Source: Candidatus Micrarchaeota archaeon (lineage in GTDB: Archaea > Micrarchaeota > Micrarchaeia > Anstonellales > Bilamarchaeaceae). Taken from it: a stretch of 64,000 bases of DNA. Numbering within the stretch: position 1 is the stretch's first letter; the number at the start of each line of letters is the position of its first letter. The stretch covers positions 12,222-76,221 of the forward strand of contig JBFLYM010000001.1 in the NCBI GenBank assembly GCA_040757035.1, given 5' to 3'. Shown here piece by piece: positions 1 to 64,000 of the stretch. The position numbers were made by a program, and so were the translations under genes. The notes beneath the pieces were generated by a model, which was not told where the DNA came from, did no database searches, and was given only the letters and a program-made list of their open reading frames with translations.

Positions 1-9242: not shown

Positions 9243-11432
9243 TCAATCTAAGAAATCGGCTGGCGTTGGCGGCTCTGGTTTGTCGCCCTTTCTTTCTCTT
9301 ATTTGTTTCACTATTTTTGCTACAAGATCTTTTGGCATTACTTCATAACCAGCATATTCTTGGTATGGTACCGCTTTACCTTGAGTTGTTGAACGAAGTT
9401 CGCTTCCGAACCCAAACATTTCTGCGACAGGCATTTTTATTATTATATTTGTATACTCGCCATCTTGTTGCATATCTAAAAGTTGCCCTCTTTTTCCTTG
9501 GATAAGCGTAACCACATTGCCAGCATATTCTTGTGGAACATTTATGGTTATTTTTTGTTTTGGTTCAAGAAGAGTGACACCTGCAATAAGCATGGTGGCA
9601 TAAATTGGTCTTTTTGTTGTAGGAAGCATTTGCGCAGGTCCGCGATGAACATTGTCTTCATGAAGCAGTACATCTGTAAGTATAACCTTTACTCCAGTTA
9701 CTCTTTCTTTTGCGAGCGGACCTTTATCCATCGCTTCCTCAAATCCTTGAATAATAAGTTCTTCAACTTCATTAAGATATTGTACGCCCTTGGTCGCATT
9801 CACAAGCACATTTTTATTATAAATGTCCCAAACGCCTTTTGCTTCATTGCGCACCATTCCGGCAGTGACAAGTGCCTCTACAATTTCTTTTCCTTTTGGT
9901 CTACCATCTGGAATTATACCCTCTTCCAGTGCAGCGATTATTTCTGGTTGAAGCGGCTCAACTATAAGCTTTATCTTATTATGCTTGTTTGGTGATTTTC
10001 CTTCTACTTCTGGTGATTGTGATGTAATGGTTTCTCTATACACCACGACTGGAGGAGATGTTTTAATTTCAAGTTTTTTTTCATTCTTTATTTTGTATTC
10101 AATAATCTCTAAATGAAGTTCGCCCATACCGCTTATAAGGTGTTCTCCAGTTTCTTGATTAAGCTCAATTTTGAGAGTTGGGTCTTCTTTTTTTATTCCT
10201 CTTAATACCTCTACGAGTCTGGCAAGATTTTTGCTTTCCTTTGCCTCTATGGACTTTGTAATAACTGGTTCGGCGTAATGTTTGATTTGTTCAAACGGAG
10301 TTATTATTTCCGTTGAGATCGTTTCGCCAACATAAAGATCCTTTAACCCAACTATTGCGCCAATGTTTCCGGCGCTTACATGTTCTGCTTGAACTCTATC
10401 AGGACCCATATAAATTGCAATTTGCTGAACTTTTGAAAATTGTTTTTTTGAAGATATATACACTTGGTCTCCTTTTTTTATTGTGCCTGAGAATAATCTT
10501 ACTACTCCAACTTCACCAGCATGCTCATCATAAACTACTCCAAAGCAAATGCCGACTATTTTACCTTTGGCATCGCACATACTCATTTCTTTTCCAATTT
10601 CTGAAGTGATATCGCCTTTCCAAAGAATAGGAATTCTATACGCTTGGGCCTTGGTTGGACTTGGTAAATGAGTTATAACCATTTCAAGAAGTACTTCGTC
10701 CAAAGGCGATTTTTCTATGAGGAATTTGTGTTCGCTTAATTGCACTTTATTTATTATATCCTTGAATGTAATATTGAATCTCTTCATTGATGATATGCTG
10801 ACTGCCCATTTGTTGTATGCACTTCCGAACGCAATATTTCCTTTATTCACATCTATAGTCCACTCGCTTATAAACTCTTTTGGAGCATTTGCAATGATTA
10901 TTTTATTTATTCCGGCAAGAATTTTCATAAATCTTTGTTGCATTGATTGTGGATCCAATTTAAGTTCGTTGATAAGGCGATCAACTTTATTGATGAATAC
11001 GGTCGGTTGCGCGCGTTCTTTTATCGCTTGTCTTAACACAGCTTCGGTTTGCGGCATTATTCCTTCCACAGCGTCAATTACCAGAACTACGCCATCTACC
11101 GCTCTTAACGCTCTTGTAACATGTCCTCCAAAATCTACATGACCGGGCGTATCAATTAAATTAATGAGATAATCTTTTCCCTGAAACTGAAATCCAAGCG
11201 AAATATTTGCGGACTTAATAGTAATGCCACGCGCTTGTTCTTGTTCATCAAAATCCATAACGCGTTGTTCGCCTGCGAGCTCTTTTGAAATAAGTCCCGC
11301 TCTCGCAATAAGCGAATCCGTGAGCGTAGATTTTCCATGATCAACATGCGCAATAATGGCTATATTGCGCACATTACTCAAATGATCCATAAGTTTTTGC
11401 ACTTCTTCAACTACAAATTCTTTTCGTACCAT
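9243..11432 (-). CDS. fusA: Elongation factor 2 (aEF-2).
   Basis: G-domain motifs AHVDHGKST, DTPGHVDF and NKVDR. Full five-domain length. The likely start is MVRKEF. Confidence 0.9.
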   Translation of the reverse strand: MVRKEFVVEEVQKLMDHLSNVRNIAIIAHVDHGKSTLTDSLIARAGLISKELAGEQRVMDFDEQEQARGITIKSANISLGFQFQGKDYLINLIDTPGHVDFGGHVTRALRAVDGVVLVIDAVEGIMPQTEAVLRQAIKERAQPTVFINKVDRLINELKLDPQSMQQRFMKILAGINKIIIANAPKEFISEWTIDVNKGNIAFGSAYNKWAVSISSMKRFNITFKDIINKVQLSEHKFLIEKSPLDEVLLEMVITHLPSPTKAQAYRIPILWKGDITSEIGKEMSMCDAKGKIVGICFGVVYDEHAGEVGVVRLFSGTIKKGDQVYISSKKQFSKVQQIAIYMGPDRVQAEHVSAGNIGAIVGLKDLYVGETISTEIITPFEQIKHYAEPVITKSIEAKESKNLARLVEVLRGIKKEDPTLKIELNQETGEHLISGMGELHLEIIEYKIKNEKKLEIKTSPPVVVYRETITSQSPEVEGKSPNKHNKIKLIVEPLQPEIIAALEEGIIPDGRPKGKEIVEALVTAGMVRNEAKGVWDIYNKNVLVNATKGVQYLNEVEELIIQGFEEAMDKGPLAKERVTGVKVILTDVLLHEDNVHRGPAQMLPTTKRPIYATMLIAGVTLLEPKQKITINVPQEYAGNVVTLIQGKRGQLLDMQQDGEYTNIIIKMPVAEMFGFGSELRSTTQGKAVPYQEYAGYEVMPKDLVAKIVKQIRERKGDKPEPPTPADFLD

Positions 11433-11477
11433 AAAATCACTGAACAACGCGCTAAATCTTTATTTTCGCTTCTTGCT

Positions 11478-12083
11478 CTACCTTGCGCTTCTTGCCATTC
11501 TCTCCATTTCATCTCTTTTTCTCATAGCATAACTAGAATGCAGATCTCCTTTTGCAGTTGAGAGTATTTCATTCGCTAACGCAATATCCAAAGCTTTGTT
11601 TTTATTAAAGCTTCCCATTATCGCAGCGAGCGTGATATTGCGTAACGCGAGATCAAGTCTGCGCGTCCCGGAAATATCTGTGGCAACTTGATAACTTACT
11701 CCACCCAACGCTACTCTGGTTACATCCTCGCGCGGTGCTGAATTTTGGAGTGCCTTTATTAGCACCTGTATCGGATTTTCGTTTGTCTGTTTCGCGATAA
11801 TATCAAACGCGTTTTCAACCAAGCGAAGCGCCTTAATCTTTTTACCCTGCATTTTTCCTCCAGTACGGATAACCTTTCCACCTGTTTTTTCTCCTGTTCC
11901 ACCTCTCATAAGTTTGTTTGCGAGTCGTTCCACAATATTTATTTTTTGTTTTGCGAATGGTTTTTTTGCATGTCTTCCATGGCTATGCGGAACATTTATC
12001 GGTTTAAGCGAAATTGTTTGTTTAAGCGACAGGTCTGTTATTTCAATTCCATCTGTTTCATATTTTCCAAAAATTTTCATCAC
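11478..12083 (-). CDS. rps7: 30S ribosomal protein S7 (uS7).
   Basis: …LRLVENAFDIIAKQT…VALGGVSYQVATDISGTRRLDLALRN… is diagnostic of S7. Confidence 0.85.
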   Translation of the reverse strand: MMKIFGKYETDGIEITDLSLKQTISLKPINVPHSHGRHAKKPFAKQKINIVERLANKLMRGGTGEKTGGKVIRTGGKMQGKKIKALRLVENAFDIIAKQTNENPIQVLIKALQNSAPREDVTRVALGGVSYQVATDISGTRRLDLALRNITLAAIMGSFNKNKALDIALANEILSTAKGDLHSSYAMRKRDEMERMARSAR

Positions 12084-12178
12084 ATTACCTCTTACTTTTT
12101 ACTTTTTCAGATTATCTTTTTAGCCCTTTTATCCATCTTATGTTATCTTCTAAATCATTTCCTGAGTCATCTTCTAAG

Positions 12179-12607
12179 TTATCTTCTTGGTTTTTCCTTT
12201 CTCTTTTTTCTAAGCATTTGTAAATCAACTCCGTTTACTGCGATAACTTTGTATCTGACGCCTGGGACAGAGCCCATTTGACCGCGTTGCGAACCTCCCA
12301 TACCTGCTATAAGCACTTCATCATGCTCATCTATATAAGTAATAGCCTTTTCCCGCGTTGCGTGTGCGGTAACTGTTTTACCATTTTTAACCAACTGAAC
12401 TTTGACGCATTTAATAAGACCAGAATGCGGCTGTTTTTGCTCTAGAATTACTTTTTCAAGTACAATTCCTTTTGCCATTGGCGAGCCTTCAAGCGGATCA
12501 AATTTGGATTTAAGTTTTAGTGCTCTTCTTTTCCACCGTTTAGATAACCATCTATAAAGCTTTCTTTTTCTCTTAAGATTTCTGCCAGCATATTCTCCAT
12601 TTCCCAT
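12179..12607 (-). CDS. rps12: 30S ribosomal protein S12 (uS12).
   Basis: …VTAHATREKAITYIDEHDEVLIAGMGG…VPGVRYKVIAVNGV… matches S12. A GGTGA Shine-Dalgarno sits about 11 nt upstream. Confidence 0.9.
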   Translation of the reverse strand: MGNGEYAGRNLKRKRKLYRWLSKRWKRRALKLKSKFDPLEGSPMAKGIVLEKVILEQKQPHSGLIKCVKVQLVKNGKTVTAHATREKAITYIDEHDEVLIAGMGGSQRGQMGSVPGVRYKVIAVNGVDLQMLRKKRKEKPRR

Positions 12608-12837
12608 TGTTTCACCTAAATTTCTACTGTCTAAAGACCATAGAAATTTACAATTTACTATTTTATTATTATACTATGGATACCATACTATAATACTATT
12701 ATTTTAACATTTAATATTCTAAAAATATTTAAAATGTAGATTGTAGAAAATATAAATATATATCTAGTTTAATAATTATTGTGTTTACTATATTTATATT
12801 ATATCAAAATTCAATAAAAAACTAGAAAGTAATTACC

Positions 12838-15165
12838 ATGGAAATGACAAATAAAACAATAATAATATTAATACTAATTTTGATCGCAGTTTTTACTGTA
12901 ATTTATTTCGTTCAAAATTGGATTGGTAATTTGCCTTCCGCTGTTTGTTATGATTCCGATGACGGGAGAGATTACTCTGTAAAGGGAATTGTTACTTATG
13001 GTTTGGAAAGTAAAACAGATACGTGTGCATATTGTACTGGTCTGTGTATACGTGGAAGTGATAGAAAATGCAAAAGTTCTTGTGGAGCAGTAGTAGAATA
13101 TTATTGCGAAAACAACAAAATTAAATCTAAGACTTACGTCTGTGGAAATGGAAGTACTTGTAAAGATGGGGCTTGCATTTTTGTTACATCAAACACAAAA
13201 CCTCAAAACACAAAACCTTCGTGTGGCAATGGGATTTGTGAGCAGGGAGAAACAATACAAACGTGTCCCGATGATTGTGCAACGCTTTCCTGTGTCTCAC
13301 TTCCTGAAGAATGGGGGATTCACGGTTTTAACAAATGCACCTTTACCAGTGGCTCTACTTCTGAATGGCCAATTTTAACCAGGTACAATTCCGCTACGGA
13401 TAGCTATGATCCGTATGGTTTTGATGTGGATCCTCATTGCCAGTTTCCTTTCTGTAATGAAAAAAGCACAAAAATCGATTATAATGAATATGCGTTTGAG
13501 ATTACGGCAGATTACGCTCCAACTCCAGATGATGTAAAAAGAGTAATCGCTTTCATCGAATCACTTGGTTATAAAGTTGATATTTACAATGATGTTAGTG
13601 GTGTGATTAGCGACGGTTCAAATCCTAATGTCCAGATTGTTAATAATTTTAGAACAGGGTTGGGCACTACTAATGTCGGGAATACGAAAAATAGCTTGGC
13701 TCATTTTATCTTTCCTCCAAATTTCTCAAAAAAAGATAAATTACCGATTTTAGTTAATAATTTGGGATCTGGTTCTACACCAATTCGTTTTCTTTATAAA
13801 GAATTCGGTAAAGAATTCGGGGTCTCGCTTTTACTTGAAGTTGTAGCCAAATCTAAAGAAGCGGGTAGAACTGGCATTATTGGCGTTATTCCTGCTGCAG
13901 GAGGACAGGGCTCGCAGGGTCATAATGAAGAATCGCTCGATGCCTTTGCTGAAACAATCACATATCTTAAACAAAACTTCAATGCTGATAATAATAAAAT
14001 TATTATGTTTGGTAGCTCTCGTGGAGGCGGAACTACCTTAATCAGAACCGCTAATCCTAAGGGACATGATTATAATGTTACTGCATTATTCCCTACTGCT
14101 CCACCAACTGCTGTTGGAAGTATGGCATCATTAGAGTCTGTTAATATTATTGCAATAGACCATTATTACCAAATGTTTAATGGTTGGTTGTATTATCCAA
14201 ACTATACCGCAACCAAGAACGCTTGGAAATATAATTCAAAATATCCACCGCATACTCTTCAGGCGAGCGCGTGTAAGCCATTATTTAATGTTACTAATAT
14301 AGATGAAGCGGATGCAAGATCAGCAATTGGCTATGCCGATTATCAACATTTTGGTGGAAAATATATAGTCCTTAGCTACGGGACACATGATTATGTAATT
14401 CCTTATCACCTTTCAATTAAATTTGATGAGGCTTTGAGAAAAGCAGATATCCCTCATAAAACATGTATTTTTCTTAAAGAAGGCCATGGTGACGGTAGTA
14501 AAAGATGTATGAAGGAGGAGCTGGAAAAATATGTTTTAGATTATTTGACAAAAGGGATAAGTCCTCAATTACCAAATGGTCGTTATTATTATGTTGCTAA
14601 TATTACAAAACATACTTCAGAATCTGCTTTTTACATGGGAAATGAAAATGAAGGCATTACACTTCCTTTTACAGCAATTATCCCGGCTAGTTTAGACAGT
14701 AAAATAGATTTTGCTGGATATCAAAATGAATACATTGGTAAGCAACAACCAGCAGATCTTATTTTGGTTGGAGCAAAAGGAAAATCCTTCAAAGTTCAGC
14801 TTTTGGATGCGAATCATAATTTTTTAAAAGAGTGGAGCGGTATTTTTGGTCAGAACACTAGTGGTGAAGAGTACCATGTTATCAAAAGTATTCAATTTGA
14901 GTGTCCAGATACTTGTGATTATTACTGGAAATTTTGGTTTGATGGTAAGGAAATCAGTCCTTATAATACCCCCTTTGCTGATAACTCGGGAAAGCCAAAA
15001 GAGGCTATTACTAAAGTAACCACCTGGCAGCCATATATTGATGAAGTGGTAAAGTATTTAGGCTGGGAAAATCTACTTATGGGTATAACCAGCATACCTA
15101 CGTGTGGAAATCATATCCGCGAGCAATGGGAAAACGAATTAATTTGTCCTGAAGATTTCACCTAA
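12838..15165 (+). CDS. Secreted or membrane-anchored protein with an N-terminal Cys-rich module and an alpha/beta-hydrolase-like domain (S9/esterase-like).
   Basis: N-terminal TM/signal anchor (IIILILILIAVFTVIYF). About 20 Cys in the first 170 aa, with CxxC-like spacing. Candidate nucleophile elbow GSSRGG. Downstream Asp/His candidates (GTHDYVIPYH). Confidence 0.5.
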   Translation: MEMTNKTIIILILILIAVFTVIYFVQNWIGNLPSAVCYDSDDGRDYSVKGIVTYGLESKTDTCAYCTGLCIRGSDRKCKSSCGAVVEYYCENNKIKSKTYVCGNGSTCKDGACIFVTSNTKPQNTKPSCGNGICEQGETIQTCPDDCATLSCVSLPEEWGIHGFNKCTFTSGSTSEWPILTRYNSATDSYDPYGFDVDPHCQFPFCNEKSTKIDYNEYAFEITADYAPTPDDVKRVIAFIESLGYKVDIYNDVSGVISDGSNPNVQIVNNFRTGLGTTNVGNTKNSLAHFIFPPNFSKKDKLPILVNNLGSGSTPIRFLYKEFGKEFGVSLLLEVVAKSKEAGRTGIIGVIPAAGGQGSQGHNEESLDAFAETITYLKQNFNADNNKIIMFGSSRGGGTTLIRTANPKGHDYNVTALFPTAPPTAVGSMASLESVNIIAIDHYYQMFNGWLYYPNYTATKNAWKYNSKYPPHTLQASACKPLFNVTNIDEADARSAIGYADYQHFGGKYIVLSYGTHDYVIPYHLSIKFDEALRKADIPHKTCIFLKEGHGDGSKRCMKEELEKYVLDYLTKGISPQLPNGRYYYVANITKHTSESAFYMGNENEGITLPFTAIIPASLDSKIDFAGYQNEYIGKQQPADLILVGAKGKSFKVQLLDANHNFLKEWSGIFGQNTSGEEYHVIKSIQFECPDTCDYYWKFWFDGKEISPYNTPFADNSGKPKEAITKVTTWQPYIDEVVKYLGWENLLMGITSIPTCGNHIREQWENELICPEDFT

Positions 15166-15188
15166 ACAAGGGATTAAAATAAAACAAT

Positions 15189-15752
15189 TTATAAAAAATG
15201 GCCCATTCTTTCTTTTTTTGTTTTTAGATAATTTTTGTTGTGTTTGTTTGGTTTCATTACCAATGGAATTCGTTCAACAATTTCAATACCGTTCTTCTCA
15301 AGTCCTTCAATTTTTTTTGGATTGTTTGTAATCAGTTTTATTCGCCTTATTCCCATTTTTTTTAGTATTCTTGAAGCAATACTATACGTCCGCATATCGC
15401 TTTTAAATCCAAGTTGATGATTCGCTTCAACCGTATCAAATCCTTTATCTTGCAATTTATAGGTCTTAATTTTGTTCGCAAGTCCAATTCCTCGTCCTTC
15501 TTGATCAAGATAAAGAATTATTCCTGCGCCTTCCTTTTTTATTATTTCAATCGATTTTTTTAATTGTTCACCACAATCGCACCTAAGCGACTGAAAAACA
15601 TCACCGGTTGTACACCGCGAATGTATTCTGACCAACACTGGCAACGTATTTCTTATTTCCTTATATATAAGCAGAAGATTTCCATCTTTATCTGCATTTA
15701 AAATAAAATTTCCAAACTTCGTAGGAAAAAACATACCTTTCATTTCTAACAA
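15189..15752 (-). CDS. ribA: GTP cyclohydrolase II (bacterial-type RibA).
   Basis: Motifs RIHSRCTTGDVFQSLRCDCGEQL, …EGRGIGL…YKLQDKG.DTVEAN, and a C-terminal …MGHFL. Collinear with E. coli RibA. Confidence 0.8.
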   Translation of the reverse strand: MLEMKGMFFPTKFGNFILNADKDGNLLLIYKEIRNTLPVLVRIHSRCTTGDVFQSLRCDCGEQLKKSIEIIKKEGAGIILYLDQEGRGIGLANKIKTYKLQDKGFDTVEANHQLGFKSDMRTYSIASRILKKMGIRRIKLITNNPKKIEGLEKNGIEIVERIPLVMKPNKHNKNYLKTKKERMGHFL

Positions 15753-16108
15753 ACCATTGTTTCATCTTAAAGGGCGTATCTCAATTATATTATTTGCATA
15801 AGTTATCTATCAAAAGTTATCTATCAAGGGATTTAAAATAATAACATGTTTTCGTGGCTGTCGATAACAAAGATTTTTGTCATTTATGGAAGATTGAGTA
15901 ATTTCAATGTTATTAATTTCTGGAAAGTTGGTTTTATATATTATGTCTATGAAGTCATTTAGTCGAAAATAATTAGCTAAGCATAAAAATGTTACTTTAT
16001 GATGTAAAATAGTAATATTAGCGTAATACTCATATCTATTATTGTTGTACGTATTTGACGAAAATCGTATATTGGTACAGGTTATATTTTGTAATATATT
16101 GCAAGAGT

Positions 16109-17041
16109 TTATAAATATTCCGTAAATGATTTCACCATCTTCACGGCAGCTCGAACAGCCCTTTGTGCATAATCTTTTTTTCTTTCTTCTGCTTGTTTTT
16201 CGTCAGCGATAGTTATTATTCCAAGGCTTATTGGTTTGTTGTTTTGAAGAGAAAGTTCCATTATTTTCTGTACAGCGGATTTTGCTATAATTCTATCATG
16301 CATTGTTTCGCCCTTTTTCACGTATCCAAGCGTCACAACCGCATCAATTTTTTTTTCGCAAAGAAGTTTTTTTACGCCAAGTGGAATTTCAAACACACCT
16401 GGCACTCTTATTATTGAATGCACCACTGCTTTTTCGTTTTTTGCTTCTTCAAGTGCAAAGTCAAGCATTGCATTTGTGAATGTATTGTTGAATTCGCCTA
16501 CAACTATGCCAAGAACAATCGGCCTTTCAATCAGACTTATTTCGCCTTCATCTTCTCGCCCTTGACGTATTCCTTTTCCAGCATATTGTATTAATTCGCC
16601 TGGATTTGTCGCTAATAAAATCGCGTTGTGCGCGTGTTTTCGCACTCTATTCTCGCAAATTATATAGAATTCTTCCTCGCTCCACGCTTCATTTTCATGC
16701 ACGAATACCTCTATTATGTGTTTGTTTGTCATGAGTTTGGTATTCATTATTCCAAGCGAAGCTTCGTGTGCACATTGAGTATCTATTGTCGCACCTCCAA
16801 CCATTCCGAGCGCCAAACATATATCGCACCCAGAATCAAGAAGTTTTTTGCATTCTGGAGGCAAATCCTTTACTCCAGGAACAGTGGTTCTAATAATTTC
16901 CACATCTGGATAATTATTTTTTGTTTTCTTTGTTTTCTTTGTTTTTTTTATTTCATCTATCGCAATTGCGCCCATATTCACGCGCGAGAACATCGTGTCC
17001 ACAATCCCGATTTTTACTTTATTTTTTACCATAGATATCAC
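16109..17041 (-). CDS. ribC/ribH: Fused archaeal-type riboflavin synthase (RibC, N-terminal ~165 aa) and 6,7-dimethyl-8-ribityllumazine synthase (RibH, C-terminal ~145 aa).
   Basis: The N-terminus KIGIVDTMFSRVNMGAIAI…TVPGVKDLP…CAHEASLG…LMTNKHIIEVFVHENE…GKGIRQGREDEGE aligns with M. jannaschii RibC. The C-terminus …GIVVGEFN…VPGVFEIPLGVKKLL…DAVVTLGYVKKGETMHDRI…RAVRAAVKMVK aligns with lumazine synthase. One uninterrupted 310-codon frame. Confidence 0.75.
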   Translation of the reverse strand: MISMVKNKVKIGIVDTMFSRVNMGAIAIDEIKKTKKTKKTKNNYPDVEIIRTTVPGVKDLPPECKKLLDSGCDICLALGMVGGATIDTQCAHEASLGIMNTKLMTNKHIIEVFVHENEAWSEEEFYIICENRVRKHAHNAILLATNPGELIQYAGKGIRQGREDEGEISLIERPIVLGIVVGEFNNTFTNAMLDFALEEAKNEKAVVHSIIRVPGVFEIPLGVKKLLCEKKIDAVVTLGYVKKGETMHDRIIAKSAVQKIMELSLQNNKPISLGIITIADEKQAEERKKDYAQRAVRAAVKMVKSFTEYL

Positions 17042-17705
17042 TTCCTTTGATAAATGGAATATTGTTTTGTTTTGCGTATTTCATTGCTTGTTTTTTTGTG
17101 AGTGCGTTGCCTCTTCCGAGCATTTCGCACATTACTATTGTTTCGCTCATTCCTGCGAGTTCGCTAAACTTCAGACCAATTTCTGTATGACCGCGGCGAT
17201 TTTCAATTCCTCTTCCAATAAGAAGAAAAACATGGCCAGGACTATAAAAGTTTTTTTCAAATTCTTTTTTTTTGTTTGCGTTTTTGTTTGCGTGCTCCTT
17301 GTTTACACTTTCTACAACTTTTGCGAATTCACGTATAGTCAACGCTCTATCATTGTCTGTTATTCCTGTGAATACTCTTTTATGATTTATTGCAATAGAA
17401 AATGCTGGTTCGTCACCGTAAGCAGTCTTTATGCATATTATCCGAGTCATTCCATAAGCTTTCATAATTTCGCTTATAAATCTAAGCCCGATTTGTTCTG
17501 CAAGCGTCTTTCCCACTGCCATACAAATAAGTCCGCCAGCATCTTTCCTAAGCGTTTCTATTTTCTCTGGAGTAACAAACTTTGGATGAAACACCAAGTC
17601 TGCTTCACCCTCTCGTTTATCATCATCATAAATGACTATGAAATTTCCATTTCTAAACTTATTCAATGCGTTTTCCAATATTTTTCTCATGCATCTAATC
17701 AGCAC
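17019..17705 (-). CDS. ribB: 3,4-dihydroxy-2-butanone-4-phosphate synthase (RibB).
   Basis: DDDKREGEADLV, GGLICMA and RRGHTE motifs. Overlaps the downstream ribC/ribH ORF by 23 nt. Confidence 0.85.
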   Translation of the reverse strand: MLIRCMRKILENALNKFRNGNFIVIYDDDKREGEADLVFHPKFVTPEKIETLRKDAGGLICMAVGKTLAEQIGLRFISEIMKAYGMTRIICIKTAYGDEPAFSIAINHKRVFTGITDNDRALTIREFAKVVESVNKEHANKNANKKKEFEKNFYSPGHVFLLIGRGIENRRGHTEIGLKFSELAGMSETIVMCEMLGRGNALTKKQAMKYAKQNNIPFIKGSDIYGKK

Positions 17706-17780
17706 GATTAACTATTTATAAATATTGACTGTATAAATATTGACTGCAATATAAACAGTCGATATGAACGGCTGATGTAA

Positions 17781-18021
17781 ATATACCGATCCACTAAAAA
17801 AACGTGGATCGCATATACTCATAAACCTTCACGGCCTAAAGGCCGTAGCTTCCTTAAAATGATAAAATGACAATGCAAAGGCATATTTGCCTTTAGGGGA
17901 AGCCGTAGGAAAGGAAGCCCGGTTCTCATCCTAAGGCACAAACGCCTTAGGCTTCCGAACCGTGGAGGTTTACCAATCGAGATAAAACCTAAAAAACAAA
18001 ACCGGAAAAACTTAGTTGGTT
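17781..18021 (+). repeat. Family-B repeat, long form (copy B2). MITE-like, with ATATAC/GTATAT termini. Its 3' end overlaps the aIF2beta start.
   Basis: 5' hairpin gatccactaaaaaaacgtggatc. Internal paired helices (ccttcacgg…ccgtggagg). 3' terminus aaaaacttagttggtt-gaGTATA. B3 and B4 are internal-deletion variants of the same sequence. Confidence 0.55.
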
Positions 18022-18454
18022 GAGTATAGCATTGAATATTGGTGATTTTATAAAAAAATATGAAGATTTGCTTGATGCTGCGTATAAAAGTATTCCTAAA
18101 GAGCTTTATAGCGGCTCACGATTTGAAATTATGAAATTGGAATCATTTACCGAAGGTACAAAAACTATAGTCAAGAATTTTGGTCAAGCAATGGATACGA
18201 TAAGGCGCGATCGCAAAGATGTGATGAAATTCCTTTCCAAAGAACTTGCTGTTCCAATTAATAGCGACGGTGATAGACTTATCTTACAAAGAAAATTCTT
18301 TGGCGACCTAATAAACAAAAAATTTGAAGATTATGTCAATCTTTACGTATTATGTAAGCAATGTAAAAAACCAGATACTCATATAGAAGAGATAGGACAC
18401 GGTGTTAAAAACATAATTTGCGAAGCGTGTGGTGCAAGACATTCGATTAAGTGA
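18020..18454 (+). CDS. eif2b: Translation initiation factor 2 beta subunit (aIF2beta). Non-ATG (TTG) start.
   Basis: …YEDLLDAAY…ELAVP…LILQRKF… and the C-terminal zinc ribbon CKQCKKPDT…CEACGA. Confidence 0.8.
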   Translation: MSIALNIGDFIKKYEDLLDAAYKSIPKELYSGSRFEIMKLESFTEGTKTIVKNFGQAMDTIRRDRKDVMKFLSKELAVPINSDGDRLILQRKFFGDLINKKFEDYVNLYVLCKQCKKPDTHIEEIGHGVKNIICEACGARHSIK

Positions 18455-18458
18455 TATT

Positions 18459-18773
18459 ATGCGGAATAATAAGTCATCATCGCCATCAGGGGATGTGCCA
18501 CAATTTAGGATAAGATTACCAAAAGGAAATGAAGTCTTTGGAGTAGTAATTGGATTAGTAGGTGGCAGCAGAACAATTGTTGCATGTAAAGATGGGAAAG
18601 AACGCAATTGCCGCATTCCAGGTAGATTGAAAAATGATATTTGGGTTAGAGATGGAGATATAGTAATTGTGCAACCTTGGGATATAGAAAGTGATAAAAA
18701 AGGCGATATTATTTGGAGGTATACTCCCCTCCAAGCAAAAATGCTTACCGAAAAAGGATTGATAAGAAATTAA
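18459..18773 (+). CDS. eif1a: Translation initiation factor 1A (aIF1A).
   Basis: …VFGVVIGLVGGSRTIVACKDGKERNCRIPGRLKNDIWVRDGDIVIVQPW… has the eIF1A OB-fold signature. Start taken at the ATG (MRNNK). Confidence 0.8.
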   Translation: MRNNKSSSPSGDVPQFRIRLPKGNEVFGVVIGLVGGSRTIVACKDGKERNCRIPGRLKNDIWVRDGDIVIVQPWDIESDKKGDIIWRYTPLQAKMLTEKGLIRN

Positions 18774-18784
18774 AAAATCTAAAA

Positions 18785-18901
18785 ATGCGATTGCCGGGAC
18801 TCCCCACGTATTCTTTTCTTCTTTTAAAAAGGAAAAGGGGTCTGGTTCGGACCCGGGTCCCAAGCTTGGAAGGCTTGCATCCTACCACTAGACTACAATC
18901 G
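18785..18901 (-). tRNA. tRNA-Gly(UCC) with a ~44-nt non-canonical intron placed inside the T-loop.
   Basis: Minus-strand read: acceptor GCGATTG/CAATCGC, D-arm with GG, anticodon arm CAAGC-CTTCCAA-GCTTG. Removing CCAGACCCC…GGGGAG restores T-arm CCGGG-TCCGAAT-CCCGG. Discriminator A; CCA not encoded. Confidence 0.55.
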
Positions 18902-18963
18902 CATAAAAATTTTATATATCTAATATTATGTTTAGTATATATCCACTTTTGTGTATGATTTAT

Positions 18964-19386
18964 CTATATTGTTGTAACAATTTTTTCTATACTACCCCCT
19001 ACCTGTTTTATTTTTTCCTCTGCTTTTTTACTCCAGCAAAGTGCACGAATATTTAATGGAATTGATAATACGCCAGAACCTAAGATTTTTCCTTTAAATA
19101 CAAACACTTCTTTTCCATCTTTTTTTTCGATCGTCCCTTTTTTCACCATATTTTCTATCTCAAAAATATTTATTGTGTGCATATCCTTTTTTGTCGGATT
19201 AACGAACCCGCGATTTCCAAAATAATTGGGAGCAAATTTTACAGTCCAAGTTTTTTTATGTTTGTTTAGTCCCGCATGACCAACACCGCCACGGTTTCCA
19301 CTACCCCTTCTATTTTTAACATTACCACAACCATGCGTTCTGCGGCCGCGATATTTTTTTGCTCGTTTTTCTTTTCGTTTTGTCAT
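18964..19386 (-). CDS. rpl15: 50S ribosomal protein L15 (uL15).
   Basis: Gly/Arg-rich N-terminus RRGSGNRGGVGHAGLNKHK…FGNRGF…. Confidence 0.8.
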   Translation of the reverse strand: MTKRKEKRAKKYRGRRTHGCGNVKNRRGSGNRGGVGHAGLNKHKKTWTVKFAPNYFGNRGFVNPTKKDMHTINIFEIENMVKKGTIEKKDGKEVFVFKGKILGSGVLSIPLNIRALCWSKKAEEKIKQVGGSIEKIVTTI

Positions 19387-19400
19387 TATTATCACATTTA

Positions 19401-19868
19401 TCATGTCATTCTTTTTATAAGAGGCGAAATATCTGGTCTCGCACCAAGATCGCCTTTTGGATAAGGTTGTTTTATGTCTTTATACCCTTTGCGCGGAGGT
19501 TTGAGCGCAAAAACAGGCGTTGCGAATTCGCTTACTTTCGCACCATCCATAATTTTCTTCGTAATGTCCACTATTTCGTCATTATTCAAAATTTCTGAAA
19601 GTCTTTTTGCGCCTTTTTTGCCCTTTTTATAAAGTAAGCGCTCAAGCGCGTTGTTGTCTATTTGACCGAACGTTACATAATCCTTCACAAGATTAAGCAT
19701 TCCGCGTACATAGCAAGAGTTTTCCATTACAACGCAATGATTTGGTTTGCGAAGTCGGAGAAGTTCAAGGGTTTTTTTAATTTTAGGTTCTATGTTCCGC
19801 TTTCCGCGTATCCGAATAATCGCGATTTTTGATTTATCAGAAAACTTAATTTTCACTTTTATCACCAA
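19401..19868 (-). CDS. rpl30: 50S ribosomal protein L30 (uL30).
   Basis: …IAIIRIRGKRNIEPKIKKTLELLRLRKPNHCVV… 155 aa, typical of archaeal L30. Confidence 0.8.
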   Translation of the reverse strand: MVIKVKIKFSDKSKIAIIRIRGKRNIEPKIKKTLELLRLRKPNHCVVMENSCYVRGMLNLVKDYVTFGQIDNNALERLLYKKGKKGAKRLSEILNNDEIVDITKKIMDGAKVSEFATPVFALKPPRKGYKDIKQPYPKGDLGARPDISPLIKRMT

Positions 19869-19895
19869 AATTCAAGGAATTCAAGATATGGGAAT

Positions 19896-20603
19896 TCAAG
19901 GCATACGCGAAAGCTCTGTTTGAACATTTGCTGCTCTTATAGGATGCGGTTTCGCTATTGAAATATTCTCAAGCGCATTTATTGTTGCCATCACGGTATT
20001 ATAAACATTGTTTGTGTTTCCACTTGTTGTACTCCATACATCTTTTATTCCTGCAATTGAAAGAACTTTTTTTACAGTTGTATTAGACACAAGACCAAGC
20101 CCTTTTGGTGCTGGTTTAAGCACCACAATTGTACTTCCTTCTTTACCTTGCGTAGCTTCTGGGATTGAATGCTGCACACAACATTTACATTCCCATGAAC
20201 CACAACCCATTTTAACCGAAATCATTTTTTTCTTTGCTTCTTTTATCGCATAATCTATTGAATATTTAATTTCTTCGGATTTTCCAACTCCAATACCAAC
20301 ATGTCCATTTCTATCTCCAACTGCAACAACAACACGGAACTGAATTTTTCTCCCAGAATCGGTTACGCGTTGAGTGCTTTTAATAAGTAATGTTTCGGCT
20401 TCAAGATTAGTAAGTAAAATATCTACTATCTCTGATTCAAGGATTGGTTTTCCAAGATCCGATATTTGTTCAAAGGTTGTTATTTCTCCGCTTTTAACCA
20501 TTTCACCTATTTTAGTTTTTGGGTCCCAATTTTCTTTATTAGCGATACTTACTTTTTCACTCATAAGATCACTTCGCCTCAAATTTTTTCTTTGTTGCTT
20601 CAA
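19896..20603 (-). CDS. rps5: 30S ribosomal protein S5 (uS5).
   Basis: …RFQFRVVVAVGDRNGHVGIGVGKSEE…VLKPAPKGLGLV… has the S5 dsRBD and C-terminal domains. Confidence 0.9.
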   Translation of the reverse strand: MKQQRKNLRRSDLMSEKVSIANKENWDPKTKIGEMVKSGEITTFEQISDLGKPILESEIVDILLTNLEAETLLIKSTQRVTDSGRKIQFRVVVAVGDRNGHVGIGVGKSEEIKYSIDYAIKEAKKKMISVKMGCGSWECKCCVQHSIPEATQGKEGSTIVVLKPAPKGLGLVSNTTVKKVLSIAGIKDVWSTTSGNTNNVYNTVMATINALENISIAKPHPIRAANVQTELSRMP

Positions 20604-21072
20604 ATATGTCTTTCATTCCTTTTAAATGGATGAGATGAGAGCCACTCAATCTATCTGAAATAATTTTTGATTCATCAAACGGAATATTTATTCCGCCATC
20701 TATCGCACCTTTTACAGCAGCAAAAATTACAGCTCCTTTTGAAGGAGTATTGTTTATATCTGCAATCGCAGCTGTTATTCCATATTTGATTTTTGCTTGT
20801 TTGGCGGCATAAAACCCTGCAAGATAAGCGGTAGGAGTATTGCATTTTGCAGGAAAATCCGCAATTCTTTTAAGTAATGATGAATGCATATTGTATAATA
20901 TCTTATCCCCATTTTTGGAATATTGTACAAACTGAATAACAAATCCAGTATTAGTACGCCTGATCACCATCCGAATTTTTCCACTTTTTATCAGCGCAAG
21001 CCTTTTTGCATAATTAGTTTTTCCTTCGCGGGTTCTTCGAAATGGCATCACAAATGTAGTTTTTACTTTCAT
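20569..21072 (-). CDS. rpl18: 50S ribosomal protein L18 (uL18).
   Basis: …RRTREGKTNYAKRLALIKSGKIRMVIRRTN… L18/5S-binding signature. Confidence 0.85.
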   Translation of the reverse strand: MKVKTTFVMPFRRTREGKTNYAKRLALIKSGKIRMVIRRTNTGFVIQFVQYSKNGDKILYNMHSSLLKRIADFPAKCNTPTAYLAGFYAAKQAKIKYGITAAIADINNTPSKGAVIFAAVKGAIDGGINIPFDESKIISDRLSGSHLIHLKGMKDIFEATKKKFEAK

Positions 21073-21137
21073 TTAATCATCTTTTTAATTATCTGTTTTT
21101 TTGTTTTTTTACTTCTTTAAATCGCCTTTAATTGTTC

Positions 21138-21575
21138 TTAATTATTTTTAATTGTTTTTTCTATGTATAAATTGTTTTCCTTGAGGAACATCAACAACGC
21201 TTTTTTTCCTTTAAATGAACCGCCCTTTATTCTGAGATATATTTTACGTTTATCCTTTTTGTCAACATTACCTTCTGAAACAAGTTTAGAAAGATATTTT
21301 CTTTGTGCTCTTATATTGTTCATCCATTTTTTCTTTTTTGGCGTGCGCGCATTCATGCTTCCTTTTCGCGAACCAATAAGTTTCTTTTTTCTTTTATTTC
21401 TAACTTTAAATCCTGCACATTGCTTGATATAAATTACTTTGTCTTTTATAAGGCCCTTTACATCTGCCCGCGTAAGCGCTTTTTTCGCCCTTTCCAATTC
21501 TTCAGATTTTATTTTTATTTTGTTTTCGCCAACATCAAGAATTTCGGACGCGAGTCTTCTTATTGTTGAAAGCAT
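21138..21575 (-). CDS. rpl19e: 50S ribosomal protein L19e (eL19).
   Basis: MLSTIRRLASEILDVGENKIK…IKDKVIYIKQ…RAQRKYL… L19e signature. Confidence 0.85.
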   Translation of the reverse strand: MLSTIRRLASEILDVGENKIKIKSEELERAKKALTRADVKGLIKDKVIYIKQCAGFKVRNKRKKKLIGSRKGSMNARTPKKKKWMNNIRAQRKYLSKLVSEGNVDKKDKRKIYLRIKGGSFKGKKALLMFLKENNLYIEKTIKNN

Positions 21576-21600
21576 GAATCAATCACCTAAATTATTTAGA

Positions 21601-21999
21601 TTATTCTAATTGAGAATCGTTTAGGTTGAGAACCCTGATTTTCATTTTATCTGCCATTTTTTTCAGTTCGTTTCGCTTCTTTTTTCCAACTCCTTTTGCA
21701 ATACGCGCCACGTTATTCGCGCTTACTTTGTTTTTGAGTTCATCCGCGTTATGAATAAGTACTTCGAACAAACCGCATGGGTGGATTCCGCGTACCTCTG
21801 AACGATTTTTGTATCCTATGCGTGGACTTGCGCCTGCAAACGAACATCTTATTCTTTTTTTGTTGTCAATACCCCTTGGTTTTCTCCATCTTGGTTTAAC
21901 TCGCTTTTTAAATCCTGCATTGAGGACATTAAATTTTGGTTTTGATTTTTTTCGTGCGAGTTTTTGTTTTAGCATTTTATTCACCAATTCATTCATCAA
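21601..21999 (-). CDS. rpl32e: 50S ribosomal protein L32e (eL32).
   Basis: …KPRWRKPRGIDNKKR…AGASPRIGYKNRSEVRGIHPCG… L32e signature. Confidence 0.85.
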   Translation of the reverse strand: MMNELVNKMLKQKLARKKSKPKFNVLNAGFKKRVKPRWRKPRGIDNKKRIRCSFAGASPRIGYKNRSEVRGIHPCGLFEVLIHNADELKNKVSANNVARIAKGVGKKKRNELKKMADKMKIRVLNLNDSQLE

Positions 22000-22012
22000 T
22001 AATTATATAATT

Positions 22013-22507
22013 TCATATTTCATATATTCCATCCTGAAATATTCGGCAATCTTTATTTCTTACGCGTAGCGCGCGTTTGAAATTTGCTATTGTCTGGCCA
22101 AGCGCTTCTTTATCTGGACTAGAAATAATTACTTCCTGCCCTTTTACATCTATTTTTGTTTTCCCAATTATTTTTGATGTACGCGGAAGTTTTTCCCCCA
22201 TAAGATTTTTTATATTGATACTATTTCCCTTTATCTCCAATGTAAATGGAAAGTGCGCATAAATAAGTTTGAATTTTCTTGAATACCCATGTTGTACACC
22301 GTTTATCATATTTTTGATATGCGCTTCCAATGTTTTTTTGATTGCTTTACTACGACTCTCAATCTTTAGCTGGTTTCCATCCATGGTTATTTCGCTTTCA
22401 GATATTTTAAAGCGTTTTTCAACTTCACCATTCGGACCCTTTATTTTCACTAATCCGTCCGTAATAATTATTATAATTCCATCCGGTATCTCCATTCTAA
22501 TCACCAC
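22013..22507 (-). CDS. rpl6: 50S ribosomal protein L6 (uL6).
   Basis: Two-domain L6 pattern …VKIKGPNGEV…GYSRKFKLIYAHFPF…. Confidence 0.9.
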   Translation of the reverse strand: MVIRMEIPDGIIIIITDGLVKIKGPNGEVEKRFKISESEITMDGNQLKIESRSKAIKKTLEAHIKNMINGVQHGYSRKFKLIYAHFPFTLEIKGNSINIKNLMGEKLPRTSKIIGKTKIDVKGQEVIISSPDKEALGQTIANFKRALRVRNKDCRIFQDGIYEI

Positions 22508-22559
22508 ACAACATCATCCTAAAAGCCATGGAATTTACTTTTACTAATATTTACTTCTA

Positions 22560-22940
22560 CTAATAGATATAGGCGATCAATCTTCCTCCTATTCCAAACT
22601 CTTGCGCTACAGTATTTGTAATTATTCCATTTGATGTTGAAACGATTATTACTCCTATGTTATATGCAGGGAGAAATTGTTGCTCAAATTTCTGCCATTC
22701 GTTTTTCTTTACCGAGATGCGCGGTTTGATCACTCCTGCCTCATTAATTTTTCCTGCTAATTCAACTTCGTATTTATTACCTCTTCCGTTTTCTATAAAT
22801 TGATAAGATACTATATAACCTTCATTTTTGAGAATATCAAGTATTTTACCTATTATCTTAGATGCTTTAAATGTACAATATTTTTGTCCAGCGATTTCAT
22901 GCGTTTTCATTGTATTAAGCGCATCAGCAACTATGTCCAA
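22560..22940 (-). CDS. rps8: 30S ribosomal protein S8 (uS8).
   Basis: MDIVADALNTMKTHE…ILKNEGYI… C-terminal …GVIIVSTSNGIITNTVAQEFGIGGRLIAYIY. Confidence 0.9.
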   Translation of the reverse strand: MDIVADALNTMKTHEIAGQKYCTFKASKIIGKILDILKNEGYIVSYQFIENGRGNKYEVELAGKINEAGVIKPRISVKKNEWQKFEQQFLPAYNIGVIIVSTSNGIITNTVAQEFGIGGRLIAYIY

Positions 22941-22961
22941 TTTATCACCCTTAATATTTCC

Positions 22962-23120
22962 TTAATATTTTCTAAAATTAATGTATTCCGCAACTTCACG
23001 AAAGCATCTCCTGCATACAAAAAGAGCATATTTTCTTATCAATGCACGTGCATTACCGCATACTTTGCATTTTCTTATACCCCTTGCCTTGAACTTTTCT
23101 TCAAACCGAACATTTGTCAT
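22962..23120 (-). CDS. rps14: 30S ribosomal protein S14, zinc type (uS14), 52 aa. Not in the ORF track.
   Basis: Hand translation of the minus strand gives MTNVRFEEKFKARGIRKCKVCGNARALIRKYALFVCRRCFREVAEYINFRKY with the CxxC…CxxC knuckle. Positioned between S8 and L5 as in archaeal spc operons. Confidence 0.8.
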   Translation of the reverse strand: MTNVRFEEKFKARGIRKCKVCGNARALIRKYALFVCRRCFREVAEYINFRKY

Positions 23121-23121
23121 T

Positions 23122-23670
23122 TTATTGCACCTCGTCCTCTACCTTTGCATTGAGATAAGTTTTTGTGAAGTTAATTGCTTCTTCTTTAGTTATAAATTGT
23201 ACCTTTGGGATTTTTGAAGCGCGTTTCATTCGATCTCTGATCCGTTGGCCTTTTCTTTTGAGCGTAACACATACATCAAACCCAAACACTCCTACCTTTG
23301 GATCATATTTTGCTTTAGGAAAATCTATGCATTCTTTTACTCCAAATGCAAAATTGCCATTTTTATCAAAATTAGTTTTGTTGATTTTCCTTTTTATAGA
23401 ATCCAATGCTTTGTTCAGGAAATCAAGTGCGATTGCTCCTCTAAGCGTAGTTTTAAGTCCTATTGGTAGTCCGACTCTAAGCTTAAATACTGGATTTCTT
23501 TTTTTTGCTTTGGTTTCTATAAATTTTTTACCAATTAATTTTTCCATAAATGTTTTTATTCCATCCAATCTCTCTCCCGGAGAACCTACCCCAATATTTA
23601 TTGTAACTTTCTCTAAAACAATCTGTCTCATTGGATTTGTCAAGTTAATTGGATTATCTTCTTTAGTCAT
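23122..23670 (-). CDS. rpl5: 50S ribosomal protein L5 (uL5).
   Basis: …LEKVTINIGVGSPGERL…FKLRVGLPIGLKTTLRG… L5 signature. Confidence 0.9.
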   Translation of the reverse strand: MTKEDNPINLTNPMRQIVLEKVTINIGVGSPGERLDGIKTFMEKLIGKKFIETKAKKRNPVFKLRVGLPIGLKTTLRGAIALDFLNKALDSIKRKINKTNFDKNGNFAFGVKECIDFPKAKYDPKVGVFGFDVCVTLKRKGQRIRDRMKRASKIPKVQFITKEEAINFTKTYLNAKVEDEVQ

Positions 23671-24443
23671 TAAGACGCACCTTTATTTTCGGATTGTGTT
23701 TTGTTTTCTGTCTGTGTTTTGTCTTCGGACTGAAGTAATGAATAATCATGATAAAACTCGTTGATTACCATTAGATATTTTGCCGCTGTAATAAATTCTT
23801 CTTTGCCCTTTAGTTTTGCTTCTTGCCCACCACTGCCCTCTTTTCTTTCAACTAGTGATTCAAGATTTGCGATGCTACCGATGTGTTTTCCCTCTGTAAC
23901 AAGACATTTCGCACCTTTTTCAAATTTAAGAATATTATCAATTTTTTGTTCAGGAACCGTTATTATTATACTATCACCAACACAAATATTATTATCCGCA
24001 ATAATGTTTCTTCCGTCATGAAGCGTAATATTAATTTTTCCTTTTTTTATTACATGTTTTTTTACTATCTTCCCGATTTTACTATTCACATGTTTGGTTT
24101 CTACCGGTATTAACTGGCCTTTTGTATTAAGTACTATTTGATATGCTTTACCTACCTTTGGGAAAAAAATTAAATCCATCAAACCGATTGGAAATCGTTC
24201 ATCTTTTCTTATTACATTATCTACGAATACTTGTTTTGCGTTCAAAACTTTGCGAGTCTCTGAAGCACTTTTTGTTATACAAAGCACATCTCTTATAAGA
24301 ACGCCGAGCGGAATTGCTTTCGCTTTTGGATGCGTACCTGGATTTGTACTCATGATAAATTTGTATTCTTTTTTATTATATATTGGAATCGCTTTTGGAA
24401 TCGCGAGTCTTTTTGTATGAGATGTTTCTCCTTTTTTAGCCAT
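23670..24443 (-). CDS. rps4e: 30S ribosomal protein S4e (eS4), with a short Gln/Thr/Glu-rich C-terminal extension.
   Basis: …HTKRLAIPK…PKAKAIPLGVLIRDVL… S4e N-terminus with S4 and KOW domains. Confidence 0.85.
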   Translation of the reverse strand: MAKKGETSHTKRLAIPKAIPIYNKKEYKFIMSTNPGTHPKAKAIPLGVLIRDVLCITKSASETRKVLNAKQVFVDNVIRKDERFPIGLMDLIFFPKVGKAYQIVLNTKGQLIPVETKHVNSKIGKIVKKHVIKKGKINITLHDGRNIIADNNICVGDSIIITVPEQKIDNILKFEKGAKCLVTEGKHIGSIANLESLVERKEGSGGQEAKLKGKEEFITAAKYLMVINEFYHDYSLLQSEDKTQTENKTQSENKGAS

Positions 24444-24484
24444 TTTTCCACCCGCTCATTAGCTGTATTTATTATATTTTTGTG

Positions 24485-24868
24485 TTATATTTTTGGCGCT
24501 TCACCATCGTCCACCGTCGTCGTTTGTTCGCCGAATTTCTTTTTTCTATCCTTTGTCATATTAAGTTCAATAAGCATAAGATTAGACGGCTGAAAGGGAA
24601 TTAATTTTTCTGTTCCCTTCGCGTTTTTTCTTGAAATTCCTTCCAAATAAACCAAGCGTTTTACATAACTTATTTTTGCAATTTTGCTTGTTTTATTTCT
24701 ATGAATACCGCGCATTATCTTTACACTATCGCCTTTGTTTGCGAGTAGCGCGCGTGTCTTTATGTTGAGCTTATTTCTAAGTTCCTTTGAGGTATGTACA
24801 TGCATAAGATTTTTGCGCGTGTGCAATTTTGCGCTGTAAAATTTTTTTCTTTCGCTATCTCTTTTCAT
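24485..24868 (-). CDS. rpl24: 50S ribosomal protein L24 (uL24).
   Basis: KOW motif …KGDSVKIMRGIHRNKTSKI… 127 aa. Confidence 0.85.
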   Translation of the reverse strand: MKRDSERKKFYSAKLHTRKNLMHVHTSKELRNKLNIKTRALLANKGDSVKIMRGIHRNKTSKIAKISYVKRLVYLEGISRKNAKGTEKLIPFQPSNLMLIELNMTKDRKKKFGEQTTTVDDGEAPKI

Positions 24869-25266
24869 TATATCACCGCGGATGCGATTGCCGAAACTTT
24901 TGGATATCTATTTATAATCTCTTTCGCAACCACTCCTTTGATTTCCGTTCCGACAGGAAGTCCATCTTCGGTAATAAGCACTGCTGCGTTGTCTTCAAAC
25001 TGAACGGTATTTCCATTACAGCGTTTGAACGGCATTTTCTGCCTTATTATAAGCGCTCTTACTACTTTTTTTATCATTTCTGGTTTTCCTTTTTTTACCG
25101 ATGCGATTATCACGTCTCCGATCCCTGCCGCTGGATAACGATTTCTCACTCCGCGTAGATTAAGCACATTTATAATTTCTATTTCTTTTGCGCCACTGTT
25201 ATCATGGCATATAATTTTGCTACCAACCTGCAAGCCGCGCGTTATTGATGCTCCAAGCCCTTTCAT
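24868..25266 (-). CDS. rpl14: 50S ribosomal protein L14 (uL14).
   Basis: MKGLGASITRGLQVGSKIICHDNSGAKE… L14 signature. Confidence 0.9.
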   Translation of the reverse strand: MKGLGASITRGLQVGSKIICHDNSGAKEIEIINVLNLRGVRNRYPAAGIGDVIIASVKKGKPEMIKKVVRALIIRQKMPFKRCNGNTVQFEDNAAVLITEDGLPVGTEIKGVVAKEIINRYPKVSAIASAVI

Positions 25267-25345
25267 CTTTAATCACCAATTATCTTACTAATCTCATTAT
25301 TTACTATCATCTCATTATTATCTCACTATTATCTTTATCTTGAGA

Positions 25346-25651
25346 TTATTTTATTATACTCATTATGATCCATGCCTTTGTTTTACTCATCTTTTTTGTT
25401 TCGCCTATCTCAACCACATCTCCTATTTTTGCATTTATGCAGGATGGGTTGTGTACAACTATCCTACTGCGCTCCTTAGAAATTCTATTATACTTTGGCA
25501 TGATATTTGAAATGTTTCTTTCCACAATTGCTGTTCTTTTTCCTTTATCGCTTACAACAATTCCTTTAGTTCTTCTTCCTCTTATCTTAAGTCCTGCGTG
25601 CTTAAAACAATTTTTGTCATCACATTTTTCTTCCATATTTTCCATCACCAA
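25346..25651 (-). CDS. rps17: 30S ribosomal protein S17 (uS17).
   Basis: …GIVVSDKGKRTAIVERNISNIMPKYNRISKERSRIVVHNP… S17 OB-fold. Confidence 0.85.
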   Translation of the reverse strand: MVMENMEEKCDDKNCFKHAGLKIRGRRTKGIVVSDKGKRTAIVERNISNIMPKYNRISKERSRIVVHNPSCINAKIGDVVEIGETKKMSKTKAWIIMSIIK

Positions 25652-25669
25652 ACATTTGGGTTTTAAATT

Positions 25670-25767
25670 ATATACGCAACCAACTAAGTTTTTCCGGTTT
25701 GTTTTTTAGGTTTTATCTCGATGGGTTGCGTATATGCGATCCACGTTTTTTTAGTGGATCGGTATAT
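25670..25767 (-). repeat. Family-B repeat, short form (copy B3), in the 5' region of the S17-L15 operon.
   Basis: Reverse complement reads atataccgatccactaaaaaaacgtggatcgcatatacgcaaccc…aaaacctaaaaaacaaaccggaaaaacttagttggttgcgtatat. Both B2 termini are retained; about 150 nt of the interior is missing. Confidence 0.55.
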
Positions 25768-26006
25768 TCTCTATTATAAACATTGATACACATTATTCTA
25801 GTTGTGCGTAATTATACGTAATTTCAATAATTCTGATTTCTTTGCTTACAATTTTTTTTCCTTTTTTCAGTAAATTCAATATTTAGCAAAGGTATCAGAA
25901 TTTAAATATCGCGTCTAGAAAAGTATTATTTTTCTTTTAGATAAAATGTATTGTATGGATGTAAGGATTTAAAAGGATTTGTTTCAGTTATTTTATTCAG
26001 GCTCAG

Positions 26007-26122
26007 GCCACGGTAGCTCAGCTGGGAGAGCATTCGGCTGAAGAATTCGATTTCAAAACAAGAAACCTGAAACTGAAAATTCAGTTACCGAAGGGTCGTT
26101 GGTTCAAGTCCGACCCGTGGCA
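26007..26122 (+). tRNA. tRNA-Phe(GAA) with a ~43-nt canonical intron (37/38 position).
   Basis: Acceptor GCCACGG/CCGTGGC, D-arm GCTCAGCTGGGAGAGC, anticodon stem TTCGG/CCGAA with loop CTGAAGA. Intron about 26044-26086. T-arm GTTGG-TTCAAGT-CCGAC. Discriminator A. Confidence 0.8.
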
Positions 26123-26248
26123 ATAAGCGTTTTTAGTTTCCTGCTTTTCTGCTTTTAGTTTTCAATATCTTCAAAATCTAACGAGTGTAACGAGTGTAAT
26201 TGGAGGGGGAGTCGGGAGGAACACAAGAACCTGAGGGGGAACGCCAAC

Positions 26249-26884
26249 TTAATACATAATAAGTTCCCCCTTGGGTTTGTGAAGGTTCAAGTCCGACCCG
26301 TGGCAATAATCCTTGGGCTGACATTTATATTCCGCAATTACGTGGTGTTTAGCTCCTGAAGGACTAAGTTCGCTCGCCATAAGATAAAAATTTTCAACTT
26401 TAAAATCGCCAAATTTCCATTTCTGATATTTTTCAAAAAACTGCTTCATGTCCATTTTTTTAATTCGCGCGAGCGTGATATGTCCAACGAACTGTTCTGA
26501 AGGAAATTCTGGCAATGCTTTGTTTATTTCATTCGCAAATTCAACGAGTTCTTGCGTTTTGCATCTCGCCCATATTACACGTGCATGCTGCTTGTTTGGA
26601 AACGCGCCTATGCCTTCTATAGCAACATTAAATGCAGGATACTCAACCGTGCGCAATTGCTGCTCTATTTTCTGAATTTTTTTGGAGTCGACTTCGCCTA
26701 AAAATTTTATTGTGATGTGGATATTTTCATTATTAACTACGGTTACCTTAGCTCCTCCACTTGTCGCTTTAGCTACTCCATTTATTGTTTTATCTCCTAA
26801 AGGTTTTCCTAAAAGTTCGCATTGCACACTATAGATCGCACGCTTTATCCATACCGGAACGCCAACAGAAACGAAAAATCGCAT
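26249..26884 (-). CDS. thpR: RNA 2',3'-cyclic phosphodiesterase / 2'-5' RNA ligase (LigT/ThpR, 2H family). The annotated C-terminal ~30 codons read through the tRNA 3' fragment.
   Basis: Two H-x-T-x motifs, HITIKFLG and HITLARI, at the expected spacing. Confidence 0.75.
   Translation of the reverse strand: MRFFVSVGVPVWIKRAIYSVQCELLGKPLGDKTINGVAKATSGGAKVTVVNNENIHITIKFLGEVDSKKIQKIEQQLRTVEYPAFNVAIEGIGAFPNKQHARVIWARCKTQELVEFANEINKALPEFPSEQFVGHITLARIKKMDMKQFFEKYQKWKFGDFKVENFYLMASELSPSGAKHHVIAEYKCQPKDYCHGSDLNLHKPKGELIMY
26283..26310 (+). repeat. Duplicated 3' fragment of tRNA-Phe (T-arm plus acceptor 3' strand). Possible att-site-like remnant.
   Basis: gaaggttcaagtccgacccgtggcaataa repeats 26094-26125 exactly. 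No matching 5' acceptor strand lies upstream. A perfect 9-bp hairpin agggggaac…gttccccct precedes it. Confidence 0.5.
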
Positions 26885-26967
26885 AATTCAATTTATAATA
26901 TATTCTGTTTTATATTTATATTTGTATTTTTATTTGTATTTTTATTTACATCTGTTCGGTTTTTTCT

Positions 26968-27531
26968 ATGATAATTGTAGTTTCTGGTTTTCGCGGTTCT
27001 GGTAAAACACTCTTTGGTAAAATAGCAAAGAAAATGAAATGTGCTGTTTTTGAGATGAGTGAACCAGTTTTTGCATTAATGAAAGAATTAAAAATGAAAA
27101 TAAACAATGAAAACGTACGCAATTTTGCAACTGATTTTAGGGAAAGCGGAGGAATGGATGCAGTTGCAAAACTTATTCTTCCAAAGATAAAGAGTACATA
27201 CCAAGAACATAAAGGAGAACGAAATATTGTAATAATCGGTGCAAGATGTATAGAAGAAGTTGAAATTTTCCGCTTAGTTGATTGCGTATTAACAATCGCA
27301 ATAATCAGCGACGAAAAAATCAGGTTCGCGCGTATAAAAAAAAGAGGAAATCTCAGCGATCCGGACGAATTAAAGAATTTCAGATGGGCAGACCAAGTTG
27401 AAGTGAAATGGGGATTAAAAAAACTTGTTGATGAATCAGAGATGAAGATAGAGAATAACAGAACCGTAGAAGAATTTGTGGAAAAGGTAAAATCAATATT
27501 AGCTTCTAAATTGTACCACCCAAGTAAATAA
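26968..27531 (+). CDS. P-loop nucleotide/nucleoside kinase (UPF0200 / dephospho-CoA-kinase-like).
   Basis: N-terminal Walker A GFRGSGKT. 187 aa. Architecture resembles archaeal adenylate-kinase-like NTPases. Confidence 0.5.
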   Translation: MIIVVSGFRGSGKTLFGKIAKKMKCAVFEMSEPVFALMKELKMKINNENVRNFATDFRESGGMDAVAKLILPKIKSTYQEHKGERNIVIIGARCIEEVEIFRLVDCVLTIAIISDEKIRFARIKKRGNLSDPDELKNFRWADQVEVKWGLKKLVDESEMKIENNRTVEEFVEKVKSILASKLYHPSK

Positions 27532-27715
27532 TCCAATGTTTTTTGCTAACTCTGTACTTTTCACGTACTGCTAAAGTATCGTCAAAGTACTGTTAATGAA
27601 CAAACACGCATTATGGCGTATTATGAATTTGCAAAGGTTAGGCATAGAAAAACATTTATATATGAAGTGGTAATATGTATATATAACTGTACATAACAAT
27701 TAGAGTTGTGGAAAA

Positions 27716-28324
27716 ATGCATATCATTCACAAACATACTACGCTATCAACCATTAATTGCCCGATATCGCAGCTTAGCCAGCGGTTTAAAGGCAAAACTT
27801 TGCGCGAAAAATACATAACTTGTTTCGATCCTATATTTGTCGAGCCGCTAAACCATAAATACAAGGATCACAAAGATGATGAAAAAATTAATATTTTATT
27901 CAAAGCAATTGAGCTGTTAAATTATGCTGACTGTATAAATTGCCAAAATAATAAAAAAATTTATGATTTTGTACTCGAAGCAATTAAAATGCTTGTCGAA
28001 TTAAAAGAATATCGCCTCTTGGATTTTATTTTTAGAATTAGTCGAAATCGAGATATACGAACAACGATAGCCAACGAATACGCTAAGCGGTTTGAGGAGT
28101 TTACTCCTAAGTTTACTCATAAAGACTTAGATATCTTAAGTATCTTGACCATTGTTGCTATATCAGCAGATAATGAACAAATTGCACTTCTAGCAGTTCG
28201 AAAAATTGGTGATATTGAAAAGAAATGCAGTAATTTAGTAGAGATTCAGCGTAAGTCAAAATATCTATCGGTAATGCAGAAAGCAGGCAAAATTATAGAC
28301 TCTTACAGTTGTTATCTTCGCTAA
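27716..28324 (+). CDS. Hypothetical protein.
   Basis: 202-aa ORF with good coding periodicity and no recognisable motif. Confidence 0.35.
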   Translation: MHIIHKHTTLSTINCPISQLSQRFKGKTLREKYITCFDPIFVEPLNHKYKDHKDDEKINILFKAIELLNYADCINCQNNKKIYDFVLEAIKMLVELKEYRLLDFIFRISRNRDIRTTIANEYAKRFEEFTPKFTHKDLDILSILTIVAISADNEQIALLAVRKIGDIEKKCSNLVEIQRKSKYLSVMQKAGKIIDSYSCYLR

Positions 28325-28326
28325 AA

Positions 28327-29607
28327 TTACAAAGTAATTTTATCTCCGCGCTTCGGTGCGATCGCGTTGTAGCCCATTTCTTTGAGTTCAGTGGCAAAGT
28401 TTTCAGAGCATTCTTTATCTCCATGCACGCAGATAATTTTATCCGGATTGGTTTCGTTTATAAGATTCATTAAGTCGCTTCTTCCTGCATGTGCTGAAAA
28501 ATCAAAATATTCAATCGGAAGTTCAACTTCAAGCAGATTGTTGTCAACACGAAGTTGTCCTCTGTTTTGCAAAAGCCAGCCGTTTGTACCTTCTATACAA
28601 TAGCCGGAGAAAATTATTTTAGACTTGCGGTTGAGATAATTTATATAATTCAATACCGGACCGCCTTCCATCATTCCTGCTGTTGAAATTATTACGCTTC
28701 CTCCGGCGTTTGCGTTCTTTCTATCCCGAATACTTTCAACAAACGTAATCGTTTCAACATCTTTAATAAATTCTTCTGGATCGTTAAGATATTTTTTATA
28801 TTTCATGTATACGCGCGTCACTTCTTTTGACATTCCATCTAGATAGATAGGTATGTCTTTGTGATGCGCTCTGATTATTCTTATGAGTTCCTGGCTTCGT
28901 CCAACCGCAAATGCAGGGCATAAAACAGTGCCTCCTTGACCGACAGTTTCACGAATTTCATCTGCAAATCTTTTTTCAAGGTTGTGCCTTTCAGGATGCT
29001 CTCTATTTGCGTAAGTACTTTCCAATATAAGCGCGTCCACTTTTTCTTTTATTGGCTTTGCGCCAGAGTGCAATCTGGTCTTTTCTTTTTTGAAATCACC
29101 GCTATAAAGAATACGTTTTTTGTTGTATTTGATATCTATCATTGCTGCGCCTGATATATGCCCTGCATCATGAAACTCAAATAATGTTTCGCCAACGCTA
29201 ACCCAATGTTCATACATGAGCGGATGCCAACACTTAAGGGCTTTCTTATAATGCGAATTGCTCCATTGAAGTTCTTTTTTTTGTATTTTCATGCTGTCTT
29301 TCCATAGAATATCCGCTATGTCATAAGTTGGAGGCGTACCGTACCATGGAATTTTTGAAAAGGTATAAATATTTGGTACAAATCCAGCGTGATCCAAATG
29401 CGCATGACTTATAAACGCCGCATCCAATCTTATGTTTTCTACGTTTTTTTCTATATCCTCTATTTTCATAGGATAACTTGGTTTTCCTGTCTCGCCAAAA
29501 AGTTTTACTCCATAATCCAGTAGTACGCGTCTATTACCCGTTTGAAGCAGAAACGCGCTTCTTCCAACTTCACAGCTAGCACCGAGACAATGTAAATTTA
29601 CGCTCAT
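28327..29607 (-). CDS. Beta-CASP metallo-beta-lactamase-fold ribonuclease (aCPSF2-like).
   Basis: HAHLDH motif, downstream Asp/His motifs, and the beta-CASP insertion. 426 aa with no KH domains. Confidence 0.75.
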   Translation of the reverse strand: MSVNLHCLGASCEVGRSAFLLQTGNRRVLLDYGVKLFGETGKPSYPMKIEDIEKNVENIRLDAAFISHAHLDHAGFVPNIYTFSKIPWYGTPPTYDIADILWKDSMKIQKKELQWSNSHYKKALKCWHPLMYEHWVSVGETLFEFHDAGHISGAAMIDIKYNKKRILYSGDFKKEKTRLHSGAKPIKEKVDALILESTYANREHPERHNLEKRFADEIRETVGQGGTVLCPAFAVGRSQELIRIIRAHHKDIPIYLDGMSKEVTRVYMKYKKYLNDPEEFIKDVETITFVESIRDRKNANAGGSVIISTAGMMEGGPVLNYINYLNRKSKIIFSGYCIEGTNGWLLQNRGQLRVDNNLLEVELPIEYFDFSAHAGRSDLMNLINETNPDKIICVHGDKECSENFATELKEMGYNAIAPKRGDKITL

Positions 29608-29773
29608 ATAATACCTTAATATAATCTTGACATAATAATCTTGACAAATCTCAATATAATAACTAAATAGATGAGAAATAAATAGATAAGTGTTAATTAT
29701 TTGGACACTATTATTTAAGCGCTTCCATTTTATAAATTCTTGGCTGAAAATAAAAAATGACCGCTATGGAGTA

Positions 29774-30175
29774 ATGATCGCTATGGGATATAAGAAATAT
29801 GAAGAACATGAAGAATGCGAAATTTGCGGAAAAAAGAACGCTATATATTTAATTTATGTTGAAGGAGCGCAGATGAATTCATGCGGAGAATGCGCGCATG
29901 GGGCAAAGATAATTTCTCAGCTTAATGAGCAAAGCCCTAACGCTTCTCTGGTTTCGCATAGGACAAAAACCGAAGAAGAGGAAATCGTAGATGAATATGG
30001 AAAAATAATAAAAAAAGCGCGGGAAAAACTGGGTCTAAGTTCCAAACAACTCGCGCTTAAAATAGCCGAAAAGGCGAATTATTTGGAACATGTGGAAAAA
30101 GAGACTTGTCTTCCCTCGCTCGCTTTGGCGCGCAAATTGGAAAAATTTCTAAAAATAAAACTTATTGAAAAATAA
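29774..30175 (+). CDS. mbf1: Archaeal multiprotein-bridging factor 1 (aMBF1): zinc ribbon plus an HTH_3 domain.
   Basis: N-terminal CEICG…CGECAHG zinc ribbon. C-terminal XRE-type HTH (…LGLSSKQLALKIAEKANYLEHVEKE…). Confidence 0.65.
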   Translation: MIAMGYKKYEEHEECEICGKKNAIYLIYVEGAQMNSCGECAHGAKIISQLNEQSPNASLVSHRTKTEEEEIVDEYGKIIKKAREKLGLSSKQLALKIAEKANYLEHVEKETCLPSLALARKLEKFLKIKLIEK

Positions 30176-30192
30176 TAAAAAAAGTGAATTTT

Positions 30193-31230
30193 ATGGGCGT
30201 AGAGTTGGGCGAAATAATTCCAAAGCATCCGATAACGCTTGAAGCGCTAAGCGGAAAAATAATTGCTTTAGACGCGTTCAATATACTTTATCAATTTCTT
30301 GCGTCGGTGCGGCAAGAAGATGGAAATCCGCTAATGGATTTTAAGGGCAGGCCTACAGGTCATCTCTCTGGTTTGTTTTATCGCAATGCGCGATTTATAG
30401 AAAACGGAATAAAACCGATATATGTTTTTGATGGCGAACCTCCTGAATTCAAAAAAAAAGAAATCGCGCGCAGAAAAGAAGCGAAAAAAGAGGCCGAAGC
30501 AAAATGGCGTGAAGCTTTGGATTACGAGCAAATAAAAGATGCGCAGAAATTTGCGAAGGCAACGAGCAAATTAACTCCTGAAATGATAGATGAGGCAAAG
30601 CAGTTGCTTTCAATATTGGGTATACCATATATAAATGCTCCGAGCGAAGGCGAAGCCCAGTCCGCATATATGGTAAAAAAAAACATTGCCTATGCATCGG
30701 CTTCACAAGATTATGATTCGCTTTTGTTCGGAGCGCCGCGTTTTATCAGAAATCTTTCTGTTACAGGTAAAAGAAAGGTTCCGCGACAAGATCGCTATAT
30801 TCTTGTTGAACCAGAAGAAATAATTTTTAACGAAGTTCTTTCATCTCTTCAAATTACTCACGAGCAGCTTATTTTGATGGGTATAATGTGCGGTACCGAT
30901 TTCAACCCTGGGATAAAAAAAATCGGGCCAAAAACAGCACTTAAAATAGTAAAGGAGCATAAAAATCTCTCTGAAGTAAAATTGTATGTAAAAACAAAAT
31001 ACGCGTATGAATTTGAAGGTGATATAGAAACGATTTTTGAATTTTTTTTAAACCCTCCAACGCTTGGTTGCGGCAAAATAGTATTTGGAGAGATTAATAC
31101 AGCAGCGGCTATCCATCTTTTGGTTGAAGAACACGATTTTTCTGATGAGCGAGTTGAACGCGTACTTGCAGAAATAGAAAAATCGTATAAAGAAAAAGGT
31201 GCGCAGAGAAAGATAGATGATTTTATTTAG
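30193..31230 (+). CDS. fen: Flap endonuclease 1 (FEN-1).
   Basis: MGVELGEIIPK…IALDAFNILYQFL…HLSGLFYR…IYVFDGEPPEFKKKE…APSEGEAQ…ASQDYDSLLFG… is collinear with archaeal FEN-1. Confidence 0.9.
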   Translation: MGVELGEIIPKHPITLEALSGKIIALDAFNILYQFLASVRQEDGNPLMDFKGRPTGHLSGLFYRNARFIENGIKPIYVFDGEPPEFKKKEIARRKEAKKEAEAKWREALDYEQIKDAQKFAKATSKLTPEMIDEAKQLLSILGIPYINAPSEGEAQSAYMVKKNIAYASASQDYDSLLFGAPRFIRNLSVTGKRKVPRQDRYILVEPEEIIFNEVLSSLQITHEQLILMGIMCGTDFNPGIKKIGPKTALKIVKEHKNLSEVKLYVKTKYAYEFEGDIETIFEFFLNPPTLGCGKIVFGEINTAAAIHLLVEEHDFSDERVERVLAEIEKSYKEKGAQRKIDDFI

Positions 31231-31327
31231 CTTTTATTTAGCTTTTGTTTGGTTTTTATTTAACTTTGATTTATATTCAACTTTGATTTATCCGAAGACT
31301 TATTTATACTATAAGCCATCCAACCAT

Positions 31328-33034
31328 CTATTTCCATTTTTCTACATCCGCAGTTCTAACCTTCATTGGAAGTATAAATTTTCTTCCGTCAAAAAGTCGT
31401 ATTATGCACTCGCGTGGATGCAGTTTTATGAACATTTCTCGTTTCGCTTCTTCCAATTCGCTTGGAGTAATGCGCTTCTTAAAAAACTCTTCAACTTTGA
31501 TTTCCATCATTGAACTCAATAAACGTGCATCTTCTCTTGTAACGCGGAACGAAATAATATTGCGCGTATTACTTATAAGCGCATCAAGCACAACTTTAGA
31601 AATTTGCCCAAGATATTGCCCTGATACATAAACAAAAAGATTGAATTTTCTGGTTTCTGCGAGTATATCTTTCACGACGCGCGTTTCTACAACCGGGAAT
31701 TCATCAATTACAAGAACGGTTGGCTTTGTGAGCTTTTCGCTTATTGCAAGCAAATACATTTGGTTGATTATCGCGCCAGCAAAAAATTTAATTATTTTTC
31801 TTCCAAAAAAGTGCGGGTTAAACGAAATTATTGTGATTGGGTTTTCAGCTACAAGATCCGCGAGCTTCTCAAGTTTTCTTTCTTTGCCCAAATAGAGTAA
31901 ATATTCACCTATAAAATTGATTACTGGAAGTATTGCATCGTTAAAATGATGCATGTAGATATCTTGAAATTCTTCGTCAAAGAATCTTCGAACTTCACTA
32001 TTGTCACAACGCGAGCTAAATTCAGTTCTTTTACTTGAATCTGTAAGTAGAAGACTGATATTTTCAAGCGTAAGCTCATCTATTGTAGCAAGAAGATGTA
32101 CAGAATAAAATACCACTCTTTCAGCATATTTATTTTCTTGCGCCATCACTGAAACAATAAGCTGTGAAATAAGTTGTGTAACAAGCGGACTCTTTTCCTT
32201 ACCAACATCCAATGGTTCAATGTAATTGTGTACGTAGTCCACTACTTTTTCATGCTCAAAAATTTTTGAAAATTCACTGTGCGGATCTATCACTATTAAC
32301 CGCGCTTCATTTCCATACTTTTTCTTGATTGCCTTTATTTGTATTTCAAGCAATTTGGTTTTTCCGCTCCCCGAAGTCCCGGTAAGTATGGTATGCTGAA
32401 GTGCGCTAAAATTGTCCAAACCTATTTTAATTGTATCATACTCAAAAATAGGGTCCGCACCTGTGATATTTATTGCTTTTGGAATGGGATCAAGAAGTTC
32501 AATATAAAAAGTTGGGTTTTTCTCCAAATCAATCTCAAAAAATTTGGTTGGATTGCCGATGAATATATGTCCTCTTCTTCCATCTCTATCTGTGGTATTT
32601 CCCATTCCATAAAATTTACCAAATATTTTTATTATTTTTATCTTTATCTCTTCTATATTTTCCTTAACCAAAAGATCAAAAAAATTTGTTTTTTCATCTA
32701 TCATTAGATAAAAATTGAACGAAAAATTGCTTTTTATAAATTCCACTTCCTTAGAATATTCATCCATCCTAAATGGAAAAAAGAGTGGCGCTTGTGAATA
32801 CATATTATCTTTATCTTCTATAAATATCTTGATTGTGGTACCATATCTCTTTATTGCAAGTTTAAGTCCGCTCAACGATAGAAAATCAGATGTGTCTATC
32901 CCCATGAAAGGAATCCTTCTCTTTATTAGATTATTAAAAAATTTGACATAATCTTCTTTGGTTATCTTTTCAGTATATATAGAAAGTTCAAGATATTTTC
33001 TCTGTTTTTTTGAAATTACCATAGGATAACACAA
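31328..33034 (-). CDS. HerA/VirB4-like (DUF87) FtsK-superfamily ATPase. Stand-alone; no NurA, Mre11 or Rad50 nearby.
   Basis: Walker A ILTGTSGSGKT, Walker B TVLVIDEFP, followed by ETRKFNL…SGQ. An N-terminal ~200-aa HAS-barrel-like region. Confidence 0.55.
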   Translation of the reverse strand: MCYPMVISKKQRKYLELSIYTEKITKEDYVKFFNNLIKRRIPFMGIDTSDFLSLSGLKLAIKRYGTTIKIFIEDKDNMYSQAPLFFPFRMDEYSKEVEFIKSNFSFNFYLMIDEKTNFFDLLVKENIEEIKIKIIKIFGKFYGMGNTTDRDGRRGHIFIGNPTKFFEIDLEKNPTFYIELLDPIPKAINITGADPIFEYDTIKIGLDNFSALQHTILTGTSGSGKTKLLEIQIKAIKKKYGNEARLIVIDPHSEFSKIFEHEKVVDYVHNYIEPLDVGKEKSPLVTQLISQLIVSVMAQENKYAERVVFYSVHLLATIDELTLENISLLLTDSSKRTEFSSRCDNSEVRRFFDEEFQDIYMHHFNDAILPVINFIGEYLLYLGKERKLEKLADLVAENPITIISFNPHFFGRKIIKFFAGAIINQMYLLAISEKLTKPTVLVIDEFPVVETRVVKDILAETRKFNLFVYVSGQYLGQISKVVLDALISNTRNIISFRVTREDARLLSSMMEIKVEEFFKKRITPSELEEAKREMFIKLHPRECIIRLFDGRKFILPMKVRTADVEKWK

Positions 33035-33060
33035 ATATATTTATAGTATAAACATTTAAA

Positions 33061-33585
33061 TTATCTTCCTAAAAGCCTGTTGCTCATTATTTCGCGCCTG
33101 TATTTCGCCAAATCATTAAAGATATGAGTAAGTTGTGCGCCATCTATAATATTGTTTATTGCTTTTTCAGTATATAAAATTGTGTCTAAAGGCGCAATTA
33201 TTCCTATCGTTCGTTCATATATTGAAATTTTACAATCTGTAGCAGCTTCTATTTCATTTTTCATTTTTCCTTCTTCGCCTATTATGCGTCCCTTTATTCT
33301 TTTGAGATCATTTTTGCTTTTGCATATCTCTTTCAAATCTATAAATTTTGATGCATAGTTTTCATTAAGTAATTTTTCTGCATCGCGCGGTTCGAAGCCG
33401 AAACCAATGGATTTTATTACATCCATAAGAAAGAATTCATCGGCACTTTCGCCAGTAATTTCAACGGCTCCATCATCATTGATTTTGATGCTGGTTTTTG
33501 TGAGTAGTTCAAGTCTTTTTTTGGTTTCGCCATTTACACCCAAAAGCACTCTAATACGTTCAATTGGAATTTTTATTATTTCCAT
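33061..33585 (-). CDS. Tandem KH-domain RNA-binding protein (Dim2/Pno1-like).
   Basis: Two KH GxxG cores: RVLLGVNGETKKRLE and RIIGEEGKMKNEIE. Confidence 0.55.
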   Translation of the reverse strand: MEIIKIPIERIRVLLGVNGETKKRLELLTKTSIKINDDGAVEITGESADEFFLMDVIKSIGFGFEPRDAEKLLNENYASKFIDLKEICKSKNDLKRIKGRIIGEEGKMKNEIEAATDCKISIYERTIGIIAPLDTILYTEKAINNIIDGAQLTHIFNDLAKYRREIMSNRLLGR

Positions 33586-33629
33586 GCAATTTATAAATTC
33601 GCATGAAATTATTAATCTATGGGAATTTT

Positions 33630-34040
33630 ATGGGAATTTTGAATAAACTCAAAATAAAAAATTTAGAGCTTAAAGAAACGTTTAAACAGACGCTTAAACA
33701 GGCAATAGTAGTCCGAACAGATTTAAAGATGGGTAAAGGAAAATTAGGCGCGCAAATAGCACATGCTTCGCTATCGGCATATTTAAATGCAAAACAATTA
33801 GATCCAGAATTAACCGAAAAATGGATTAACGAAGGAATGAAAAAAATTGTCCTTAAAGTAAACAATGAAAGTGAACTTTTTCTTTATTTTAAACAGGCAA
33901 CGGATATTGATCTTCCTGTAGCGATGATATACGATGCCGGGCTTACACAGATTAAGAGTGGAAGTGCGACTTGTTTTGGGATAGGACCATCAAATACAGA
34001 TAAAATAAATAAAATAGTGGGAAAACTCAAGTTATTATAA
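33630..34040 (+). CDS. pth2: Peptidyl-tRNA hydrolase, archaeal type (Pth2).
   Basis: …AIVVRTDLKMGKGKLGAQIAHASL…GIGP… Pth2 signature. Confidence 0.85.
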   Translation: MGILNKLKIKNLELKETFKQTLKQAIVVRTDLKMGKGKLGAQIAHASLSAYLNAKQLDPELTEKWINEGMKKIVLKVNNESELFLYFKQATDIDLPVAMIYDAGLTQIKSGSATCFGIGPSNTDKINKIVGKLKLL

Positions 34041-34068
34041 CAAACCAAATTTCAACTTTAGCATAAAA

Positions 34069-35433
34069 TCAACTCTCCTTGACAATTCTCTCAGCATCAA
34101 ATAATAAAACATCATTGCTTTCCTTTATTGTGAACCCCTTCTTACTAAATAAAACCCATTTTATTGGTTTCTTTGTTTTCAACACCTTCGCCGATTGTTT
34201 CAGATGCTCAAGCTCCTTTTCGCCTATCTCATTATCGCTCCATTTACACTCTCCTAAATAAAGCGATTTATCCGTCTCAATAACCAAATCGAGTTCTCGC
34301 TGCTCAAACTTGTCCTTCTCTACTTCAACGTTGCCCCACCACCTGCCGATTTTCGTTACTCGTTCGCCTTTCTTGTTGAGCCAATCAACTAAAAAGTCGG
34401 AACAGAGAAACTCGAATCTTTTGCCGAAAAAATTGTTCAATTCGTTCCTATCTGGCGCGATGGTCTTTCCATAAACGTAACTAAACCAGAACGCGAGTAA
34501 ATTGTCCTTTATAATATATATACCTTTTTTGCTTCGATAGATATTTTGGCCAAAAGGCACAACCCGTTCTATCAATTTGAAATCATTTTGCAGAGATTGA
34601 ATGTATTTTGAGAGTGTGGTTTGGAGTGCGCCCATTTTATTTGCTATTTCGCCAGTAGAAACCAAGCCATTTCCAATTGCCTCAAGTATCGAAAAATATT
34701 TTTTATATGCTGCTCCGAATTCCTGTCGTAGGATATCTTGGCCTTCTTCTCTCAATTGTCCAATACCAAAAAACAGATTCTCCGCTTTCTTTATTGATGG
34801 ATTATTCAGAAGCTCATAGAGCTCATAGTAATATGGGATGCCGCCAAAAATGCAATAGTTTTCAATTTGCTTTTCTGGATTAGAAATCCCCAAATCACGC
34901 TGAATAGCCCAAATCACCCCTGCTTTAAGTGGCTGCAATATAAATTTCAGCGTTGCTCTGTTGAAAAGGGGTGCCTTTCGTTTTGTGAAAATTTTATCCA
35001 TCATACTGACGTAAGAACCAGAAAGTATGAGTATTTTATTCGTCTTTTCCTTATGGATTTCCCAGAGTCTTTGCAACTCGTACGGTATGGCTGGATTGAT
35101 TTCTAAGGAGTTGGAGAATTCATCTATGCATAATATCCTATCCTTTGAATTGGTAAAGAAATAGCCAAGCGCTTCCTTAACTGTATTGAACGTAGGTTTA
35201 TAGCTGGCAGTAGCAAAAAGTTCAGCGAAGTCGGCCGCACACTGTTTTTCTTCTTTTGGGACTATTAAGATTTCCAATCCTTTGTTCTTAGCCAAAAATT
35301 CTTTCACAAGCCGACTCTTGCCGACTCTTCTTCTGCCGCTTATCACTATAATAGCCGAACCAAAATGTACCACTGTTTCTTGCAATGCTTTGAGTTCTTC
35401 GTCTCGATTATAAAACTTCATATTATTCACCAA
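34069..35433 (-). CDS. Archaeal ATPase (Arch_ATPase with a C-terminal DUF234-like region).
   Basis: FYNRDEELKAL…ISGRRRVGKS (Walker A), LCIDEF (Walker B). 454 aa. Confidence 0.7.
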   Translation of the reverse strand: MVNNMKFYNRDEELKALQETVVHFGSAIIVISGRRRVGKSRLVKEFLAKNKGLEILIVPKEEKQCAADFAELFATASYKPTFNTVKEALGYFFTNSKDRILCIDEFSNSLEINPAIPYELQRLWEIHKEKTNKILILSGSYVSMMDKIFTKRKAPLFNRATLKFILQPLKAGVIWAIQRDLGISNPEKQIENYCIFGGIPYYYELYELLNNPSIKKAENLFFGIGQLREEGQDILRQEFGAAYKKYFSILEAIGNGLVSTGEIANKMGALQTTLSKYIQSLQNDFKLIERVVPFGQNIYRSKKGIYIIKDNLLAFWFSYVYGKTIAPDRNELNNFFGKRFEFLCSDFLVDWLNKKGERVTKIGRWWGNVEVEKDKFEQRELDLVIETDKSLYLGECKWSDNEIGEKELEHLKQSAKVLKTKKPIKWVLFSKKGFTIKESNDVLLFDAERIVKES

Positions 35434-35610
35434 TAAGAACTTTATATTATCTTATCCGTCAATAGCCGTCAATAGGAATTTTATATTATCCATCAATAGG
35501 ATTATCCTATGGTAGGATAATATAAATATTAAATATTAGATAATAGAATAATTATTTAAACATTGTGTTCAAAATCCAAATTATTGTGCTCAAAATTCGA
35601 ATTGTTGTAC

Positions 35611-36930
35611 TTAAATTCCGAATCCTTTCATTCCTCCACCGCTCATAAATCGTTCCATCTGTTTTCTGAATCCGCGATTTTTTTGGAACAAATTTATCAT
35701 TTTTTTCATTTTTTCAAACTCGTTCAAAAAACTTTTCACATCCTGCGAAGAACATCCGGCGCCTTTCGCAACCCTTTCTATGCGCGAAGTGCTCTTGCGC
35801 AAAAGCGACGGGTCTTTTCTTTCCGCCTTTGTCATTGAATTAATCATTTGTTCATATTTTTTTATTTTTTCTTCTCCATTTTGAAGCATTTCTTTTGGTA
35901 TATCGCTTAGACCCATCATTCTAAAAATATTGCTGAACGGACCCATTTTTCTTGCGGCTTTGAGTTGCTTATAAAAATTTTCTATTGTCAATTTATCATT
36001 TTCCATCTCTGCGAGCGCTTCTTCTTCATGAATTTTTTCTATTCTTTCTATAAGACCTTTTATATCTGGCATACCGAGCAATGTTCCAACAAATCTTTTT
36101 GCTTCGTAAATTTCAAAATCATCTATTTTTTCGCCAATACCAATGAACGCAATTTTTGCCTTTGTTGCAGCAACGGCTGAAAGCGCGCCGCCTCCTTTTC
36201 CGCTTCCATCCATCTTCGTTATTATAACTCCTGTAAGAGGAGAAATTGAAGAAAATTGTTCCGCTTGTCTTCCAGCAATTTGTCCGATATCTGCATTGAG
36301 CACTAAATAAGTTTCATCTGGGCGCAGCATAAGCACTATTTCATTTAATTCAGACGCGAGTTTCTCATCAAATGCGCTTCTTCCTGCGGAATCAACAATA
36401 ATGATGTTTTCTTTTGCTTCTCTGAGCGCGTTTTCAACAACTTTTGAAGCAATTTTCTCGCCAGGTGTTGTATAAAATCGTACACCTATTCTTTCACTAA
36501 GTTGCTTTAATTGTTCTTGCGCTGCCGGTCTTTCTACATCAGCTCCTACCAAAGCGACCGAAAACCCGCGAGATTTATAGAAATAAGCGATTTTGCTGCA
36601 TGTCGTGGTTTTTCCGCATCCGTATAATCCAAGTAAAAGAATTTTATGATTGTCCATACGCGGTTGATAATTTTCTCCCATTAACCCAACAAGTTCGTCA
36701 TATACAACTTTTAATACGTGCTCACGAAGCGTGAGCGCCTCCATTTTTTCAGCATGAAGCGCGCGCCGTTCTATTTTTTTGGAGAGTTCAAAAACTAATT
36801 TTACATTTACATCGCTTGAAATAAATATGCGCTGAAGCTCTTTTATTAATTCATTTACCGCGGCTTCATCAACAATTGGCAAATTGACTATTTTTGCGAG
36901 TGCATCTCTAAGTTTTTTTCCTAAATCCAT
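35611..36930 (-). CDS. srp54: Signal recognition particle protein SRP54.
   Basis: N domain, G domain (GLYGCGKTTT, DSAGR) and Met-rich M domain (…MMGLSDIPKEM…MKGFG). Confidence 0.9.
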   Translation of the reverse strand: MDLGKKLRDALAKIVNLPIVDEAAVNELIKELQRIFISSDVNVKLVFELSKKIERRALHAEKMEALTLREHVLKVVYDELVGLMGENYQPRMDNHKILLLGLYGCGKTTTCSKIAYFYKSRGFSVALVGADVERPAAQEQLKQLSERIGVRFYTTPGEKIASKVVENALREAKENIIIVDSAGRSAFDEKLASELNEIVLMLRPDETYLVLNADIGQIAGRQAEQFSSISPLTGVIITKMDGSGKGGGALSAVAATKAKIAFIGIGEKIDDFEIYEAKRFVGTLLGMPDIKGLIERIEKIHEEEALAEMENDKLTIENFYKQLKAARKMGPFSNIFRMMGLSDIPKEMLQNGEEKIKKYEQMINSMTKAERKDPSLLRKSTSRIERVAKGAGCSSQDVKSFLNEFEKMKKMINLFQKNRGFRKQMERFMSGGGMKGFGI

Positions 36931-36972
36931 AAATTTTTTCCTAAATCAACAAATTTTTATTAAATCAACAAA

Positions 36973-37503
36973 TTAGTCTTCCTTCTCAAAAACAGCTATA
37001 TCCGCAAGTGCCATCATATGATTGTTGCTTTTCGTTTTCATGGCTGTCCCCTCCTTTTTACTTGCGCGCAATTCCTCATAATATTCATTAAGTTCATCTC
37101 TTATCTTTTTGAGCTCAGAATCTACAACAACAATCTCCCTTTGTAGATACGTGATATCTTCATCAACAAGATGTTTTTTTTGTCTTGCCCTTTCGACATC
37201 TGAAACTTTTGCGAGTTCGTTTTCAATTTTCTTTACTTCCCTTACCAAATCTCGTTCTATTTTAGGGGTATACGCTTGTGTTGAGATAGTAAATTCAAGT
37301 TGCCTATGTTTTTTTCTTAGCAAATCTATCCTTATGTGTTTGGTTTGTTCAAGAAAAGGTTCAAGGGCCTTTTGTTCGTATTGTTTATATTTAAGCCTAT
37401 TGTTGAGTCGCATTATCTTTTTTATGAGTTCTGCTTTTTTATTTTTCAAACTATTGATGTATGCTTCCGTATCCTTAAGTAAATTGATATCTTCAATATC
37501 CAT
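36973..37503 (-). CDS. Hypothetical coiled-coil protein.
   Basis: 176 aa of heptad-rich charged sequence. Confidence 0.4.
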   Translation of the reverse strand: MDIEDINLLKDTEAYINSLKNKKAELIKKIMRLNNRLKYKQYEQKALEPFLEQTKHIRIDLLRKKHRQLEFTISTQAYTPKIERDLVREVKKIENELAKVSDVERARQKKHLVDEDITYLQREIVVVDSELKKIRDELNEYYEELRASKKEGTAMKTKSNNHMMALADIAVFEKED

Positions 37504-37662
37504 TAAACCACGTAAAAAATCAACATAAAAAAATTAATTATTAATTATTTTGGATGATATGCTTTAAAAATATACATCCTTAATTTTTATTAAGTGTTGC
37601 CTTTAATTATTTACTTTTAATTATATTCGCTTTTATTATTTTAACTAAAATACAATGATAAT

Positions 37663-38874
37663 ATGGACAAAAAACTAAAAGAGCTTGAACTTCAAAGAAT
37701 AATATCGCTCACGTTTGATGAAAACCCGGAAGTAAGAAAGCAAGCCGCGCTCAAACTCGCTGAAAACAATGAACCTGCGGCAATATTCGCGCTACTTGAA
37801 TTATCCTATGATAAAAATGAATCTGTAAAAGATCTTGCAAAGAACATACTCTCCAAAATACAACCAACTAAAAATGATTCCATTTCATTTGCCGAAATTT
37901 TTGGACGTCCTGAAAAAAAGGAAGAACCTATAATTGTATCACCAGAGGATAATTTGAAAAAAAGGAAGCTTCTTACTCCGATAGAGCAAATATTTGATAA
38001 AAAACTTGGTAAAAAATCTCGTTTAGTTAAGGAAAGAATGATGTCTACCATAGAAAAAATTTATCTTAAAGCCGTAGATACAAAATCTGAAGATGTGCAA
38101 AAACGCGAGAAAAGCATGCAAAGAATGCTTACCTCGTATGCAGATGTACTTTCAGGACTTGATAAACTTATGTTTGATGAGCAAAAAGAAAGTGAGGCTG
38201 AAAAGAAGGTCGCAGAAGTACGAACTATGGATATTCAAAAAAGCCAAAAAGAAATTCAAACATCAAAAAAAACAATGTTAGAAGAGATAGGAAGCGATAT
38301 GGATAGCTCAAAAATAAAAACGGATTTGGCAGTATTGGAAATGTATGAAGATGAAACAATAGAAGAAGATAAGAAGAAAAACAAAGAAGATAAAGAAGAA
38401 TATGAAATCACAGAAGAGAAAAGTATATTCCGCAAAGCTTATGATATAATGATGGCTTGTGATGGAGATGATGAGGTAATGCTCCAACAAGCTCAGAAAT
38501 TTATAAAGCAACTTGAAGATGAAGTAAAGCTTGCATTTAAAATGGCAAAGCAAAGATTTAAAGCTGAAAATATTACTCATCTTACAGAAATTAGGAATGG
38601 AATGAGAAATATAAATACAGACATACTTATTGTCAAGGCAATTGATAGAGGCGAATATTCAAAAACAAAAACAAAAAAGGATATTTATACTAGAATAATT
38701 GCGAATGATGCTGAAGGAAGCGAAGGAGTAATTTATCTTTTTGAAGGTAGAGGAAGCGAAGTTAGATCTGGAATGAAAATCAAAATTGCAAAAGGACAGG
38801 TAAAGACATTCTCATTTTCAGGAGAAACCGCAATAACGATTGGTAAAAAAGGAAATGTGTATATCGTATTGTGA
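37663..38874 (+). CDS. Hypothetical protein with N-terminal HEAT/PBS-lyase-like repeats, a charged coiled-coil middle and a C-terminal beta-rich domain.
   Basis: …VRKQAALKLAENNEPAAIFALLELSYDKNESVKDLAKNIL… HEAT-like. C-terminus …EGVIYLFEGRGSEVRSGMKIKIAKGQV…. Confidence 0.4.
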   Translation: MDKKLKELELQRIISLTFDENPEVRKQAALKLAENNEPAAIFALLELSYDKNESVKDLAKNILSKIQPTKNDSISFAEIFGRPEKKEEPIIVSPEDNLKKRKLLTPIEQIFDKKLGKKSRLVKERMMSTIEKIYLKAVDTKSEDVQKREKSMQRMLTSYADVLSGLDKLMFDEQKESEAEKKVAEVRTMDIQKSQKEIQTSKKTMLEEIGSDMDSSKIKTDLAVLEMYEDETIEEDKKKNKEDKEEYEITEEKSIFRKAYDIMMACDGDDEVMLQQAQKFIKQLEDEVKLAFKMAKQRFKAENITHLTEIRNGMRNINTDILIVKAIDRGEYSKTKTKKDIYTRIIANDAEGSEGVIYLFEGRGSEVRSGMKIKIAKGQVKTFSFSGETAITIGKKGNVYIVL

Positions 38875-38892
38875 AAATAAAATTGTGAAAGC

Positions 38893-39765
38893 ATGCTAAC
38901 AAAAAAGTTTTTTGCTTTCCTTAAATTAGTGCGTTTTGAACACGCAATTATGTTCGCACTTGCTGTGTTCATTGCTGAGATAATAACTGCGCGTGAAGTT
39001 TTATTTACACAAAAAATAATATTTTCGCTTTTAGTTCCTATTTTCAGCGAAATTGGCGCATTTGCAATGAACGATTTGCTGGATATAGAAACAGACAGAA
39101 TCAATAGAAAAATCAATCGTCCACTGGTTAGCGGACTTCTTTCTCCACAATTTGCTTTGACAGTGATTATTATTTCGTTTGCGCTTGCGCTTTTTTTTGC
39201 TTATCTCGTGAGTCCAAACATTTTCCTTTTTGCTCTGATGATTAATCTACTCGCGGTGTGCTATAATTTTTGGTTTAAACTTCTTCCGCTCGTAGGTAAT
39301 ATATACATCGCATTTACAATGGCGATACCGTTTATTTTTGGAAATTACGTAATAAGCGAAACTCTTGATCCATTAAATATTCTCATTGCGCTTATGGGTT
39401 TTTGCGTGGGATTAGGTAGAGAAATAGTAAAAACTACTGAGGATATTAGAGGTGATATGTTGGCGAGAAGATCTAAAGCGCTTCCTGCATTGATCGGATC
39501 GGAAAAATCATTAATTATCTCGGGAATTTTATACTTAATTTTTGTAGCTATTTCGGTTGTACTATATCTTCTTTATCTAAAAGTTGGGATAGGATTTGCA
39601 TTGGTGCTTATAGCGGATGTAATCTTTCTTTACTCTTCCCTTAACTTGGTATTTTTGAAAAACAAAGAATTTTTAAGAGTATCTGGTAAGAGTAGTTTGA
39701 TTGCGTTGTTTATTGGATTAGTAGGGATATTGTTTTCTGTTCTTGAATGCACTTTTTTTCTGTGA
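38893..39765 (+). CDS. UbiA-family prenyltransferase (candidate DGGGP synthase).
   Basis: Asp-rich motif NDLLDIETDRINR, about 8 TM helices, 290 aa. Confidence 0.75.
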   Translation: MLTKKFFAFLKLVRFEHAIMFALAVFIAEIITAREVLFTQKIIFSLLVPIFSEIGAFAMNDLLDIETDRINRKINRPLVSGLLSPQFALTVIIISFALALFFAYLVSPNIFLFALMINLLAVCYNFWFKLLPLVGNIYIAFTMAIPFIFGNYVISETLDPLNILIALMGFCVGLGREIVKTTEDIRGDMLARRSKALPALIGSEKSLIISGILYLIFVAISVVLYLLYLKVGIGFALVLIADVIFLYSSLNLVFLKNKEFLRVSGKSSLIALFIGLVGILFSVLECTFFL

Positions 39766-39783
39766 CCCCAAACAATTCTTTTA

Positions 39784-40440
39784 CTATTTCAATTTGTTTT
39801 TAGGAATAACGATGCTATTTGTCTTAGTCAATTGTGCGCAAATTAATGCAATTGCAAAAATTATGAGCATTGCAATTGTAGTATAAAAATAAATGTTTTG
39901 TTGCGAAGAAGTGCTTTTTGTTACCATATCCCGATCCAATTGAATATCGCAAGAAACAATACGTTGAGATGTATTTGAAATTGCATTTTCCGAAATATTT
40001 GAATTGTTTTGTCCTGAAATTATTGCAGCACTAAGTGGTACACCGGTTTTCTCTAGTCCATCCACCGGTATTGAACTTTTTTCAAGTGAAGCTGCCATAT
40101 AGTTATCCTCAAATTTAGATGTTTGTATTGTCATAAAAAGCGAAATTATTATTCCTATAAACGAAATCAGCGAAATTGCGAAAAAAAGCGTGCGTTTTGC
40201 TGCATTTGAGAAATATGCTTGTCCGTTTTTGCTAAGTTTATAAAAAACCCATTTATATCCTTCCCGCTCAAGTCTTTCTACTAATCCAGCAGTATTAAGT
40301 TTTTCAAGGTGTTCCACTATTGTAGACGTGTTTTTGCCAAGTTCTCTGCTCAAATCTGAAGGTCTATAATTCCTCTTAGAAAGGCGTTCTAAAATTTCCT
40401 TACGCGTTTTCGAACTTAATACGTCTTGTATGGAATCCAT
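39784..40440 (-). CDS. ArsR-like winged-HTH regulator with a C-terminal membrane anchor.
   Basis: N-terminal HTH (…RKEILERLSKRNYRPSDLSRELGKNTSTIVEHLEKL…). TM helices near residues 100-120 and at the C-terminus. Confidence 0.55.
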   Translation of the reverse strand: MDSIQDVLSSKTRKEILERLSKRNYRPSDLSRELGKNTSTIVEHLEKLNTAGLVERLEREGYKWVFYKLSKNGQAYFSNAAKRTLFFAISLISFIGIIISLFMTIQTSKFEDNYMAASLEKSSIPVDGLEKTGVPLSAAIISGQNNSNISENAISNTSQRIVSCDIQLDRDMVTKSTSSQQNIYFYTTIAMLIIFAIALICAQLTKTNSIVIPKNKLK

Positions 40441-40449
40441 GTATTATTG

Positions 40450-42129
40450 CTATTTCTCTTTTTTAAAAACATTTGGTTTTTGTTTGGTAATAAGATAGAC
40501 AATTATTCCAATACAAATAACAGTTATAATTACTATGGATGCAGCATAAAAATATTCCGAATAATTTTCGTTTTCATGAGATTTGCGTATTTCTAAAAGC
40601 ATTTTTTCATTTGCTTTATCCAATCCTTCTGCGAACTTAAAAAGATTGTATGCAGTTGCATTTTGTTTGTTCCATAATAAAAATGTGCCATGACTTGCAT
40701 AAACATTCGCCCAAAGTGATTTTCTCTCTTTAGAACTCAATCGTATAAGTTCCTCAACTGCAGTTTTTTTATTTTTATTATACATTATTGTGGCGTTTTC
40801 TGTTTCTATCACAAAAATAGAATCTATTATTGCACCGGCATATTTTCCTTGGTCATGTAATTTTTTTGCATTTTTTAAATGCCAGTTCACATCATCAGAT
40901 TCAGAATTCATATCCTTAGCCGTTTCCAGATATTCCCAACTTAGATTTGCGAGTATTTTTTCATCAAATGGCTTTCCATTCTGCGGAGCATTGTTTTTTA
41001 ATAATCCTGCGATTTTGCACCATGCATCAGCATATATAGCATTGTGGTATTCAGCATATTTTTCTTCTTTCATTGCAGTAGCTTCTTTCTTAATTTCAGA
41101 TAGTTTTATTTCAGCCCATCCTTTTCTTAATTCTTGTCCAGCAACCCATTCCAAATTTGTATCGGTTATTTGCGGGCTTTTTGTTTGCAAAAGACATTGT
41201 TTTATCTGTTTAGTTCGTTCGTTTATATCCAAATTCTCTAGATTTGCTATTGTTTCGGTATCAAGATAGTTTATAAATGCGTCGTTTGCTGCAGAGAAGT
41301 AATAGCCCTTCCTAAAAAGAGCATCTTCATTATCTTTTATTTTCGCAAAATATTCCCCAAGTTTCTCCTCTTCTATAAGTGATTGATCTATATTGGCAAT
41401 ACTCTTATCTAGCAGTAGCATCATTTCTCGTGCAAGTTTTTTGAATTCGTCCAAACCATAATAAAATGGGATATTCTTGTCCAATTCTTCAACATATGGA
41501 GGTTCTTTTTTTACTGTAATATCCGTAAAATTTAGCATGAATTTTTCGGCATCACTCATATTTCTAATTTCAAGAATTTCTAATGTGCTATCCTGCTGAA
41601 TCATTCTTAATGTAATTCTTTCATATAGATTTTGAGGTGGAGTAAGAAAATATTTCAAGCCATTTTCCTTTGCAATATTCGCTTTTTCATAAAGTCCGCC
41701 TACTTGTCCGATTTCACCTGACGATGAGATGGCTCCTGTGATCATCGCATCACTGCGCATGTTTTGCTTTTCTATTGCAGCAATACCCATGAGCGCAAGC
41801 GCCGCTCCTCCACTCGGCCCATCCAAATACCCATTAATGGTATTTGGGAGATGTGCCCTGATTTTTACATTGCATAAATTTTTATTCATTTTAGTTCTTT
41901 CAAATGCATATTCTATTGCGTTTTTTGCCGAATCCTGCGTAGAAATACCGACATTGGGATAAACGCTGAAATATATATTCCCATCTCCGTTTTCTAATTC
42001 CATAGTTACGTTTACGATTACGCCATTATTGCTCGCGACTGCTGGAAGATAATGCGATGCGCTTCCTTCACACTGCGAAAAACAACATGCGAAAAACAAA
42101 ATTATATATGCAAAAATGATTTTATTCAT
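40450..42129 (-). CDS. Secreted or membrane-anchored S16 (Lon C-terminal-like) serine peptidase-domain protein.
   Basis: Signal peptide. DGPSGGAALALMGIAA…AMITGAISSSGEIGQVGG…K matches the Lon protease catalytic-domain pattern (Ser…Lys dyad). A long helical domain follows, then a C-terminal TM helix. Confidence 0.55.
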   Translation of the reverse strand: MNKIIFAYIILFFACCFSQCEGSASHYLPAVASNNGVIVNVTMELENGDGNIYFSVYPNVGISTQDSAKNAIEYAFERTKMNKNLCNVKIRAHLPNTINGYLDGPSGGAALALMGIAAIEKQNMRSDAMITGAISSSGEIGQVGGLYEKANIAKENGLKYFLTPPQNLYERITLRMIQQDSTLEILEIRNMSDAEKFMLNFTDITVKKEPPYVEELDKNIPFYYGLDEFKKLAREMMLLLDKSIANIDQSLIEEEKLGEYFAKIKDNEDALFRKGYYFSAANDAFINYLDTETIANLENLDINERTKQIKQCLLQTKSPQITDTNLEWVAGQELRKGWAEIKLSEIKKEATAMKEEKYAEYHNAIYADAWCKIAGLLKNNAPQNGKPFDEKILANLSWEYLETAKDMNSESDDVNWHLKNAKKLHDQGKYAGAIIDSIFVIETENATIMYNKNKKTAVEELIRLSSKERKSLWANVYASHGTFLLWNKQNATAYNLFKFAEGLDKANEKMLLEIRKSHENENYSEYFYAASIVIITVICIGIIVYLITKQKPNVFKKEK

Positions 42130-42188
42130 GAGATTACCAAAGAAGACCGCTGATTTTGGTTGAGTTTATTATCAAATGTTGGTTTGCT

Positions 42189-42300
42189 ATACAGATCCAC
42201 TAAAAAAACGTGGATCGCATATACGCATAAACCTTCACGGTCTAAAGGCCGTAGCTTCCTTAAAATGATAATCGGAAAAACTTAGTTGGTTACGTATATA
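42189..42300 (+). repeat. Family-B repeat, intermediate form (copy B4), in a divergent intergenic region.
   Basis: tatacagatccactaaaaaaacgtggatcgcatatacgcataaaccttcacggtctaaaggccgtagcttccttaaaatgata then atcggaaaaacttagttggttacgtatata. It has the B2 termini with a different internal deletion. Confidence 0.55.
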
Positions 42301-42339
42301 ACGCGTAAATCTTTATAATATCTATCTATAGAATCAATT

Positions 42340-43635
42340 ATGCAGATTATTGCTGATTTACATCTACATTCGAAATACGCGCGCGCCACAAGTATAAATT
42401 CTGATTTAAGTGGTTTAAGCCATGGCGCCAAAATAAAGGGAGTGCAAGTTCTCGCAACCGGAGATTTTACCCATCCATCATGGTTTGAAGAATTGAAACT
42501 CGCGTTCGCCAATAGCGGAAATAATAAAGAGAATAAGGATAACAAAGATAATGAAGGCGGACTTTACGAATTTAATGGAATTAAATTTATTCTTTCGGTT
42601 GAAGTTAGCAACATTTTTGAACTAAATAAAAAAATAAAAAAAATGCATCATATTCTACTCGCGCCAAATTTTGATATCGCAGCGCAGATAAACGATGAGC
42701 TTGCAAAATATGGAAATTTAAAGGAAGATGGAAGGCCAACGCTTAAGCTTTCTCCGGCCGAATTTTTAGAGATAATGGATAAGATTTCAAGAGATATATT
42801 TATAATTCCAGCGCATATTTGGACTCCTTGGTTTTCAATCTTTGGTTCAAAAAGCGGAGTGGATAATTTAGAAGAAGCGTATGGGGAAATGAAAAAAAAT
42901 ATTTTTGCGTTAGAAACCGGATTAAGCAGCGATCCTAAAATGAATTGGATGCTTAGTGCGCTAGATAAGTATACGTTGGTTTCAAATAGCGATTCGCATA
43001 GTCCTGAAAAAATAGGGCGAGAAGCGAATGTATTTGAGCTTGAAGAAATCAGTTATAATTCCATTTTGAACGCAATCAAAACAAAAAAAGGGTTTGTAAA
43101 GACTTACGAATTTTTTCCTGAGGAAGGAAAATATCACTATGATGGGCATAGAAATTGCAATGTCCTTCTAGATCCATGGAAAGCGAAAAAAATAAAGAAC
43201 ATATGCCCAATTTGCAGAAAAGGCCTTACTATAGGCGTGATGCATAGAATCGCAGATCTTGCAGATAGAGAACTTGGGTTTAAGCCTGAAAATGCGATTC
43301 CCTTCAAACACATTGTTCCGCTTCAAACTGTTATTGCGAAAGCGCTTGGAAAAAGTGAGATCGCAATTCAGGTAAAAGAAGAATATGATAAACTTATAAC
43401 ATACTTTGGGAATGAATTTGCAGTATATGAAACAAATGAAGAGCAATTGCGATTTACAACTAACATGACAATAGCCAATGCAATTATAAACGTTAATAAC
43501 GAAAGAGTGCGTTGGATTCCTGGTTATGACGGAGTTTTCGGTGAGCTTATTTTAGATAGCAGAGGAACAAACAAAAAAACAAACAAAGAAATAGAATTTG
43601 AAAACAAACAAAAAAATTTAAATGAGTTTTTTTGA
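42340..43635 (+). CDS. PHP-domain phosphoesterase with a C-terminal zinc ribbon (TIGR00375-like).
   Basis: N-terminal DLHLHS, …ATGDFTHP…, internal His/Asp clusters (NSDSHSPE), and CPICRKG…. Confidence 0.6.
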   Translation: MQIIADLHLHSKYARATSINSDLSGLSHGAKIKGVQVLATGDFTHPSWFEELKLAFANSGNNKENKDNKDNEGGLYEFNGIKFILSVEVSNIFELNKKIKKMHHILLAPNFDIAAQINDELAKYGNLKEDGRPTLKLSPAEFLEIMDKISRDIFIIPAHIWTPWFSIFGSKSGVDNLEEAYGEMKKNIFALETGLSSDPKMNWMLSALDKYTLVSNSDSHSPEKIGREANVFELEEISYNSILNAIKTKKGFVKTYEFFPEEGKYHYDGHRNCNVLLDPWKAKKIKNICPICRKGLTIGVMHRIADLADRELGFKPENAIPFKHIVPLQTVIAKALGKSEIAIQVKEEYDKLITYFGNEFAVYETNEEQLRFTTNMTIANAIINVNNERVRWIPGYDGVFGELILDSRGTNKKTNKEIEFENKQKNLNEFF

Positions 43636-44247
43636 AAGGAGTTTGTATATATGTAATATGCTTAATTAATTTTAGAAATTCTATATAATTCTTAGAAAAA
43701 GATATGTTTCCTAATGATTTCCTATATTTAGTACATAAAGGTATGCCTTTGTTCCTAGGAATTATGTGGGAATTTTTATACTAATCCTAAATTAAAAATC
43801 GTAAAAAATAGGACAATTACTGTTACAATAAACAACTTCGTTATATAATTACTGTTTCAGTAAACTACTTACTAAACGATAAACAAAGATTAATAGATAT
43901 GGTTTACTAAAAAGATGTTGTACAGCAAATCTGGAAACAAGAAGCAAGCTTATAGGCACTAAACTGTATAAAAGAGTGGTTTTGGCTATGTTTTGATAGT
44001 TTTGGGGTATTGTAGTGATGTTGGGCAAAGGAGAGTTTACTTATACAATATTTTTTCATCGGTTTTTGATTGAGTTTATAATAATACGAATAATTTTCTG
44101 AATTTTGAGAATAACCTATACTATATTGAAATTGCCTGATAATCATTATAAACAACTCAACTCTAGTTTCTAAAACTTTTTCATCTTTTCTAAAACTATT
44201 TTTCCAAACTTTCTTTTTAAAAAAAAGAAAAAACTAATAAAGAAAAG

Positions 44248-44442
44248 TGGGGGAGGGTCAGGATGATATGACAAACCAACAAAGTAATATCAGAAAGTAT
44301 CGAAGAATTACCGTGTTTGGTTTGTTATATGTTCATGAACGAATCGTCGTTCATGACACCTCAAACTGTTCAAAACTGTTTGAGCACGTGCCTAAAAACC
44401 CTCAACCAGTTTTGGAGGTGGTTTCCCCTCCGCGGTTCGGTT
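44248..44442 (-). repeat. Family-A structured repeat, long form (copy A3). Its terminus supplies the stop codon of the 44441-45220 gene.
   Basis: gggggagggtcagg, then a ~95-nt insert (hairpins acaaaccaa…ttggtttgt and tcatgaacgaatcgtcgttcatga), then cctcaaactgttcaaaactgtttgag…ggaggtggtttcccctccgcggttcggtt. About 95% identical to A4. Confidence 0.6.
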
Positions 44443-45220
44443 AAAATGTTTCATCCAACAATTCTTCTCTATCTCCAGGAATAAAATAATCCCACTCAAA
44501 GCATTTTATCATATCCAGATCTGAAAGTTCGCGTATTTCTGATGATAGCGTACTTGAAAGAATAGTTTTGATTTCCTGCGCTTGCCGCTTTACGCGCGAA
44601 ATTGCTTCGTCTTTTGTTGCGCCTAGAGCGGTTGTACTTGCATATGCTATAATTTCCATGGGGCGCTCTCCAAAAGTAAGGCGTTCAAGCAATCTATTCA
44701 ACATCGCAATTTCTCTATCTAATCTGATTACATCAGGACCATGTTGTGAAAGATGAGATCTTTTTGCCTCCGCTTCGCTTCTTTTTGTTTTAATTTCGTC
44801 TATATATTTGGAAACGTCTACAGAAGAAAAAAGGAAAGTTATCTTTACAACATGTTTTAGAGAACAAAGCGCTTTTTCAAACAACGCGAAAAGCGAGTGT
44901 TTCTCGCCATCATCTTTATCCACTGTACTCTCATAGAGCATTATTTCCAAAAATTTTGTAGCATAATATCCATTTTGAGATTTTTTAAGCACATAATCGC
45001 GCGTTGGCGGAATAGTGTACTCGCCTCTGACTTCAACTATGTTCGCTGCGCTTGTGATGTGAGGCATAAGAAGGTAACCATATTTCCATATAAAAAGTGA
45101 AAACGCGAAAAGCGCTGCCGCAATAATTATAGGAATATGCGCTCCAAGAATTATTGAAAGAATGAGTGCGAGTGTTCCACCAACGAGCGCAATTAGAGTT
45201 ATTGCCCGATTTAATATCAT
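44441..45220 (-). CDS. Bitopic membrane protein: two N-terminal TM helices plus a ~190-aa soluble domain.
   Basis: MILNRAITLIALVGGTLALILSIILGAHIPIIIAAALFAFSLFIW, then a charged domain. Overlaps the upstream gene by 4 nt, so likely an operon. Confidence 0.45.
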   Translation of the reverse strand: MILNRAITLIALVGGTLALILSIILGAHIPIIIAAALFAFSLFIWKYGYLLMPHITSAANIVEVRGEYTIPPTRDYVLKKSQNGYYATKFLEIMLYESTVDKDDGEKHSLFALFEKALCSLKHVVKITFLFSSVDVSKYIDEIKTKRSEAEAKRSHLSQHGPDVIRLDREIAMLNRLLERLTFGERPMEIIAYASTTALGATKDEAISRVKRQAQEIKTILSSTLSSEIRELSDLDMIKCFEWDYFIPGDREELLDETF

Positions 45221-46233
45221 ATTTTTGACACCTCTATTGCTATTTCTCCTGCAAATGAATTGGAAAATTCTTTTATTAACACGCCAACTACAATAAGAGC
45301 AAAAAAAGGTATGATTACAGAATAAAAAAATAAATTTGCCGCCGTATCGGTAGTTCGCTGTGTTATCACAATAAGATCGCCAGTAAAATCATTATTATCA
45401 CTGAAACCTAAATCATAAAGTTTGTTCGCTATCTCGTTGTTGTTATTCAAATCAACAATCGGTACTGTTTGATAAACGCTATTATTAAGGAAAGTACTGG
45501 TAAGATTTTGGTTTGTATTTAATTGCTCTATCGGAAGTTGAAACATCATCAACATCAGTGGATAAAATATGATAAAAGCTATTGAGACTCCTATAAGAAA
45601 CGCCCCAAACTTGCGCGAGATGAAAAAACTTCTTAATACTAATCCGGTTGCAAATATGGTAGCAAACCAATTGGATGAAATAAATGTAAGAAATTGCGCA
45701 TTTAGCGTAGATGCGAACATTGATAATTGGATTACATACATAGAATTGGCAAGTTGTTTTGAGATATTATCCAAATTTACCAATGGCTGGATAGAAAAAT
45801 TACCAAAATGAAGAACAAGAGTTTGATAATATCCAAGCGTGTTTTCTATTTGGATGAGATTTTGAGCAAGCGCATGCGATGAATTAATTGTTGCGTTTAT
45901 ACCGCATAAAATGTAGTCAGGAGGTGTAAATTCGCTTGTGTTTAACACGACCGTTATATTGGTGTCATTATCGGCTATTGCTAAGCAGGTAATATTTTTC
46001 ATTTGCGATGTGGTAAATTCGGCACCAATTTGAATTACCAATGCGCATAATCCAATAGCAAAGCCTAGTATTGCGGCATTAATTATTGATTGAATTATTT
46101 CCTCTATTCCAAATCGCTCTAGCCTTTTTATAGAAAATGCCTTTCCAAGACCCAACGCAATACTTGAAATAATTATAGAAATAACTATTGCTGTGCCAGC
46201 TATACCTTGCCAGCCAGAAATAAGCTCAGCCAT
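45217..46233 (-). CDS. Polytopic membrane protein with an N-glycosylation-sequon-rich extracytoplasmic loop.
   Basis: At least 6 TM helices. Many N-x-S/T sequons between TM2 and TM3. Confidence 0.45.
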   Translation of the reverse strand: MAELISGWQGIAGTAIVISIIISSIALGLGKAFSIKRLERFGIEEIIQSIINAAILGFAIGLCALVIQIGAEFTTSQMKNITCLAIADNDTNITVVLNTSEFTPPDYILCGINATINSSHALAQNLIQIENTLGYYQTLVLHFGNFSIQPLVNLDNISKQLANSMYVIQLSMFASTLNAQFLTFISSNWFATIFATGLVLRSFFISRKFGAFLIGVSIAFIIFYPLMLMMFQLPIEQLNTNQNLTSTFLNNSVYQTVPIVDLNNNNEIANKLYDLGFSDNNDFTGDLIVITQRTTDTAANLFFYSVIIPFFALIVVGVLIKEFSNSFAGEIAIEVSKI

Positions 46234-46238
46234 TTAAT

Positions 46239-46517
46239 TCACTGAAGAATACCTTGAGACGCAGTTGAAATATTTTGCGCAGAATACGAAATTGCCGCTA
46301 TTATTACCCCGCCTATAAACATGCTAATTGCAACAGTAATATATTTACCGCGCGCATCTGCAGGTTGCATTTGAGCAAACGCATACACTATTCCACTTAA
46401 AATTATTAAAATCACAGAGAGAGTAGGCGCTATTGTACTTAAGCTACCCCGTATTCCTTCAAGAATAAGTTGGAGCGACATAATTGAATTTCGTAGGTAA
46501 GAATTTATAAATTGCAC
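46239..46517 (-). CDS. Small two-TM membrane protein (92 aa).
   Basis: Two hydrophobic helices: SVILIILSGIVYAFA and ITVAISMFIGGVIIAAISY. Confidence 0.4.
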   Translation of the reverse strand: MQFINSYLRNSIMSLQLILEGIRGSLSTIAPTLSVILIILSGIVYAFAQMQPADARGKYITVAISMFIGGVIIAAISYSAQNISTASQGILQ

Positions 46518-46617
46518 GGTTTATCTGGCTTTTGCGTCATTATTGTTGACATCATATGATTAATAAATCCGCAGTAAATAAAAAGCTATTTAAAAATCTG
46601 CAGATAAAATCATAGCT

Positions 46618-47199
46618 ATGATTCTTATCATAGATAACGGTTCGCAATATACTCATCTTATAAAAAGAAATTGCAGAGATATGAATTATGAAGCAGAAAT
46701 AGTTGACGATAGAATTTCATTAGAAGAGATTATTAGAAAGAATCCAGAGAAAATAATTTTGAGCGGAGGGCCAAATTCAGTTTATGCACCTGAAGAAAAA
46801 AGAAAAATAAACGAAAAAGTAATAAATGCGGTTTTTGAAGAGAAATTAAATATTCCACTTTTTGGTATATGCTTCGGTCATCAGCTCATCGCTCATATAT
46901 TAGGAGGAAGGGTTGAAAGAGGGATAAGTGGAGAATATGGAATTGCGAAAATTTTCATTGAAAATGAAGATTTGATTTTCAAAGGAATACCTGATGAATT
47001 CAATGTATGGGTAAGCCATTTTGATGAAGTAAAAATACTCCCGAACAATTTTGAAATACTTGCGCATTCGCAGACGTGCAAAATAGAAGCAATGAAACAC
47101 AAAACAAAAAATATTTTTTCTGTCCAATTTCATCCTGAGGTTTGGCATACCGAAAATGGAGAGAAGATATTGGAAAATTTTTTGGAAATCAAAAAATAA
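46618..47199 (+). CDS. guaA: GMP synthase, glutamine amidotransferase subunit (GuaA subunit A).
   Basis: Class-I GATase triad context: GICFGHQ and HPE. 193 aa. Confidence 0.85.
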   Translation: MILIIDNGSQYTHLIKRNCRDMNYEAEIVDDRISLEEIIRKNPEKIILSGGPNSVYAPEEKRKINEKVINAVFEEKLNIPLFGICFGHQLIAHILGGRVERGISGEYGIAKIFIENEDLIFKGIPDEFNVWVSHFDEVKILPNNFEILAHSQTCKIEAMKHKTKNIFSVQFHPEVWHTENGEKILENFLEIKK

Positions 47200-47220
47200 A
47201 AACTAAAAAAAATGAAATTT

Positions 47221-48171
47221 TCATAAGATTTTCACTTTCTTTCCATCAAAATAAATCGTTTCTTCAAATCTTACTCCGAAATCCCTGAAGTAAGCGGCAG
47301 GTTCTACTGCCATCACTGTTCCTTTTATTTCGTCTTTATATTTTTTATTCAATCTCGGATATTCGTGTATGTCTAGTCCAACGCCATGTCCTATGGAATG
47401 CATTGGTTTTGGCAATCGGTATTTTTTAAACAGCTTCTCAGAGAACAGTGCTACTTCACCTCCGTTTTCGAAATTTGGAAATTCATCTATTATCTCGTAA
47501 AAAATGCTTTGAATAATTTCATAAGAGTCAGATACCTTCTTCTCTCTACTAGTAAAAAACATTCTCGTAATGTCCGAACAATAGTTTTCATATTTTACTC
47601 CATAATCAACAAGTATAAAATTTTTTATTCTGGAATGCGAAGGTTTGTAGTGCGGAAATGTGCTGTGTATTCCAGAACATACAATCGGATCAAAGGCTGG
47701 TTTTGTTCCAAGCTCAAACGTACGTATGTGCAGCCAATCGTTCAAACTTTTTTCGTCTTTGAATTCCGAAATCTCAATCAAAGAAAATATTTTTTTGGTT
47801 AGTGAAACTGCTTTTTTTATTTTTTCTAATTCTTCTGGTTTTTTCGCTGCTCTAAATTTAAGAAATTTTTCAGAAAAATTTCTTGTTTTTATAATTTTTA
47901 CCAGTTTTTCATAAATCTTTGCAGGTAAGGACGAATAATCAAGCGCCAATTCTTTTCCCTTCATTAACCGAATAATTTCATCAAGCGGTTTTTCATTGCA
48001 TAGTACTGTTCCTGAAAACAAATACCTTGCAACCCTTTCGTTCAATTTCGGAACAATAAGTATTTCTTTTTTTCCACATTTTAAATAAAACGAATGATCC
48101 ACATCAATTTTTGCGTGATGAAAAAAATTTGCGTTGAATTCATTTCCACGGAATAAAAGCAAATTCTCCAT
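47221..48171 (-). CDS. M24-family metallopeptidase (Xaa-Pro dipeptidase/aminopeptidase).
   Basis: C-terminal pita-bread fold: …HSIGHGVGLDIHEYP… and …VMAVEPAAY…. Confidence 0.7.
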   Translation of the reverse strand: MENLLLFRGNEFNANFFHHAKIDVDHSFYLKCGKKEILIVPKLNERVARYLFSGTVLCNEKPLDEIIRLMKGKELALDYSSLPAKIYEKLVKIIKTRNFSEKFLKFRAAKKPEELEKIKKAVSLTKKIFSLIEISEFKDEKSLNDWLHIRTFELGTKPAFDPIVCSGIHSTFPHYKPSHSRIKNFILVDYGVKYENYCSDITRMFFTSREKKVSDSYEIIQSIFYEIIDEFPNFENGGEVALFSEKLFKKYRLPKPMHSIGHGVGLDIHEYPRLNKKYKDEIKGTVMAVEPAAYFRDFGVRFEETIYFDGKKVKIL

Positions 48172-48180
48172 TTTATCATC

Positions 48181-48831
48181 TTATACATGTACCAAATGCG
48201 CACGTTTTATTTCTGCAGTACCACGCACGCCATCCCATATTATATCCCATTCGTCTATTATTATCCTTTGTTTGAAAAATGGCGCATTGGTTACAAAGGT
48301 TTCGCCTTCCCCACCCTCTAAAAATGGGTGAATATTTTTTGGAAGATGTTTGACTAATTCTGCAAAGGGTTTTGTTAGAAACTTTTTACCCAATCCTTCG
48401 GCTGAAACTGCAACGGTGTAAATCTCAAAATATTTAAGCATTTCATTCAACAAAATTTTTTCCTTGTGCCAAAGAGGAGAGTGTGTGGCAATGCCAAGTT
48501 TTTCACCTATCTGCTCTATCCGCTGTTTTTGATATTCGCTCGCAATTGCACCGGTTATTATCACGTCTGCTCCGAGTTCTGAAATTCCTTGCTCTAAATC
48601 GTTTAATTCTGTTTCCTTCGTTGTTCTTATTACGAAATGTGGAAGCCCAGCAGCCATTGCCTGCATTTTTGTCCATGAAATATTCGGATGATGGAACATC
48701 ATGCTGTATTCTTCGCTTTGAAATGTAAGAAGATTTATATCAAAACCTTGAAATAAAGCCCACCAAGTAGCAAATACGCTATCCTTGCCCCCTGAAAAAA
48801 GGCAAATTGCACGCTTCATCTTATTCATCAA
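48181..48831 (-). CDS. Diphthine-ammonia ligase-like PP-loop ATPase (MJ0570/Dph6 family).
   Basis: PP-loop SGGKDS. …ITGAIASEYQKQRIEQ…EGGEGETFV… is collinear with MJ0570. Confidence 0.8.
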   Translation of the reverse strand: MMNKMKRAICLFSGGKDSVFATWWALFQGFDINLLTFQSEEYSMMFHHPNISWTKMQAMAAGLPHFVIRTTKETELNDLEQGISELGADVIITGAIASEYQKQRIEQIGEKLGIATHSPLWHKEKILLNEMLKYFEIYTVAVSAEGLGKKFLTKPFAELVKHLPKNIHPFLEGGEGETFVTNAPFFKQRIIIDEWDIIWDGVRGTAEIKRAHLVHV

Positions 48832-49081
48832 TGAGTTGTTTTATTTCATCACTCGGTATTTCCGGAGGAATAAATATATTTTCGTCTAAATTAGGCGGAG
48901 TAGTTTGTTGTTGAAGAATAGGTGGTTGTCCGATAATTCCGAGGTGAATTTGCACTGGATTGTTACATTTTGGGCATTTTGCAAATATGGTAAGATCTGA
49001 AATTTCCAAATCAGTAGTTAAAGAAACCGGAAAATCCGTAGAGCACATGGCACATTTGAATACTTTATCTATATTGGTCAT
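48821..49081 (-). CDS. Small zinc-ribbon protein.
   Basis: CAMC…CPKCNN Cys pairs, 86 aa. Confidence 0.35.
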   Translation of the reverse strand: MTNIDKVFKCAMCSTDFPVSLTTDLEISDLTIFAKCPKCNNPVQIHLGIIGQPPILQQQTTPPNLDENIFIPPEIPSDEIKQLIDE

Positions 49082-49117
49082 AAAAAACCTTCTTTTTGTT
49101 ATACTCTTTATATATTT

Positions 49118-49432
49118 TTATATATCTTCTGGAATTAAGTCCAAATCATCAATATTTTCAGAATCTACATCCTCCAGATCACCAAGATCTTCCCCTGAAA
49201 CAAATGATGACATATTAGAAGATACATTAGTTACATTGGTTGCATTAGTGGAAATATTTTCTCCAGAAAGCGCAGGTTCACCTGATGCATTTATTTCTAA
49301 AGGTACCAACGCTTGCGTTTTATTTGACAAGCTTTCAGTTTTTTGTGTGCATCCCACGAATATTAAAAATCCAAAAAGAATGAAACTAAATATAGTATTT
49401 TTTGTATTAATTTTTTTCAATACACCTATCAT
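49118..49432 (-). CDS. Small secreted or lipoprotein-like acidic protein.
   Basis: Signal peptide ending …FLIFVGC. Acidic C-terminus with N-x-S/T sequons. Confidence 0.4.
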   Translation of the reverse strand: MIGVLKKINTKNTIFSFILFGFLIFVGCTQKTESLSNKTQALVPLEINASGEPALSGENISTNATNVTNVSSNMSSFVSGEDLGDLEDVDSENIDDLDLIPEDI

Positions 49433-49446
49433 ATTATCAAACCATA

Positions 49447-50565
49447 TTATTTTTCAGTACTTCTAAGTTTCTTTATAAGTTCTTTCAATTTCTCTTGCGC
49501 TTGTTTAATATCATTTTTTACAATTTCAAATTCACCACTTTGATATGCTCGTCCAACTTCAATCTTTCCAGAAGCATCCATTAATAGTGACTTTATTTCT
49601 CCAAGCATTGAAGAATATCCTTTTGAATTTGCTTCAGAACTTAAAGAGTCAACAACCGCTTCTATTTTGGTTATATGGAATCTTGCCCAAATATGGAGAT
49701 GTTTTTCTCGTGTAGTTTTTATAGTTCTAGTAATATCACTAATATTTTCACTACCAACTGCAGTACTTAATTCGTTCTTTGCATTTTCAGCTTCCTTCAC
49801 CATTATATCCAATTTTGATGTATCTACACTTTTATTTCTAAGAACCTTGATTGTATTATTCATATTTTCAAGATGACTTGTTATTTCATCTATTTGTGCA
49901 CGTGAGAAATTTAAAGCGACTGTTCGTATGCATCTCGTTTGTGTATCTTTTGCTGTTCCGATAAATGTTTTGAAATTAGTGTTCTCTTCAATTCTTCCTG
50001 TAATGCTATTTCTTGTTGGCCGTGCAATGGCTCTAATGGTTTGTGTAGCGTGTGTTAAACCACTCCTTGTTGACATTATTGTATTCTTAAATTCATTTTT
50101 ATTTTTTGCACTTGCAACAGTTTTTAGTGAAGTAGTATCAGCTGTAAGCCTTGAAACAGCATTCATAATCGAATTTGTATCAGAAATCCCGCCTGTCAAA
50201 TTGTTTTGATTGGCATAATCTAAAATTGATGTAACAGTCGTTGTTCTGCACTCAATTATTCTTGAGCGTAATTCCATTGTATTTGGTTTAATTGTATTTG
50301 GTTTATACGCAATAACTCCTCTAGTAATTTTGTTTCTTGTATTTGAGTCAGAAATTACATTGTCTGCAGATCTATTCCAAAATGCGCTTCCATTTGCGTT
50401 TTTTATTGTATGTGCATCTGTTGTAGCTATATCTGTGTTAGAACCAGTTACACGATCTGCAGATCCATTCAAATCCAAATATGTTTCCGAGTCTGTATTT
50501 TCAGTATTTTTAGCAAAAACACATGTAAACAACAGTATCCCTAAAAATATAAATATTAATTTCAT
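49447..50565 (-). CDS. Secreted protein rich in N-glycosylation sequons.
   Basis: N-terminal signal peptide. More than 15 N-x-S/T sequons. Thr/Ser/Asn-rich. 372 aa. Confidence 0.45.
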   Translation of the reverse strand: MKLIFIFLGILLFTCVFAKNTENTDSETYLDLNGSADRVTGSNTDIATTDAHTIKNANGSAFWNRSADNVISDSNTRNKITRGVIAYKPNTIKPNTMELRSRIIECRTTTVTSILDYANQNNLTGGISDTNSIMNAVSRLTADTTSLKTVASAKNKNEFKNTIMSTRSGLTHATQTIRAIARPTRNSITGRIEENTNFKTFIGTAKDTQTRCIRTVALNFSRAQIDEITSHLENMNNTIKVLRNKSVDTSKLDIMVKEAENAKNELSTAVGSENISDITRTIKTTREKHLHIWARFHITKIEAVVDSLSSEANSKGYSSMLGEIKSLLMDASGKIEVGRAYQSGEFEIVKNDIKQAQEKLKELIKKLRSTEK

Positions 50566-50738
50566 AATATCGCTTTTTATTTTTTATTTCTTACAGCGAT
50601 TAAGGACTCAATTTAGCTTTTGGTCCTTGGTCTTCATGTTAATTAAGCTAAATTTGTCTATCAGTCTAAATTTAAAAAGTTATCTTTTCTATAAAGTAAG
50701 CATAAGTAGAAATATTGGTAGGAATTATGTATACCGAT

Positions 50739-51416
50739 AAAATTCTCAATAAAAAAATAGAAATAATTCCTGCTATTCTGGTAAAAACAAGAAAAATTCT
50801 TGTTGAATACATAAAAAAAGTAGAACGATATGTAAAGCGAATTCATATAGATATAATGGATAATAAATTTGTTCCAAACCTAACTTTAGGAACTAAAGAA
50901 CTTAATGAACTTCCGCAGAATGTAGCATACGAATTTCATTGGATGGTGTACACCCCGGAAAAATGGATAATAAAAACAAAGCAAAAATATCCAAAAGCAA
51001 AACAAAAATATTTTCATATTGTTCATATAGAAGTAATAGACAAGAATTGGGAGCAAATAAAAAAAGCAGTAAAAAATGTGCATGGAAATATTGGTTTAGC
51101 GATAAATCCTGAAACTCCGATAAAAAAAGTTTTCCCGTACATAAGAGATGTGAAAAAAGTTTTGATAATGTCTGTTCATCCTGGTTTTTCAGGGCAGAAG
51201 TATATCAAAAAAGTTGAAAAGAAAATTTTGATTTTGAGAAAAAAATTTCCAAGACTAGATATTGAAGTAGATGGTGGAATAAACAGCAAAACTGTTATTT
51301 CAGCTATAAAATCAGGGGCAAATAAAATTGCGGTTGCGAGCGCAGTATTTGATACTAAAAATGCGAAAAGAGCAATAGAAAAACTTAGAAAAATTATTGT
51401 TCAACATACTGATTAA
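50739..51416 (+). CDS. rpe: Ribulose-phosphate 3-epimerase.
   Basis: …IHIDIMDNKFVPNLTLG…SVHPGFSGQKY…VDGGIN… A TATA-like ttctataaag lies about 50 nt upstream, so the ATG at 50739 is preferred over the TTG at 50715. Confidence 0.85.
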   Translation, partial: KILNKKIEIIPAILVKTRKILVEYIKKVERYVKRIHIDIMDNKFVPNLTLGTKELNELPQNVAYEFHWMVYTPEKWIIKTKQKYPKAKQKYFHIVHIEVIDKNWEQIKKAVKNVHGNIGLAINPETPIKKVFPYIRDVKKVLIMSVHPGFSGQKYIKKVEKKILILRKKFPRLDIEVDGGINSKTVISAIKSGANKIAVASAVFDTKNAKRAIEKLRKIIVQHTD

Positions 51417-52284
51417 CGTGTTGATCGCTATGCGCGCTAAAATTACAAACTTGAAACAATTGAATCTTATTGCGAATACAATAAGACAAAACGTAATTAA
51501 AATGCTTCATGAAGCAAAAAGCGGGCATTCTGCAGGTTCGCTCGGACTCGCTGATATTTTTACCGCGCTTTATTTTAATGTTTTATATCACGATCCGCAA
51601 AACCCGCAATGGGATGATCGAGATAGGTTGATTTTGTCCAATGGGCATGTTTGTCCAGTTTTATACGCTACGCTGGCTAATGCAGATTATTTTCCAAAAA
51701 CAGAACTCATGACATTACGAAAACTTGGTTCGCGACTTCAAGGGCACCCACACAAAGGCACACTTCCCGGCATAGAAAATTCATCTGGTCCGCTTGCACA
51801 GGGGCTTTCTCAAGCGGTTGGAATGGCGATAGTTTCAAAGGCAGAAAAAAAGAAATGGCGCGTATATTGCATAGTCAGCGATGGAGAACAGCAGGAAGGA
51901 CAGAATTGGGAGGCGGTGATGTTGGCTGTAAAATATAAACTTGGGAATTTAACCGTAATAATGGATAGAAATAACATACAGATAGATGGTTTTACAGAGG
52001 AAATAATGCCTCTTGAACCAATTGTAGATAAATACAAGTCGTTTGGTTGGCATGTAATCCAGGTGGATGGGCATAACATTCAAAAAGTAATAGAAGCGTG
52101 CGAGGAGAGCAAAGCGATTTATGAAAGACCGACAATAATTATTGCGCACACAATTCCTGGAAAAGGAATACCGTTTATGGAATTTTTGGCTGAATGGCAT
52201 GGAAAAACGCCGAGTAAGGAAGAAGCGGAAAAGGCGATGGACATTTTGCTTGAATCTAGAAAAGAAATAGAAAATGAAGCGTAA
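51397..52284 (+). CDS. tkt: Transketolase, N-terminal (TPP-binding) subunit.
   Basis: …GHSAGSLG…LSNGH…GPLAQGLSQAVGMA…SDGEQQEG…. Confidence 0.9.
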   Translation: MFNILINVLIAMRAKITNLKQLNLIANTIRQNVIKMLHEAKSGHSAGSLGLADIFTALYFNVLYHDPQNPQWDDRDRLILSNGHVCPVLYATLANADYFPKTELMTLRKLGSRLQGHPHKGTLPGIENSSGPLAQGLSQAVGMAIVSKAEKKKWRVYCIVSDGEQQEGQNWEAVMLAVKYKLGNLTVIMDRNNIQIDGFTEEIMPLEPIVDKYKSFGWHVIQVDGHNIQKVIEACEESKAIYERPTIIIAHTIPGKGIPFMEFLAEWHGKTPSKEEAEKAMDILLESRKEIENEA

Positions 52285-52365
52285 ATGGTGTAAATGATTT
52301 TATAAAATGATTTTATATAATCTTATGATTTTAGTAATTTTGTTTAGACTGATTAATGTGATTTT

Positions 52366-53382
52366 GTGCTCAATCCAGAAATGCATCTTGATTTGAACGG
52401 AAAACAGAGTTCGCTACGCGATGGATTTGGAAAATCCTTATTGGCGCTTGGCGAACAAGATCCAAATCTATGGGTTATTACTGCGGATGTCGCAGAGTCA
52501 ACTCGCGTTCATTGGTTCGCTGAAAAATTCCCAAAAAGATTTGTGCAGGTTGGCATTGCCGAACAAAACATGGCGAGTGTTGCGTCTGGAATCGCAGCGT
52601 GCGGAAAAACAGTGGTAATTTCATCATTCGGGGCCTTTAATCCAGGAAGAAATTTTGATCAGATAAGAGTTTCAATATGTTATAATAATGTAAAAGTAAT
52701 TATACATGCATCGCATACTGGGATTACTGTAGGCGCTGATGGCGCGTCGCACCAAATGTTGGAAGATATTGCAATGATGCGCGCGCTTCCAAACATCGCT
52801 GTAATTGTTCCTGCTGATGCCGAAGAAGCGAGAAAAGCGACTATTGCTGCGCATTCTTTGGGATATCCCGCATATATTCGCACTGGAAGGGAAAAATTTC
52901 CGGATTTTACAACTTCTGAAACTCCGTTTGGATTAGGAAAGGCAAACGTACTGCGCGACGGAAAAGACATAGTGATTTTTGCGTGCGGAGTGGAAGTTCT
53001 TCAATCCCTCAAAGCAGCTGAAATACTTGAGAAGGATGGAATAAGCGCAGCAGTAATAAACGTGCATACCATCAAACCGATCGACTGTGAAACCATAATA
53101 AAATATTCAAAAAAATGCGGGCTTGCTATTTCGGTTGAGGAGCACCAGATAAATGGCGGATTGGGAAGTGCAATTGCTGAGGTAATTAGCGAATATGTTT
53201 GCGTTCCACTTAAACGGCACGGTATTTACAATACATTTGCAGAATCAGGCGAAGCATCAGAACTTATGAAAAAATATAAACTAGATGCACAGGGAATTTA
53301 CGAAGTTGTGAAAAAAACTATTAGCGATTGTAAAGAGATAGAATATAGGAAAATGCATATTCACTTGGATGAGTATAAATGA
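52366..53382 (+). CDS. tkt: Transketolase, C-terminal (pyrimidine-binding) subunit.
   Basis: …FVQVGIAEQNMASVASGIA…SSFGAF… and a C-terminal transketolase C domain. Confidence 0.9.
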   Translation: MLNPEMHLDLNGKQSSLRDGFGKSLLALGEQDPNLWVITADVAESTRVHWFAEKFPKRFVQVGIAEQNMASVASGIAACGKTVVISSFGAFNPGRNFDQIRVSICYNNVKVIIHASHTGITVGADGASHQMLEDIAMMRALPNIAVIVPADAEEARKATIAAHSLGYPAYIRTGREKFPDFTTSETPFGLGKANVLRDGKDIVIFACGVEVLQSLKAAEILEKDGISAAVINVHTIKPIDCETIIKYSKKCGLAISVEEHQINGGLGSAIAEVISEYVCVPLKRHGIYNTFAESGEASELMKKYKLDAQGIYEVVKKTISDCKEIEYRKMHIHLDEYK

Positions 53383-53399
53383 AAGATTAAAAAAGAAAG

Positions 53400-54227
53400 T
53401 TGATTTCGTTGGAAAACATAAAAGAAGAGATGAACGTAAACGAACTGAGCGTAAACGAACAAATCGAACAAATTAACGATGCGTGGAAAGACATATGTAA
53501 GGTATTGTTCGGCGAAGAAATAGGACCATTAAAAGAATATGCAGATTACCTCGTTAAATATGTAGATATTTCCCTAAACAGAAAGAAATCCGCGTTGTCT
53601 GGAAAGTCAGTTATAACTGCGTCAAAGAATGTACATCAGAATGCGAAATTCATACGCAACGATGAAATCTCGATTTTTGAAAAAAGAATTGGAAACAAAC
53701 CTTTAGATATAAACAAAATAAAGGATTTTGACTCGCTAATCGAATGCGTGCAAGAAAAAGTATTTTACGCAGGTGATATTGTTCTCGGAAATTCAAAAAA
53801 CGTAGAAAAATCAGATAGATGTGTGAATGCATGTTATGTTTATTGGTCTCAAGATGTTTACGCTAGCAAATATATTGTGTATTCGGATTCAATAAAAGTA
53901 TGCGAGTATCTATTTGGATGTAGTGCAGCGGGAGAAACAAAATACGGAATCAAGAATTTCGAAGCACACAAAACTATAAGGTGTTTGGAAGTTTATCGCA
54001 CATACACTTCGTCTGATTGCTATTTTACCGGTAATCTAGAATGTTGCAACAATTGTATGTTTTCCTTTAACTTACGAAACAAAAACCGCATGATCGGTAA
54101 TGTTCAATTTTCCAAGGAAGAATACTCTTCGCTGAAACAAAAACTAATTGAAGATATTCGAGATAGTTTACAAGCAAAAAAGTTTATTCTTAGTATAATA
54201 GATATAATTCGTGAGGGTCATGAATGA
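53400..54227 (+). CDS. Cys-rich protein of unknown function, paralog 1. Degenerate 12-residue Cys repeats in the C-terminal half.
   Basis: …CYFTGNLECCNNCMFSFNLRNKNRMIGN… No signal peptide. Homologous to the next ORF (shared VEKSD…MF.FN…K.R.IGN…EY). Confidence 0.45.
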   Translation: MISLENIKEEMNVNELSVNEQIEQINDAWKDICKVLFGEEIGPLKEYADYLVKYVDISLNRKKSALSGKSVITASKNVHQNAKFIRNDEISIFEKRIGNKPLDINKIKDFDSLIECVQEKVFYAGDIVLGNSKNVEKSDRCVNACYVYWSQDVYASKYIVYSDSIKVCEYLFGCSAAGETKYGIKNFEAHKTIRCLEVYRTYTSSDCYFTGNLECCNNCMFSFNLRNKNRMIGNVQFSKEEYSSLKQKLIEDIRDSLQAKKFILSIIDIIREGHE

Positions 54228-54990
54228 GGAAATGAAAAAAAGAATGGAAAACGCGTTTGAATCCACATCGCAAATCATATTCAGAAAAAGACTTTGCGGA
54301 CTCGATAATTATTCGGATTGGCTTAGTTTACATGTAAGCAAACCATTAGAACGAAGTTCGGCTATAAGCAAACAAACAGTATACTGTCCAAATATTTTAT
54401 TTTTCAAATTTTTAGGAAATGGTATTGTAACACTTGCCGAGTCAATCGAATTAGGAAAAAAAAGCATTTTGAAAGAGGATGCAGAAAATCTAACATTGTC
54501 AAATGCAACTCTCCTACTGAAAGAAATAAGCTATACAACAACAGAAGCAGTTGTTGGGACTAATCTCGATGTTGAAAAATCCGATATATACGGATATTCT
54601 TATCATTGTTATAACGGTACTTATTTTGTTTACAGTAAATATTGCGCATATTGTTTTTGGCCAAGGGAATCTGAATATTGTTTTGGTTCGGTATATACAT
54701 TCAATTCGAAATTTTGCATAAAATGTTATTATTCGACTAATCTTACGCGATGTTTTGAAATGCTCAATTGTTATAATTGTAGCGATTGTTATTTCTGCTA
54801 CAATTCGGAAAATTTAATGGAATGTATGTTTTGCTTCAACACGAAAAGCAAGAGATATGCCATAGGGAATATTAAAGTAGGAAAAGAAAACTATGTTAAA
54901 ATAAAGAAAATTATGATGGATGAAATAGTGAAAAGGCTGGAAAAAGACAAAAAAATAGATATTAACATCTATAACATTGAAAAATATTGA
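54211..54990 (+). CDS. Cys-rich protein of unknown function, paralog 2. Six or more tandem 12-residue units, each ending in Cys.
   Basis: YHCYNGTYFVYSKYC|AYCFWPRESEYC|FGSVYTFNSKFC|IKCYYSTNLTRC|FEMLNCYNCSDC|YFCYNSENLMEC|MFCFNTK. 17-nt overlap with paralog 1. Confidence 0.45.
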   Translation: MRVMNEEMKKRMENAFESTSQIIFRKRLCGLDNYSDWLSLHVSKPLERSSAISKQTVYCPNILFFKFLGNGIVTLAESIELGKKSILKEDAENLTLSNATLLLKEISYTTTEAVVGTNLDVEKSDIYGYSYHCYNGTYFVYSKYCAYCFWPRESEYCFGSVYTFNSKFCIKCYYSTNLTRCFEMLNCYNCSDCYFCYNSENLMECMFCFNTKSKRYAIGNIKVGKENYVKIKKIMMDEIVKRLEKDKKIDINIYNIEKY

Positions 54991-55113
54991 AATGCAAGTG
55001 GATGTTAGTGAAAAGCTTTTTAAATTTTATGACATACTAAATGTATATTCATGTAAGGTTCTCTGCCAGGAATGATTTTTATTAATCTTGTTTGGGATAA
55101 TTTATTCTCAGTT

Positions 55114-55226
55114 TGGGCTCGCGCGGAATCGGACCGCGAATCTTTACCGTGTCAGGGTAATGTCTTTTACAGCTACTTAAATTAAACAAGATTTAAGTTA
55201 AGTAGTAACCATTCGACTACGAGCCC
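55114..55226 (-). tRNA. tRNA-Val(GAC) with a ~40-nt non-canonical intron between the D-arm and the anticodon stem.
   Basis: Minus-strand read: acceptor GGGCTCG/CGAGCCC plus discriminator A. D-arm GTCG-AATGGTTA-CTAC (one mismatch). Anticodon arm TTACC-CTGACAC-GGTAA. Variable loop AGATT. T-arm CGCGG-TCCGATT-CCGCG. The intron contains the hairpin cttaaat…atttaag. Confidence 0.55.
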
Positions 55227-55269
55227 ATGATTGCTTTTGCTATATCTATAAAATATAGGATGTTCAATC

Positions 55270-55668
55270 TTAAAAATTTATTTTTATTTTGTCTTTATCT
55301 TTTTTCATAAGTTTATTTTTTAAATTTACTGTTGAAATTATTTCAATTATTTCAAAAGGATGGCGAGTACGTAGTGGAATTACTAATGCGCATTTTATTT
55401 TGTTAATTGTACACGGATATGTAAATAAATCTCCAAATGTTCTTTTTCCTCTTTTAAATCCCTTTATGATAATTGGTTCTGAATTTTTCAGGTAATATGT
55501 TTTCTTTGTGGTTTCTTCTGGCAATAATCTTATATTAAGCGTCCCTTCATAAGGATTAAAACCAAGTTTTTCTTTAATTTGTTTTTTGTATTCAGAAAAT
55601 GCCATATAATATTTTCCTTCACCGAACCCTGAGACTATTGTTCCTAAAATTGTAAACATTTCTATCAT
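55270..55668 (-). CDS. ribK: CTP-dependent riboflavin kinase, archaeal type (RibK).
   Basis: …GTIVSGFGEGKYYMAF…LGFNPYEGTLNIRL… is collinear with MJ0056. Confidence 0.8.
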   Translation of the reverse strand: MIEMFTILGTIVSGFGEGKYYMAFSEYKKQIKEKLGFNPYEGTLNIRLLPEETTKKTYYLKNSEPIIIKGFKRGKRTFGDLFTYPCTINKIKCALVIPLRTRHPFEIIEIISTVNLKNKLMKKDKDKIKINF

Positions 55669-55752
55669 TTTTTATTTTGTTTTCGTTTCATCTTATCAGT
55701 ATTTATTAATATTAGTAAATAACTTTATTAATACAAAATTCATAATATTTTT

Positions 55753-56055
55753 GGGCTAGGGCGGGGTTAGGGGTCCCGGGAAGTTTTGGCTTCCACAACC
55801 GCAATCCTCCTTTAAGCGGACCGAAAACCCGTGGCGTTAATGATGTTTGAGATTCTTCTCAAATATTGACGCAATGTTTTTTTAGAATGAACTTGGGCTT
55901 AAGCGCTGAAGTTTTGCCCTATATTGCGTTGTGTTACGTGAATCTGGCCAGGCCGGAAGGAGCAACCATAAGCGTAATATGGTGTGTTTATAGAATCCAA
56001 AACTGAGCAGATGTCTAAGGCAACATTCCAAAAAAATTTAGCAAAACGGGATGCC
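55753..56055 (+). ncRNA. ffs: Candidate signal recognition particle RNA (7S/SRP RNA). The 3' boundary is uncertain.
   Basis: GC-rich island in an AT-rich spacer. Contains ctGGCCAGGCCGGAAGGAGCAACc (55944-55967), which matches the universally conserved SRP RNA helix-8 motif. A 5' GGG-rich start lies about 190 nt upstream, as in archaeal SRP RNAs. Confidence 0.5.
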
Positions 56056-56070
56056 CATTTATTTTTATTT

Positions 56071-56568
56071 TTAGGTATATACCATAGTTTCAGAACAAGC
56101 GCTAAATCTGCGTTTTTGTCCATCATATTCAAAAAGACCGACGTAAGTTCCCCAACCAACAAAAAGTTTATGGAATTTTTCCTTATCTTGAATCGGATAT
56201 TTTTCGCTTATTTTTTTGAAAAGTGCATCTTCTGAAATTTTTTGTTCTTTTTTAAGTATAGTCGTAGTCATGTTAAACGGCTCTATTGTTAAAATTTTCT
56301 TTTTAAATATTTTTTTCTTGTCATCCACTGTTCCAAGACTAAGCGCTTCGCCATAAATGGTAAGCGTAGCTATCCCGTTATTTACCTTAAGAAGTCCGAA
56401 AAGCTTTGCCATATCTACTACTGCGCCCAATTCGTCTATTGGCATCCGTAATTCTTCGCTAAGAAATGAAATTTTCACCTGTGCGCCGTATGAATAAAGT
56501 ACTTCTATTAATCCAAGTACTCTACCTACACTTGCGTCAGGAATAGGGACTATTTTGTGTTTAACCAT
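56071..56568 (-). CDS. Hypothetical protein.
   Basis: 165-aa ORF with good periodicity and no assignable motif. Confidence 0.4.
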   Translation of the reverse strand: MVKHKIVPIPDASVGRVLGLIEVLYSYGAQVKISFLSEELRMPIDELGAVVDMAKLFGLLKVNNGIATLTIYGEALSLGTVDDKKKIFKKKILTIEPFNMTTTILKKEQKISEDALFKKISEKYPIQDKEKFHKLFVGWGTYVGLFEYDGQKRRFSACSETMVYT

Positions 56569-56748
56569 ATAAATAATATTCAGATAAAATGTTTAAAAGC
56601 CATTCCTTTAGGTTTTTTTAGATTTTTTTGAGTTTTGTTTGAGCACCCACCTAAAAAACATTCGAACGACAAATCATTCGAAATACATCCCTTTTTCTTT
56701 TAGAAAAAGAAAAAGGTCTGTATCAACCCCAAAAAAAACTAATCGTTT

Positions 56749-56943
56749 GGGGGAGGGTCAGGATGATATGACAAACCAATAAAGTAATTCAGAAAGTACC
56801 GAAGAATTACCGTGTGTTGGTTTGTTATATGTTCATGAACGAATCGTCGTTCATGACACCTCAAACTGTTCAAAACTGTTTGAGCACGTGCCTAAAAACC
56901 CTCAACCAGTTTTGGAGGGGGCACTCCCCTCCGCGGTTCGGTT
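56749..56943 (-). repeat. Family-A structured repeat, long form (copy A4). Its terminus overlaps the TFB stop codon. A further fragment lies at about 56622-56650.
   Basis: Near-identical to A3 (gggggagggtcaggatgatatgacaaaccaa…ccgcggttcggtt). The upstream AT hairpin cttttagaaaaagaaaaagg mirrors the A1/A2 spacer. The partial copy is tttgagcacccacctaaaaaac. Confidence 0.6.
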
Positions 56944-57850
56944 AGAGGTTGATCTTTAAGCCAAGCTCTTTTTTAAGTTCTCTATAGCGATTTCTTATTG
57001 TAACCTCAGTTACACCTGCCACATCTGCAACCTCCTTTTGAGTGCGCTTTTCGTCGTGCATTGCGCTTGCGATATAAAGCGCTGCTGCAGCAACACCAGT
57101 AGGTCCTCGGCCTGAAATAAGCCCTTTTTTCATAGATTTTTTAATTAATTTTATCGCATCTTCTTGTATTAGAGGTCCAAGTTTGAGCGCAGAAGCAAAT
57201 TTTGAAACATATTGACTTGGATCTGTAAGCGGAATTGGTACATCCAACTCGAGTTTTATAAATCGATATGCCCTACCAATTTCTTTTTTTTCTATTCCAG
57301 ATGATTTTGCTATTTCATCAAGTGTGCGCGGTATTCCGTGCATCCTACATATTGCGTAAATTACTGCCGCAACAACACTTTCAATAAGTCTTCCGCGAAT
57401 AAGTTCTTCCTTCACGATTTTTCTATAAAGAAGCGCAGTATTCTCTTTTATATTTTCAGGAAGACCGAGAGAAGATGCAATTCGATCAAGTTCTGTAAGC
57501 GCGATTGCAAGATTCCTCTCCATTGAAGTAGCTACGCTCACTCGCTTATGCCATTTTCTCATTCTATATAATTGAGCTTGTTTTTTAGGAGATATTTTTA
57601 CCCCGCGAATGTCCCGATTGTATTGATCTATTTCAGTTACGAGGCCTTTATTTGGTCTCATAAATTTTACCGGAGCGCCTCCTCTTGCTCGCTTTTCTTT
57701 CTGATCGGCATCAAACGCTCTCCACTCAGGACCAAAATCAACTAAATTTTCATTTATAATGAGTCCGCATGTTGCGCAAATTATTTCTCCTTTTTCGTAA
57801 TCTCTTATAAGTTTTTTATTATTGCATTCAGGACATTTGTTTTCAGTCAT
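56942..57850 (-). CDS. tfb: Transcription initiation factor IIB (TFB).
   Basis: N-terminal zinc ribbon CPECNN…CATCG, B-finger/linker, and two cyclin-fold repeats (…GRGPTGVAAAALYIAS…). Confidence 0.9.
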   Translation of the reverse strand: MTENKCPECNNKKLIRDYEKGEIICATCGLIINENLVDFGPEWRAFDADQKEKRARGGAPVKFMRPNKGLVTEIDQYNRDIRGVKISPKKQAQLYRMRKWHKRVSVATSMERNLAIALTELDRIASSLGLPENIKENTALLYRKIVKEELIRGRLIESVVAAVIYAICRMHGIPRTLDEIAKSSGIEKKEIGRAYRFIKLELDVPIPLTDPSQYVSKFASALKLGPLIQEDAIKLIKKSMKKGLISGRGPTGVAAAALYIASAMHDEKRTQKEVADVAGVTEVTIRNRYRELKKELGLKINL

Positions 57851-58053
57851 CCGATCTCCTCTAACTAAGTTTTTGACAAATTCAAAACAAAACAAGATTT
57901 CAAAACAAGATTTCAGATTTTTTTATATAATTTTTTAATATTTTTAAGTTCTATGAAAATTTTAGGATGTATGGGATTTATATATATTTCGGTTATACGT
58001 ATGTGTTCAATTGCGTTAAAATTGCGTTAAAATATAAAATAAGGTGAAATGGA

Positions 58054-58278
58054 ATGGCAGAAAAAAGACCTTTTGACGTTTTGAACGGTTCGCTAAATAA
58101 CACCGTTATTATAGGGCTTAAAGGTGGAGTAGAATTTCGCGGAACCATGGTAGCGTATGATGTACATATGAATATTGTGCTTGAAAAAGCCGAACAGCTT
58201 GTGAATGGTGAGGTAAAGCGTGGAGTTGGAACAGTACTTCTTAGAGGAGATAGCGTCGTATTTATTTCGCCGTCATAA
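58054..58278 (+). CDS. Sm-like archaeal protein (SmAP/LSm).
   Basis: Sm1 and Sm2 motifs: …VIIGLKGGVEFRGTMVAYDVHMNIVL…VLLRGDSVVFIS. Confidence 0.85.
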   Translation: MAEKRPFDVLNGSLNNTVIIGLKGGVEFRGTMVAYDVHMNIVLEKAEQLVNGEVKRGVGTVLLRGDSVVFISPS

Positions 58279-58373
58279 CTCGCCTCGCGAAAAAACAACA
58301 CGGGCTCAAAAAACAACACAAGCTCGTTTTGAATAGTTTCAGCTTAATATAAAGTTCTGATTTCATAGTACAC

Positions 58374-59135
58374 TTATCTTGTTTTAATCCACTCAAGAAT
58401 TGCGTTTTCAGCTGTATCAAAATCAACAAGTTTCCCAAATACTATTTGTTTAAGCTCTTTATTCCAATCATCTCTTTTCTTTTTTAAGCTATCAACAAAT
58501 TCCTGTTCTGAAAAAATTTCATCGTAATATTTAAGTTTTTTATTTATCAATTCAATGTTAAATTTTATCCCTTTATTCTTAATAAGAAAGAACAGATCAT
58601 AAACATCTCTTGGCTTTTTTCTTTTCATAATTGCTCTTATTTTTTCAGCTGCCACTTCATTAATACTCATTCCATTAATTATCTTAGTTGGTGCTTCATA
58701 TGCATCGAAATTTAGCTTTACTGAAAGACTATCTGCTACAAGATTCTCCCTTTTGCTTATTTCTACGTAGATATGGCACAAATCTATATCAGATGTGTTA
58801 AGTGGACCCTTAGCGCTCACGCGAAATGAAAAATTACAATCGCTGTTATTAATTCTTTTTAGTATATTTTCTACTCCAAACAATCTAAGTCCTTCTGAAA
58901 CTTTTGTATCTAGATCGTTTGGTAAATCTCCAATTGCCATTAAATCCACATCTTCGGAGAATCTATCAAGACCGTGAAAAAACCAGAGATATGTTCCACC
59001 TTTAAATACAAGTGGGTACTCTGAAAGTGTTACAAAAATAAAGAACTGTATGTAATGCTTCTCTTGCTGCCATGTTTTTCTATCATACAATTTTGCAATA
59101 GAGATTAATTTTTCCTTGCTTATCATTTCAACCAC
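58374..59135 (-). CDS. AbiEii/DUF1814 nucleotidyltransferase toxin (type IV toxin-antitoxin).
   Basis: …FKGGTYLWFFHGLDRFSEDVDLMA… is the nucleotidyltransferase signature of AbiEii. Overlaps the upstream antitoxin by 13 nt. Confidence 0.7.
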   Translation of the reverse strand: MVEMISKEKLISIAKLYDRKTWQQEKHYIQFFIFVTLSEYPLVFKGGTYLWFFHGLDRFSEDVDLMAIGDLPNDLDTKVSEGLRLFGVENILKRINNSDCNFSFRVSAKGPLNTSDIDLCHIYVEISKRENLVADSLSVKLNFDAYEAPTKIINGMSINEVAAEKIRAIMKRKKPRDVYDLFFLIKNKGIKFNIELINKKLKYYDEIFSEQEFVDSLKKKRDDWNKELKQIVFGKLVDFDTAENAILEWIKTR

Positions 59136-59695
59136 TCAGATATTTTCTTCTTTCCCCAACCATAAAATCGTTCTAAGTACTCATTTAGTTTCTTTTTGTC
59201 TAAATCATTATATATCTCTTTCACAACGTCTTTAGATGTAGTATCAAGATAAATTGCATCGATAATTGCTTTTTCAGGATCTGCTACAATAATATAACTA
59301 AAATCCTTTTTGTATTTTTTGTAGCCATAAAAAAGTCGTGACGGTATTTTGTAATATTTTATACCAAGCGAATTATACTCTCTGCTATTCGTTGTAGTAA
59401 CGCATTGAACATTTTTAGGTACCTGCTTGATGAGTTGATGAAACAACAATGCTGAAAATAATGATATATACGATGGTTCGATAAGCTGACTTGCGATAAC
59501 GAAATTATCACTGGTAAATGAAATTTTTCCCCGCAATACTTTTTCTGCAAGGCCCTTTTTTGTCAATCTTGTTGAGTATACTTTTGCAATTGTTTTTGGT
59601 TTATTTATAAGGTTTGCGAGTTGCTGTATTGAATAAAGTGCTCTGCCCGCTCGCTTGGCCATCTCTTTTATTTCATATAGATTCGTCTTTTTCAT
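59123..59695 (-). CDS. AbiEi-family antitoxin/transcriptional regulator (COG5340-like).
   Basis: N-terminal wHTH (…RALYSIQQLANLINKPKTIAKVYSTRLTKKGLAEKV…) and a C-terminal AbiEi_4-like domain. Immediately upstream of AbiEii. Confidence 0.65.
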   Translation of the reverse strand: MKKTNLYEIKEMAKRAGRALYSIQQLANLINKPKTIAKVYSTRLTKKGLAEKVLRGKISFTSDNFVIASQLIEPSYISLFSALLFHQLIKQVPKNVQCVTTTNSREYNSLGIKYYKIPSRLFYGYKKYKKDFSYIIVADPEKAIIDAIYLDTTSKDVVKEIYNDLDKKKLNEYLERFYGWGKKKISEWLK

Positions 59696-59700
59696 TTTTT

Positions 59701-59755
59701 ATCACATGTAAGTAACAATATTGTTACCTATATGTGATAAAACCTTTATAAAGCT
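59701..59755 (-). promoter_or_regulatory. Putative abiEi promoter plus nested palindromic operator.
   Basis: Outer inverted repeat atcacatgta…tatatgtgat enclosing the perfect palindrome gtaacaatattgttac. A TATA-like tttataaag lies about 50 nt upstream of the ATG. Confidence 0.35.
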
Positions 59756-59858
59756 TTTCTTTCATTCTGCTTCATTATTACTATGCCAAGCTACAACCTA
59801 TTGTACAGATCAGTTAGTTTTAGTAGTTTTTCCTTTACTGCCTTAAAAATTTCTGCAA

Positions 59859-62231
59859 TTAAGTCTCAAGGCAATATTTTTCGCACCCAAATGGAGGAGA
59901 ATCACAAAGTTTTTTCGCGCTATATTGACCCCATAGACTAAACAAACCCGTTTTTGCAGCATTACAGCAATTAACCTCCATTTCACCAGCATCGCACAAA
60001 TATTTGATTATGGTTTCATCTACCATTTTTTCTTCTGCGCATTTCGTATTTTTGCAATTGTCTGCATTGGCAAGCCATTTGTATTTTGCAAGAACATCGT
60101 AGCCATAATCACGCAAACAATTTTTTACGTAATCAAAAAAATCTTTATTATAACTGCAGGAGGAAGGCGCAAATGCTATATCTTTTTGAATTGCGAACAT
60201 GTCAATCCAATCTTGCTGCACATTTGACCCTTCACCATAAATCCCATACAAAGCTAAAAAAATAGAAACCCATTCTTTTTTGTTTTTATCATTTGGATTT
60301 TTTTCAACATTTATATCCAATTTATCAAGATTTGAATCAACTAACCTTCGCGCTGTTGGTAAATTGTCATTCATAAATTTATACGCATACGCGCATGCTG
60401 AATCATAAGGTCTAAATGGATTGAAATCAGGATAATCATGTTCGTTTATTTTGGATGCGCATACTTTCACAACATCTGGAAGATCTTGAGGTTTGACAGA
60501 ATACTTTTTATACACCCACCATGGATATTCAATTACTTGAATAAGCCCGTATGCGCATATCTTGTCTTGTTCTTGTTGTACTTTATAACCACAATTAGTT
60601 TCTGAATCTGAGATCTGCTTCAGTTCATATTCGTTGCAATTCTTATTTTCAATAGGAACTTCGCTCACGCTACATTCATGGAAATCGCTTTCCTGCCATG
60701 CAGCTGCGCGCAAAAGTGTAGGATCCATATCAAATTTATCTGCTGCAATTTCTATAATTGGAGAAAAACTCGTGCATTTATCCAAAGAACCAGGAAATGC
60801 TTTTATGCTATCTGGAACCTTTTCGCCTTTAACACATCCTGCACAAAAAGAAAATGGTTGCGCAGCGGTTGTCTTATATGTGTCAATGTCAATTGGTTTT
60901 ATCTCTTTATCAGAACCACCTACAAATCTTCCAAAATTTGTATTAAATGCGTAATTGCAGTTTTGCGAACCGGTTGAGAATACCAGTGGGATGATATTTG
61001 GTGCATCTCCTGCTCCATGAGTGTGATATGCTTGACAAAAACCAAAATAATTAGAAAATCTTGGTTCCATTTTAGATGGATTTTGAGGATTTGTTGCCAA
61101 AGAATTTATATCTATAAACGCATAATTTCTACTATTGTCATACTTGAGAGGACCGCCGCCATAAAAACTGTAAATAGCAGCGCCTATCACTCCATTTGAA
61201 GCAAGGTTGTTTGCATTTACATAAAGCAATGAATACCCGTTTGCAACCGAAACATCAGACCACACGCATGAACTATCCAAACTTGGCGCGGCATCAAAAA
61301 GGGCGTATGATATAATAGATGGTTTTGAATATTTGTGCAATAAAAAATTTGAAAAACTTATTCCGTAGTAAATGAGCTTGTCCGGATTACAATCATTGAA
61401 ATAATGAGAGTTTATGCCATACGCAACAACATCAACATTGTCAAACAGCGTTCGGTCAGAAAATAATTTGTTAATTGCATTATATTCGCTTGTGCCGTTA
61501 AGTTTAACCCCTAATGCAATTAAACATTTTGGACAGTTGGTTTTCATTTGCGCGATTTGATTTTTTATTATAGCGTACCGGTTTACATCACTATCGTCAA
61601 GTTCTGCTTCACTTACTATCATTGCAGGACCTGCGCCATTCAAAGTTTTAGCTATCTCTCCGGCGCGTGCGGCATCAGCGTTTTCAAAATCACTGTATAA
61701 AATATATACCGGTAAGATATTTATATCCAAAAAACACTCCGCTCTATCCTTTTCAGGAAGCGAGTATTTGAAGCCTTTGCCTCCTATCAGCCATTTTACG
61801 CTCATTTTCATAGAATTATCGCAATACGCGTTCGCATCGCTAAACGAAAGAAACGAATGGCCTGCGCCAAACATAAAATATTTTATTGATTTTTCTCCGA
61901 TATAATTTTCCGTTACAAATTTTCCATAATCTTCTTCATTGATTTGCTGAAAATCACATTGTTTATTTTTAAGCGAGCGATCAAAAAAAAGATTAAGCGG
62001 AAATACCGGAATTTTATCTTTGCATATCATTGCGATACATTGGCCTGGCGGATAGTCTTTTATATCATCATTACTGTTCAAATGAAAATTATTGGGACTG
62101 AGTGTTTCAACAAGTCCGCGTTGCTTTTGTTGCGTTGCTTGCGTGTTATCTACACAACCAAAAAAGCCGAAACCAATAATTAATAAAACTGCAAACACAA
62201 TGAACATTTTTATTTTTTTAATTTTTTTCAT
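59859..62231 (-). CDS. Large secreted Cys-rich protein with a C-terminal lysozyme-like/lytic-transglycosylase (SLT)-like segment.
   Basis: Signal peptide MKKIKKIKMFIVFAVLLIIGFGFFGC. About 45 Cys. Near the C-terminus, AAWQESDF…AYGLIQVIEYPWW resembles the SLT catalytic Glu-Ser plus GLMQ motif. Confidence 0.5.
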   Translation of the reverse strand: MKKIKKIKMFIVFAVLLIIGFGFFGCVDNTQATQQKQRGLVETLSPNNFHLNSNDDIKDYPPGQCIAMICKDKIPVFPLNLFFDRSLKNKQCDFQQINEEDYGKFVTENYIGEKSIKYFMFGAGHSFLSFSDANAYCDNSMKMSVKWLIGGKGFKYSLPEKDRAECFLDINILPVYILYSDFENADAARAGEIAKTLNGAGPAMIVSEAELDDSDVNRYAIIKNQIAQMKTNCPKCLIALGVKLNGTSEYNAINKLFSDRTLFDNVDVVAYGINSHYFNDCNPDKLIYYGISFSNFLLHKYSKPSIISYALFDAAPSLDSSCVWSDVSVANGYSLLYVNANNLASNGVIGAAIYSFYGGGPLKYDNSRNYAFIDINSLATNPQNPSKMEPRFSNYFGFCQAYHTHGAGDAPNIIPLVFSTGSQNCNYAFNTNFGRFVGGSDKEIKPIDIDTYKTTAAQPFSFCAGCVKGEKVPDSIKAFPGSLDKCTSFSPIIEIAADKFDMDPTLLRAAAWQESDFHECSVSEVPIENKNCNEYELKQISDSETNCGYKVQQEQDKICAYGLIQVIEYPWWVYKKYSVKPQDLPDVVKVCASKINEHDYPDFNPFRPYDSACAYAYKFMNDNLPTARRLVDSNLDKLDINVEKNPNDKNKKEWVSIFLALYGIYGEGSNVQQDWIDMFAIQKDIAFAPSSCSYNKDFFDYVKNCLRDYGYDVLAKYKWLANADNCKNTKCAEEKMVDETIIKYLCDAGEMEVNCCNAAKTGLFSLWGQYSAKKLCDSPPFGCEKYCLET

Positions 62232-62267
62232 AAATTTAGCCTTTTTAGTTTTTATTTTGTTGGTTTG

Positions 62268-63830
62268 CTATAACACATTAAGCGCTTTTCTATACGCTTC
62301 AACGCTTACAAGCACAATATCGGTTCCGAGCGCAGATGAAGTAAGTTCTTTATCTCCTTTCCTTACTCGCACATTCACCCGCACGCTTGCATTACTTCCT
62401 CCTGTAATCGCATCAACATGATAAGAAACAAGTTCCGCGTTTTGATTTCCAATAGCATGATCTATCGCTTTCATGGCCGCATCAACAGGACCGTTGCCCA
62501 CAGCCGCTCCAAAAACAACATCTGGTGCATCTCCAATTTTAAGTCTTACATAGGCATTTGGAGTGGTTACATTTCCCGTGCTAACGTGTATTTCTTTAAT
62601 AACTACATGTTCTCCTTTTCCGCATTCGTTTATTTTTTGAACGCATATGATAAAATCAGCATCGCTTACCTCTAAACCAAGTTCGCCGATTTCCTTAACC
62701 ATGGCCAAGAGTTCTGCTTTTTTATCATCCGCAACTTTAAGCCCAAGCTCCTTAAGTTTGAATTCTATACTTTTTTTTCCTGAAAGTTTGCCTAATGCTA
62801 TATCATGTTTTCGCCCAACAAGTTTAGGTTCAAAAAGCTGATAAAGCCAGGGATTTTTAAACATCCCATCTACGTGTATGCCAGATTCGTGTGTAAAAAC
62901 CTTTCTTCCAATTATTGGTGTATTCCACGCAGGATAAAGATTCGAATAGCCAGCGACAAGTTTGGATACTTCATATACTTTATCCAATTTTATTGTTTTT
63001 ATGTTGTAATGCAATTCAAGATTAAGTGCAACCTGCTCAAGCGAACAATTTCCAGTTCGCTCACCAAGTCCATTTATAGTAGCATGAAATTTGTCAGCAC
63101 CAGCACCAAGTGCCGCGAGTGTATTTGCAACAGCAAGTCCAGTATCATTATGTCCGTGAAATGAAAGTTCCATATTAAATTTACTTTTATCGTTTTTATT
63201 GTCTTGATCAAGTTCACGTTTTAAGCATTTATAAAGAGAGTATGTTTTTTCCGGGGTTAGTACACCTACGGTGTCGCATATGCAGAATGCTTCAATTCCG
63301 ATTTGTTTCGCACTCAATGCAACATCGCAAAGAAATTTGAAGTCAGCTCTGCTTCCATCTTCGGCCATGAGTTCTACGACGAGTCCGCGCTCTTTTGCAT
63401 ATTGAGCGCTTTTTATTATTTCTTTAAGCGCTCGTTCCTTGCTCATTTTTAATTTTTCAGCGATATGCAAATCAGAACCTGGAAAAACAAGTCCAACGAC
63501 ATCTGCATTGGCTTCTACCACGGCATCTATATCCATGTTTACTATTCTTGCAAAAGAACCTATTTTTGCGTTTAATCCGAGACCAACTATTTCATTTATT
63601 GTTTTGATTTCAGATTTGCTGTTTACAGCAGTTCCTGCCTCTATTATACTCACTCCTATTTCGTCCAATTTCTGCGCTATCGCTATTTTTGCTCCCTGCG
63701 AAAATCTCACACCAGGTGTTTGTTCACCGTCTCTGAGTGTAGTATCAAACACGCTTATTTTAGGTGCGAAACTTAATCGTTGCGTTTCTAAATCAAGATT
63801 CATAGCGTAATCACTCTTATTCCCATCCAA
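62268..63830 (-). CDS. leuA: 2-isopropylmalate synthase / (R)-citramalate synthase family (LeuA/CimA).
   Basis: …FDTTLRDGEQTPGV…HGHNDTGLAVANTLAALGAGA…INGLGERTGN… DRE-TIM metallolyase domain plus a C-terminal LeuA-dimer domain. Confidence 0.85.
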   Translation of the reverse strand: MDGNKSDYAMNLDLETQRLSFAPKISVFDTTLRDGEQTPGVRFSQGAKIAIAQKLDEIGVSIIEAGTAVNSKSEIKTINEIVGLGLNAKIGSFARIVNMDIDAVVEANADVVGLVFPGSDLHIAEKLKMSKERALKEIIKSAQYAKERGLVVELMAEDGSRADFKFLCDVALSAKQIGIEAFCICDTVGVLTPEKTYSLYKCLKRELDQDNKNDKSKFNMELSFHGHNDTGLAVANTLAALGAGADKFHATINGLGERTGNCSLEQVALNLELHYNIKTIKLDKVYEVSKLVAGYSNLYPAWNTPIIGRKVFTHESGIHVDGMFKNPWLYQLFEPKLVGRKHDIALGKLSGKKSIEFKLKELGLKVADDKKAELLAMVKEIGELGLEVSDADFIICVQKINECGKGEHVVIKEIHVSTGNVTTPNAYVRLKIGDAPDVVFGAAVGNGPVDAAMKAIDHAIGNQNAELVSYHVDAITGGSNASVRVNVRVRKGDKELTSSALGTDIVLVSVEAYRKALNVL

Positions 63831-64000
63831 TTTTCTTTATTAGTTTTTTCTTTTTGGGGTGACACTATGTGACTAACCCCGTAAAACGGGGCATCGCCCT
63901 TTATGTTGCGCATATCGGGCGATGTGCCAACCAGGAAAAGGCGCAAATGCTATCAGCATTTACCTACCTCTTAAAATAGGTGGCATTAGTCAACACAGTG

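Follow-up and report, generated by a model that had tools for sequence, protein, structure and literature searches.

Lumazine synthase (LS, RibH) makes 6,7-dimethyl-8-ribityllumazine from 5-amino-6-ribitylaminouracil and dihydroxybutanone phosphate (DHBP), and riboflavin synthase (RS) dismutates two of these lumazines to riboflavin, regenerating one aminouracil. The archaeal RS (RibC) is a pentameric paralogue of LS, and both are homopentamers of one fold (PMC7369331). The closest described case of a physical association between the two consecutive enzymes is the bacterial heavy riboflavin synthase of B. subtilis and A. aeolicus, an LS60 capsid that encloses an RS trimer. It co-localises the producer and the consumer of lumazine, and substrate channelling has been reported for it (PMC13376624). 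Among 166 organisms surveyed, 60 RS/LS pairs were predicted to form such a targeting-peptide complex, and every one of them was bacterial (PMC13376624). As to whether archaeal LS forms capsids, PMC7369331 and PMC13376624 disagree.

The window, by which we mean the whole 64 kb stretch of DNA analysed here, carries a gene in which ribC and ribH are joined in one reading frame (ribC::ribH, Table 1). An earlier note on this DNA had read it as a covalent RS-LS fusion. Judging from its sequence and its relatives, the product is a real, conserved RS-LS fusion that is probably bifunctional.

Gene and operon

The ORF listing of the window shows no stop codon inside the 310-codon frame, in agreement with the earlier note. 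The frame is longest from a GTG, and an alternative start, ATG 17032, yields 307 aa and lies 5 nt 3' of the SD-like GGAAGTGA. We found a protein of the same length, P0001, that is 100% identical to the fusion protein of the window and starts at the residue matching ATG 17032. Because of the SD-like element and because the same start was chosen in P0001, we prefer the ATG over the GTG as the probable real start. The ribB stop codon (17019-17021) lies inside the fusion gene, and from the resulting overlap we read ribB as translationally coupled to the fusion. The overlap of 23 nt given in the earlier note holds for the longest ORF, from GTG 17041, and shrinks to 14 nt with ATG 17032.

Table 1. 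Features of the ribC::ribH locus and related genes in the window.
Feature	Position	Strand	Remarks
ribC::ribH fusion ORF	16109..17041	-	310 aa from GTG 17041; stop codon 16109-16111
SD-like GGAAGTGA	17038-17045	-	within the ribB 3' end; read from the sequence
RibC domain, archaeal pentameric-type riboflavin synthase	16538..17014	-	aa 10-168; ends in AGKGIRQGREDEG
9-nt repeat, about 3.8 copies, in frame	16920..16953	-	TRF; encodes KKTKKTKKT (aa 32-40), then KNN
Linker EISLIERPI	16517..16543	-	aa 167-175; equals old RS tail, stop codon and LS N-terminus
RibH domain, 6,7-dimethyl-8-ribityllumazine synthase	16124..16513	-	aa 177-306
ribB	17019..17705	-	PF00926 1.5e-50; TIGR00506 191.7 bits; makes one LS substrate
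Fusion-ribA spacer	15753..16108		356 nt, 26% GC; perfect 14-nt x2 direct repeat 15800-15827
ribA, bacterial-type GTP cyclohydrolase II	15189..15752	-	PF00925 9e-60; TIGR00505 244 bits
ribK, archaeal CTP-dependent riboflavin kinase	55270..55668	-	PF01982 3.2e-40; consumes the fusion product
Ribulose-phosphate 3-epimerase and split transketolase	50715-53382	+	provide ribulose-5-phosphate, which RibB uses as substrate
AbiEii-type nucleotidyltransferase toxin (type IV toxin-antitoxin system)	58374-59135	-

The gene order ribB, ribC::ribH, ribA recurs in all 18 fused loci that we found in other genomes (see below). The presence of RibB, RibA and RibK in the window fits an organism that both makes and uses riboflavin; a gene for the reductase or the deaminase step of the pathway was not found among the window ORFs scanned.

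RibA is of the bacterial type in an archaeal genome. In archaea the ArfA/ArfB route is expected in place of GTP cyclohydrolase II. This ribA neighbours the fusion in all fused loci and is also present in two Micrarchaeota loci with separate ribC and ribH genes (L021, L029). The spacer between fusion and ribA is unusually long, with 356 nt as against about 5-60 nt in the 18 fused relatives, and may serve ribA as a promoter of its own or hold a site for a regulator. A search of positions 14900-18300 gave no Rfam match at E≤1, and thus no riboswitch-like element. Just upstream of ribB, a perfect 15-nt tandem repeat in two copies (17717-17746), each with TTTATA on the coding strand, may represent a TATA box that was duplicated, or the binding site of a rib operon regulator; its spacing would suit a leaderless transcript from ATG 17690. 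Elsewhere in the window, a 190-aa ORF without family match follows the AbiEii-type toxin gene and may encode the antitoxin.

The two enzyme domains

The N-terminal half matches the NCBIfam equivalog TIGR01506 (ribC_arch) over the full length of the model (aa 10-168, profile positions 1-151 of 151), with 205.3 bits at a curated cutoff of 100.55. In sequence searches against the PDB it matched the riboflavin synthase of M. jannaschii (MjRS, 2b98/2b99) with an E-value of 4e-45, through the AGKGxRQGxEDxG tail and with about 53% identity over the matched stretch. Foldseek searches with an AF2 model gave a target-normalised TM-score of 0.93 to 2b99_A and a range of 0.91-0.93 for 2b98/2b99. Full-length profile match, M. 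jannaschii RS fold and family-invariant residues, including AGKGxRQG, all place this half in the RibC family (EC 2.5.1.9), as the earlier note had claimed for the N-terminal ~165 residues up to GKGxRQGxED.

The RS half contains an insert, KKTKKTKKT, in a surface loop of low model confidence (pLDDT 56). The insert is specific to this genome, being missing from all 23 aligned homologues, and its coding repeat looks like a recent microsatellite expansion within a conserved enzyme.

The C-terminal half was identified by TIGR00114 (lumazine-synth equivalog of NCBIfam; aa 177-306, 146 bits, cutoff 84.6) and by PF00885 (3e-50), which bears out the reading of the C-terminal ~145 residues as LS; the motifs cited for that reading, VPGVFEIP and DAVVTLGYVKKGETMHD, are both there. 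Searched alone against the PDB, this half matched the lumazine synthases of B. anthracis, B. subtilis and A. aeolicus (4v7g, 1rvv, 1hqk) with E-values of 3e-17 to 1e-13, and its target-normalised TM-scores to LS structures were 0.8-0.88 (Foldseek, AF2 model). A sequence alignment with B. subtilis LS (1rvv) maps F22, H88, R127 and K135, which we take to be the catalytic set of that enzyme, onto F184, H248, R287 and R294, the last being a Lys-to-Arg change. These four residues are invariant in an alignment of 24 fused proteins (A1), so that the catalytic-residue equivalents assign the half to RibH (EC 2.5.1.78) as well.

For a wider view of conservation, we took the alignment columns in which at least 95% of 61 stand-alone RS/LS pairs agree; of such positions, the RS half keeps 49 of 54 and the LS half 22 of 26. 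Systematic replacements in the fused proteins occur at RS residue 81, where 'MPG' has become 'MVG' (Pro81 survives in 4% of fused proteins; the window has Val), and at LS position 301, where a lysine that is invariant in stand-alone enzymes survives in 12% of them. They may be adaptations to the fused assembly.

Along the fusion protein, Pfam matches PF00885 twice, and together with the Foldseek results this confirms that both halves belong to one pentameric fold family. They are distant paralogues (E 5e-6 between the RS and LS halves), which argues against a recent tandem duplication of one enzyme; that origin is ruled out, each half also matching a different equivalog model.

The AF2 monomer has two well-folded alpha/beta domains (mean pLDDT 87), whose mutual orientation is undefined because the pTM is 0.60. 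The linker is modelled with a pLDDT of about 61-66 (blocks spanning model residues 151-170). Foldseek found no solved structure chain that spans both halves, the best query-normalised TM-score being 0.47. In the main fused clade, identity is 70% for RS, 55% for LS and 42% for the linker. A start-codon scan of the window linker found no in-frame ATG, GTG or TTG. The linker has no in-frame start codon in 7 of 19 fused genes (the window and six other loci), and in the remaining ones an ATG or GTG occurs sporadically, at positions that are not conserved. The LS domain should therefore be made only within the fusion.

Distribution and origin of the fusion

A search with the fusion protein over 5.8 billion proteins yielded 476 matches. 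The best 120 clusters among them are all of similar length (286-331 aa) and cover 86-99% of the query at identities of 55-100%. P0001, the identical protein, comes from an independent assembly and has three member sequences. We also scanned genomes, with one genome per species (GTDB), kept the 80 best loci among roughly 587 genome hits and checked their frames individually; 18 of these 80 species-representative loci have a single open frame across both halves. All 18 are in MAGs, labelled Micrarchaeota, Micrarchaeia, Bilamarchaeaceae, 'ainarchaeum' or 'uncultured archaeon', and one of these MAGs, LFW-283_2, is the genome that typifies 'Ca. Bilamarchaeum dharawalense' (type genome). Orthologous fusions, which the earlier note had proposed to look for in related genomes, thus exist in at least 120 protein clusters and 18 species-level genomes. 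Their identical frame also settles in favour of a real fusion the concern that a missing stop codon or a frameshift had joined the two halves.

These proteins are abundant in public databases, and the only name that we saw for them there is 'riboflavin synthase'. Neither Pfam nor NCBIfam has a model for an RS-LS fusion, and full-text literature searches found no description of one, which agrees with the earlier statement that the covalent fusion is not a described architecture. It looks undescribed.

In the other 62 of the 80 loci the genes are split: ribC ends in a stop codon and is followed, after a spacer of 0-170 nt that often contains a GGAGGT motif, by ribH. Such loci were found in Methanosarcina, Methanoregula, Methanospirillum, Thermoplasmata, Methanomassiliicoccales and Iainarchaeum, as well as in Undinarchaeales, Altiarchaeota, Hermodarchaeota, Thermoproteota and four Micrarchaeota. 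Separate, adjacent ribC and ribH genes across such distant archaea make this the widespread and presumably ancestral arrangement. Separate genes with a stop codon between them, which the earlier note had named as evidence against a fusion, thus do occur, in more distant relatives; instead of refuting the fusion, they reveal its origin.

The most informative of the split loci is L021, from a member of the Anstonellaceae. At its junction (...EDEGEIKL-TAG-GTG-AGA...) the ribH start codon follows directly, and in frame, on the stop codon of ribC; one substitution would yield the fused form. In the alignment, I171 of the window protein occupies the position of this stop codon. In a NJ tree of the concatenated halves, which carries no support values, the window groups with the 18 fused loci, and the sister group of this clade consists of L018 and L021, both split. 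The ribH gene was in the ribC frame in all 80 loci kept; we set this pattern aside as a ranking bias and not as biology, since tblastn gives a higher score to one segment reading on through the stop codon.

The fusion would accordingly have been born inside Micrarchaeota, in a lineage that includes Bilamarchaeaceae, when the stop codon between ribC and the abutting, same-frame ribH of an operon was lost; the old RS tail and the old LS N-terminus would have become the linker. We consider it likely that the gene encodes a genuine bifunctional enzyme, composed of RibC, a linker of about nine residues and RibH, that arose by stop loss within Micrarchaeota. In evolutionary terms such a fusion is unremarkable, being a stop loss that joins two neighbouring genes of one pathway.

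In a separate search of 1.84 billion representative proteins we found about seven further full-length RS-LS clusters (P0121, P0123-P0127, P0129), one of which (P0127) is labelled Woesearchaeota. Four of them were scanned (P0121, P0124, P0126, P0127), and both domains were above the curated cutoffs in each. Their linkers, of about 10-24 residues, are different, and the NJ tree, which has no support values, places them among the split pairs. Since linkers and tree positions differ, the sequences suggest several independent fusion events. We also found a protein of reversed order, P0165, in which a type-II-like LS precedes an archaeal-type RS (from a single 1.6-kb contig), and an LS-LS tandem (P0158). 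The fusion described here belongs to one Micrarchaeota lineage specifically, with counterparts in other lineages of archaea. In four further proteins (P0134, P0135, P0146, P0233), an RS or LS domain is combined with a region of 190-250 aa that has no Pfam or NCBIfam match.

Function and assembly

From sequence comparison, both halves look functional. The LS domain of the fusion would use DHBP from the upstream RibB to make lumazine, and the RS domain would hand one aminouracil back to the LS domain. By fixing a 1:1 stoichiometry and holding producer and consumer within a few nanometres of each other, the fusion would turn the pair into a small internal cycle.

Since both parents are homopentamers of the same fold, assembly on a shared five-fold axis is most likely; it would take the form of two stacked rings, or of LS assemblies with RS pentamers outside. 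The RS C-terminal motif presumably takes the place that the active-site loop has in LS, whose N-terminus is presumably on the opposite face of the fold. With these positions, a coaxial head-to-tail stack of RS on LS would be the simplest assembly. It is also conceivable that an LS capsid carries the RS pentamers on its exterior. The native termini of LS are on the outer face of LS capsids, so RS would probably be outside.

As to why the genes became fused, a neutral stop loss in a compact genome and a benefit from proximity appear equally plausible to us. The fusion could be a by-product of DPANN genome compaction, in which the loss of the stop codon brought no channelling or kinetic gain and was tolerated since the two products, both of them pentamers, are required in similar quantity; we give this explanation a good chance, if a little less than even. 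It would account for a linker that is short, poorly conserved (42% identity) and built from the old termini, and it asks for one substitution only, as ribC and ribH are 0-30 nt apart in split relatives and often in the same frame. Separate genes, moreover, suffice in most archaea. Yet the fused clade has diverged to about 55% protein identity without reversion, and there are several fusions with different linkers and one with reversed, LS-RS, order; this persistence and recurrence hint at selection for proximity. The non-covalent LS/RS complex of Bacillus, for which substrate channelling is reported (Kis and Bacher 1995, as cited in PMC13376624), also speaks against a purely neutral origin.

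If proximity was selected, the protein might be a two-tier RS5-LS5 assembly, or an LS 60-mer with twelve external RS pentamers, that passes lumazine directly and recycles aminouracil, and the repeated fusions would reflect that selection. Taken as a whole, this picture is tentative and we rather doubt it.

It is very unlikely that one half is catalytically dead and serves only as a scaffold or pentamerisation domain of a monofunctional protein. The database name, 'riboflavin synthase' only, might suggest this, but it is one-sided because the higher-scoring model supplies the name. LS is less conserved than RS in the main fused clade (55% vs 70%); even so, the LS half scores well over the cutoff of TIGR00114 and keeps F184, H248, R287 and R294. 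Its dN/dS is low like that of the RS half (0.071 and 0.062, respectively, for L008 and L012, the closest genome pair); values for both halves were obtained in two pairs only (L008/L012, L007/L011), with L013/L014 giving the RS half alone, and dS was saturated in all but the closest pairs. Further, the 64 kb window contains no second RS or LS gene, so that no other LS is at hand there.

It is extremely improbable that an error of sequencing or assembly produced the single frame, or that internal translation initiation yields a separate LS half. The window, as one assembled sequence, does lack read support, and some fused relatives have a sporadic linker ATG or GTG, but P0001 is identical in an independent assembly, the frame recurs in at least 119 more clusters and in 18 genomes, and a linker start codon is absent from the window and six other loci and not conserved in position elsewhere.

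Comparison with known systems

Reading the gene as a bifunctional RS-LS enzyme has a practical consequence for annotation. As databases list the fused proteins under 'riboflavin synthase' alone, ribH may be scored as missing when pathways of Micrarchaeota are reconstructed automatically, and vitamin B2 autonomy may thereby be understated in a group whose host dependence is debated. Near-complete riboflavin pathways 'with gaps' have been described for related MAGs (PMC8561730). The mechanistic interest is modest. LS serves as a model system in work on channelling and is in wide use as a scaffold for nanoparticles; its natural 1:1 fusion to a pentameric paralogue offers a simple test of whether proximity alone channels and would also reveal how two five-fold assemblies pack on one chain. 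In addition, split and fused states in sister lineages make this a clean example of gene fusion by stop loss. We regard the novelty as real but modest, the fusion being a variant of known enzymes.

In comparison with stand-alone RibC (M. jannaschii MJ1184; 2b98/2b99) and RibH, the fusion keeps both domains, their order and their neighbours in the operon. It differs from adjacent ribC and ribH genes in lacking the stop codon and the spacer, so that both domains are on one polypeptide.

Other neighbouring genes of the pathway have likewise been fused, in RibBA (DHBP synthase/GTP cyclohydrolase II), RibD (deaminase/reductase) and RbkR. These, however, join unrelated folds and are curated, named families, with dedicated RibBA models in NCBIfam, whereas the RS-LS fusion has neither model nor name.

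The heavy riboflavin synthase brings together the same two consecutive enzymes, yet by different means. It is non-covalent, with 3 RS to 60 LS, and its RS is an unrelated, trimeric enzyme of the RibE type (PF00677) that a C-terminal peptide targets into the lumen of the LS 60-mer. The RS half of the fusion belongs to PF00885/TIGR01506 instead, and its C-terminus, in place of a cage-localisation peptide, runs on into the LS domain. Thus, where the bacterial complex encapsulates an RS of another family, the fusion carries a pentameric LS paralogue as its RS, linked covalently to the LS N-terminus in one polypeptide and in a ratio of 1:1.

Follow-up and report, generated by a model that had tools for sequence, protein, structure and literature searches.

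Genomic setting of the family B copies

The DNA analysed here (the window, 64 kb) comes from a metagenome-assembled Micrarchaeota (DPANN) genome, and about 87% of the window is coding. The genes with a Pfam match are all housekeeping genes and include the riboflavin operon, aIF2beta/aIF1A, EF-2, SRP54, TFB, transketolase and the S17-L14-L24-S4e-L5...L15 ribosomal operon; ten ORFs have no Pfam match. Copies of one repeat, called family B here, lie exclusively in intergenic DNA. Three of them are complete (B2, B3 and B4, 96-247 nt long) and a fourth is partial, a lone hairpin.

17782-18028 (+): B2, the full-length copy, 247 nt, between ribB (17019-17705, -) and aIF2beta
25671-25766 (-): B3, the short copy, consisting of a hairpin module (H) and a body closed by a perfect 12-bp inverted repeat
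42188-42298 (+): B4, a deletion derivative of the long form, lacking the equivalent of 17866-18001
1303-1333 (-): lone H module (TATAC plus hairpin)
1304-1326 (-), 17788-17810 (+), 25738-25760 (-) and 42194-42216 (+): sites of the 23-nt hairpin GATCCACTAAAAAAACGTGGATC

A preliminary description of this DNA had proposed that B2, B3, B4 and the solo hairpin form one repeat family, and exact-match counts, alignment and BLAST agree on this. The window contains exactly four occurrences of the hairpin GATCCACTAAAAAAACGTGGATC, with a chance expectation of none, and exactly three of the 3' piece GGAAAAACTTAGTTGGTT compared to 0.13 expected. The shared parts of the copies, which sit at four unrelated loci, are 96-100% identical by alignment and BLAST, and BLAST detected no further copy in the window. 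Two of the four hairpins are on the plus and two on the minus strand within 41 kb, so there is no strand bias (n=4). The limits and termini given in the same description needed correction. The copies do lie at the loci indicated, but B2 runs past 18021 through GAGTATA to 18028; and of the proposed ATATAC/GTATAT termini, TATAC...GTATA is common to the copies, whereas B2 ends in GTATAG and not in GTATAT.

The gene contexts that had been described for the complete copies (the non-ATG start of aIF2beta, the r-protein operon and a divergent region) are correct. B2 lies between ribB (-) and aIF2beta (+), with its left end 76 nt from ribB and its right end 21 nt from the ATA at 18050, the likely aIF2beta start as judged from homologs, to which this distance is counted. 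B3 is located between an intron-containing tRNA (+), 240 nt from its left end, and S17 (-), whose ATG (25636) is 34 nt downstream of its right end and which is the first gene of the S17-L14-L24-S4e-L5... operon. B4 separates a divergent gene pair, a Lon-like gene (-, start 42129, 58 nt away) and a PHP-domain gene (+, ATG 42340, 41 nt away). The lone H module, on the other hand, is found between convergent genes, 22 nt from the stop of an AAA_14 ATPase gene, and directly joins a truncated copy (1207-1302) of another repeat, family A. A consistent location in 5' regions therefore holds for the three complete copies and fails for the lone hairpin. A copy in a divergent intergenic region is automatically co-oriented with one of the genes.

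At aIF2beta the repeat reaches into the annotated gene. The TTG start annotated by NCBI (18020) falls within the last 9 nt of B2, which the family B insertion explains. Homologs of aIF2beta begin with MKKYEDLL, and the codon for that methionine is here ATA (18050), preceded by a Shine-Dalgarno-like GGTGAT at 18041-18046. The only standard starts in frame are TTG 18032 and TTG 18020, the latter inside the repeat. The real start is uncertain, since the conserved methionine codon is an ATA with a Shine-Dalgarno-like motif and the annotated TTG is part of B2. This gene for a translation initiation factor may thus have a non-canonical start, and B2 may have changed its 5' end. In 9-aa translation the right end of the repeat reads RKNLVGCVY. 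In B3 and B4 the right end is GTATATAA, which is TATA-box-like and placed 34-41 nt from the start codon; as far as the sequence can tell, the donation of a promoter or 5'UTR by family B is plausible.

Anatomy and nested deletions

Each copy opens with TATAC followed by an 8-bp perfect hairpin, and the right end reads ...GTTGGTTNNGTATA. The parts are most complete in B2:

17782-17811 (+): module H, TATAC and then the hairpin CGATCCAC-TAAAAAAAC-GTGGATCG
17812-17821 (+): left strand of the closing inverted repeat, CATATACTCA, which pairs with TGAGTATA at 18021-18028
17822-17971 (+): inner GC-rich domain I, 150 nt, 47% GC, three hairpins closed by AAACCTTC/GGAGGTTT; missing in B3, half-deleted in B4
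17972-18028 (+): right arm, ending in ...GGAAAAACTTAGTTGGTTGAGTATA

The stem of module H is unchanged between B2 and B3, and B4 carries one C-to-A exchange at the first stem base. H is followed by the two bases CA and then by a second TATAC, with which the inverted repeat closing the remainder of the element begins. B3 has this repeat in perfect form, 12 of 12 bp (ATATACGCAACC/GGTTGCGTATAT), a value that was equalled by none of 2000 shuffles. The version in B2 (TATACTCA/TGAGTATA) differs from that of B3 by one compensated change, and that in B4 has one mismatch. At the outer ends, the left terminus TATACCGATCCAC matches the right terminus TATACGCAACCAAC at 10 of 13 positions (by reading), and the outermost perfect inverted repeat is 5 bp (TATAC/GTATA).

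As the preliminary description had suggested, alignment shows the copies to be one sequence with nested internal deletions. B3 equals B2 minus the stem-closed domain 17822-17971 (150 nt); in B2 this domain lies exactly between GCA and ACC of the B3-type sequence, and the junction is without duplication. B4 retains the first 44 nt of the inner domain, a sequence it has in common with B2, and lacks 136 nt corresponding to 17866-18001. The inner domain differs in composition from the genome (47% vs 35% GC). None of the copies appears to code for a protein, as all six frames are broken or non-homologous; a search with the translated 79-aa open frame across B2, meant to pick up spurious ORFs called over other copies, found no protein.

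A terminal motif shared with other elements

The end motif TATNNNNAACCAAC occurs nine times in the window compared to 0.13 expected, and the three right ends of family B are among these occurrences. Others belong to elements of different sequence or stand alone, and are listed here together with the limits of the family A copies:

44263-44358 (-): small element nested in a family A long form; hairpin TCATGAACGA/TCGTTCATGA, then a piece bounded by ATATAACAAACCAAAC...GTTGGTTTGTCATAT
about 56763-56858: second copy of the nested small element, within the other family A long form
42177-42191 (-): lone terminal motif TATAGCAAACCAACA, abutting the left end of B4 with TATA in common
62258-62272 (-): identical lone 15-mer TATAGCAAACCAACA
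15927-15940 (-): weaker lone end motif
1040-1153 (+), 1207-1302 (+), 44222-44442 (-) and 56740-56946 (-): family A copies, with GC-rich hairpins CCGCGGAGGGGGAAACCCCCTCC...

The nested element has the same layout as family B, a hairpin followed by a closed piece, and the same terminal motif; the interiors are unrelated. Differing interiors combined with a common end motif are expected if several non-autonomous elements use one transposase. The insert of 96 nt is what sets the family A long forms apart from the short forms. Its presence in both long forms, like that of the inner domain in B2 and B4, indicates that the composites multiplied as units. The lone ends are found in both orientations relative to genes.

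With regard to family A itself, three of the four copies start at or overlap the stop of a co-oriented gene (RNase H-like 677-1084, the ORF 44441-45220 and TFB 56942-57895), and the fourth (1207-1302) follows the first (1040-1153) in tandem. The copies continue into palindromes rich in T and A; identity between the two long forms is 98-99%. From their position and sequence, they look like 3'-end or terminator-associated repeats. An Rfam search of family A gave no match.

Family B as a probable non-autonomous mobile element

We consider it probable that family B is a MITE-type DNA element, non-autonomous and private to this lineage, which resides in this Micrarchaeota genome and is mobilised in trans at TA or TATA. 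The preliminary description had named two possible identities, an expressed structured RNA and a non-autonomous mobile element. The mobile element is the one that fits the short, non-coding, dispersed and near-identical copies, the inverted-repeat ends, the deletion derivatives, the common end motif and the contig breaks described below. MITEs are non-coding and measure about 50-800 bp, a range that contains the 96-247 nt found here, and they occur as several dispersed, highly similar copies, as do the three complete copies and the partial one. They are found in about 20% of archaeal genomes, with the DPANN among the densest (PMC11602168). The terminal inverted repeats agree less well: compared to at least about 10 bp for a MITE, the ends of family B are perfect over 5 bp and imperfect over 10 of 13 positions, and the perfect 12-bp repeat of B3 lies inward of H. 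A strong repeat that leaves H outside is atypical for a simple MITE, and the architecture as a whole, in which a tagged hairpin stands outside the main inverted repeat and composites are nested, is slightly unusual. Within the 64-kb window we found neither a transposase nor an autonomous element with family B ends.

A possible course of events can be outlined. B2 is the most complete form, made of TATAC with the perfect hairpin H, an inverted-repeat body and the GC-rich inner domain of three hairpins; the ends of the body pair as TATAC-N-CA[ACC] ... [GGT]TG-N-GTATA. B3 and B4 are deletion derivatives, and their end-points at or near helix bases are where replication that slips across hairpins should leave them. 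A transposase gene located outside the window would provide an enzyme to recognise the common terminal motif TATA-NNN-AACCAAC and move the element in trans into TA or TATA sites of AT-rich promoter DNA, each end regenerating TATA. The TATAC...GTATA ends agree with a duplicated TA or TATA of the kind made by IS630/Tc1-type or some IS5-type elements. The class of the transposase, the TA/TATA duplication and any effect on transcription are what we infer in this outline. The flanks of the copies share nothing beyond the palindromic TA/TATA, and a duplication of this kind is indistinguishable from the termini because the ends are palindromic. Targeting of TA/TATA in promoters would account for the survival of copies in intergenic promoter regions only, with the right end 21-41 nt from a start codon.

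Movement could also have been brought about by an HUH tyrosine transposase acting on single-stranded DNA, family B then being an IS200/IS605-derived PATE or a REP/RAYT-like element, with the TATAC-tagged H as recognition and cleavage signal and insertion beside TATA(C) without target duplication. We regard this as unlikely, although several features fit. The perfect 8-bp hairpin of H carries a conserved pentanucleotide tag, has the shape of a tagged REP palindrome of 20-40 nt and also occurs alone, and the related nested element likewise begins with a hairpin. TATAC or TATA is present at every family B end, which is compatible with insertion beside the fixed 4-5-nt target expected of a PATE, and beyond TATA no duplication can be seen. 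Presence or absence of the inner domain leaves no duplication at the junction between GCA and ACC, and IS200/IS605 is the commonest IS family in Micrarchaeota, occurring in >65% of genomes (PMC13343696). However, a hairpin is present at one family B end only, the 3' end having no similar palindrome, and its termini form inverted repeats. The two ends of IS200/IS605 elements bear subterminal hairpins that resemble each other; PATEs have such hairpins at both ends and no inverted-repeat termini, a layout that differs from that of family B. Furthermore, the tag abuts the hairpin and leaves no room for guide bases, the orientation of the copies is 2:2 (n=4), where a PATE should have a strand or orientation bias, and no TnpA or RAYT gene is encoded in the window.

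Comparison with the nearest relative

The closest genome among the GTDB representatives is the MAG DYTL01, with a 75% identical S4e and proteins that are 75-78% identical; aIF2beta of the closest other genome is at most 78% identical. Family B was not found in DYTL01, including the regions upstream of S17 and aIF2beta. No empty-site allele was found either, as these two upstream regions of the relative are not alignable, and the only filled/empty pairs are paralogous (B2 vs B3, and the family A long vs short forms). The near-identity of copies beside unrelated genes, together with a relative that has no family B upstream of S17 and aIF2beta, points to a recent, lineage-specific spread and not to a conserved RNA. 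The relative has its own repeat with terminal inverted repeats (MAG DYTL01000016, L009), in forms of 103 nt (7752-7854) and 206 nt (2517-2722) and with the ends AGTAAATCCGCA/TTCGGAATTACT. These two forms indicate that small repeats of this type with length variants recur in the lineage.

Gene order and short intergenic segments were also compared. The ribosomal cluster starts at S17 in both genomes, with no r-protein gene immediately upstream (25636-26007 vs L002 1449-2095). After L15 the order differs, with convergent aIF1A/aIF2beta here and a 696-aa ORF plus a SecY-sized ORF in the relative. An intergenic 39-mer that contains a doubled TTCTAAAACT is 90% identical (44164-44202 vs L002 831-869), and the 23-nt perfect palindrome CTTTTTCTTTTAGAAAAAGAAAA is 100% identical (56691-56713 vs L009 6738-6760). 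Judging from their sequences, the 39-mer and the palindrome are probably bidirectional terminators or protein-binding sites. Two other matches between the window and the relative, of 18 and 22 nt, were judged to be due to chance because they are not colinear.

Folding of the long form and the possibility of a structured RNA

The long form, which had been described as folding into several GC helices, folds very stably, with -85.2 kcal/mol and z = -7.1. Family B might accordingly be read as a functional structured RNA, either a cis-acting 5' leader for aIF2beta, the S17 operon and the PHP-domain gene or a family of small RNA genes, that is kept by selection and not by selfish spread. Besides the fold, the elevated GC content of the inner domain and the fact that all complete copies point to a nearby start codon speak for such an RNA. 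In the closing stem, one change is compensatory, and one C-to-T exchange keeps a G-U pair on the plus strand.

We nevertheless find an RNA function improbable. Folding is no weaker on the reverse strand (-85.8 vs -85.2 kcal/mol for the forward strand, and a similar count of G-U pairs), and this strand-equal folding fits a palindrome at the DNA level. The covariance check of the long form that had been proposed yielded a single compensatory pair, which is not significant, as 169 of 500 shuffles were as good. Whole helices are dropped in the variants (150 and 136 nt), a loss incompatible with a functional RNA, and no consistent terminator follows the element. The recent spread indicated by near-identical copies beside unrelated genes, and by the absence of family B upstream of the same genes in the relative, also argues against selection for an RNA. 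At the gathering score, Rfam gave no match to family B, and at E up to 10 no family was recognised on either strand, the only two matches being at chance level (24 bits vs cut-offs of 45-65).

Particular RNA identities were rejected individually. B2 lies 76 nt upstream of ribB on the opposite strand, yet there is no Rfam match to the FMN riboswitch at E up to 10. For a C/D box sRNA, the only match scored 24.5 bits vs a cut-off of 65, and the D box is absent. A BHB intron was discarded for the inner domain, the junctions of which are not bulge-helix-bulge.

A regulatory DNA module of the host, that is, a palindromic protein-binding site with a promoter, insulator or terminator role that was copied by recombination or gene conversion, is less probable still. 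The motif GATCCAC-N9-GTGGATC does resemble a palindrome bound by a dimer, the A7/T7 hairpin loop gives one strand the look of an archaeal oligo-T terminator, the lone copy lies between convergent genes where a terminator would be useful, and the TATA-box-like right end GTATATAA is 21-41 nt from start codons. Operators, however, are not flanked by 100-250 nt of sequence kept at 96-100% identity, and the neighbouring genes have no function in common. Internal deletions and nested composites are the signature of a mobile repeat, and the lone ends related to family B face either way with respect to genes. We also rejected a CRISPR array or replication-origin repeats, as distances of 8-24 kb separate the copies, which lie in promoters.

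Assembly breaks and probable copies beyond the window

The Logan assembly of the source run SRR32167786, whose contigs are 100% identical to the window, provides an independent view of the repeat boundaries. Contigs end or start within family B as follows:

1304: end of contig L008, exactly at the end of the lone H
17999: start of contig L014, 30 nt before the first unique base after B2 (18029)
25698 (reverse strand): start of contig L012, 30 nt before the first unique base after B3 (25668)
42257: start of contig L011, inside B4

The start of L014 independently confirms the right boundary of B2 at 18028/18029. The distances of exactly 30 nt put the repeat boundary right after GAGTATA in B2 and right after GCGTATATA in B3. 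The 30-nt overlap of L012 and L014 fits a graph of k=31, which is presumably the setting of the Logan graph. Five of the seven known Logan contig ends fall inside repeats, which make up about 2% of the window; because of the repeats, short-read assemblies of this organism fragment here. Another run, SRR29635776, contains a strain with 99.3% identity over 1 kb.

The 30-mers at the boundaries are unique in the window, the longest exact matches in common being only 24, 24 and 22 nt. Contigs that break at such 30-mers imply, indirectly and if k=31 applies, further family B copies elsewhere in the genome or sample, one of them with the B4-specific deletion junction, although strain variation could contribute. 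The B4-type deletion junction thus seems to have multiplied. Exact-pattern scans with the hairpin, the right end and the inner domain gave no match in the GTDB representative genomes, the JGI metagenomes or IMG/VR, and BLAST of B2 against phage and plasmid collections likewise gave none. That the repeats are chimeric joins made in assembly or binning is very unlikely: the source is metagenome-assembled and its short-read contigs do break at the repeats, but the independent assembly joins each unique flank to 30 nt of the element at 100% identity, the flanking genes on both sides are ordinary Micrarchaeota core genes and the modules occur at four loci in differing contexts.

Comparison with known repeat families

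Family B has its closest functional analogue in the Correia elements (CREE) of Neisseria, a MITE-like family. CREE insert at TA. Both are non-coding intergenic elements of about 100-160 nt whose inverted-repeat ends start with TATA; each exists in long and short forms, distinguished by an internal segment, and in both the paired ends fold to a hairpin. The Correia repeat starts with 5'-tatagtggattaac... and has TATA-starting inverted-repeat ends (PMC5039591). CREE are described as adjoining gene starts, and their ends as able to create promoters (PMC2649163). CREE are bacterial, whereas family B is archaeal, and a promoter effect of the latter would use a TATA box instead of a -10 box. Unlike CREE, family B has an additional TATAC-tagged hairpin outside the strong inverted repeat. 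The outer perfect repeat is 5 bp compared to 26 bp in CREE, and there is no sequence homology.

The closest category is formed by archaeal MITEs, which are short, non-coding, multi-copy, species-restricted and intergenic like family B. Redder, She and Garrett reportedly described the SM1-SM4 MITE families of Sulfolobus in 2001. The Sulfolobus families are tied to specific IS elements through their terminal repeats and have clear target duplications. In contrast to these, family B has flanks that agree only in TATA, and the window holds no transposase. BOX repeats resemble family B in that modules appear in varied combinations (H; H and body; H, body and inner domain) and form stable stem-loops near genes. 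BOX modules are tandemly variable and lack a TATA-ended inverted repeat; the variants of family B look like deletions of one master sequence and not like module shuffling. PATEs and REP/REPIN elements share with family B a hairpin with a short conserved tag on one side and no visible target duplication, and REPs carry a conserved tetranucleotide tag (PMC3733652). Family B differs from PATEs and REPs by its inverted-repeat ends, a hairpin at a single end, the lack of an orientation bias and the absence of a Y1 transposase nearby. Family B is a private addition to the known class of MITE-like elements, ordinary in kind, and not a new principle.

The mobile DNA of DPANN archaea is little studied, and the window offers a clean and well-bounded example of small repeat families. 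These fill roughly one-seventh of the intergenic DNA counted and sit in promoters of essential translation genes. One could go further and place the lone TATA-NNN-AACCAAC ends together with family B and the nested element of family A in a superfamily that specifically targets archaeal TATA boxes and whose members would act as portable promoter, leader or insulator cassettes; we hold this extension to be doubtful. A TATA duplication would rebuild a TATA box at each end, so that core promoters of essential genes (aIF2beta/aIF1A and the S17 operon) could be occupied without silencing in a reduced DPANN genome. If this were true, the shift of the aIF2beta start (conserved ATG to ATA, with a TTG inside B2) would be one consequence. 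Should the elements bring in or displace TATA boxes, this would give very small genomes a simple route to rewired expression.

Other features of the window

At the end of the window, a GC-rich helical stretch, GGGGTGACACTATGTGACTAACCCCGTAAAACGGGGCATCGCCC..., at 63840-64000 continues beyond the last base. It may be a predicted structured RNA gene that is cut by the window edge; Rfam at E up to 1 gave no match to this interval.

The intron-containing tRNA near B3 (26007-26122) has an intron of 46 nt and is missed by ARAGORN and detected by Rfam with 53 bits. Its last 31 nt recur 183 nt downstream (26284-26314) with 94% identity, just past a long, perfect-looking hairpin at 26219-26288. The repeat region 26219-26314 overlaps the 5' end of a mechanically called LigT-like ORF (26249-26884) and may be what is left of an integration site, or else another tRNA that is unusual or split. 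A tRNA-linked integration site was rejected as the identity of family B.

Directly in front of ribB, with which the riboflavin operon begins, the direct repeat TATAAATATTGACTG is present twice in tandem and is followed by a partial inverted copy (17716-17746). Its arrangement suggests a likely operator or duplicated promoter. Paired repeats like those at ribB are also found in the divergent region 29608-29689 beside an HTH_3 gene, where GTCAAGATTAT occurs twice.

Follow-up and report, generated by a model that had tools for sequence, protein, structure and literature searches.

The 64,000-nt (64-kb) stretch of DNA analysed here (the window) contains, between the genes for aIF1A and ribosomal protein L15, a sequence that reads as an ordinary tRNA-Gly(UCC) as far as the T-loop and resumes only 46 nt later. 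Is this a working tRNA gene with an intron inside the T-loop, and is the C that it carries at position 55, where U is expected, a genuine feature of the tRNA? A sequence-only reading of the same DNA had proposed both a T-loop intron and an unusual T54-C55 T-loop. On the evidence set out below, we conclude that the locus is most probably a functional tRNA-Gly(UCC) gene of Candidatus Micrarchaeota (DPANN) with a 46-nt archaeal-type intron between positions 59 and 60.

A tRNA-Gly(UCC) gene with a 46-nt insert in the T-loop

We built a covariance model (R1) from an alignment (A2) of 21 diverse intronless tRNA-Gly(UCC) homologues. Stems in this alignment contain 97.5% standard pairs, compared to 33–44% in slid controls, and compensatory changes are seen in 10 pairs. 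In the window, R1 aligned with the whole of 18902–18786 (72.6 bits, E about 1e-17), and the alignment opens one 47-nt insertion, placed at model position 60. This insertion ends in U, and U60 is invariant in the homologues among the matches listed from a scan of public metagenomes (see below); it follows that a 46-nt insert lies between positions 59 and 60. The sequence-only reading had put the insert at about 44 nt, and its coordinates for the gene, although they identified the right locus, were one base off (18785–18901 instead of 18786–18902) and came without the strand (minus). After in silico removal of 18800–18845, ARAGORN called a 71-nt tRNA-Gly(tcc) with a standard cloverleaf. This result and the full-length R1 match bear out the proposal of a tRNA-Gly(UCC) with a T-loop intron. 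No other tRNA-Gly-like match was found within the 64-kb window using Rfam or R1; a second, intact tRNA-Gly(UCC), which the sequence-only reading had named as evidence that would speak against it, is absent from this region.

With default settings, ARAGORN called no tRNA in the whole 64-kb window, although three tRNA genes are present. With canonical introns allowed, it found tRNA-Phe and tRNA-Val, mis-typing the latter as anticodon aac, and missed tRNA-Gly. This agrees with the earlier remark that introns of this kind are often missed by tRNA finders, and it means that tallies of tRNA complement and genome completeness in DPANN archaea will be too low without searches that allow non-canonical introns. 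The Rfam tRNA model (RF00005) gave a partial match to the unspliced DNA (27.3 bits, 18840–18896, model positions 7–64), below the gathering score of 29 bits. We attribute this shortfall to the intron and not to the exons, because the spliced sequence is not what was scored. The "T-arm" in the Rfam alignment is false: exonic GGGUC is paired there with intronic GACCC. The resulting T-arm-like hairpin (minus strand, 18840–18856, loop CGAACCA) dominates the unconstrained minimum free energy fold of the unspliced RNA, in which no cloverleaf appears, and could mislead automatic annotation.

The 5′ exon contains the 5′ strand of the acceptor stem, the D-arm, the anticodon arm, the variable loop, the 5′ strand of the T-stem and T-loop nucleotides 54–59 (UCCGAA), while the 3′ exon contributes U60, the T-stem strand CCCGG, the acceptor strand CAAUCGC and discriminator A73. 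Joined, these give a 7-bp acceptor stem (GCGAUUG/CAAUCGC), UA, a D-arm (GUCU-AGUGGUA-GGAU), G, an anticodon arm (CAAGC-CUUCCAA-GCUUG), a 4-nt variable loop (GGAC) and a T-stem (CCGGG/CCCGG) that closes the loop U54-C55-C56-G57-A58-A59-U60. With the 46 nt removed, the anticodon and T stems are 5 bp long and enclose 7-nt loops, all four stems are intact, and 21 of 21 stem pairs are standard. The sequence-only reading had arrived at the same spliced arm, CCGGG-TCCGAAT-CCCGG, and this is the product that fits the homologues best. Watson–Crick pairing of the 3′ exon with the 5′ exon is complete in both the T-stem strand (5/5) and the acceptor strand (7/7), an outcome with a chance probability of ∼6e-6 (∼100 candidate positions downstream × 4^-12). 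The GC content of the spliced tRNA is 57.7%, versus ∼34% for the AT-rich genome.

The identity elements of archaeal tRNA-Gly are the anticodon NCC, discriminator A73 and the pairs C2-G71 and G3-C70. We read each of these in the gene (the anticodon being UCC), along with G1-C72. In the 21 aligned homologues, G1-C72, C2-G71 and A73 are invariant, and the 3-70 pair is G-C in 16 and otherwise covaries. Nucleotides of the tRNA elbow are as conserved at G18, G19, U54, C56 and A58, with C in place of U at position 55. In archaeal transcription, oligo-T runs act as terminators, and the TTTTT directly after the discriminator is likely to be one.

The gene is 117 nt long, does not encode CCA and stands at the end of a ribosomal protein operon (Table 1). 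Its neighbour L15 is 80% identical to the L15 of a Candidatus Micrarchaeota MAG, and aIF1A is 100% identical to a Candidatus Micrarchaeota archaeon protein. ORFs overlap the tRNA on both strands; these are mechanical and have no support. Elsewhere in the window, an AbiEii-type nucleotidyltransferase toxin and an overlapping upstream ORF likely constitute a type IV toxin–antitoxin pair, and two cysteine-rich ORFs (275 and 259 aa) lie adjacent to and overlap each other.

Table 1. Features of the window and the evidence for each
Feature	Coordinates	Strand	Evidence
tRNA-Gly(UCC) precursor gene, whole	18786..18902	-	Covariance model R1, end to end
5′ exon, 57 nt	18846..18902	-	Partial Rfam tRNA match and R1 alignment
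Anticodon UCC (glycine), loop CUUCCAA	18868..18870	-	ARAGORN on spliced sequence, tRNA-Gly(tcc)
C55	18850..18850	-	Direct sequence reading
Intron, 46 nt, between positions 59 and 60	18800..18845	-	R1 insertion site, homologue U60
3′ exon, 14 nt	18786..18799	-	12/12 Watson–Crick pairs with 5′ exon
TTTTT run directly after discriminator	18781..18785	-	Sequence reading
aIF1A	18429..18773	+	
Ribosomal protein L15	18964..19404	-	
tRNA-Phe(GAA)	26007..26122	+	Rfam tRNA 53.4 bits, BHB scan
tRNA-Phe intron, 43 nt, canonical 37/38	26044..26086	+	
GGTTCAAGTCCGACCCGTGGCAATAA, two exact copies	26101..26126 and 26284..26309	+	
LigT-like 2H phosphoesterase / 2′-5′ RNA ligase	26249..26884	-	Pfam PF02834, E 2.5e-22
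Two overlapping cysteine-rich ORFs	53400..54227 and 54211..54990	+	No Pfam match
tRNA-Val(GAC)	55114..55226	-	BHB scan, ARAGORN after splicing, R1 match 40.4 bits
tRNA-Val intron, 40 nt, D-loop	55167..55206	-	
tRNA-Val C55	55132	-	
SRP RNA, divergent archaeal	55749..56060	+	Rfam RF01857, 49.2 bits (gathering score 96.5)
AbiEii-type toxin and overlapping upstream ORF	58374..59135 and 59123..59695	-	Pfam PF08843, E 3.9e-25 (toxin); no Pfam match (upstream ORF)

Predicted splice junctions and competing explanations

All three tRNA genes of the window (Gly, Phe and Val) carry introns. tRNA-Phe, which has a normal T-loop (UUCAAGU), served as the geometry control: an exhaustive register scan recovered its perfect motif, a strict hBHBh′ with a 4/4 central helix H (CUGA/UCAG), h of 5, h′ of 3, the cut 37/80 and two 3-nt bulges, each cut after the second nucleotide. 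The intron of tRNA-Val is non-canonical and located in the D-loop, where R1 places a 41-nt insert; its junction is of the HBh′ type, with a central helix AUGG/CUGU, two 3-nt bulges and an 8-bp outer helix h′. Because tRNA-Val has this non-canonical intron, a broad-specificity splicing endonuclease is indirectly implied in the host.

Other features were noted around these two genes. The last 22 nt of tRNA-Phe and 4 flanking nucleotides recur as an exact copy 183 bp downstream, where zero matches are expected by chance; the second copy falls inside the C-terminal tail of a neighbouring ORF, and the repeat has the appearance of an att-type duplication, such as integration of an element into the 3′ end of the tRNA would leave behind. 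The gene for a LigT-like protein adjoins tRNA-Phe; the 2′,3′-cyclic phosphate ends left by tRNA splicing are substrates for members of this family. The SRP RNA match lies ∼520 bp from tRNA-Val.

The intron of tRNA-Gly, CCAGACCCCUUUUCCUUUUUAAAAGAAGAAAAGAAUACGUGGGGAG, contains an internal hairpin, CUUUUC.UUUU/AAAAGAAAAG. In the strict hBHBh′ scan of this gene, no 4/4 central helix leaves a 7-nt T-loop, and the sole 4/4 helix that is found results in an 8-nt loop. The best fold with the cloverleaf enforced (−32.3 kcal/mol) consists of the T-stem, a 2-nt bulge (G, U60), 3 bp (UCC:GGA), a 3-nt bulge (G57-A58-A59) and 3 bp (CCA:UGG). In the canonical cutting register, an hBH fold is predicted (−27.7 kcal/mol) in which the T-stem is followed by a 3-nt bulge (A-G-U60, cut before U60), by U54·G, C55-G and C56-G pairs and by a G/G mismatch, with A58-A59 and the adjoining intronic C looped on either side of the 5′ cut; its energy is 4.6 kcal/mol above that of the best constrained fold. 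The sequence-only reading had the ends of the insert pairing as a BHB-like CCCC/GGGG helix, and had asked whether the junctions fold as a BHB motif. We reject that helix (−27.9 kcal/mol with the cloverleaf enforced), as it is not the best fold and a canonical 5′ cut would fall 11 nt into the intron; the fold check itself gave a relaxed structure instead of a strict hBHBh′ that leaves a 7-nt T-loop. As modelled, then, the junction is of the relaxed hBH or BHL type and not a strict 3-4-3 bulge-helix-bulge. Broad-specificity enzymes tolerate bulges of 1–4 nt or the loss of one bulge (PMC3239211), and the folds at −32.3 and −27.7 kcal/mol are both within this bulge range.

We infer the following pathway from the sequence. 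Transcription would proceed from an AT-rich promoter and end at the TTTTT run. In the precursor, CCGGG and CCCGG would form the T-stem, and U54-C55-C56 would pair with the G-run in which the intron ends. This would place the 3′ splice site (between A-G and U60) in a small bulge beside the T-stem and the 5′ splice site (between A58-A59 and C) in a bulge or loop, an arrangement of the relaxed hBH (bulge-helix-loop) kind. Both sites would be cut by a broad-specificity splicing endonuclease, likely of the epsilon2 type as in the relative ARMAN-2, and an RNA ligase would join the exons. The product would be a 71-nt tRNA with the T-arm CCGGG-UCCGAAU-CCCGG, to which the CCA tail would be added afterwards. 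With an intron in the T-loop, the tRNA elbow and T-loop modifications could form only after splicing. No splicing endonuclease or EndA domain was found in the 20 window ORFs scanned against Pfam.

Reading of the intron sequence revealed no C/D-box guide RNA, and the intron is not repeated elsewhere in the 64-kb window. An intron-bearing homologue was seen at 0 of 120 metagenome loci among the matches listed, and at none in viral contigs. Relatives identified through L15 (L001–L003) and aIF1A (L124, L126, L127) have no tRNA at the syntenic spots, and Rfam detects one tRNA only on the loci of these relatives. Neither homologues nor relatives thus lend comparative support to the intron itself.

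How else might the locus be explained? It could be a disrupted pseudogene, that is, an intact tRNA-Gly(UCC) that took a 46-nt T-loop insertion which is never spliced, with GGA and GGG decoded by a gene elsewhere. Such a history would fit the lack of a strict BHB motif, of a homologue with the same intron and of conserved synteny, as well as the score of the unspliced sequence below the Rfam gathering value. Yet the exons are undamaged, with all 21 stem pairs standard and 72.6 bits against functional homologues, and the insert, which has no second copy in the window, lies precisely at 59/60, where introns are known in the phylum. The T-run terminator is also intact, and introns in all three tRNAs of the window are what is expected for the lineage. 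We regard the pseudogene explanation as unlikely.

Alternatively, the intron could be real and both cuts could fall 1–3 nt upstream (58/59-type). The sequence at the boundary permits a shift of this size, which would give a mature T-loop of UCCGAGU, and in the most stable constrained fold a cut after the second nucleotide of the 5′ bulge G57-A58-A59 would come after A58. The homologues argue otherwise: among the 120 matches listed, UCCGAGU is found in 2, compared to 102 with UCCGAAU (UCCGAUU accounts for 8 and UCCGACU for 7). Moreover, only the 59/60 register cuts the 3′ side after the second nucleotide of a 3-nt bulge beside the T-stem, and 59/60 is a documented position in ARMAN-2, so we consider shifted cuts quite unlikely. 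An assembly or sequencing artefact, in which a chimeric join or mis-assembly made the insert and/or C55, might be suspected from the source, a metagenome-assembled genome, and from the conflict between C55 and the textbook invariant U55. This is effectively refuted. Across aIF1A, the tRNA and L15, an independent Logan assembly (SRR32167786) shows 100% identity, which argues against an assembly artefact, though the run may be the MAG's own source. C55 is also found again in many samples (at least 120 contigs), in genes whose stems show compensatory covariation. The reading that we prefer remains a functional gene with its intron between positions 59 and 60.

C55 in glycine tRNAs

In reviews, U55 or pseudouridine 55 is described as universal or conserved, with no mention of a C55 variant (PMC7912444, PMC13520502). 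Pseudouridine 55, for which U55 is the precursor, is the most universally conserved tRNA modification according to such reviews. No description of a natural C55 was found in the literature that we searched, the coverage of which is incomplete, and we make no claim of novelty. The unusual T54-C55 T-loop noted by the sequence-only reading is confirmed by direct reading (Table 1) and by the presence of C55 in homologues with stem covariation. U55 cannot be restored by moving the splice sites, as there is no TTC on either side.

Public metagenomes were scanned for an anticodon-loop-to-T-loop pattern requiring TCCGA, which identified tRNA-Gly(UCC) with the arm CCGGG-UCCGANU-CCCGG on at least 120 contigs (L004–L123), representing at least 22 sequence types and spanning 20–62% GC. 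All of these intronless homologues (at least 120) have C55, as the scan required TCCGA. tRNA-Gly(GCC) genes in the same loci were not selected by the pattern, and 4 of 5 have C55; on one contig (L024), Gly(GCC) with U55 is found beside Gly(UCC) with C55. Among the other tRNAs in the fetched loci, U55 is the rule; the two exceptions with C55 are a Phe (L015) and a Leu (L120). A Bathyarchaeia group accounts for 24 loci among the matches listed, and contig L085 encodes a GMP synthase that shares 78% identity with a named Bathyarchaeia protein.

The tRNA-Val of the host has the same TCCGA T-loop, as noted earlier (T-arm CGCGG-UCCGAUU-CCGCG), and for this reason C55 had been taken for a lineage feature. 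That interpretation does not survive the comparison, as C55 in tRNA-Gly is widespread across unrelated archaea, e.g. Bathyarchaeia. Judging from the genes compared, C55 is linked mainly to glycine tRNAs across phyla; its occurrence in the tRNA-Val of the host is a rarer event and looks unusual. Since the same deviation is seen in at least 120 homologues with stem covariation, we take C55 to be a natural variant and not a defect, and these comparisons indicate that many archaeal tRNA-Gly genes have it as a genuine feature, maintained by selection, and not as an error.

A broader reading, which we put forward tentatively and consider possible but doubtful, is that the glycine tRNAs of unrelated, mostly uncultured archaea (Bathyarchaeia, Micrarchaeota and other low-GC DPANN-like contigs) systematically have C55. 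Their elbow would then either lack pseudouridine 55, with perhaps a G18-C55 Watson–Crick pair, or contain a C55 that is modified or edited. C55 may matter more than the intron. A base described as "invariant" in textbooks would, in abundant uncultured archaea, be replaced throughout the tRNAs of one amino acid.

Several observations were made on the metagenome contigs. An insert of ∼17 nt is present in 69 C55 tRNA-Gly(UCC) loci among the matches listed (e.g. L005, L008, L010, L096), between the D-arm and the anticodon stem, around positions 26–30, and ARAGORN mis-types these genes as Leu, Ala or undetermined. In acceptor stem and T-arm, these genes are similar to the Bathyarchaeia group, and the inserts are probably non-canonical introns of another archaeal lineage. 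Near-identical C55 tRNA-Gly genes are carried by L027 and L114; on L027, inspection by eye also revealed an ORF like a protein kinase and a protein like ribonucleotide reductase, so this contig may be viral. The low-GC contig L015 (27–29% GC) has an array of 15 tRNA genes, among which are unusual T-loops (UUUGAUU, UUAAAGU and a Phe with UCCGAUU), and five of the same tRNAs are found on L100.

Comparison with known tRNA introns

Non-canonical intron positions are typical of some archaeal lineages, as the sequence-only reading had pointed out, and for Micrarchaeota introns at 59/60 have been documented and cleaved experimentally (PMC3239211). In ARMAN-2 (Candidatus Micrarchaeum acidiphilum), 56% of tRNA genes are disrupted (Fujishima et al. 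2011, PMC3239211). In this organism, the 13-nt intron of pre-tRNA-Cys(GCA) lies at 59/60 and adopts a relaxed hBH (BHL) motif, and pre-tRNA-Pro(GGG) is interrupted twice, at 53/54 and 59/60 (PMC3239211). Strict as well as relaxed substrates are cleaved in vitro by the three-unit epsilon2 endonuclease (PMC3239211). Cleavage of the BHL-type tRNA-Cys was confirmed by a 2025 structural study (PMC12397907). The position of the tRNA-Gly intron is hence one already documented for the lineage, in tRNA-Cys and tRNA-Pro of ARMAN-2 (PMC3239211). With T-loop introns already known in Micrarchaeota, the find is a routine one: it is a new case of a class already described from this phylum, differing in its longer intron, and extends the 59/60 class in Micrarchaeota to tRNA-Gly.

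The tRNA-Gly gene shares with ARMAN-2 tRNA-Cys the phylum and the 59/60 position, its junction as modelled would be of the same relaxed hBH/BHL class, and both are missed by standard tRNA finders. They differ in the amino acid (Gly, not Cys) and in the intron, which is 46 nt here versus 13 nt and has its own internal hairpin; in addition, ARMAN-2 tRNA-Cys has been cleaved in vitro, whereas splicing of tRNA-Gly is predicted from its sequence. ARMAN-2 tRNA-Pro(GGG) likewise has a T-loop intron at 59/60 in a Micrarchaeota tRNA, but it forms a strict hBHBh′ by using two introns, while tRNA-Gly has a single insert and a motif modelled as relaxed. The tRNA-Gly intron is also like introns at many non-canonical positions, which have relaxed HBh′/hBH motifs with bulges of 1–4 nt and are handled by broad-specificity endonucleases (PMC3239211), although the host here belongs to the DPANN archaea, not the crenarchaea, and its genome is AT-rich (34% GC). 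Within the window, the canonical 37/38 intron of tRNA-Phe would rely on the same presumed enzyme and ligation chemistry and is of similar length (43 versus 46 nt). It interrupts the anticodon loop, and its central helix of 4 bp is perfect, with a 3-nt bulge on each side, whereas the intron of tRNA-Gly interrupts the T-loop and is without these elements.

Follow-up and report, generated by a model that had tools for sequence, protein, structure and literature searches.

The Tenebrio molitor antifreeze protein TmAFP (PDB 1ezg) is a Cys-rich beta-helix of 12-residue coils in which C2, S5, C8 and A11 face inwards, and a helix of this kind is otherwise known from secreted proteins. Other two-sheet beta-solenoids, among them the curli protein CsgA (Pontibacter korlensis, PDB 8c50), the ryegrass ice-binding protein 3ult and the YadA-like heads of trimeric autotransporters, have coils of 14–23 residues and are secreted or surface proteins. 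The copper storage proteins Csp1 and Csp3 are cytosolic four-helix bundles with a core lined by many Cys thiolates. The EsxA/EsxB and PE/PPE proteins of type VII secretion are helical hairpins encoded as adjoining gene pairs in many paralogous copies; they lack a Sec signal and have an FtsK-family ATPase close by.

The two adjacent genes described here, ORFs A and B, lie in a 64,000-nucleotide stretch of DNA from a Candidatus Micrarchaeota archaeon, the whole of which is referred to as the window. Together they make up a single unit of a two-partner family that has not been described before. The likeness to TmAFP lies in the 12-residue coil, a small residue at every third position and a ladder of cysteines. 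The proteins differ from it in having no sequence homology, no TCT ice-binding ladder (the TCT motif occurs in neither A nor B), cysteines at i and i+3 instead of i and i+6, no signal peptide, an extra N-terminal domain and C-terminal helix, and in being paired. The resemblance to a disulphide-stabilised beta-helix seen in the original prediction therefore stands for the coil length and the predicted solenoid, but not for the TCT motif, the i/i+6 pairs or secretion. To CsgA, 3ult and the YadA-like heads the likeness is that of a predicted two-sheet beta-solenoid; identities of 5–13% amount to no sequence similarity, and neither curli nor autotransporter partner genes are found among the neighbours of the family. 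Csp1 and Csp3 offer a possible functional analogy only, as the fold differs and most cysteines of the A/B proteins are replaceable by Ser or Val. The likeness to EsxA/EsxB and PE/PPE is confined to genomic logic; those are helical hairpins and A and B are predicted solenoids.

The features of the locus are collected in the Table. Two overlapping ORFs were found exactly as first described, and the NCBI gene calls are slightly shorter versions of both, with 100% identity (P0121, 272 aa, for ORF A and P0001, 256 aa, for ORF B). The start of ORF A is uncertain, an ATG at 53430 being a better fit to the N-terminus of the family. ORF B is likely to start at the ATG at 54220, which gives 256 aa. The junction then reads ATGAATGA, overlapping the stop codon of A at 54225–54227, and this start/stop overlap suggests that translation of the two ORFs is coupled. 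A and B align with each other over about 250 aa (BLASTP, 28% identity, E 2e-24), which confirms them as tandem paralogs along their whole length. Searches by tblastn, and by HMM on six-frame ORFs, found no further copies in the window. Neither protein has a signal peptide or transmembrane segment; the N-termini are acidic or polar, and the peak Kyte–Doolittle hydropathy over 19 residues is 0.86 for A and 1.28 for B. Both proteins thus appear to be soluble and cytoplasmic, in agreement with the intracellular location originally proposed.

Table. Coordinates in the window of the A/B gene pair, its predicted domains and the ATPase gene
Feature	Position	Strand	Residues or length	Remarks
FtsK/HerA/TrwB-like P-loop ATPase	31328..33034	-	568 aa	Orthologue (52–65% identity) of the ATPases adjoining the arrays in other Micrarchaeota
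ORF A, A-type module	53400..54227	+	275 aa	From TTG 53400; class by separate HMMs
A solenoid, ten 12-residue coils (predicted)	53766..54125	+	123–242	HMM alignment; AF2 register of the A half of P0134
A C-terminal long helix (predicted)	54126..54179	+	243–260	Followed by a short tail; alignment to the helix of the AF2 model
ORF B, B-type module	54211..54990	+	259 aa	From GTG 54211
B N-terminal alpha/beta domain (predicted)	54211..54534	+	1–108	Conserved motifs Y34, W37-L38 and K-S50-x-x-S53
B solenoid, ten 12-residue coils (predicted)	54535..54894	+	109–228	
B Cys-dense terminal coils	54715..54876	+	169–222	Entropy and column table
B C-terminal long helix (predicted)	54880..54948	+	224–246	AF2

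The 12-residue repeat is plainest in ORF B, where seven cysteines (133, 145, 157, 169, 181, 193 and 205) follow one another at intervals of exactly 12 residues and a second Cys stands at +3 in four rows (148, 172, 196 and 208). With the additional cysteines 187 and 190, all 13 of the 13 cysteines between residues 133 and 208 fall in the same residue class modulo 3, an arrangement with a chance probability of (1/3)^12, or about 2e-6. Residues 123–242 of A align without gaps to residues 109–228 of B in the HMM alignment and form the same ten 12-residue rows. The original prediction of a Cys repeat common to both ORFs is accordingly right for B and right for A as to the ten units, but Cys occupies the rung position of A in three rows only (195, 207 and 219), the others having V, I, L, Y, G or M. 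Further cysteines of the A solenoid are at repeat positions 4, 7 and 10 (C141, C168, C174 and C216). The consensus of the repeat is C-hydrophobic-x-[CS]-aromatic-N-[ST]-x-N-[SL]-x-[YF].

An AF2 model of a homologous A–B fusion, P0134, is confident (pLDDT 93.9, pTM 0.92) and has a strand/turn period of 6 in register with the 12-residue rows. The confident picture of a solenoid is that of this fusion and not of the window's own A and B; modelled alone, B reaches a pLDDT of just 58–73 across its Cys-rich coils. By this model each of A and B would comprise an alpha/beta domain at the N-terminus (about 110 residues), a ten-coil solenoid and a long C-terminal helix. The solenoid is predicted to be flattened and two-sheeted, each coil consisting of a 4-residue strand and a 2-residue turn, twice over. 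In B the strands map to unit positions 11-12-1-2 and 5–8, the turns to 3-4 and 9-10, and the Cys/Ser/Val ladders to positions 1, 4, 7 and 10. If the beetle antifreeze helix is a guide, these last positions, with their small or aliphatic residues, probably face a very narrow lumen. The N-terminal domain of B has no structural or sequence relative that could be found.

The original prediction could assign the pair to no known family, and neither can we. Single-sequence and profile searches of Pfam, NCBIfam, PADLOC, PHROGs and the PDB gave no significant match, nor did Foldseek against the PDB, and a full-text search of the literature found no description of the family. Zinc-finger, ferredoxin and rubredoxin models gave no significant match among 46 members; the best zinc-type result was zf-CXXC in 2 of the 46 (E 0.0019), Fer4_6 appeared in one (E 0.18) and Fn14 reached E 0.92. 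The ferredoxin motif CxxCxxCxxxCP is absent from the sequences. The CxxC pairs every 12 residues would suit a known zinc-ribbon or zinc-knuckle array, or else cysteines spaced by chance in ORFs without a function. Searches by sequence and by profile returned neither a zinc-finger model nor a solved structure, the fold is predicted to be a solenoid, and conserved homologues number in the hundreds, with dN/dS below 0.1, so that this reading is practically refuted and its remaining probability negligible. A c-type cytochrome was also rejected: CxxCH, although present in 94 of the 187 B-type modules, is found in neither protein of the window, and there is no signal peptide. Of the hexapeptide-repeat match and the triangular 18-residue coil (three hexapeptides) that would be expected of a left-handed beta-helix hexapeptide transferase, neither was found. 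The Pfam bactofilin model matched none of the 46 members, and curlin was likewise without a Pfam match. The secreted ‘CysRRep’ repeats (bioRxiv 10.64898/2026.06.07.730663) have another motif and are unrelated.

Relatives are nevertheless numerous. A word-indexed search returned 168 B-type relatives, and an exhaustive search 331 cluster representatives at E<=1e-30, the top matches being mostly two-module proteins of about 525 aa. So far the family has been seen almost exclusively in Micrarchaeota, a distribution drawn up from the stronger matches, with the 1,245 weak ones of the exhaustive search (E 1e-10 to 1e-3) outside the listing. IMG/VR viral contigs, GenBank phages and PLSDB plasmids contained no relatives on mobile elements.

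The role of the cysteines can be judged from these homologs. Across 363 homologous modules the spacings between cysteines are nearly all multiples of 3, with 3, 9 and 12 the commonest (kinship between the modules inflates the z-scores), so the periodicity that the prediction relied upon is not lost in homologs. Most Cys columns in these modules are 13–67% Cys and exchange freely with Ser, Val or Ile. The presence of Cys covaries weakly between columns (maximum phi 0.38), and cysteines at i and i+6 are negatively correlated (mean phi -0.12), which leaves disulphide pairing of the TmAFP type unsupported. Because most columns tolerate such exchanges, the cysteines are best read as core residues and not as obligate metal ligands; in most rungs they would serve mainly in core packing, with the exception of a conserved cluster in B. 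Metal ligation as their general role, which the original prediction had preferred to disulphides, is thus not supported.

The exception lies in the Cys-dense terminal coils of B. Nowhere is the family better conserved (mean entropy 1.26 bits, as opposed to about 2.5 bits in the rest), and besides R180, E183, D192, N198, F207, N210 and N220 the segment contains C169, C172, C181, C190, C196 and C208. The columns of these six cysteines are 81–100% Cys in B-type modules. This is more than a purely structural role requires and counts against core packing as their whole explanation; judged by conservation, the cluster could serve as a site for metal or for redox chemistry. Zn, an Fe–S cluster or a short chain of soft-metal ions might be bound in the thiolate-lined lumen formed by B's last coils, possibly jointly with C181, C193, C202 and C205 of A, and the protein would then store, sense or transfer metal or electrons. 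The apparently cytoplasmic location and a Cys fraction of 4.6% against a background of 1.35% agree with such a function, as does the strong conservation of the six cysteines beside other rungs that vary. Moreover, His197, next to C196, is 93% conserved in B-type modules, C202 and C205 co-occur in A-type modules (phi 0.36), and AF2, working without metal, is unsure of the Cys-rich region in the B monomer. These points have to be set against the replacement of Cys by Ser, Val or Ile in most columns, the lack of strong pair or quartet covariation in the variable ones, and the failure of the zinc-finger, ferredoxin and rubredoxin models. H197, C199 and C160 are missing from the B of the window, and the AF2 model from a deep alignment is confident with no metal present. 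Metal binding is therefore a possibility to be kept in mind and not the probable answer.

The pairing of A with B is strict. A genome scan located 78 loci in about 50 species genomes, containing 110 A–B fusions, 80 separate A and 83 separate B genes. The order is A then B in every case, and neither partner was found alone. Since A and B are fused in more than a third of the units, never occur alone, and are predicted as a single compact body in the P0134 fusion, they would be expected to form a pseudo-symmetric heterodimer. On balance the evidence favours a two-partner family of solenoids in which the cysteines pack the core and the A+B pair is the working unit, and we consider this probable, if by no means secure. 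What the dimer does is more tentative, and the following scheme has somewhat less than an even chance of being correct. The dimer would act as a scaffold for binding, and each paralogous pair would owe the choice of its partner to its variable N-terminal coils and N-terminal domains. The last four coils of B, invariant and dense in Cys, would provide a functional site common to all, formed by the six conserved cysteines with R180, E183, D192, N198 and N210. This site would probably be thiol-based (metal or redox) or serve for docking of a partner.

Units are often repeated, in A–B arrays of up to 10, the number per locus ranging from 1 to at least 10. The orthologous arrays of two genomes pair one-to-one, with identities of 76–87% as against 27–48%. 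Nine array paralogs have dN of 0.11–0.13 (about 0.12) with dS saturated, giving dN/dS below 0.1, and purifying selection on the family is strong. Rapidly diversifying ‘arms-race’ genes can be dismissed from the same values, which come from a single pair of arrays. Equal constraint on all nine paralogs is what subunits of one assembly would show, and together with the fusions and the strict pairing it accords with an intracellular filament or lattice, in which A/B dimers would stack through open solenoid ends like bactofilins or curli and the paralogous pairs would co-polymerise. However, the N-terminal domain and C-terminal helix of each module may cap the ends of the solenoid, the bactofilin and curli models found no match, and the number of units per locus varies widely. 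Self-assembly of this kind is distinctly unlikely.

The surroundings of the family were compared over the same 78 loci. The original prediction placed the pair directly downstream of rpe, tktN and tktC; this is true of the window but is not conserved, tkt being near the family in only 2 of the 78 loci, at a distance of 5–6 kb and on the opposite strand. A link of the family to transketolase as a conserved feature was therefore rejected. Instead its genomic association is with an ATPase of the FtsK/HerA type and with HTH_10 regulators. The ATPase adjoins 26 of the 78 loci with a median gap of 18 bp, and the regulators occur in 18 loci, mostly immediately upstream on the same strand. In the window the ATPase is 20 kb from the A/B pair and is of interest as context only. 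In 18 of 28 cases the ATPase is convergent with the arrays (3′ to 3′) and so is not co-transcribed with them; the association may reflect inherited synteny rather than function. The C-terminal tails of the A/B proteins are frequently rich in Lys and Arg.

With an ATPase at hand, export deserves consideration: much as the tandem pairs of type VII secretion are, signal-less A/B dimers would be recognised by the FtsK-like enzyme and exported, their cysteines would oxidise to disulphides outside the cell, and they would act at the interface between symbiont and host. Tandem pairs, numerous paralogs, the absence of a Sec signal, the ATPase beside a third of the loci, the basic tails and the secreted nature of TmAFP would all suit such a route. 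The ATPase matches the EccC model at E 3.6e-6, but its 25.6 bits, with a curated cut-off of 346 bits, amount to a P-loop-level match, and those to the TraD models are weak and of the same kind. EccC is membrane-anchored and multi-domain, whereas the N-terminus of the ATPase of one locus (L016), a single sequence inspected visually, has no evident hydrophobic stretch. The neighbours yielded no conserved membrane partner, in most cases ATPase and arrays are convergent, cysteines at the TmAFP disulphide spacing avoid each other, and selection is strongly purifying and not diversifying. We find export very doubtful, and prefer to see A and B as a solenoid pair that works inside the cell.

Genomes of Micrarchaeota are about 1 Mb in size, yet some keep 8–10 or more units per locus, occupying 12–16 kb. 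The retention of so many units in small genomes, each strongly constrained, indicates that the family is important to these archaea. It adds a new sequence family to the few known beta-solenoids with 12-residue coils, and an apparently cytoplasmic example with a Cys/Ser/Val ladder; the obligate pair is also a clear Rosetta-stone case. Should the Cys cluster bind metal, or the link to the ATPase be functional, a new lineage-specific system of the DPANN archaea would be at hand. In its fullest form this would be a new thiolate-lined beta-solenoid with a metal cluster, or a short chain of metal ions, in the narrow lumen of the conserved terminal coils; arrays, ATPase and HTH_10 regulators would make up a system peculiar to these ultra-small symbiotic archaea, which might handle metal or redox equivalents or deliver the dimers to a partner. 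Such a reading is unlikely. The proteins are small and apparently soluble and make a tractable target.

The modules of the family are near neutral, with a median net charge of 0 to +1, and the idea of a DNA mimic or of a protein binding nucleic acid by charge was discarded on that account.

The family to which ORFs A and B belong is real, conserved and unannotated, and it is characterized by a 12-residue coil repeat, by strict A-then-B pairing, by fusions and by arrays. What is new is the family with its paired architecture, the fold class being a known one, and the greater interest lies in the family as a whole: an obligate two-partner solenoid family forming long arrays in very small genomes. 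Both ORFs were present at the lengths originally predicted (Table) and their proteins match AB1391_00405 and AB1391_00410 at NCBI with 100% identity, which places the window in a Candidatus Micrarchaeota MAG. They are tandem paralogs as proposed, similar along their whole length by BLASTP (28% identity, E 2e-24). With B begun at NCBI's ATG (54220), the junction reads ATGAATGA and overlaps the stop of A. The window holds this single A-B pair and no further copies. Neither protein has a signal peptide, as had been noted, nor a hydrophobic segment, and both are presumably cytoplasmic; that they are exported substrates handled in an ESX-like manner is improbable.

Coordinates of the features discussed; positions refer to the window unless a relative's locus is named.
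Feature	Position	Strand	Length	Remark
ORF A	53400-54227		275 aa	
ORF B	54211-54990		259 aa	
tktN and tktC	51397-53382			transketolase as separate N- and C-terminal genes, 81-nt gap; tktN ORF start overlaps rpe end by 20 nt
CYFCY, ORF B residues 193-197	54787-54801			in place of CxxCH
FEN1/XPG	30184-31230	+		
ATPase orthologue	31328-33034	-		
Archaeal ATPase_2/DUF234 protein	34069-35433	-		
Probable intron-containing tRNA	~55106-55228	-		intergenic, between ORF B and riboflavin kinase gene
Rfam tRNA model match	55121-55176			22.5 bits, under gathering score 29
AbiEii-family nucleotidyltransferase toxin	58374-59135	-		Pfam E 3.9e-25
ORF upstream of and overlapping AbiEii gene	59123-59695	-	190 aa	no Pfam match
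Array, locus L001	986-16747			more AB genes and ATPase on opposite strand
Array, locus L004	2980-17376			as L001
ORF between AB gene and ATPase, L001	12460-12693	-	77 aa	
ORF with RVT_1 (reverse-transcriptase) match, L002/L003	1484-1933	-	149 aa	adjoins ribosomal protein genes; ~4 kb upstream of ATPase and solenoid cluster

The pair could not be assigned to a known family at the outset, and this has held: Pfam, NCBIfam, PADLOC and PHROGs gave no significant match, nor did the PDB sequences when queried with single sequences and a 46-sequence profile. All database relatives are 'hypothetical proteins' without a Pfam domain, and full-text literature searches found no description of the family. 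A 2026 preprint describes secreted 'CysRReps', which were considered and rejected, as their motif differs. B had 168 relatives in a word-indexed search, and A, the more divergent partner, had 13. When a profile was run exhaustively against 1.84 billion cluster representatives, 331 matched at E<=1e-30, 619 at E<=1e-10 and 1,864 at E<=1e-3, the best being mostly proteins of ~525 aa in which two stretches matched. With one genome scanned per GTDB species there were 188 relatives, whose best 77 loci carry Micrarchaeota or Micrarchaeia labels (including Anstonellaceae and Bilamarchaeum) with the exception of four MAGs, two labelled only 'archaeon' and two (three loci) apparently named Iainarchaeum. 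Searches of viral contigs and of phage and plasmid records found no relatives. Leaving aside the 1,245 weak matches of the exhaustive search, the family has so far been seen almost only in Micrarchaeota, with a median module identity of 37-38%.

When ORFs were called in 78 non-redundant loci and their modules typed by separate A and B HMMs, 110 A-B fusions, 80 A and 83 B were counted. A precedes B throughout, the exceptions being contig ends and one ORF-calling artefact. Such strict pairing, and the fact that fusions are frequent and keep this order, is Rosetta-stone evidence of the classic kind for joint action of A and B, and a heterodimer seems the natural arrangement. Arrays can be long: one locus (L068) has ten consecutive fusions, and L001 and L004, both from Bilamarchaeum, share the array 'AB AB A B A B A B AB'. 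Their genes correspond one-to-one by position, with 76-87% identity on the diagonal versus 27-48% off it, and dN is 0.11-0.13 for all nine genes with dS saturated, so that dN/dS is <0.1. The paralogs are therefore old, distinct and each strongly constrained, and on the timescale of this comparison they are not fast-evolving conflict genes. The closest counterparts of the window's A and B are in each case members of the split pair that comes last in ATPase-linked arrays of other genomes (51-56% identity). Co-polymerization of the modules into a larger scaffold is rather unlikely. DNA mimicry and nucleic acid binding were rejected, as net charge is near neutral and gives no hint of either.

The solenoid fold is predicted confidently. 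AlphaFold modelled the natural fusion P0134 from a 118-sequence alignment with pLDDT 93.9 and pTM 0.92, indicating that both halves form one defined body. In the model each half is a flattened two-sheet solenoid of ten 12-residue coils, preceded by an alpha/beta domain at the N terminus and followed by a long helix at the C terminus. DSSP places strands at row positions 11-12-1-2 and 5-8 and turns at 3-4 and 9-10, in the same register in both halves. The original suggestion of a beta-solenoid thus gains support. Structural matches were Pontibacter curli CsgA (8c50, score 9.5), phi29 gp12 (3gq7, 8.4), ryegrass ice-binding protein (3ult, 7.9; 2.0 Å over 88 residues), several YadA-like adhesin heads (5-6.7) and the 12-residue beetle antifreeze protein (1ezg, 5.7); at 5-13% sequence identity, the resemblance is one of fold class without homology. 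No structural match was obtained for the N-terminal domain. The Cys-rich coils have pLDDT 58-73 in a model of B alone (m9494f9b9fd29) versus mostly 86-97, with one dip to 74-81, in the fusion (m5f0c20aa6e82); the A partner could stabilize the coils, or the deeper alignment (118 versus 46 sequences) could alone account for the difference.

In B, Cys residues at 133, 145, 157, 169, 181, 193 and 205 are spaced by exactly 12; others lie three places on (148, 172, 196 and 208), and two more are C187 and C190. The 13 Cys between residues 133 and 208 all fall in one residue class modulo 3 (calculated chance ~2e-6). A chance pattern or a known zinc-finger array is hardly credible. Residues 123-242 of A align without gaps to 109-228 of B in ten 12-residue rows, but only three A rows carry a rung Cys, with V, I, L, Y, G or M there in the others. 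The repeat scaffold is thus common to both, but the Cys pattern belongs mainly to B; the original description, given for both ORFs, holds largely for B and less well for A. The periodicity is kept in homologs: among 363 full modules (176 A and 187 B), Cys-Cys spacings are nearly all multiples of 3, and unit positions 1, 4, 7 and 10 hold C, S, T, G, V, I or L. In TmAFP, the Tenebrio molitor antifreeze protein, an inward-facing ladder of every third residue (C2, S5, C8, A11) matches these positions, and by analogy the Cys/Ser/Val ladder of the family would face inward.

The disulfides of TmAFP are spaced i+6, whereas Cys presence at i+6 is anticorrelated in the family (mean phi -0.12). Most Cys columns are 13-67% Cys, exchanged for Ser or aliphatics, the first rungs of A-type modules are mainly Val or Ile, and the strongest positive couplings (i+9, i+3 and i+12) are weak (phi <=0.38). 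Core packing fits such exchangeable columns better than obligatory ligand sets, and metal ligation, as first suggested, fails for most rungs; a metal-binding lumen, compatible with the solenoid, is a tentative alternative. B-type modules depart from this in their last four to five coils, where conservation is much the highest in the family (mean entropy 1.26 bits versus ~2.5 elsewhere). Their Cys residues, in ORF B numbering, are C208 (100%), C181 (92%), C172 (89%), C190 (87%), C196 (84%) and C169 (81%), beside near-invariant R180, E183, D192, H197, N198, F207, N210 and N220; A-type modules keep C202 (86%), C205 (79%), C193 (66%) and C181 (62%). We infer that the B terminal coils are the functional site; they may form a thiol-based metal or redox site, and H197 could be a metal ligand. 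In the window's own B, Y197 replaces the His, and S199 and S160 replace the Cys, of most B-type modules. The heme c attachment motif CxxCH, made by C193, C196 and H197 (93% conserved), occurs in 94 of the 187 B-type modules and, given the lack of a signal peptide, is probably coincidental. We favour a soluble heterodimeric beta-solenoid scaffold, whose variable parts would serve paralog-specific binding and whose conserved Cys-dense end would be a common site, thiol-based or for docking.

The family also has recurrent neighbours, which were clustered across loci and typed by Pfam. An FtsK/HerA/TrwB-like ATPase of 620-730 aa is found at 26 loci (median gap 18 bp; convergent in 18/28 cases, co-directional in 10/28), and it may have a link to the A/B family. 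It matches known ATPase families at the P-loop level only. Regulators comprise an HTH_10 protein of ~238 aa (18 loci; same strand in 17/20, usually directly upstream) and Lrp/AsnC-type (12 loci, median gap 128 bp) and TrmB-type (10 loci, 107 bp) proteins. The window's ATPase orthologue (52-65% identity) lies 20 kb from the pair, with FEN1/XPG on one side and the archaeal ATPase_2/DUF234 protein on the other, whereas in other genomes this ATPase adjoins the solenoid arrays; its best match in a defence database is mad8 (E 3.8e-13). Directly upstream of the pair are rpe, tktN and tktC, as first noted. Elsewhere rpe-tkt occurs near the family at two loci only, 5-6 kb off and on the opposite strand, so the adjacency is local to the window's genome and the association incidental.

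Downstream, on the opposite strand, lie genes for a CTP-dependent riboflavin kinase, an AAA_assoc_C protein and TFB. By eye, the probable tRNA has acceptor-stem halves GGGCUCG ... CGAGCCC around a T-arm and anticodon arm, an anticodon loop CUGACAC (anticodon GAC, Val) and ~40 extra bases between the D region and anticodon stem; ARAGORN found nothing. Further on, the AbiEii-family gene and the ORF that overlaps it are probably an AbiE-type toxin-antitoxin pair.

Follow-up and report, generated by a model that had tools for sequence, protein, structure and literature searches.

A predicted Micrarchaeota surface lipoprotein combining a GH-A-like barrel with a diverged GH23 domain

The window (the whole stretch of DNA analysed, 64 kb in length) carries on its minus strand a gene for a 790-aa protein, which runs uninterrupted from an ATG start through its stop codon in both the ORF list and the translation (Table 1). 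An independent assembly, Logan contig L002, holds the gene at 100% identity with the same neighbours, and at 0.357 the gene's GC content is that of the window average. Archaeal genes for TFB, aEF-2, LSm, SRP54 and FEN1 are found in the window, and the EF-2 encoded there matches an NCBI protein from a Micrarchaeota MAG at 100% identity, in agreement with the first-pass annotation, which had placed a putative wall-cleaving enzyme in an archaeon. No tRNA genes were found in the 64 kb, and a sigma-70 promoter and terminator scan, inapplicable to an archaeon, gave counts no better than those of shuffled sequence.

According to Pfam, the gene lies between a LeuA-like gene upstream and an AbiEi/AbiEii toxin-antitoxin pair directly downstream, neighbours that give no functional hint. 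In relatives, the gene stands immediately downstream of one for a conserved membrane protein of 1600-1900 aa at 11 of 13 loci, a synteny that is broken at the query locus, and using tblastn we found in the window neither a copy of this giant neighbour nor a paralogue of the query. Pfam, NCBIfam and PDB profile searches gave the giant protein no convincing identity; its matches, to part of a P4-ATPase and to ribosomal proteins with zinc ribbons, are weak and probably spurious. Orthologues of the query gene in other genomes sit among core genes (CPSase, Topo VI).

Table 1. Parts of the gene and of its 790-aa product, with positions in the window.
Feature	Residues	Coordinates	Strand	Basis
Whole gene, 790-aa protein plus stop		59859..62231	minus	ORF list and translation
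Stop codon of the 790-aa ORF		59859-59861	minus	
Signal peptide: Lys-rich n-region, 16-residue hydrophobic core, lipobox-like F-F-G-C26	1-26	62154..62231	minus	Read from sequence
Putative tether joining lipid anchor to barrel; low model confidence, poor conservation	27-57	62061..62153	minus	
Predicted (β/α)8 barrel resembling clan GH-A glycoside hydrolases	~58-455	60867..62060	minus	
E208 codon, conserved Glu just past β4	208	61608..61610	minus	
D313 codon, just past β7	313	61293..61295	minus	
Inter-domain linker with C463-x-x-C466	456-484	60780..60866	minus	
Diverged GH23/SLT (family-1 lytic transglycosylase-like) domain	~485-690	60162..60779	minus	
Motif I, D503-PTLLRAAAWQES-D-F517, holding putative catalytic E514 and S515	503-517	60681..60725	minus	
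E514 codon	514	60690-60692	minus	
Motif II, A560-Y-G-L-I-Q565, counterpart of G-L-M-Q	560-565	60537..60554	minus	
Motif III, degenerate F658-LALYGIYGEG668 where A-Y-N-x-G is expected	658-668	60228..60260	minus	
Helical Cys-rich C-terminal extension, family-specific	691-790	59862..60161	minus	

The N-terminus, MKKIKKIK-MFIVFAVLLIIGFGFF-GC, reads as a basic n-region and a hydrophobic core followed by G25-C26. A lipobox-like pattern ([hydrophobic]-x-[GAS]-C) lies inside the first 60 residues of 121 of the 140 family representatives, and its G-C is conserved in the family alignment. Since the Lys-rich signal peptide ends in a lipobox-like G-C, the protein is probably a membrane-anchored lipoprotein, with the lipid probably attached to Cys26, and not a free exoprotein. 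It had been described at first as a secreted Cys-rich protein with a signal peptide; the signal peptide and the Cys-richness stand, but free secretion gives way to a probable lipid anchor. The tether that follows corresponds to variable alignment columns, and pLDDT is below 50 at model residues 20-56.

Cysteine makes up 3.9% of the protein, compared with 0.25-2.4% in 20 other proteins of the window, and the number of Cys residues is 31 rather than the approximately 45 given by the first-pass annotation. Twelve conserved Cys fall in the barrel and two more in the linker, C463 and C466, which are kept in 98-99% of representatives although model confidence is reduced in the linker. The C-terminal extension is predicted to be helical, with pLDDT from 50 to 96; its C731 and C755 occur in at least 90% of representatives, and only close relatives share its final Cys residues. 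The conserved cysteines probably stabilise the protein as disulfides. The window does contain the other Cys-rich exoprotein that had been noted (12838-15165; 775 aa, 25 Cys), but the relationship of the two does not hold, as the best BLASTP match between them has E=1.8 and the other protein carries a Peptidase_S9 domain in Pfam.

A lytic-transglycosylase-like motif had been placed near the C-terminus. AAWQESDF and AYGLIQV in fact begin at residues 510 and 560, respectively, approximately two thirds along the protein, with roughly 100 Cys-rich residues downstream of the SLT domain. The match of the query to Pfam SLT (PF01464), the family to which it had been likened, is borderline (E=0.031; 14.3 bits, below the 21.3-bit gathering threshold), though 16 of 20 homologues match this same family, and P0127, P0123 and P0130 score above the threshold with 27.8, 32.9 and 29.9 bits, respectively. 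The motifs of these three members align with those of the query, and relatives over the threshold show the canonical WxES, GLMQ and AYNxG, their ACGLMQ aligning with motif II of the query.

The Glu-Ser and G-L-x-Q signature recognised at first is conserved in a Micrarchaeota family of ~340 representatives. Among the 140 representatives aligned, motif I keeps E514 in 122, S515 in 119, R508 in 127 and D503 in 121, and motif II keeps G562 in 138, L563 in 95 and Q565 in 120. Motif III is degenerate: the query subfamily retains its Tyr and Gly without the Asn, and distant members have LLAYNxG. In at least one relative, P0112, Asn stands in place of the catalytic Glu.

In the predicted model, a helix (pLDDT ~96) has E514 at its C-terminal end, and the region adopts a lysozyme-like α+β fold that matches lytic transglycosylases, as the first-pass annotation had anticipated. 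Neither of the two results that would have overturned that annotation, absence of such a fold and a motif not kept in homologues, was obtained. PDB profile searches with the SLT region returned lytic transglycosylases exclusively, all as weak matches, and aligned the motif I segment with the WNES of EtgA. A single-sequence PDB search with the query gave no match, NCBIfam gave no meaningful match for the query or four relatives, and a word-based homologue search with the P0123 SLT region recovered just one fragment, of the same family. From these alignments and the predicted fold, the protein is a real, diverged enzyme of GH23 type, of putative activity, with a new two-domain architecture.

The known proteins closest to this domain are the bacterial family-1 lytic transglycosylases (GH23; MltC, MltE/EmtA, MltF and the soluble Slt70), which share the helix-end Glu-Ser and the G-L-x-Q with the query. 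Like the query, the Mlt lipoproteins have a lipobox-type N-terminus, and family-1 enzymes are multi-domain proteins with the catalytic domain on the C-terminal side. By contrast, the query has only 12-20% identity to them, scores below the Pfam threshold, inserts ~45 Cys-rich residues between motifs I and II, lacks the Asn of motif III, carries an extra helical Cys-rich tail and a fused GH-A-like TIM barrel, and belongs to an archaeon without murein. Its best PDB sequence-profile match is EtgA (PDB 4xp8, 8urn; E=0.005), a small single-domain protein, unlike the query, whose catalytic segment DPxxLxAxxWxES aligns with it residue by residue. In the profile alignment, the spacing from Glu-Ser to GLxQ is 45 residues in the query and 18-20 in EtgA. 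EtgA also carries an extra Asp, the second residue ahead of the GIMQ glycine (TYDIGIMQ in 8urn; TYNIGIMQ in the D60N mutant 4xp8), at a place where the query has Ala (KICAYGLIQ). Lytic transglycosylases cleave MurNAc-β-1,4-GlcNAc non-hydrolytically to yield 1,6-anhydroMurNAc; for the query, a lysozyme-type hydrolytic mechanism may be possible too.

The N-terminal half contains a GH-A-like TIM barrel that was absent from the first-pass annotation. A (β/α)8 fold is present in the predicted model, and its resemblance in Foldseek searches against the PDB is to mannanases, xylanases, galactanases and glucuronidases rather than to wall hydrolases. Identity to clan GH-A (GH5, GH10, GH53, GH26, GH39, GH2) is just 8-14%, and residues 58-455 match no Pfam or NCBIfam family, whether in the query or among 20 homologues; in matching no Pfam GH family, the query differs from the defined members of the clan. 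A weak Pfam match to TIM-barrel_EndoS (E=0.039) falls outside the barrel, at residues 630-674 of the SLT region, is found in one of 20 members and is attributable to chance.

Strand 4 of the model ends two residues ahead of E208, a position occupied by Glu in 132 of the 140 representatives and by Asp in 5 more, and which we take to be the acid/base catalyst site of GH-A enzymes. The Asn-Glu pair of clan GH-A is replaced by Ser/Thr-Glu in the query family, Asn preceding the Glu in only one of 140 representatives. D313, just past β7, presumably corresponds to the GH-A nucleophile site; the nucleophile Glu of the clan is missing here, and the position is variable in the family (D in 73 of 140, S in 28, E in 10, A in 10).

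The profile search recovered 341 cluster representatives with E<=1e-3, of which 224 remain at E<=1e-30; most are full length (750-1000 aa), and all named members belong to Micrarchaeota, Anstonellales, Bilamarchaeaceae, Gugararchaeum or 'ainarchaeum'. Pfam recognises just two further domains among the 36 longest members, Peptidase_M23 (five members, down to 5.6e-18) and NlpC/P60 (one member, 1.2e-8), which replace or extend the C-terminal extension. Both are peptidoglycan endopeptidase families. In the query itself, Pfam detects neither M23 nor NlpC/P60 and no known module for binding peptidoglycan; LysM, SH3 and PG_binding were found neither there nor in the 36 long relatives.

Proteins of a comparable kind are known from other DPANN archaea. 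In the passages covered, SLT-domain surface proteins of Woesearchaeota and Pacearchaeota are read as binding or degrading bacterial walls (PMC8204110; Vigneron et al. 2022, PMC9723730). Likened by description, these DPANN SLT/GH23 surface proteins (fam00969) have in common with the query an SLT domain, a DPANN host and a predicted surface location. They come from another DPANN lineage and reach, in those passages, ~3000 aa, and the same passages report no TIM-barrel partner or lipobox (PMC8204110, PMC9723730); the query-family profile recovered only the 341 representatives, most of them full-length and of the same architecture. For Micrarchaeota MAGs, extracellular GH23 and M23B have been noted, one MAG with an extracellular M23B peptidase being reported without extracellular CAZymes (PMC8561730). 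Experiments have shown that M23 peptidoglycan hydrolases of archaea kill bacteria (PMC12352652); 'Woldo' (Halogranum salarium) is a precedent for the deployment of secreted peptidoglycan hydrolases by archaea against bacteria. M23 occurs in some relatives of the query as well, but Woldo combines M23 and PG_binding_1 modules of bacterial origin, whereas the query has no M23 or recognised wall-binding module. We found no other GH-A-like barrel fused to an SLT domain among the Pfam and PDB matches or in the papers covered; the architecture joining the barrel to a diverged GH23 domain is new, while DPANN SLT proteins as a kind have already been reported.

On balance we favour, as the likely though far from certain reading of sequence and model, a surface enzyme of Micrarchaeota whose diverged GH23 domain would act on peptidoglycan, that is, on murein from another cell. 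The signal peptide would export the protein and the lipid on Cys26 would tether it to the outer face of the membrane. Glu514, at its helix end, would serve as the single general acid/base cleaving the β-1,4 MurNAc-GlcNAc bond, and the GH-A-like barrel, with its conserved Glu208 and no conserved nucleophile, might bind the glycan strand or make a second cut. The substrate could be the wall of a bacterium that is touched (host, prey or competitor) or wall debris taken as food. Because this tiny symbiotic archaeon is without murein, a bacterial wall is the most likely substrate, and the most likely purpose of the protein is attack on, or docking to, bacterial cell walls. As some relatives are fused to M23 or NlpC/P60, the targeting of another cell's envelope gains indirect support. 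We infer the peptidoglycan substrate, the catalysis and the biological purpose from sequence comparison, and several points speak against this reading: the sub-threshold Pfam score, motif III without its Asn, the 45-residue motif spacing, the loss of Glu in P0112, the lack of M23, NlpC/P60 and peptidoglycan-binding modules in the query and the uninformative gene neighbourhood. Few DPANN archaea have a known host. Those known for cultured Micrarchaeota are wall-less Thermoplasmatales, archaea and not bacteria, which counts against a bacterial target and in favour of a glycan other than peptidoglycan.

Such a glycan is the basis of an alternative that we consider rather unlikely, in which an active lysozyme/GH23-type glycosidase would act on chitin-like β-1,4-GlcNAc polymers, on glycoprotein glycans or on a glycocalyx, whether the cell's own or an archaeal host's, with the barrel adding a second glycosidase or binding activity. 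The polysaccharidase-like resemblance of the barrel and the lack of LysM, SH3 and PG_binding modules agree with it; against it, every one of the best structural and sequence matches is a peptidoglycan lytic transglycosylase, Z being higher than for chitinases, and peptidoglycan endopeptidases are the only domains found added to the scaffold. The protein might also be a non-catalytic adhesin, both glycosidase-like folds being carbohydrate-binding modules that grip a partner cell, as would fit the variable D313, the degenerate motif III of the query and the Asn of P0112. Attachment is also considered as a role of DPANN SLT proteins in the part of Castelle et al. covered (PMC8204110). We nevertheless hold an adhesin to be quite unlikely, since the retention of E514 and E208 despite divergence to ~22% identity is as expected of an enzyme.

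Specialised bacterial transglycosylases such as EtgA, VirB1 and FlgJ open a path for envelope-spanning machines. The query could likewise be an autolysin or space-maker of the archaeon's own envelope, remodelling an unrecognised murein- or pseudomurein-like layer or clearing the way for such a machine: its best PDB sequence match is to EtgA, a type III secretion-associated transglycosylase, the pairing with the giant membrane protein could be one of machine plus helper, and the family occurs widely in the lineage, lying among core genes in other genomes. This reading is very unlikely in our view, as the giant partner is absent from the window and, among ~20 scanned of its 79 ORFs of at least 120 aa, Pfam recognised only housekeeping archaeal genes and none for murein or pseudomurein synthesis. 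We know of no sacculus in Micrarchaeota, and pseudomurein, having β-1,3 bonds and no MurNAc, resists lysozyme-type enzymes. The adjacent AbiEi/AbiEii pair and the broken synteny could finally suggest that the gene does not belong to the host but travels with a virus or mobile element and encodes a transglycosylase of endolysin-like or conjugation-associated type; with a GC content equal to that of the window, orthologues adjoining core genes in other genomes, the gene order kept in the independent assembly and no PHROGs match for the query, which leaves a phage endolysin origin unsupported, this is extremely improbable.

If the favoured reading of a peptidoglycan-directed surface enzyme is extended to the related loci, the lipoprotein and the giant upstream membrane protein might together form a Micrarchaeota-specific apparatus that breaches bacterial peptidoglycan at the contact site, the orphan barrel, devoid of a nucleophile, being a new type of muramidase or glucosaminidase with substrate-assisted catalysis. 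We regard this proposal as speculative and unlikely; were it true, bacteria and not archaea would be the partners on which many non-acidophilic Micrarchaeota live as episymbionts or predators. The putative membrane-anchored enzyme kept by Micrarchaeota, for which bacterial peptidoglycan is the best-supported substrate, offers a testable handle on whether many Micrarchaeota deal with bacteria by attachment, predation or wall scavenging. The architecture of GH-A-like barrel and diverged GH23 domain is now annotated as hypothetical, and CAZyme surveys may therefore miss the family. If active, these disulfide-rich enzymes could serve as new antibacterial lysins.

The C-terminal half of the query protein very probably carries a genuine GH23 fold and catalytic motif. 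Its ORF runs uninterrupted from an ATG start to a stop codon in the ORF list and translation, and Logan contig L002, an independent assembly, has the identical gene with the same neighbours. The first-pass annotation had reported a match of AAWQESDF and AYGLIQV to the SLT/lysozyme-like catalytic Glu-Ser and G-L-M/I-Q signature; both motifs are found, from residues 510 and 560, and are conserved in homologues, with E514 as Glu in 122, S515 as Ser in 119, G562 as Gly in 138 and Q565 as Gln in 120 of the 140 family representatives. The fold too is present in the predicted structure, where it covers about 150 of the 318 residues of this half; the rest consists of a helical Cys-rich tail and a long β-hairpin with Cys residues inserted between motifs I and II. 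By fold and motifs the family belongs to GH23, with the query itself below the Pfam SLT (PF01464) cut-off of 21.3 (14.3 bits, E=0.031) and its motif III degenerate (Asn missing). Pfam SLT is matched by 16 of 20 homologues, and the members P0123 (32.9 bits), P0130 (29.9) and P0127 (27.8) pass the threshold with classical WxES, ACGLMQ and LLAYNxG motifs in the same alignment columns as WQES, AYGLIQ and LALYGIYG of the query. Using family profiles against PDB sequences, the SLT region was matched to the lytic transglycosylases EtgA (E=0.005), LtgC and EmtA, the query segment DPxLLRAxxWQES aligning with EtgA DPLILKAIAWNES.

A barrel in the N-terminal half had escaped the first-pass annotation. The full-length model (pLDDT 81.3, pTM 0.81) places eight β-α units at residues ~58-455, and Foldseek against PDB supports a GH-A-like barrel (E from 4e-6 to 2e-4), a region for which neither the query nor its homologues gave any sequence family match in Pfam or NCBIfam. 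Glu208, two residues past β4, occupies the clan GH-A acid/base position and is Glu in 132/140 representatives; the β7 nucleophile position is Asp313 in the query and variable in the family (D 73, S 28, E 10, A 10). With the fold present and this position variable, the modelled barrel has the GH-A fold but lacks a defining catalytic feature, and we speculate that it binds glycan strands or performs other chemistry, e.g. substrate-assisted catalysis.

The secretion proposed for the query stands as far as signal-peptide features go: the N-terminus, MKKIKKIK-MFIVFAVLLIIGFGFF-GC, has a basic n-region and a 16-residue hydrophobic core, followed by a Gly-Cys that alignment shows to be kept in the 20 closest homologues. 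As a lipobox-like pattern also lies within the first 60 residues of 121/140 representatives, a lipid-anchored surface protein seems more likely than a free exoprotein. The gene call on L002 starts at Met9 (P0001, 782 aa); we prefer Met1, since translation from there includes the Lys-rich n-region that a signal peptide should have. Some 20-30 nt before Met1 there is an A/T-rich, TATA-like stretch, AAAATAAAAA. Cysteines number 31, rather than the approximately 45 first counted, and make up 3.9% of residues versus 0.25-2.4% in 20 other window proteins. A second large Cys-rich protein (3.2% Cys), the only other in the window, does exist as annotated, and is unrelated to the query in sequence; its C-terminal half, preceded by a Cys-rich N-terminal region, is a Peptidase_S9/prolyl-oligopeptidase-type α/β hydrolase (E=4e-11), and a link between the two was rejected.

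Features discussed, with coordinates in the window, in the protein or in the related loci
Feature	Location	Strand	Remark
Query ORF	59859-62231	-	790 aa
Query N-terminal start region	62204-62231	-	Met1 vs Met9 start choice
Family-specific helical Cys-rich tail	residues 691-790		predicted model
Other Cys-rich protein	12838-15165	+	775 aa, 25 Cys, N-terminal membrane/signal segment
LeuA/citramalate-synthase-like gene	62268-63830		one flank of query; Pfam scan
AbiEi/AbiEii toxin-antitoxin pair	58374-59695	-	directly downstream of query; Pfam scan
Exported protein	49447-50565	-	372 aa
HerA/DUF87- and TrwB-like ATPase	31328-33034	-	568 aa
Giant neighbour loci	L001 7815-9998 and 4874-7942; L003 4618-9894; L004 708-5948; L005 238-3039
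Giant neighbour loci (continued)	L007 164-5023; L010 959-5800; L011 1147-5940
Giant neighbour loci (concluded)	L012 108-2585; L013 393-5483; L014 114-5780

A word-indexed search recovered 20 relatives (64% down to 22% identity), one of which NCBI names 'transglycosylase SLT domain-containing protein [Candidatus Micrarchaeota archaeon]'. When 1.84 billion representatives were searched exhaustively with a profile, 341 proteins reached E<=1e-3 and 224 of them E<=1e-30, mostly full length (750-1000 aa) and mostly annotated as hypothetical; all named members are from Micrarchaeota lineages (Micrarchaeia, Anstonellales, Bilamarchaeaceae, Gugararchaeum or 'ainarchaeum'). So small a total argues against the profile having drawn in the many bacterial SLT proteins, which makes this a distinct family restricted to Micrarchaeota lineages. 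SLT proteins have been described before in DPANN archaea, and the kind is not new; in the literature searched, we did not find the Micrarchaeota-wide architecture of lipobox, orphan GH-A-like barrel without nucleophile, diverged GH23 and Cys-rich tail, with its optional M23 or NlpC/P60 domains and conserved giant neighbour.

From sequence features, conservation and predicted folds, we infer the catalysis, substrate and purpose as follows. The exported protein would be lipid-anchored at Cys26 on a flexible tether of ~30 residues (pLDDT <50), probably stabilised by disulfides among ~21 conserved Cys, and on contact with a bacterial wall its GH23 domain would cleave MurNAc-β-1,4-GlcNAc with Glu514 as single acid/base, the barrel binding or further processing the glycan; it would work like a membrane-bound family-1 lytic transglycosylase. 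EtgA has an Asp two residues before GIMQ, whereas the query has Ala, which is compatible with, though not proof of, a transglycosylase-type single-acid mechanism. A non-catalytic adhesin is improbable, as E514 and E208 are retained, and an autolysin or space-maker, serving the archaeon's own envelope or a large machine, we regard as more improbable still. Mobile-element cargo is very improbable: the query has no PHROG match, its GC content is unremarkable and its orthologues sit in core-gene neighbourhoods.

The substrate cannot be read from the fold alone. GH23 chitinase, archaeal chitinase and GH124 cellulase are also (weaker) structural neighbours, and a glycan other than peptidoglycan is an unlikely alternative. 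The strongest indirect evidence is domain accretion: the 36 longest representatives carry no extra Pfam domains apart from Peptidase_M23 (in 5 members, E down to 5.6e-18) and NlpC/P60 (in 1 member, 1.2e-8), both peptidoglycan endopeptidase families; the carriers include Micrarchaeota proteins, for example VVB65971.1 from Ca. Gugararchaeum adminiculabundum. A scaffold that repeatedly gained wall peptidases would most plausibly act on peptidoglycan. The literature favours this view: two reports interpret SLT-domain surface proteins of Woesearchaeota/Pacearchaeota as bacterial-wall binders or degraders (PMC8204110, PMC9723730), extracellular GH23 and M23B enzymes of Micrarchaeota MAGs are mentioned in passing (PMC8561730) and archaeal M23 hydrolases were shown to kill bacteria (PMC12352652). 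On balance, the query is probably an enzyme that is anchored at the cell surface, cleaves peptidoglycan and is directed at bacterial walls. In M23-fused VVB65971.1 (P0112), WQNS replaces WQES (residues ~496-520), with loss of the putative catalytic Glu, and some lineages may retain the scaffold as a peptidase carrier.

Of 13 related loci, 11 encode a homologous protein of 1600-1900 aa directly upstream of the TIM-barrel/SLT gene and on its strand, and this pairing persists where identity between the transglycosylase protein and the query drops to ~25%. The giant neighbour combines a signal peptide and membrane segments with a zinc-ribbon-like CxxC...CxxC element at its C-terminus; Pfam, NCBIfam and PDB gave no convincing match for it. 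The pairing raises the idea of a joint wall-breaching apparatus, which we hold to be unlikely. A search of the 64-kb window did not find the giant neighbour gene; therefore the pair is split in the query genome or the partner is elsewhere in it.

The window DNA is archaeal, encoding TFB, aEF-2, LSm protein, SRP54, FEN1 and a β-CASP RNase, and its EF-2 shares 100% identity with a protein of an NCBI 'Candidatus Micrarchaeota archaeon' MAG. No murein-related genes were seen among ~20 window ORFs scanned with Pfam. Downstream of the query, an AbiEi-like antitoxin candidate (190 aa, without Pfam match) overlaps the AbiEii nucleotidyltransferase toxin (PF08843, E=3.9e-25), and at locus L003 a similar AbiEi_2 gene lies ~8.5 kb downstream of the query homologue. 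The 372-aa ORF product starts with a clear signal peptide, MKLIFIFLGILLFTCVFA, matches nothing in Pfam and is a further uncharacterised exported protein. The HerA/DUF87-like ATPase (Pfam E ~4e-7), 27 kb from the query, could be part of a DNA-translocation or secretion system.
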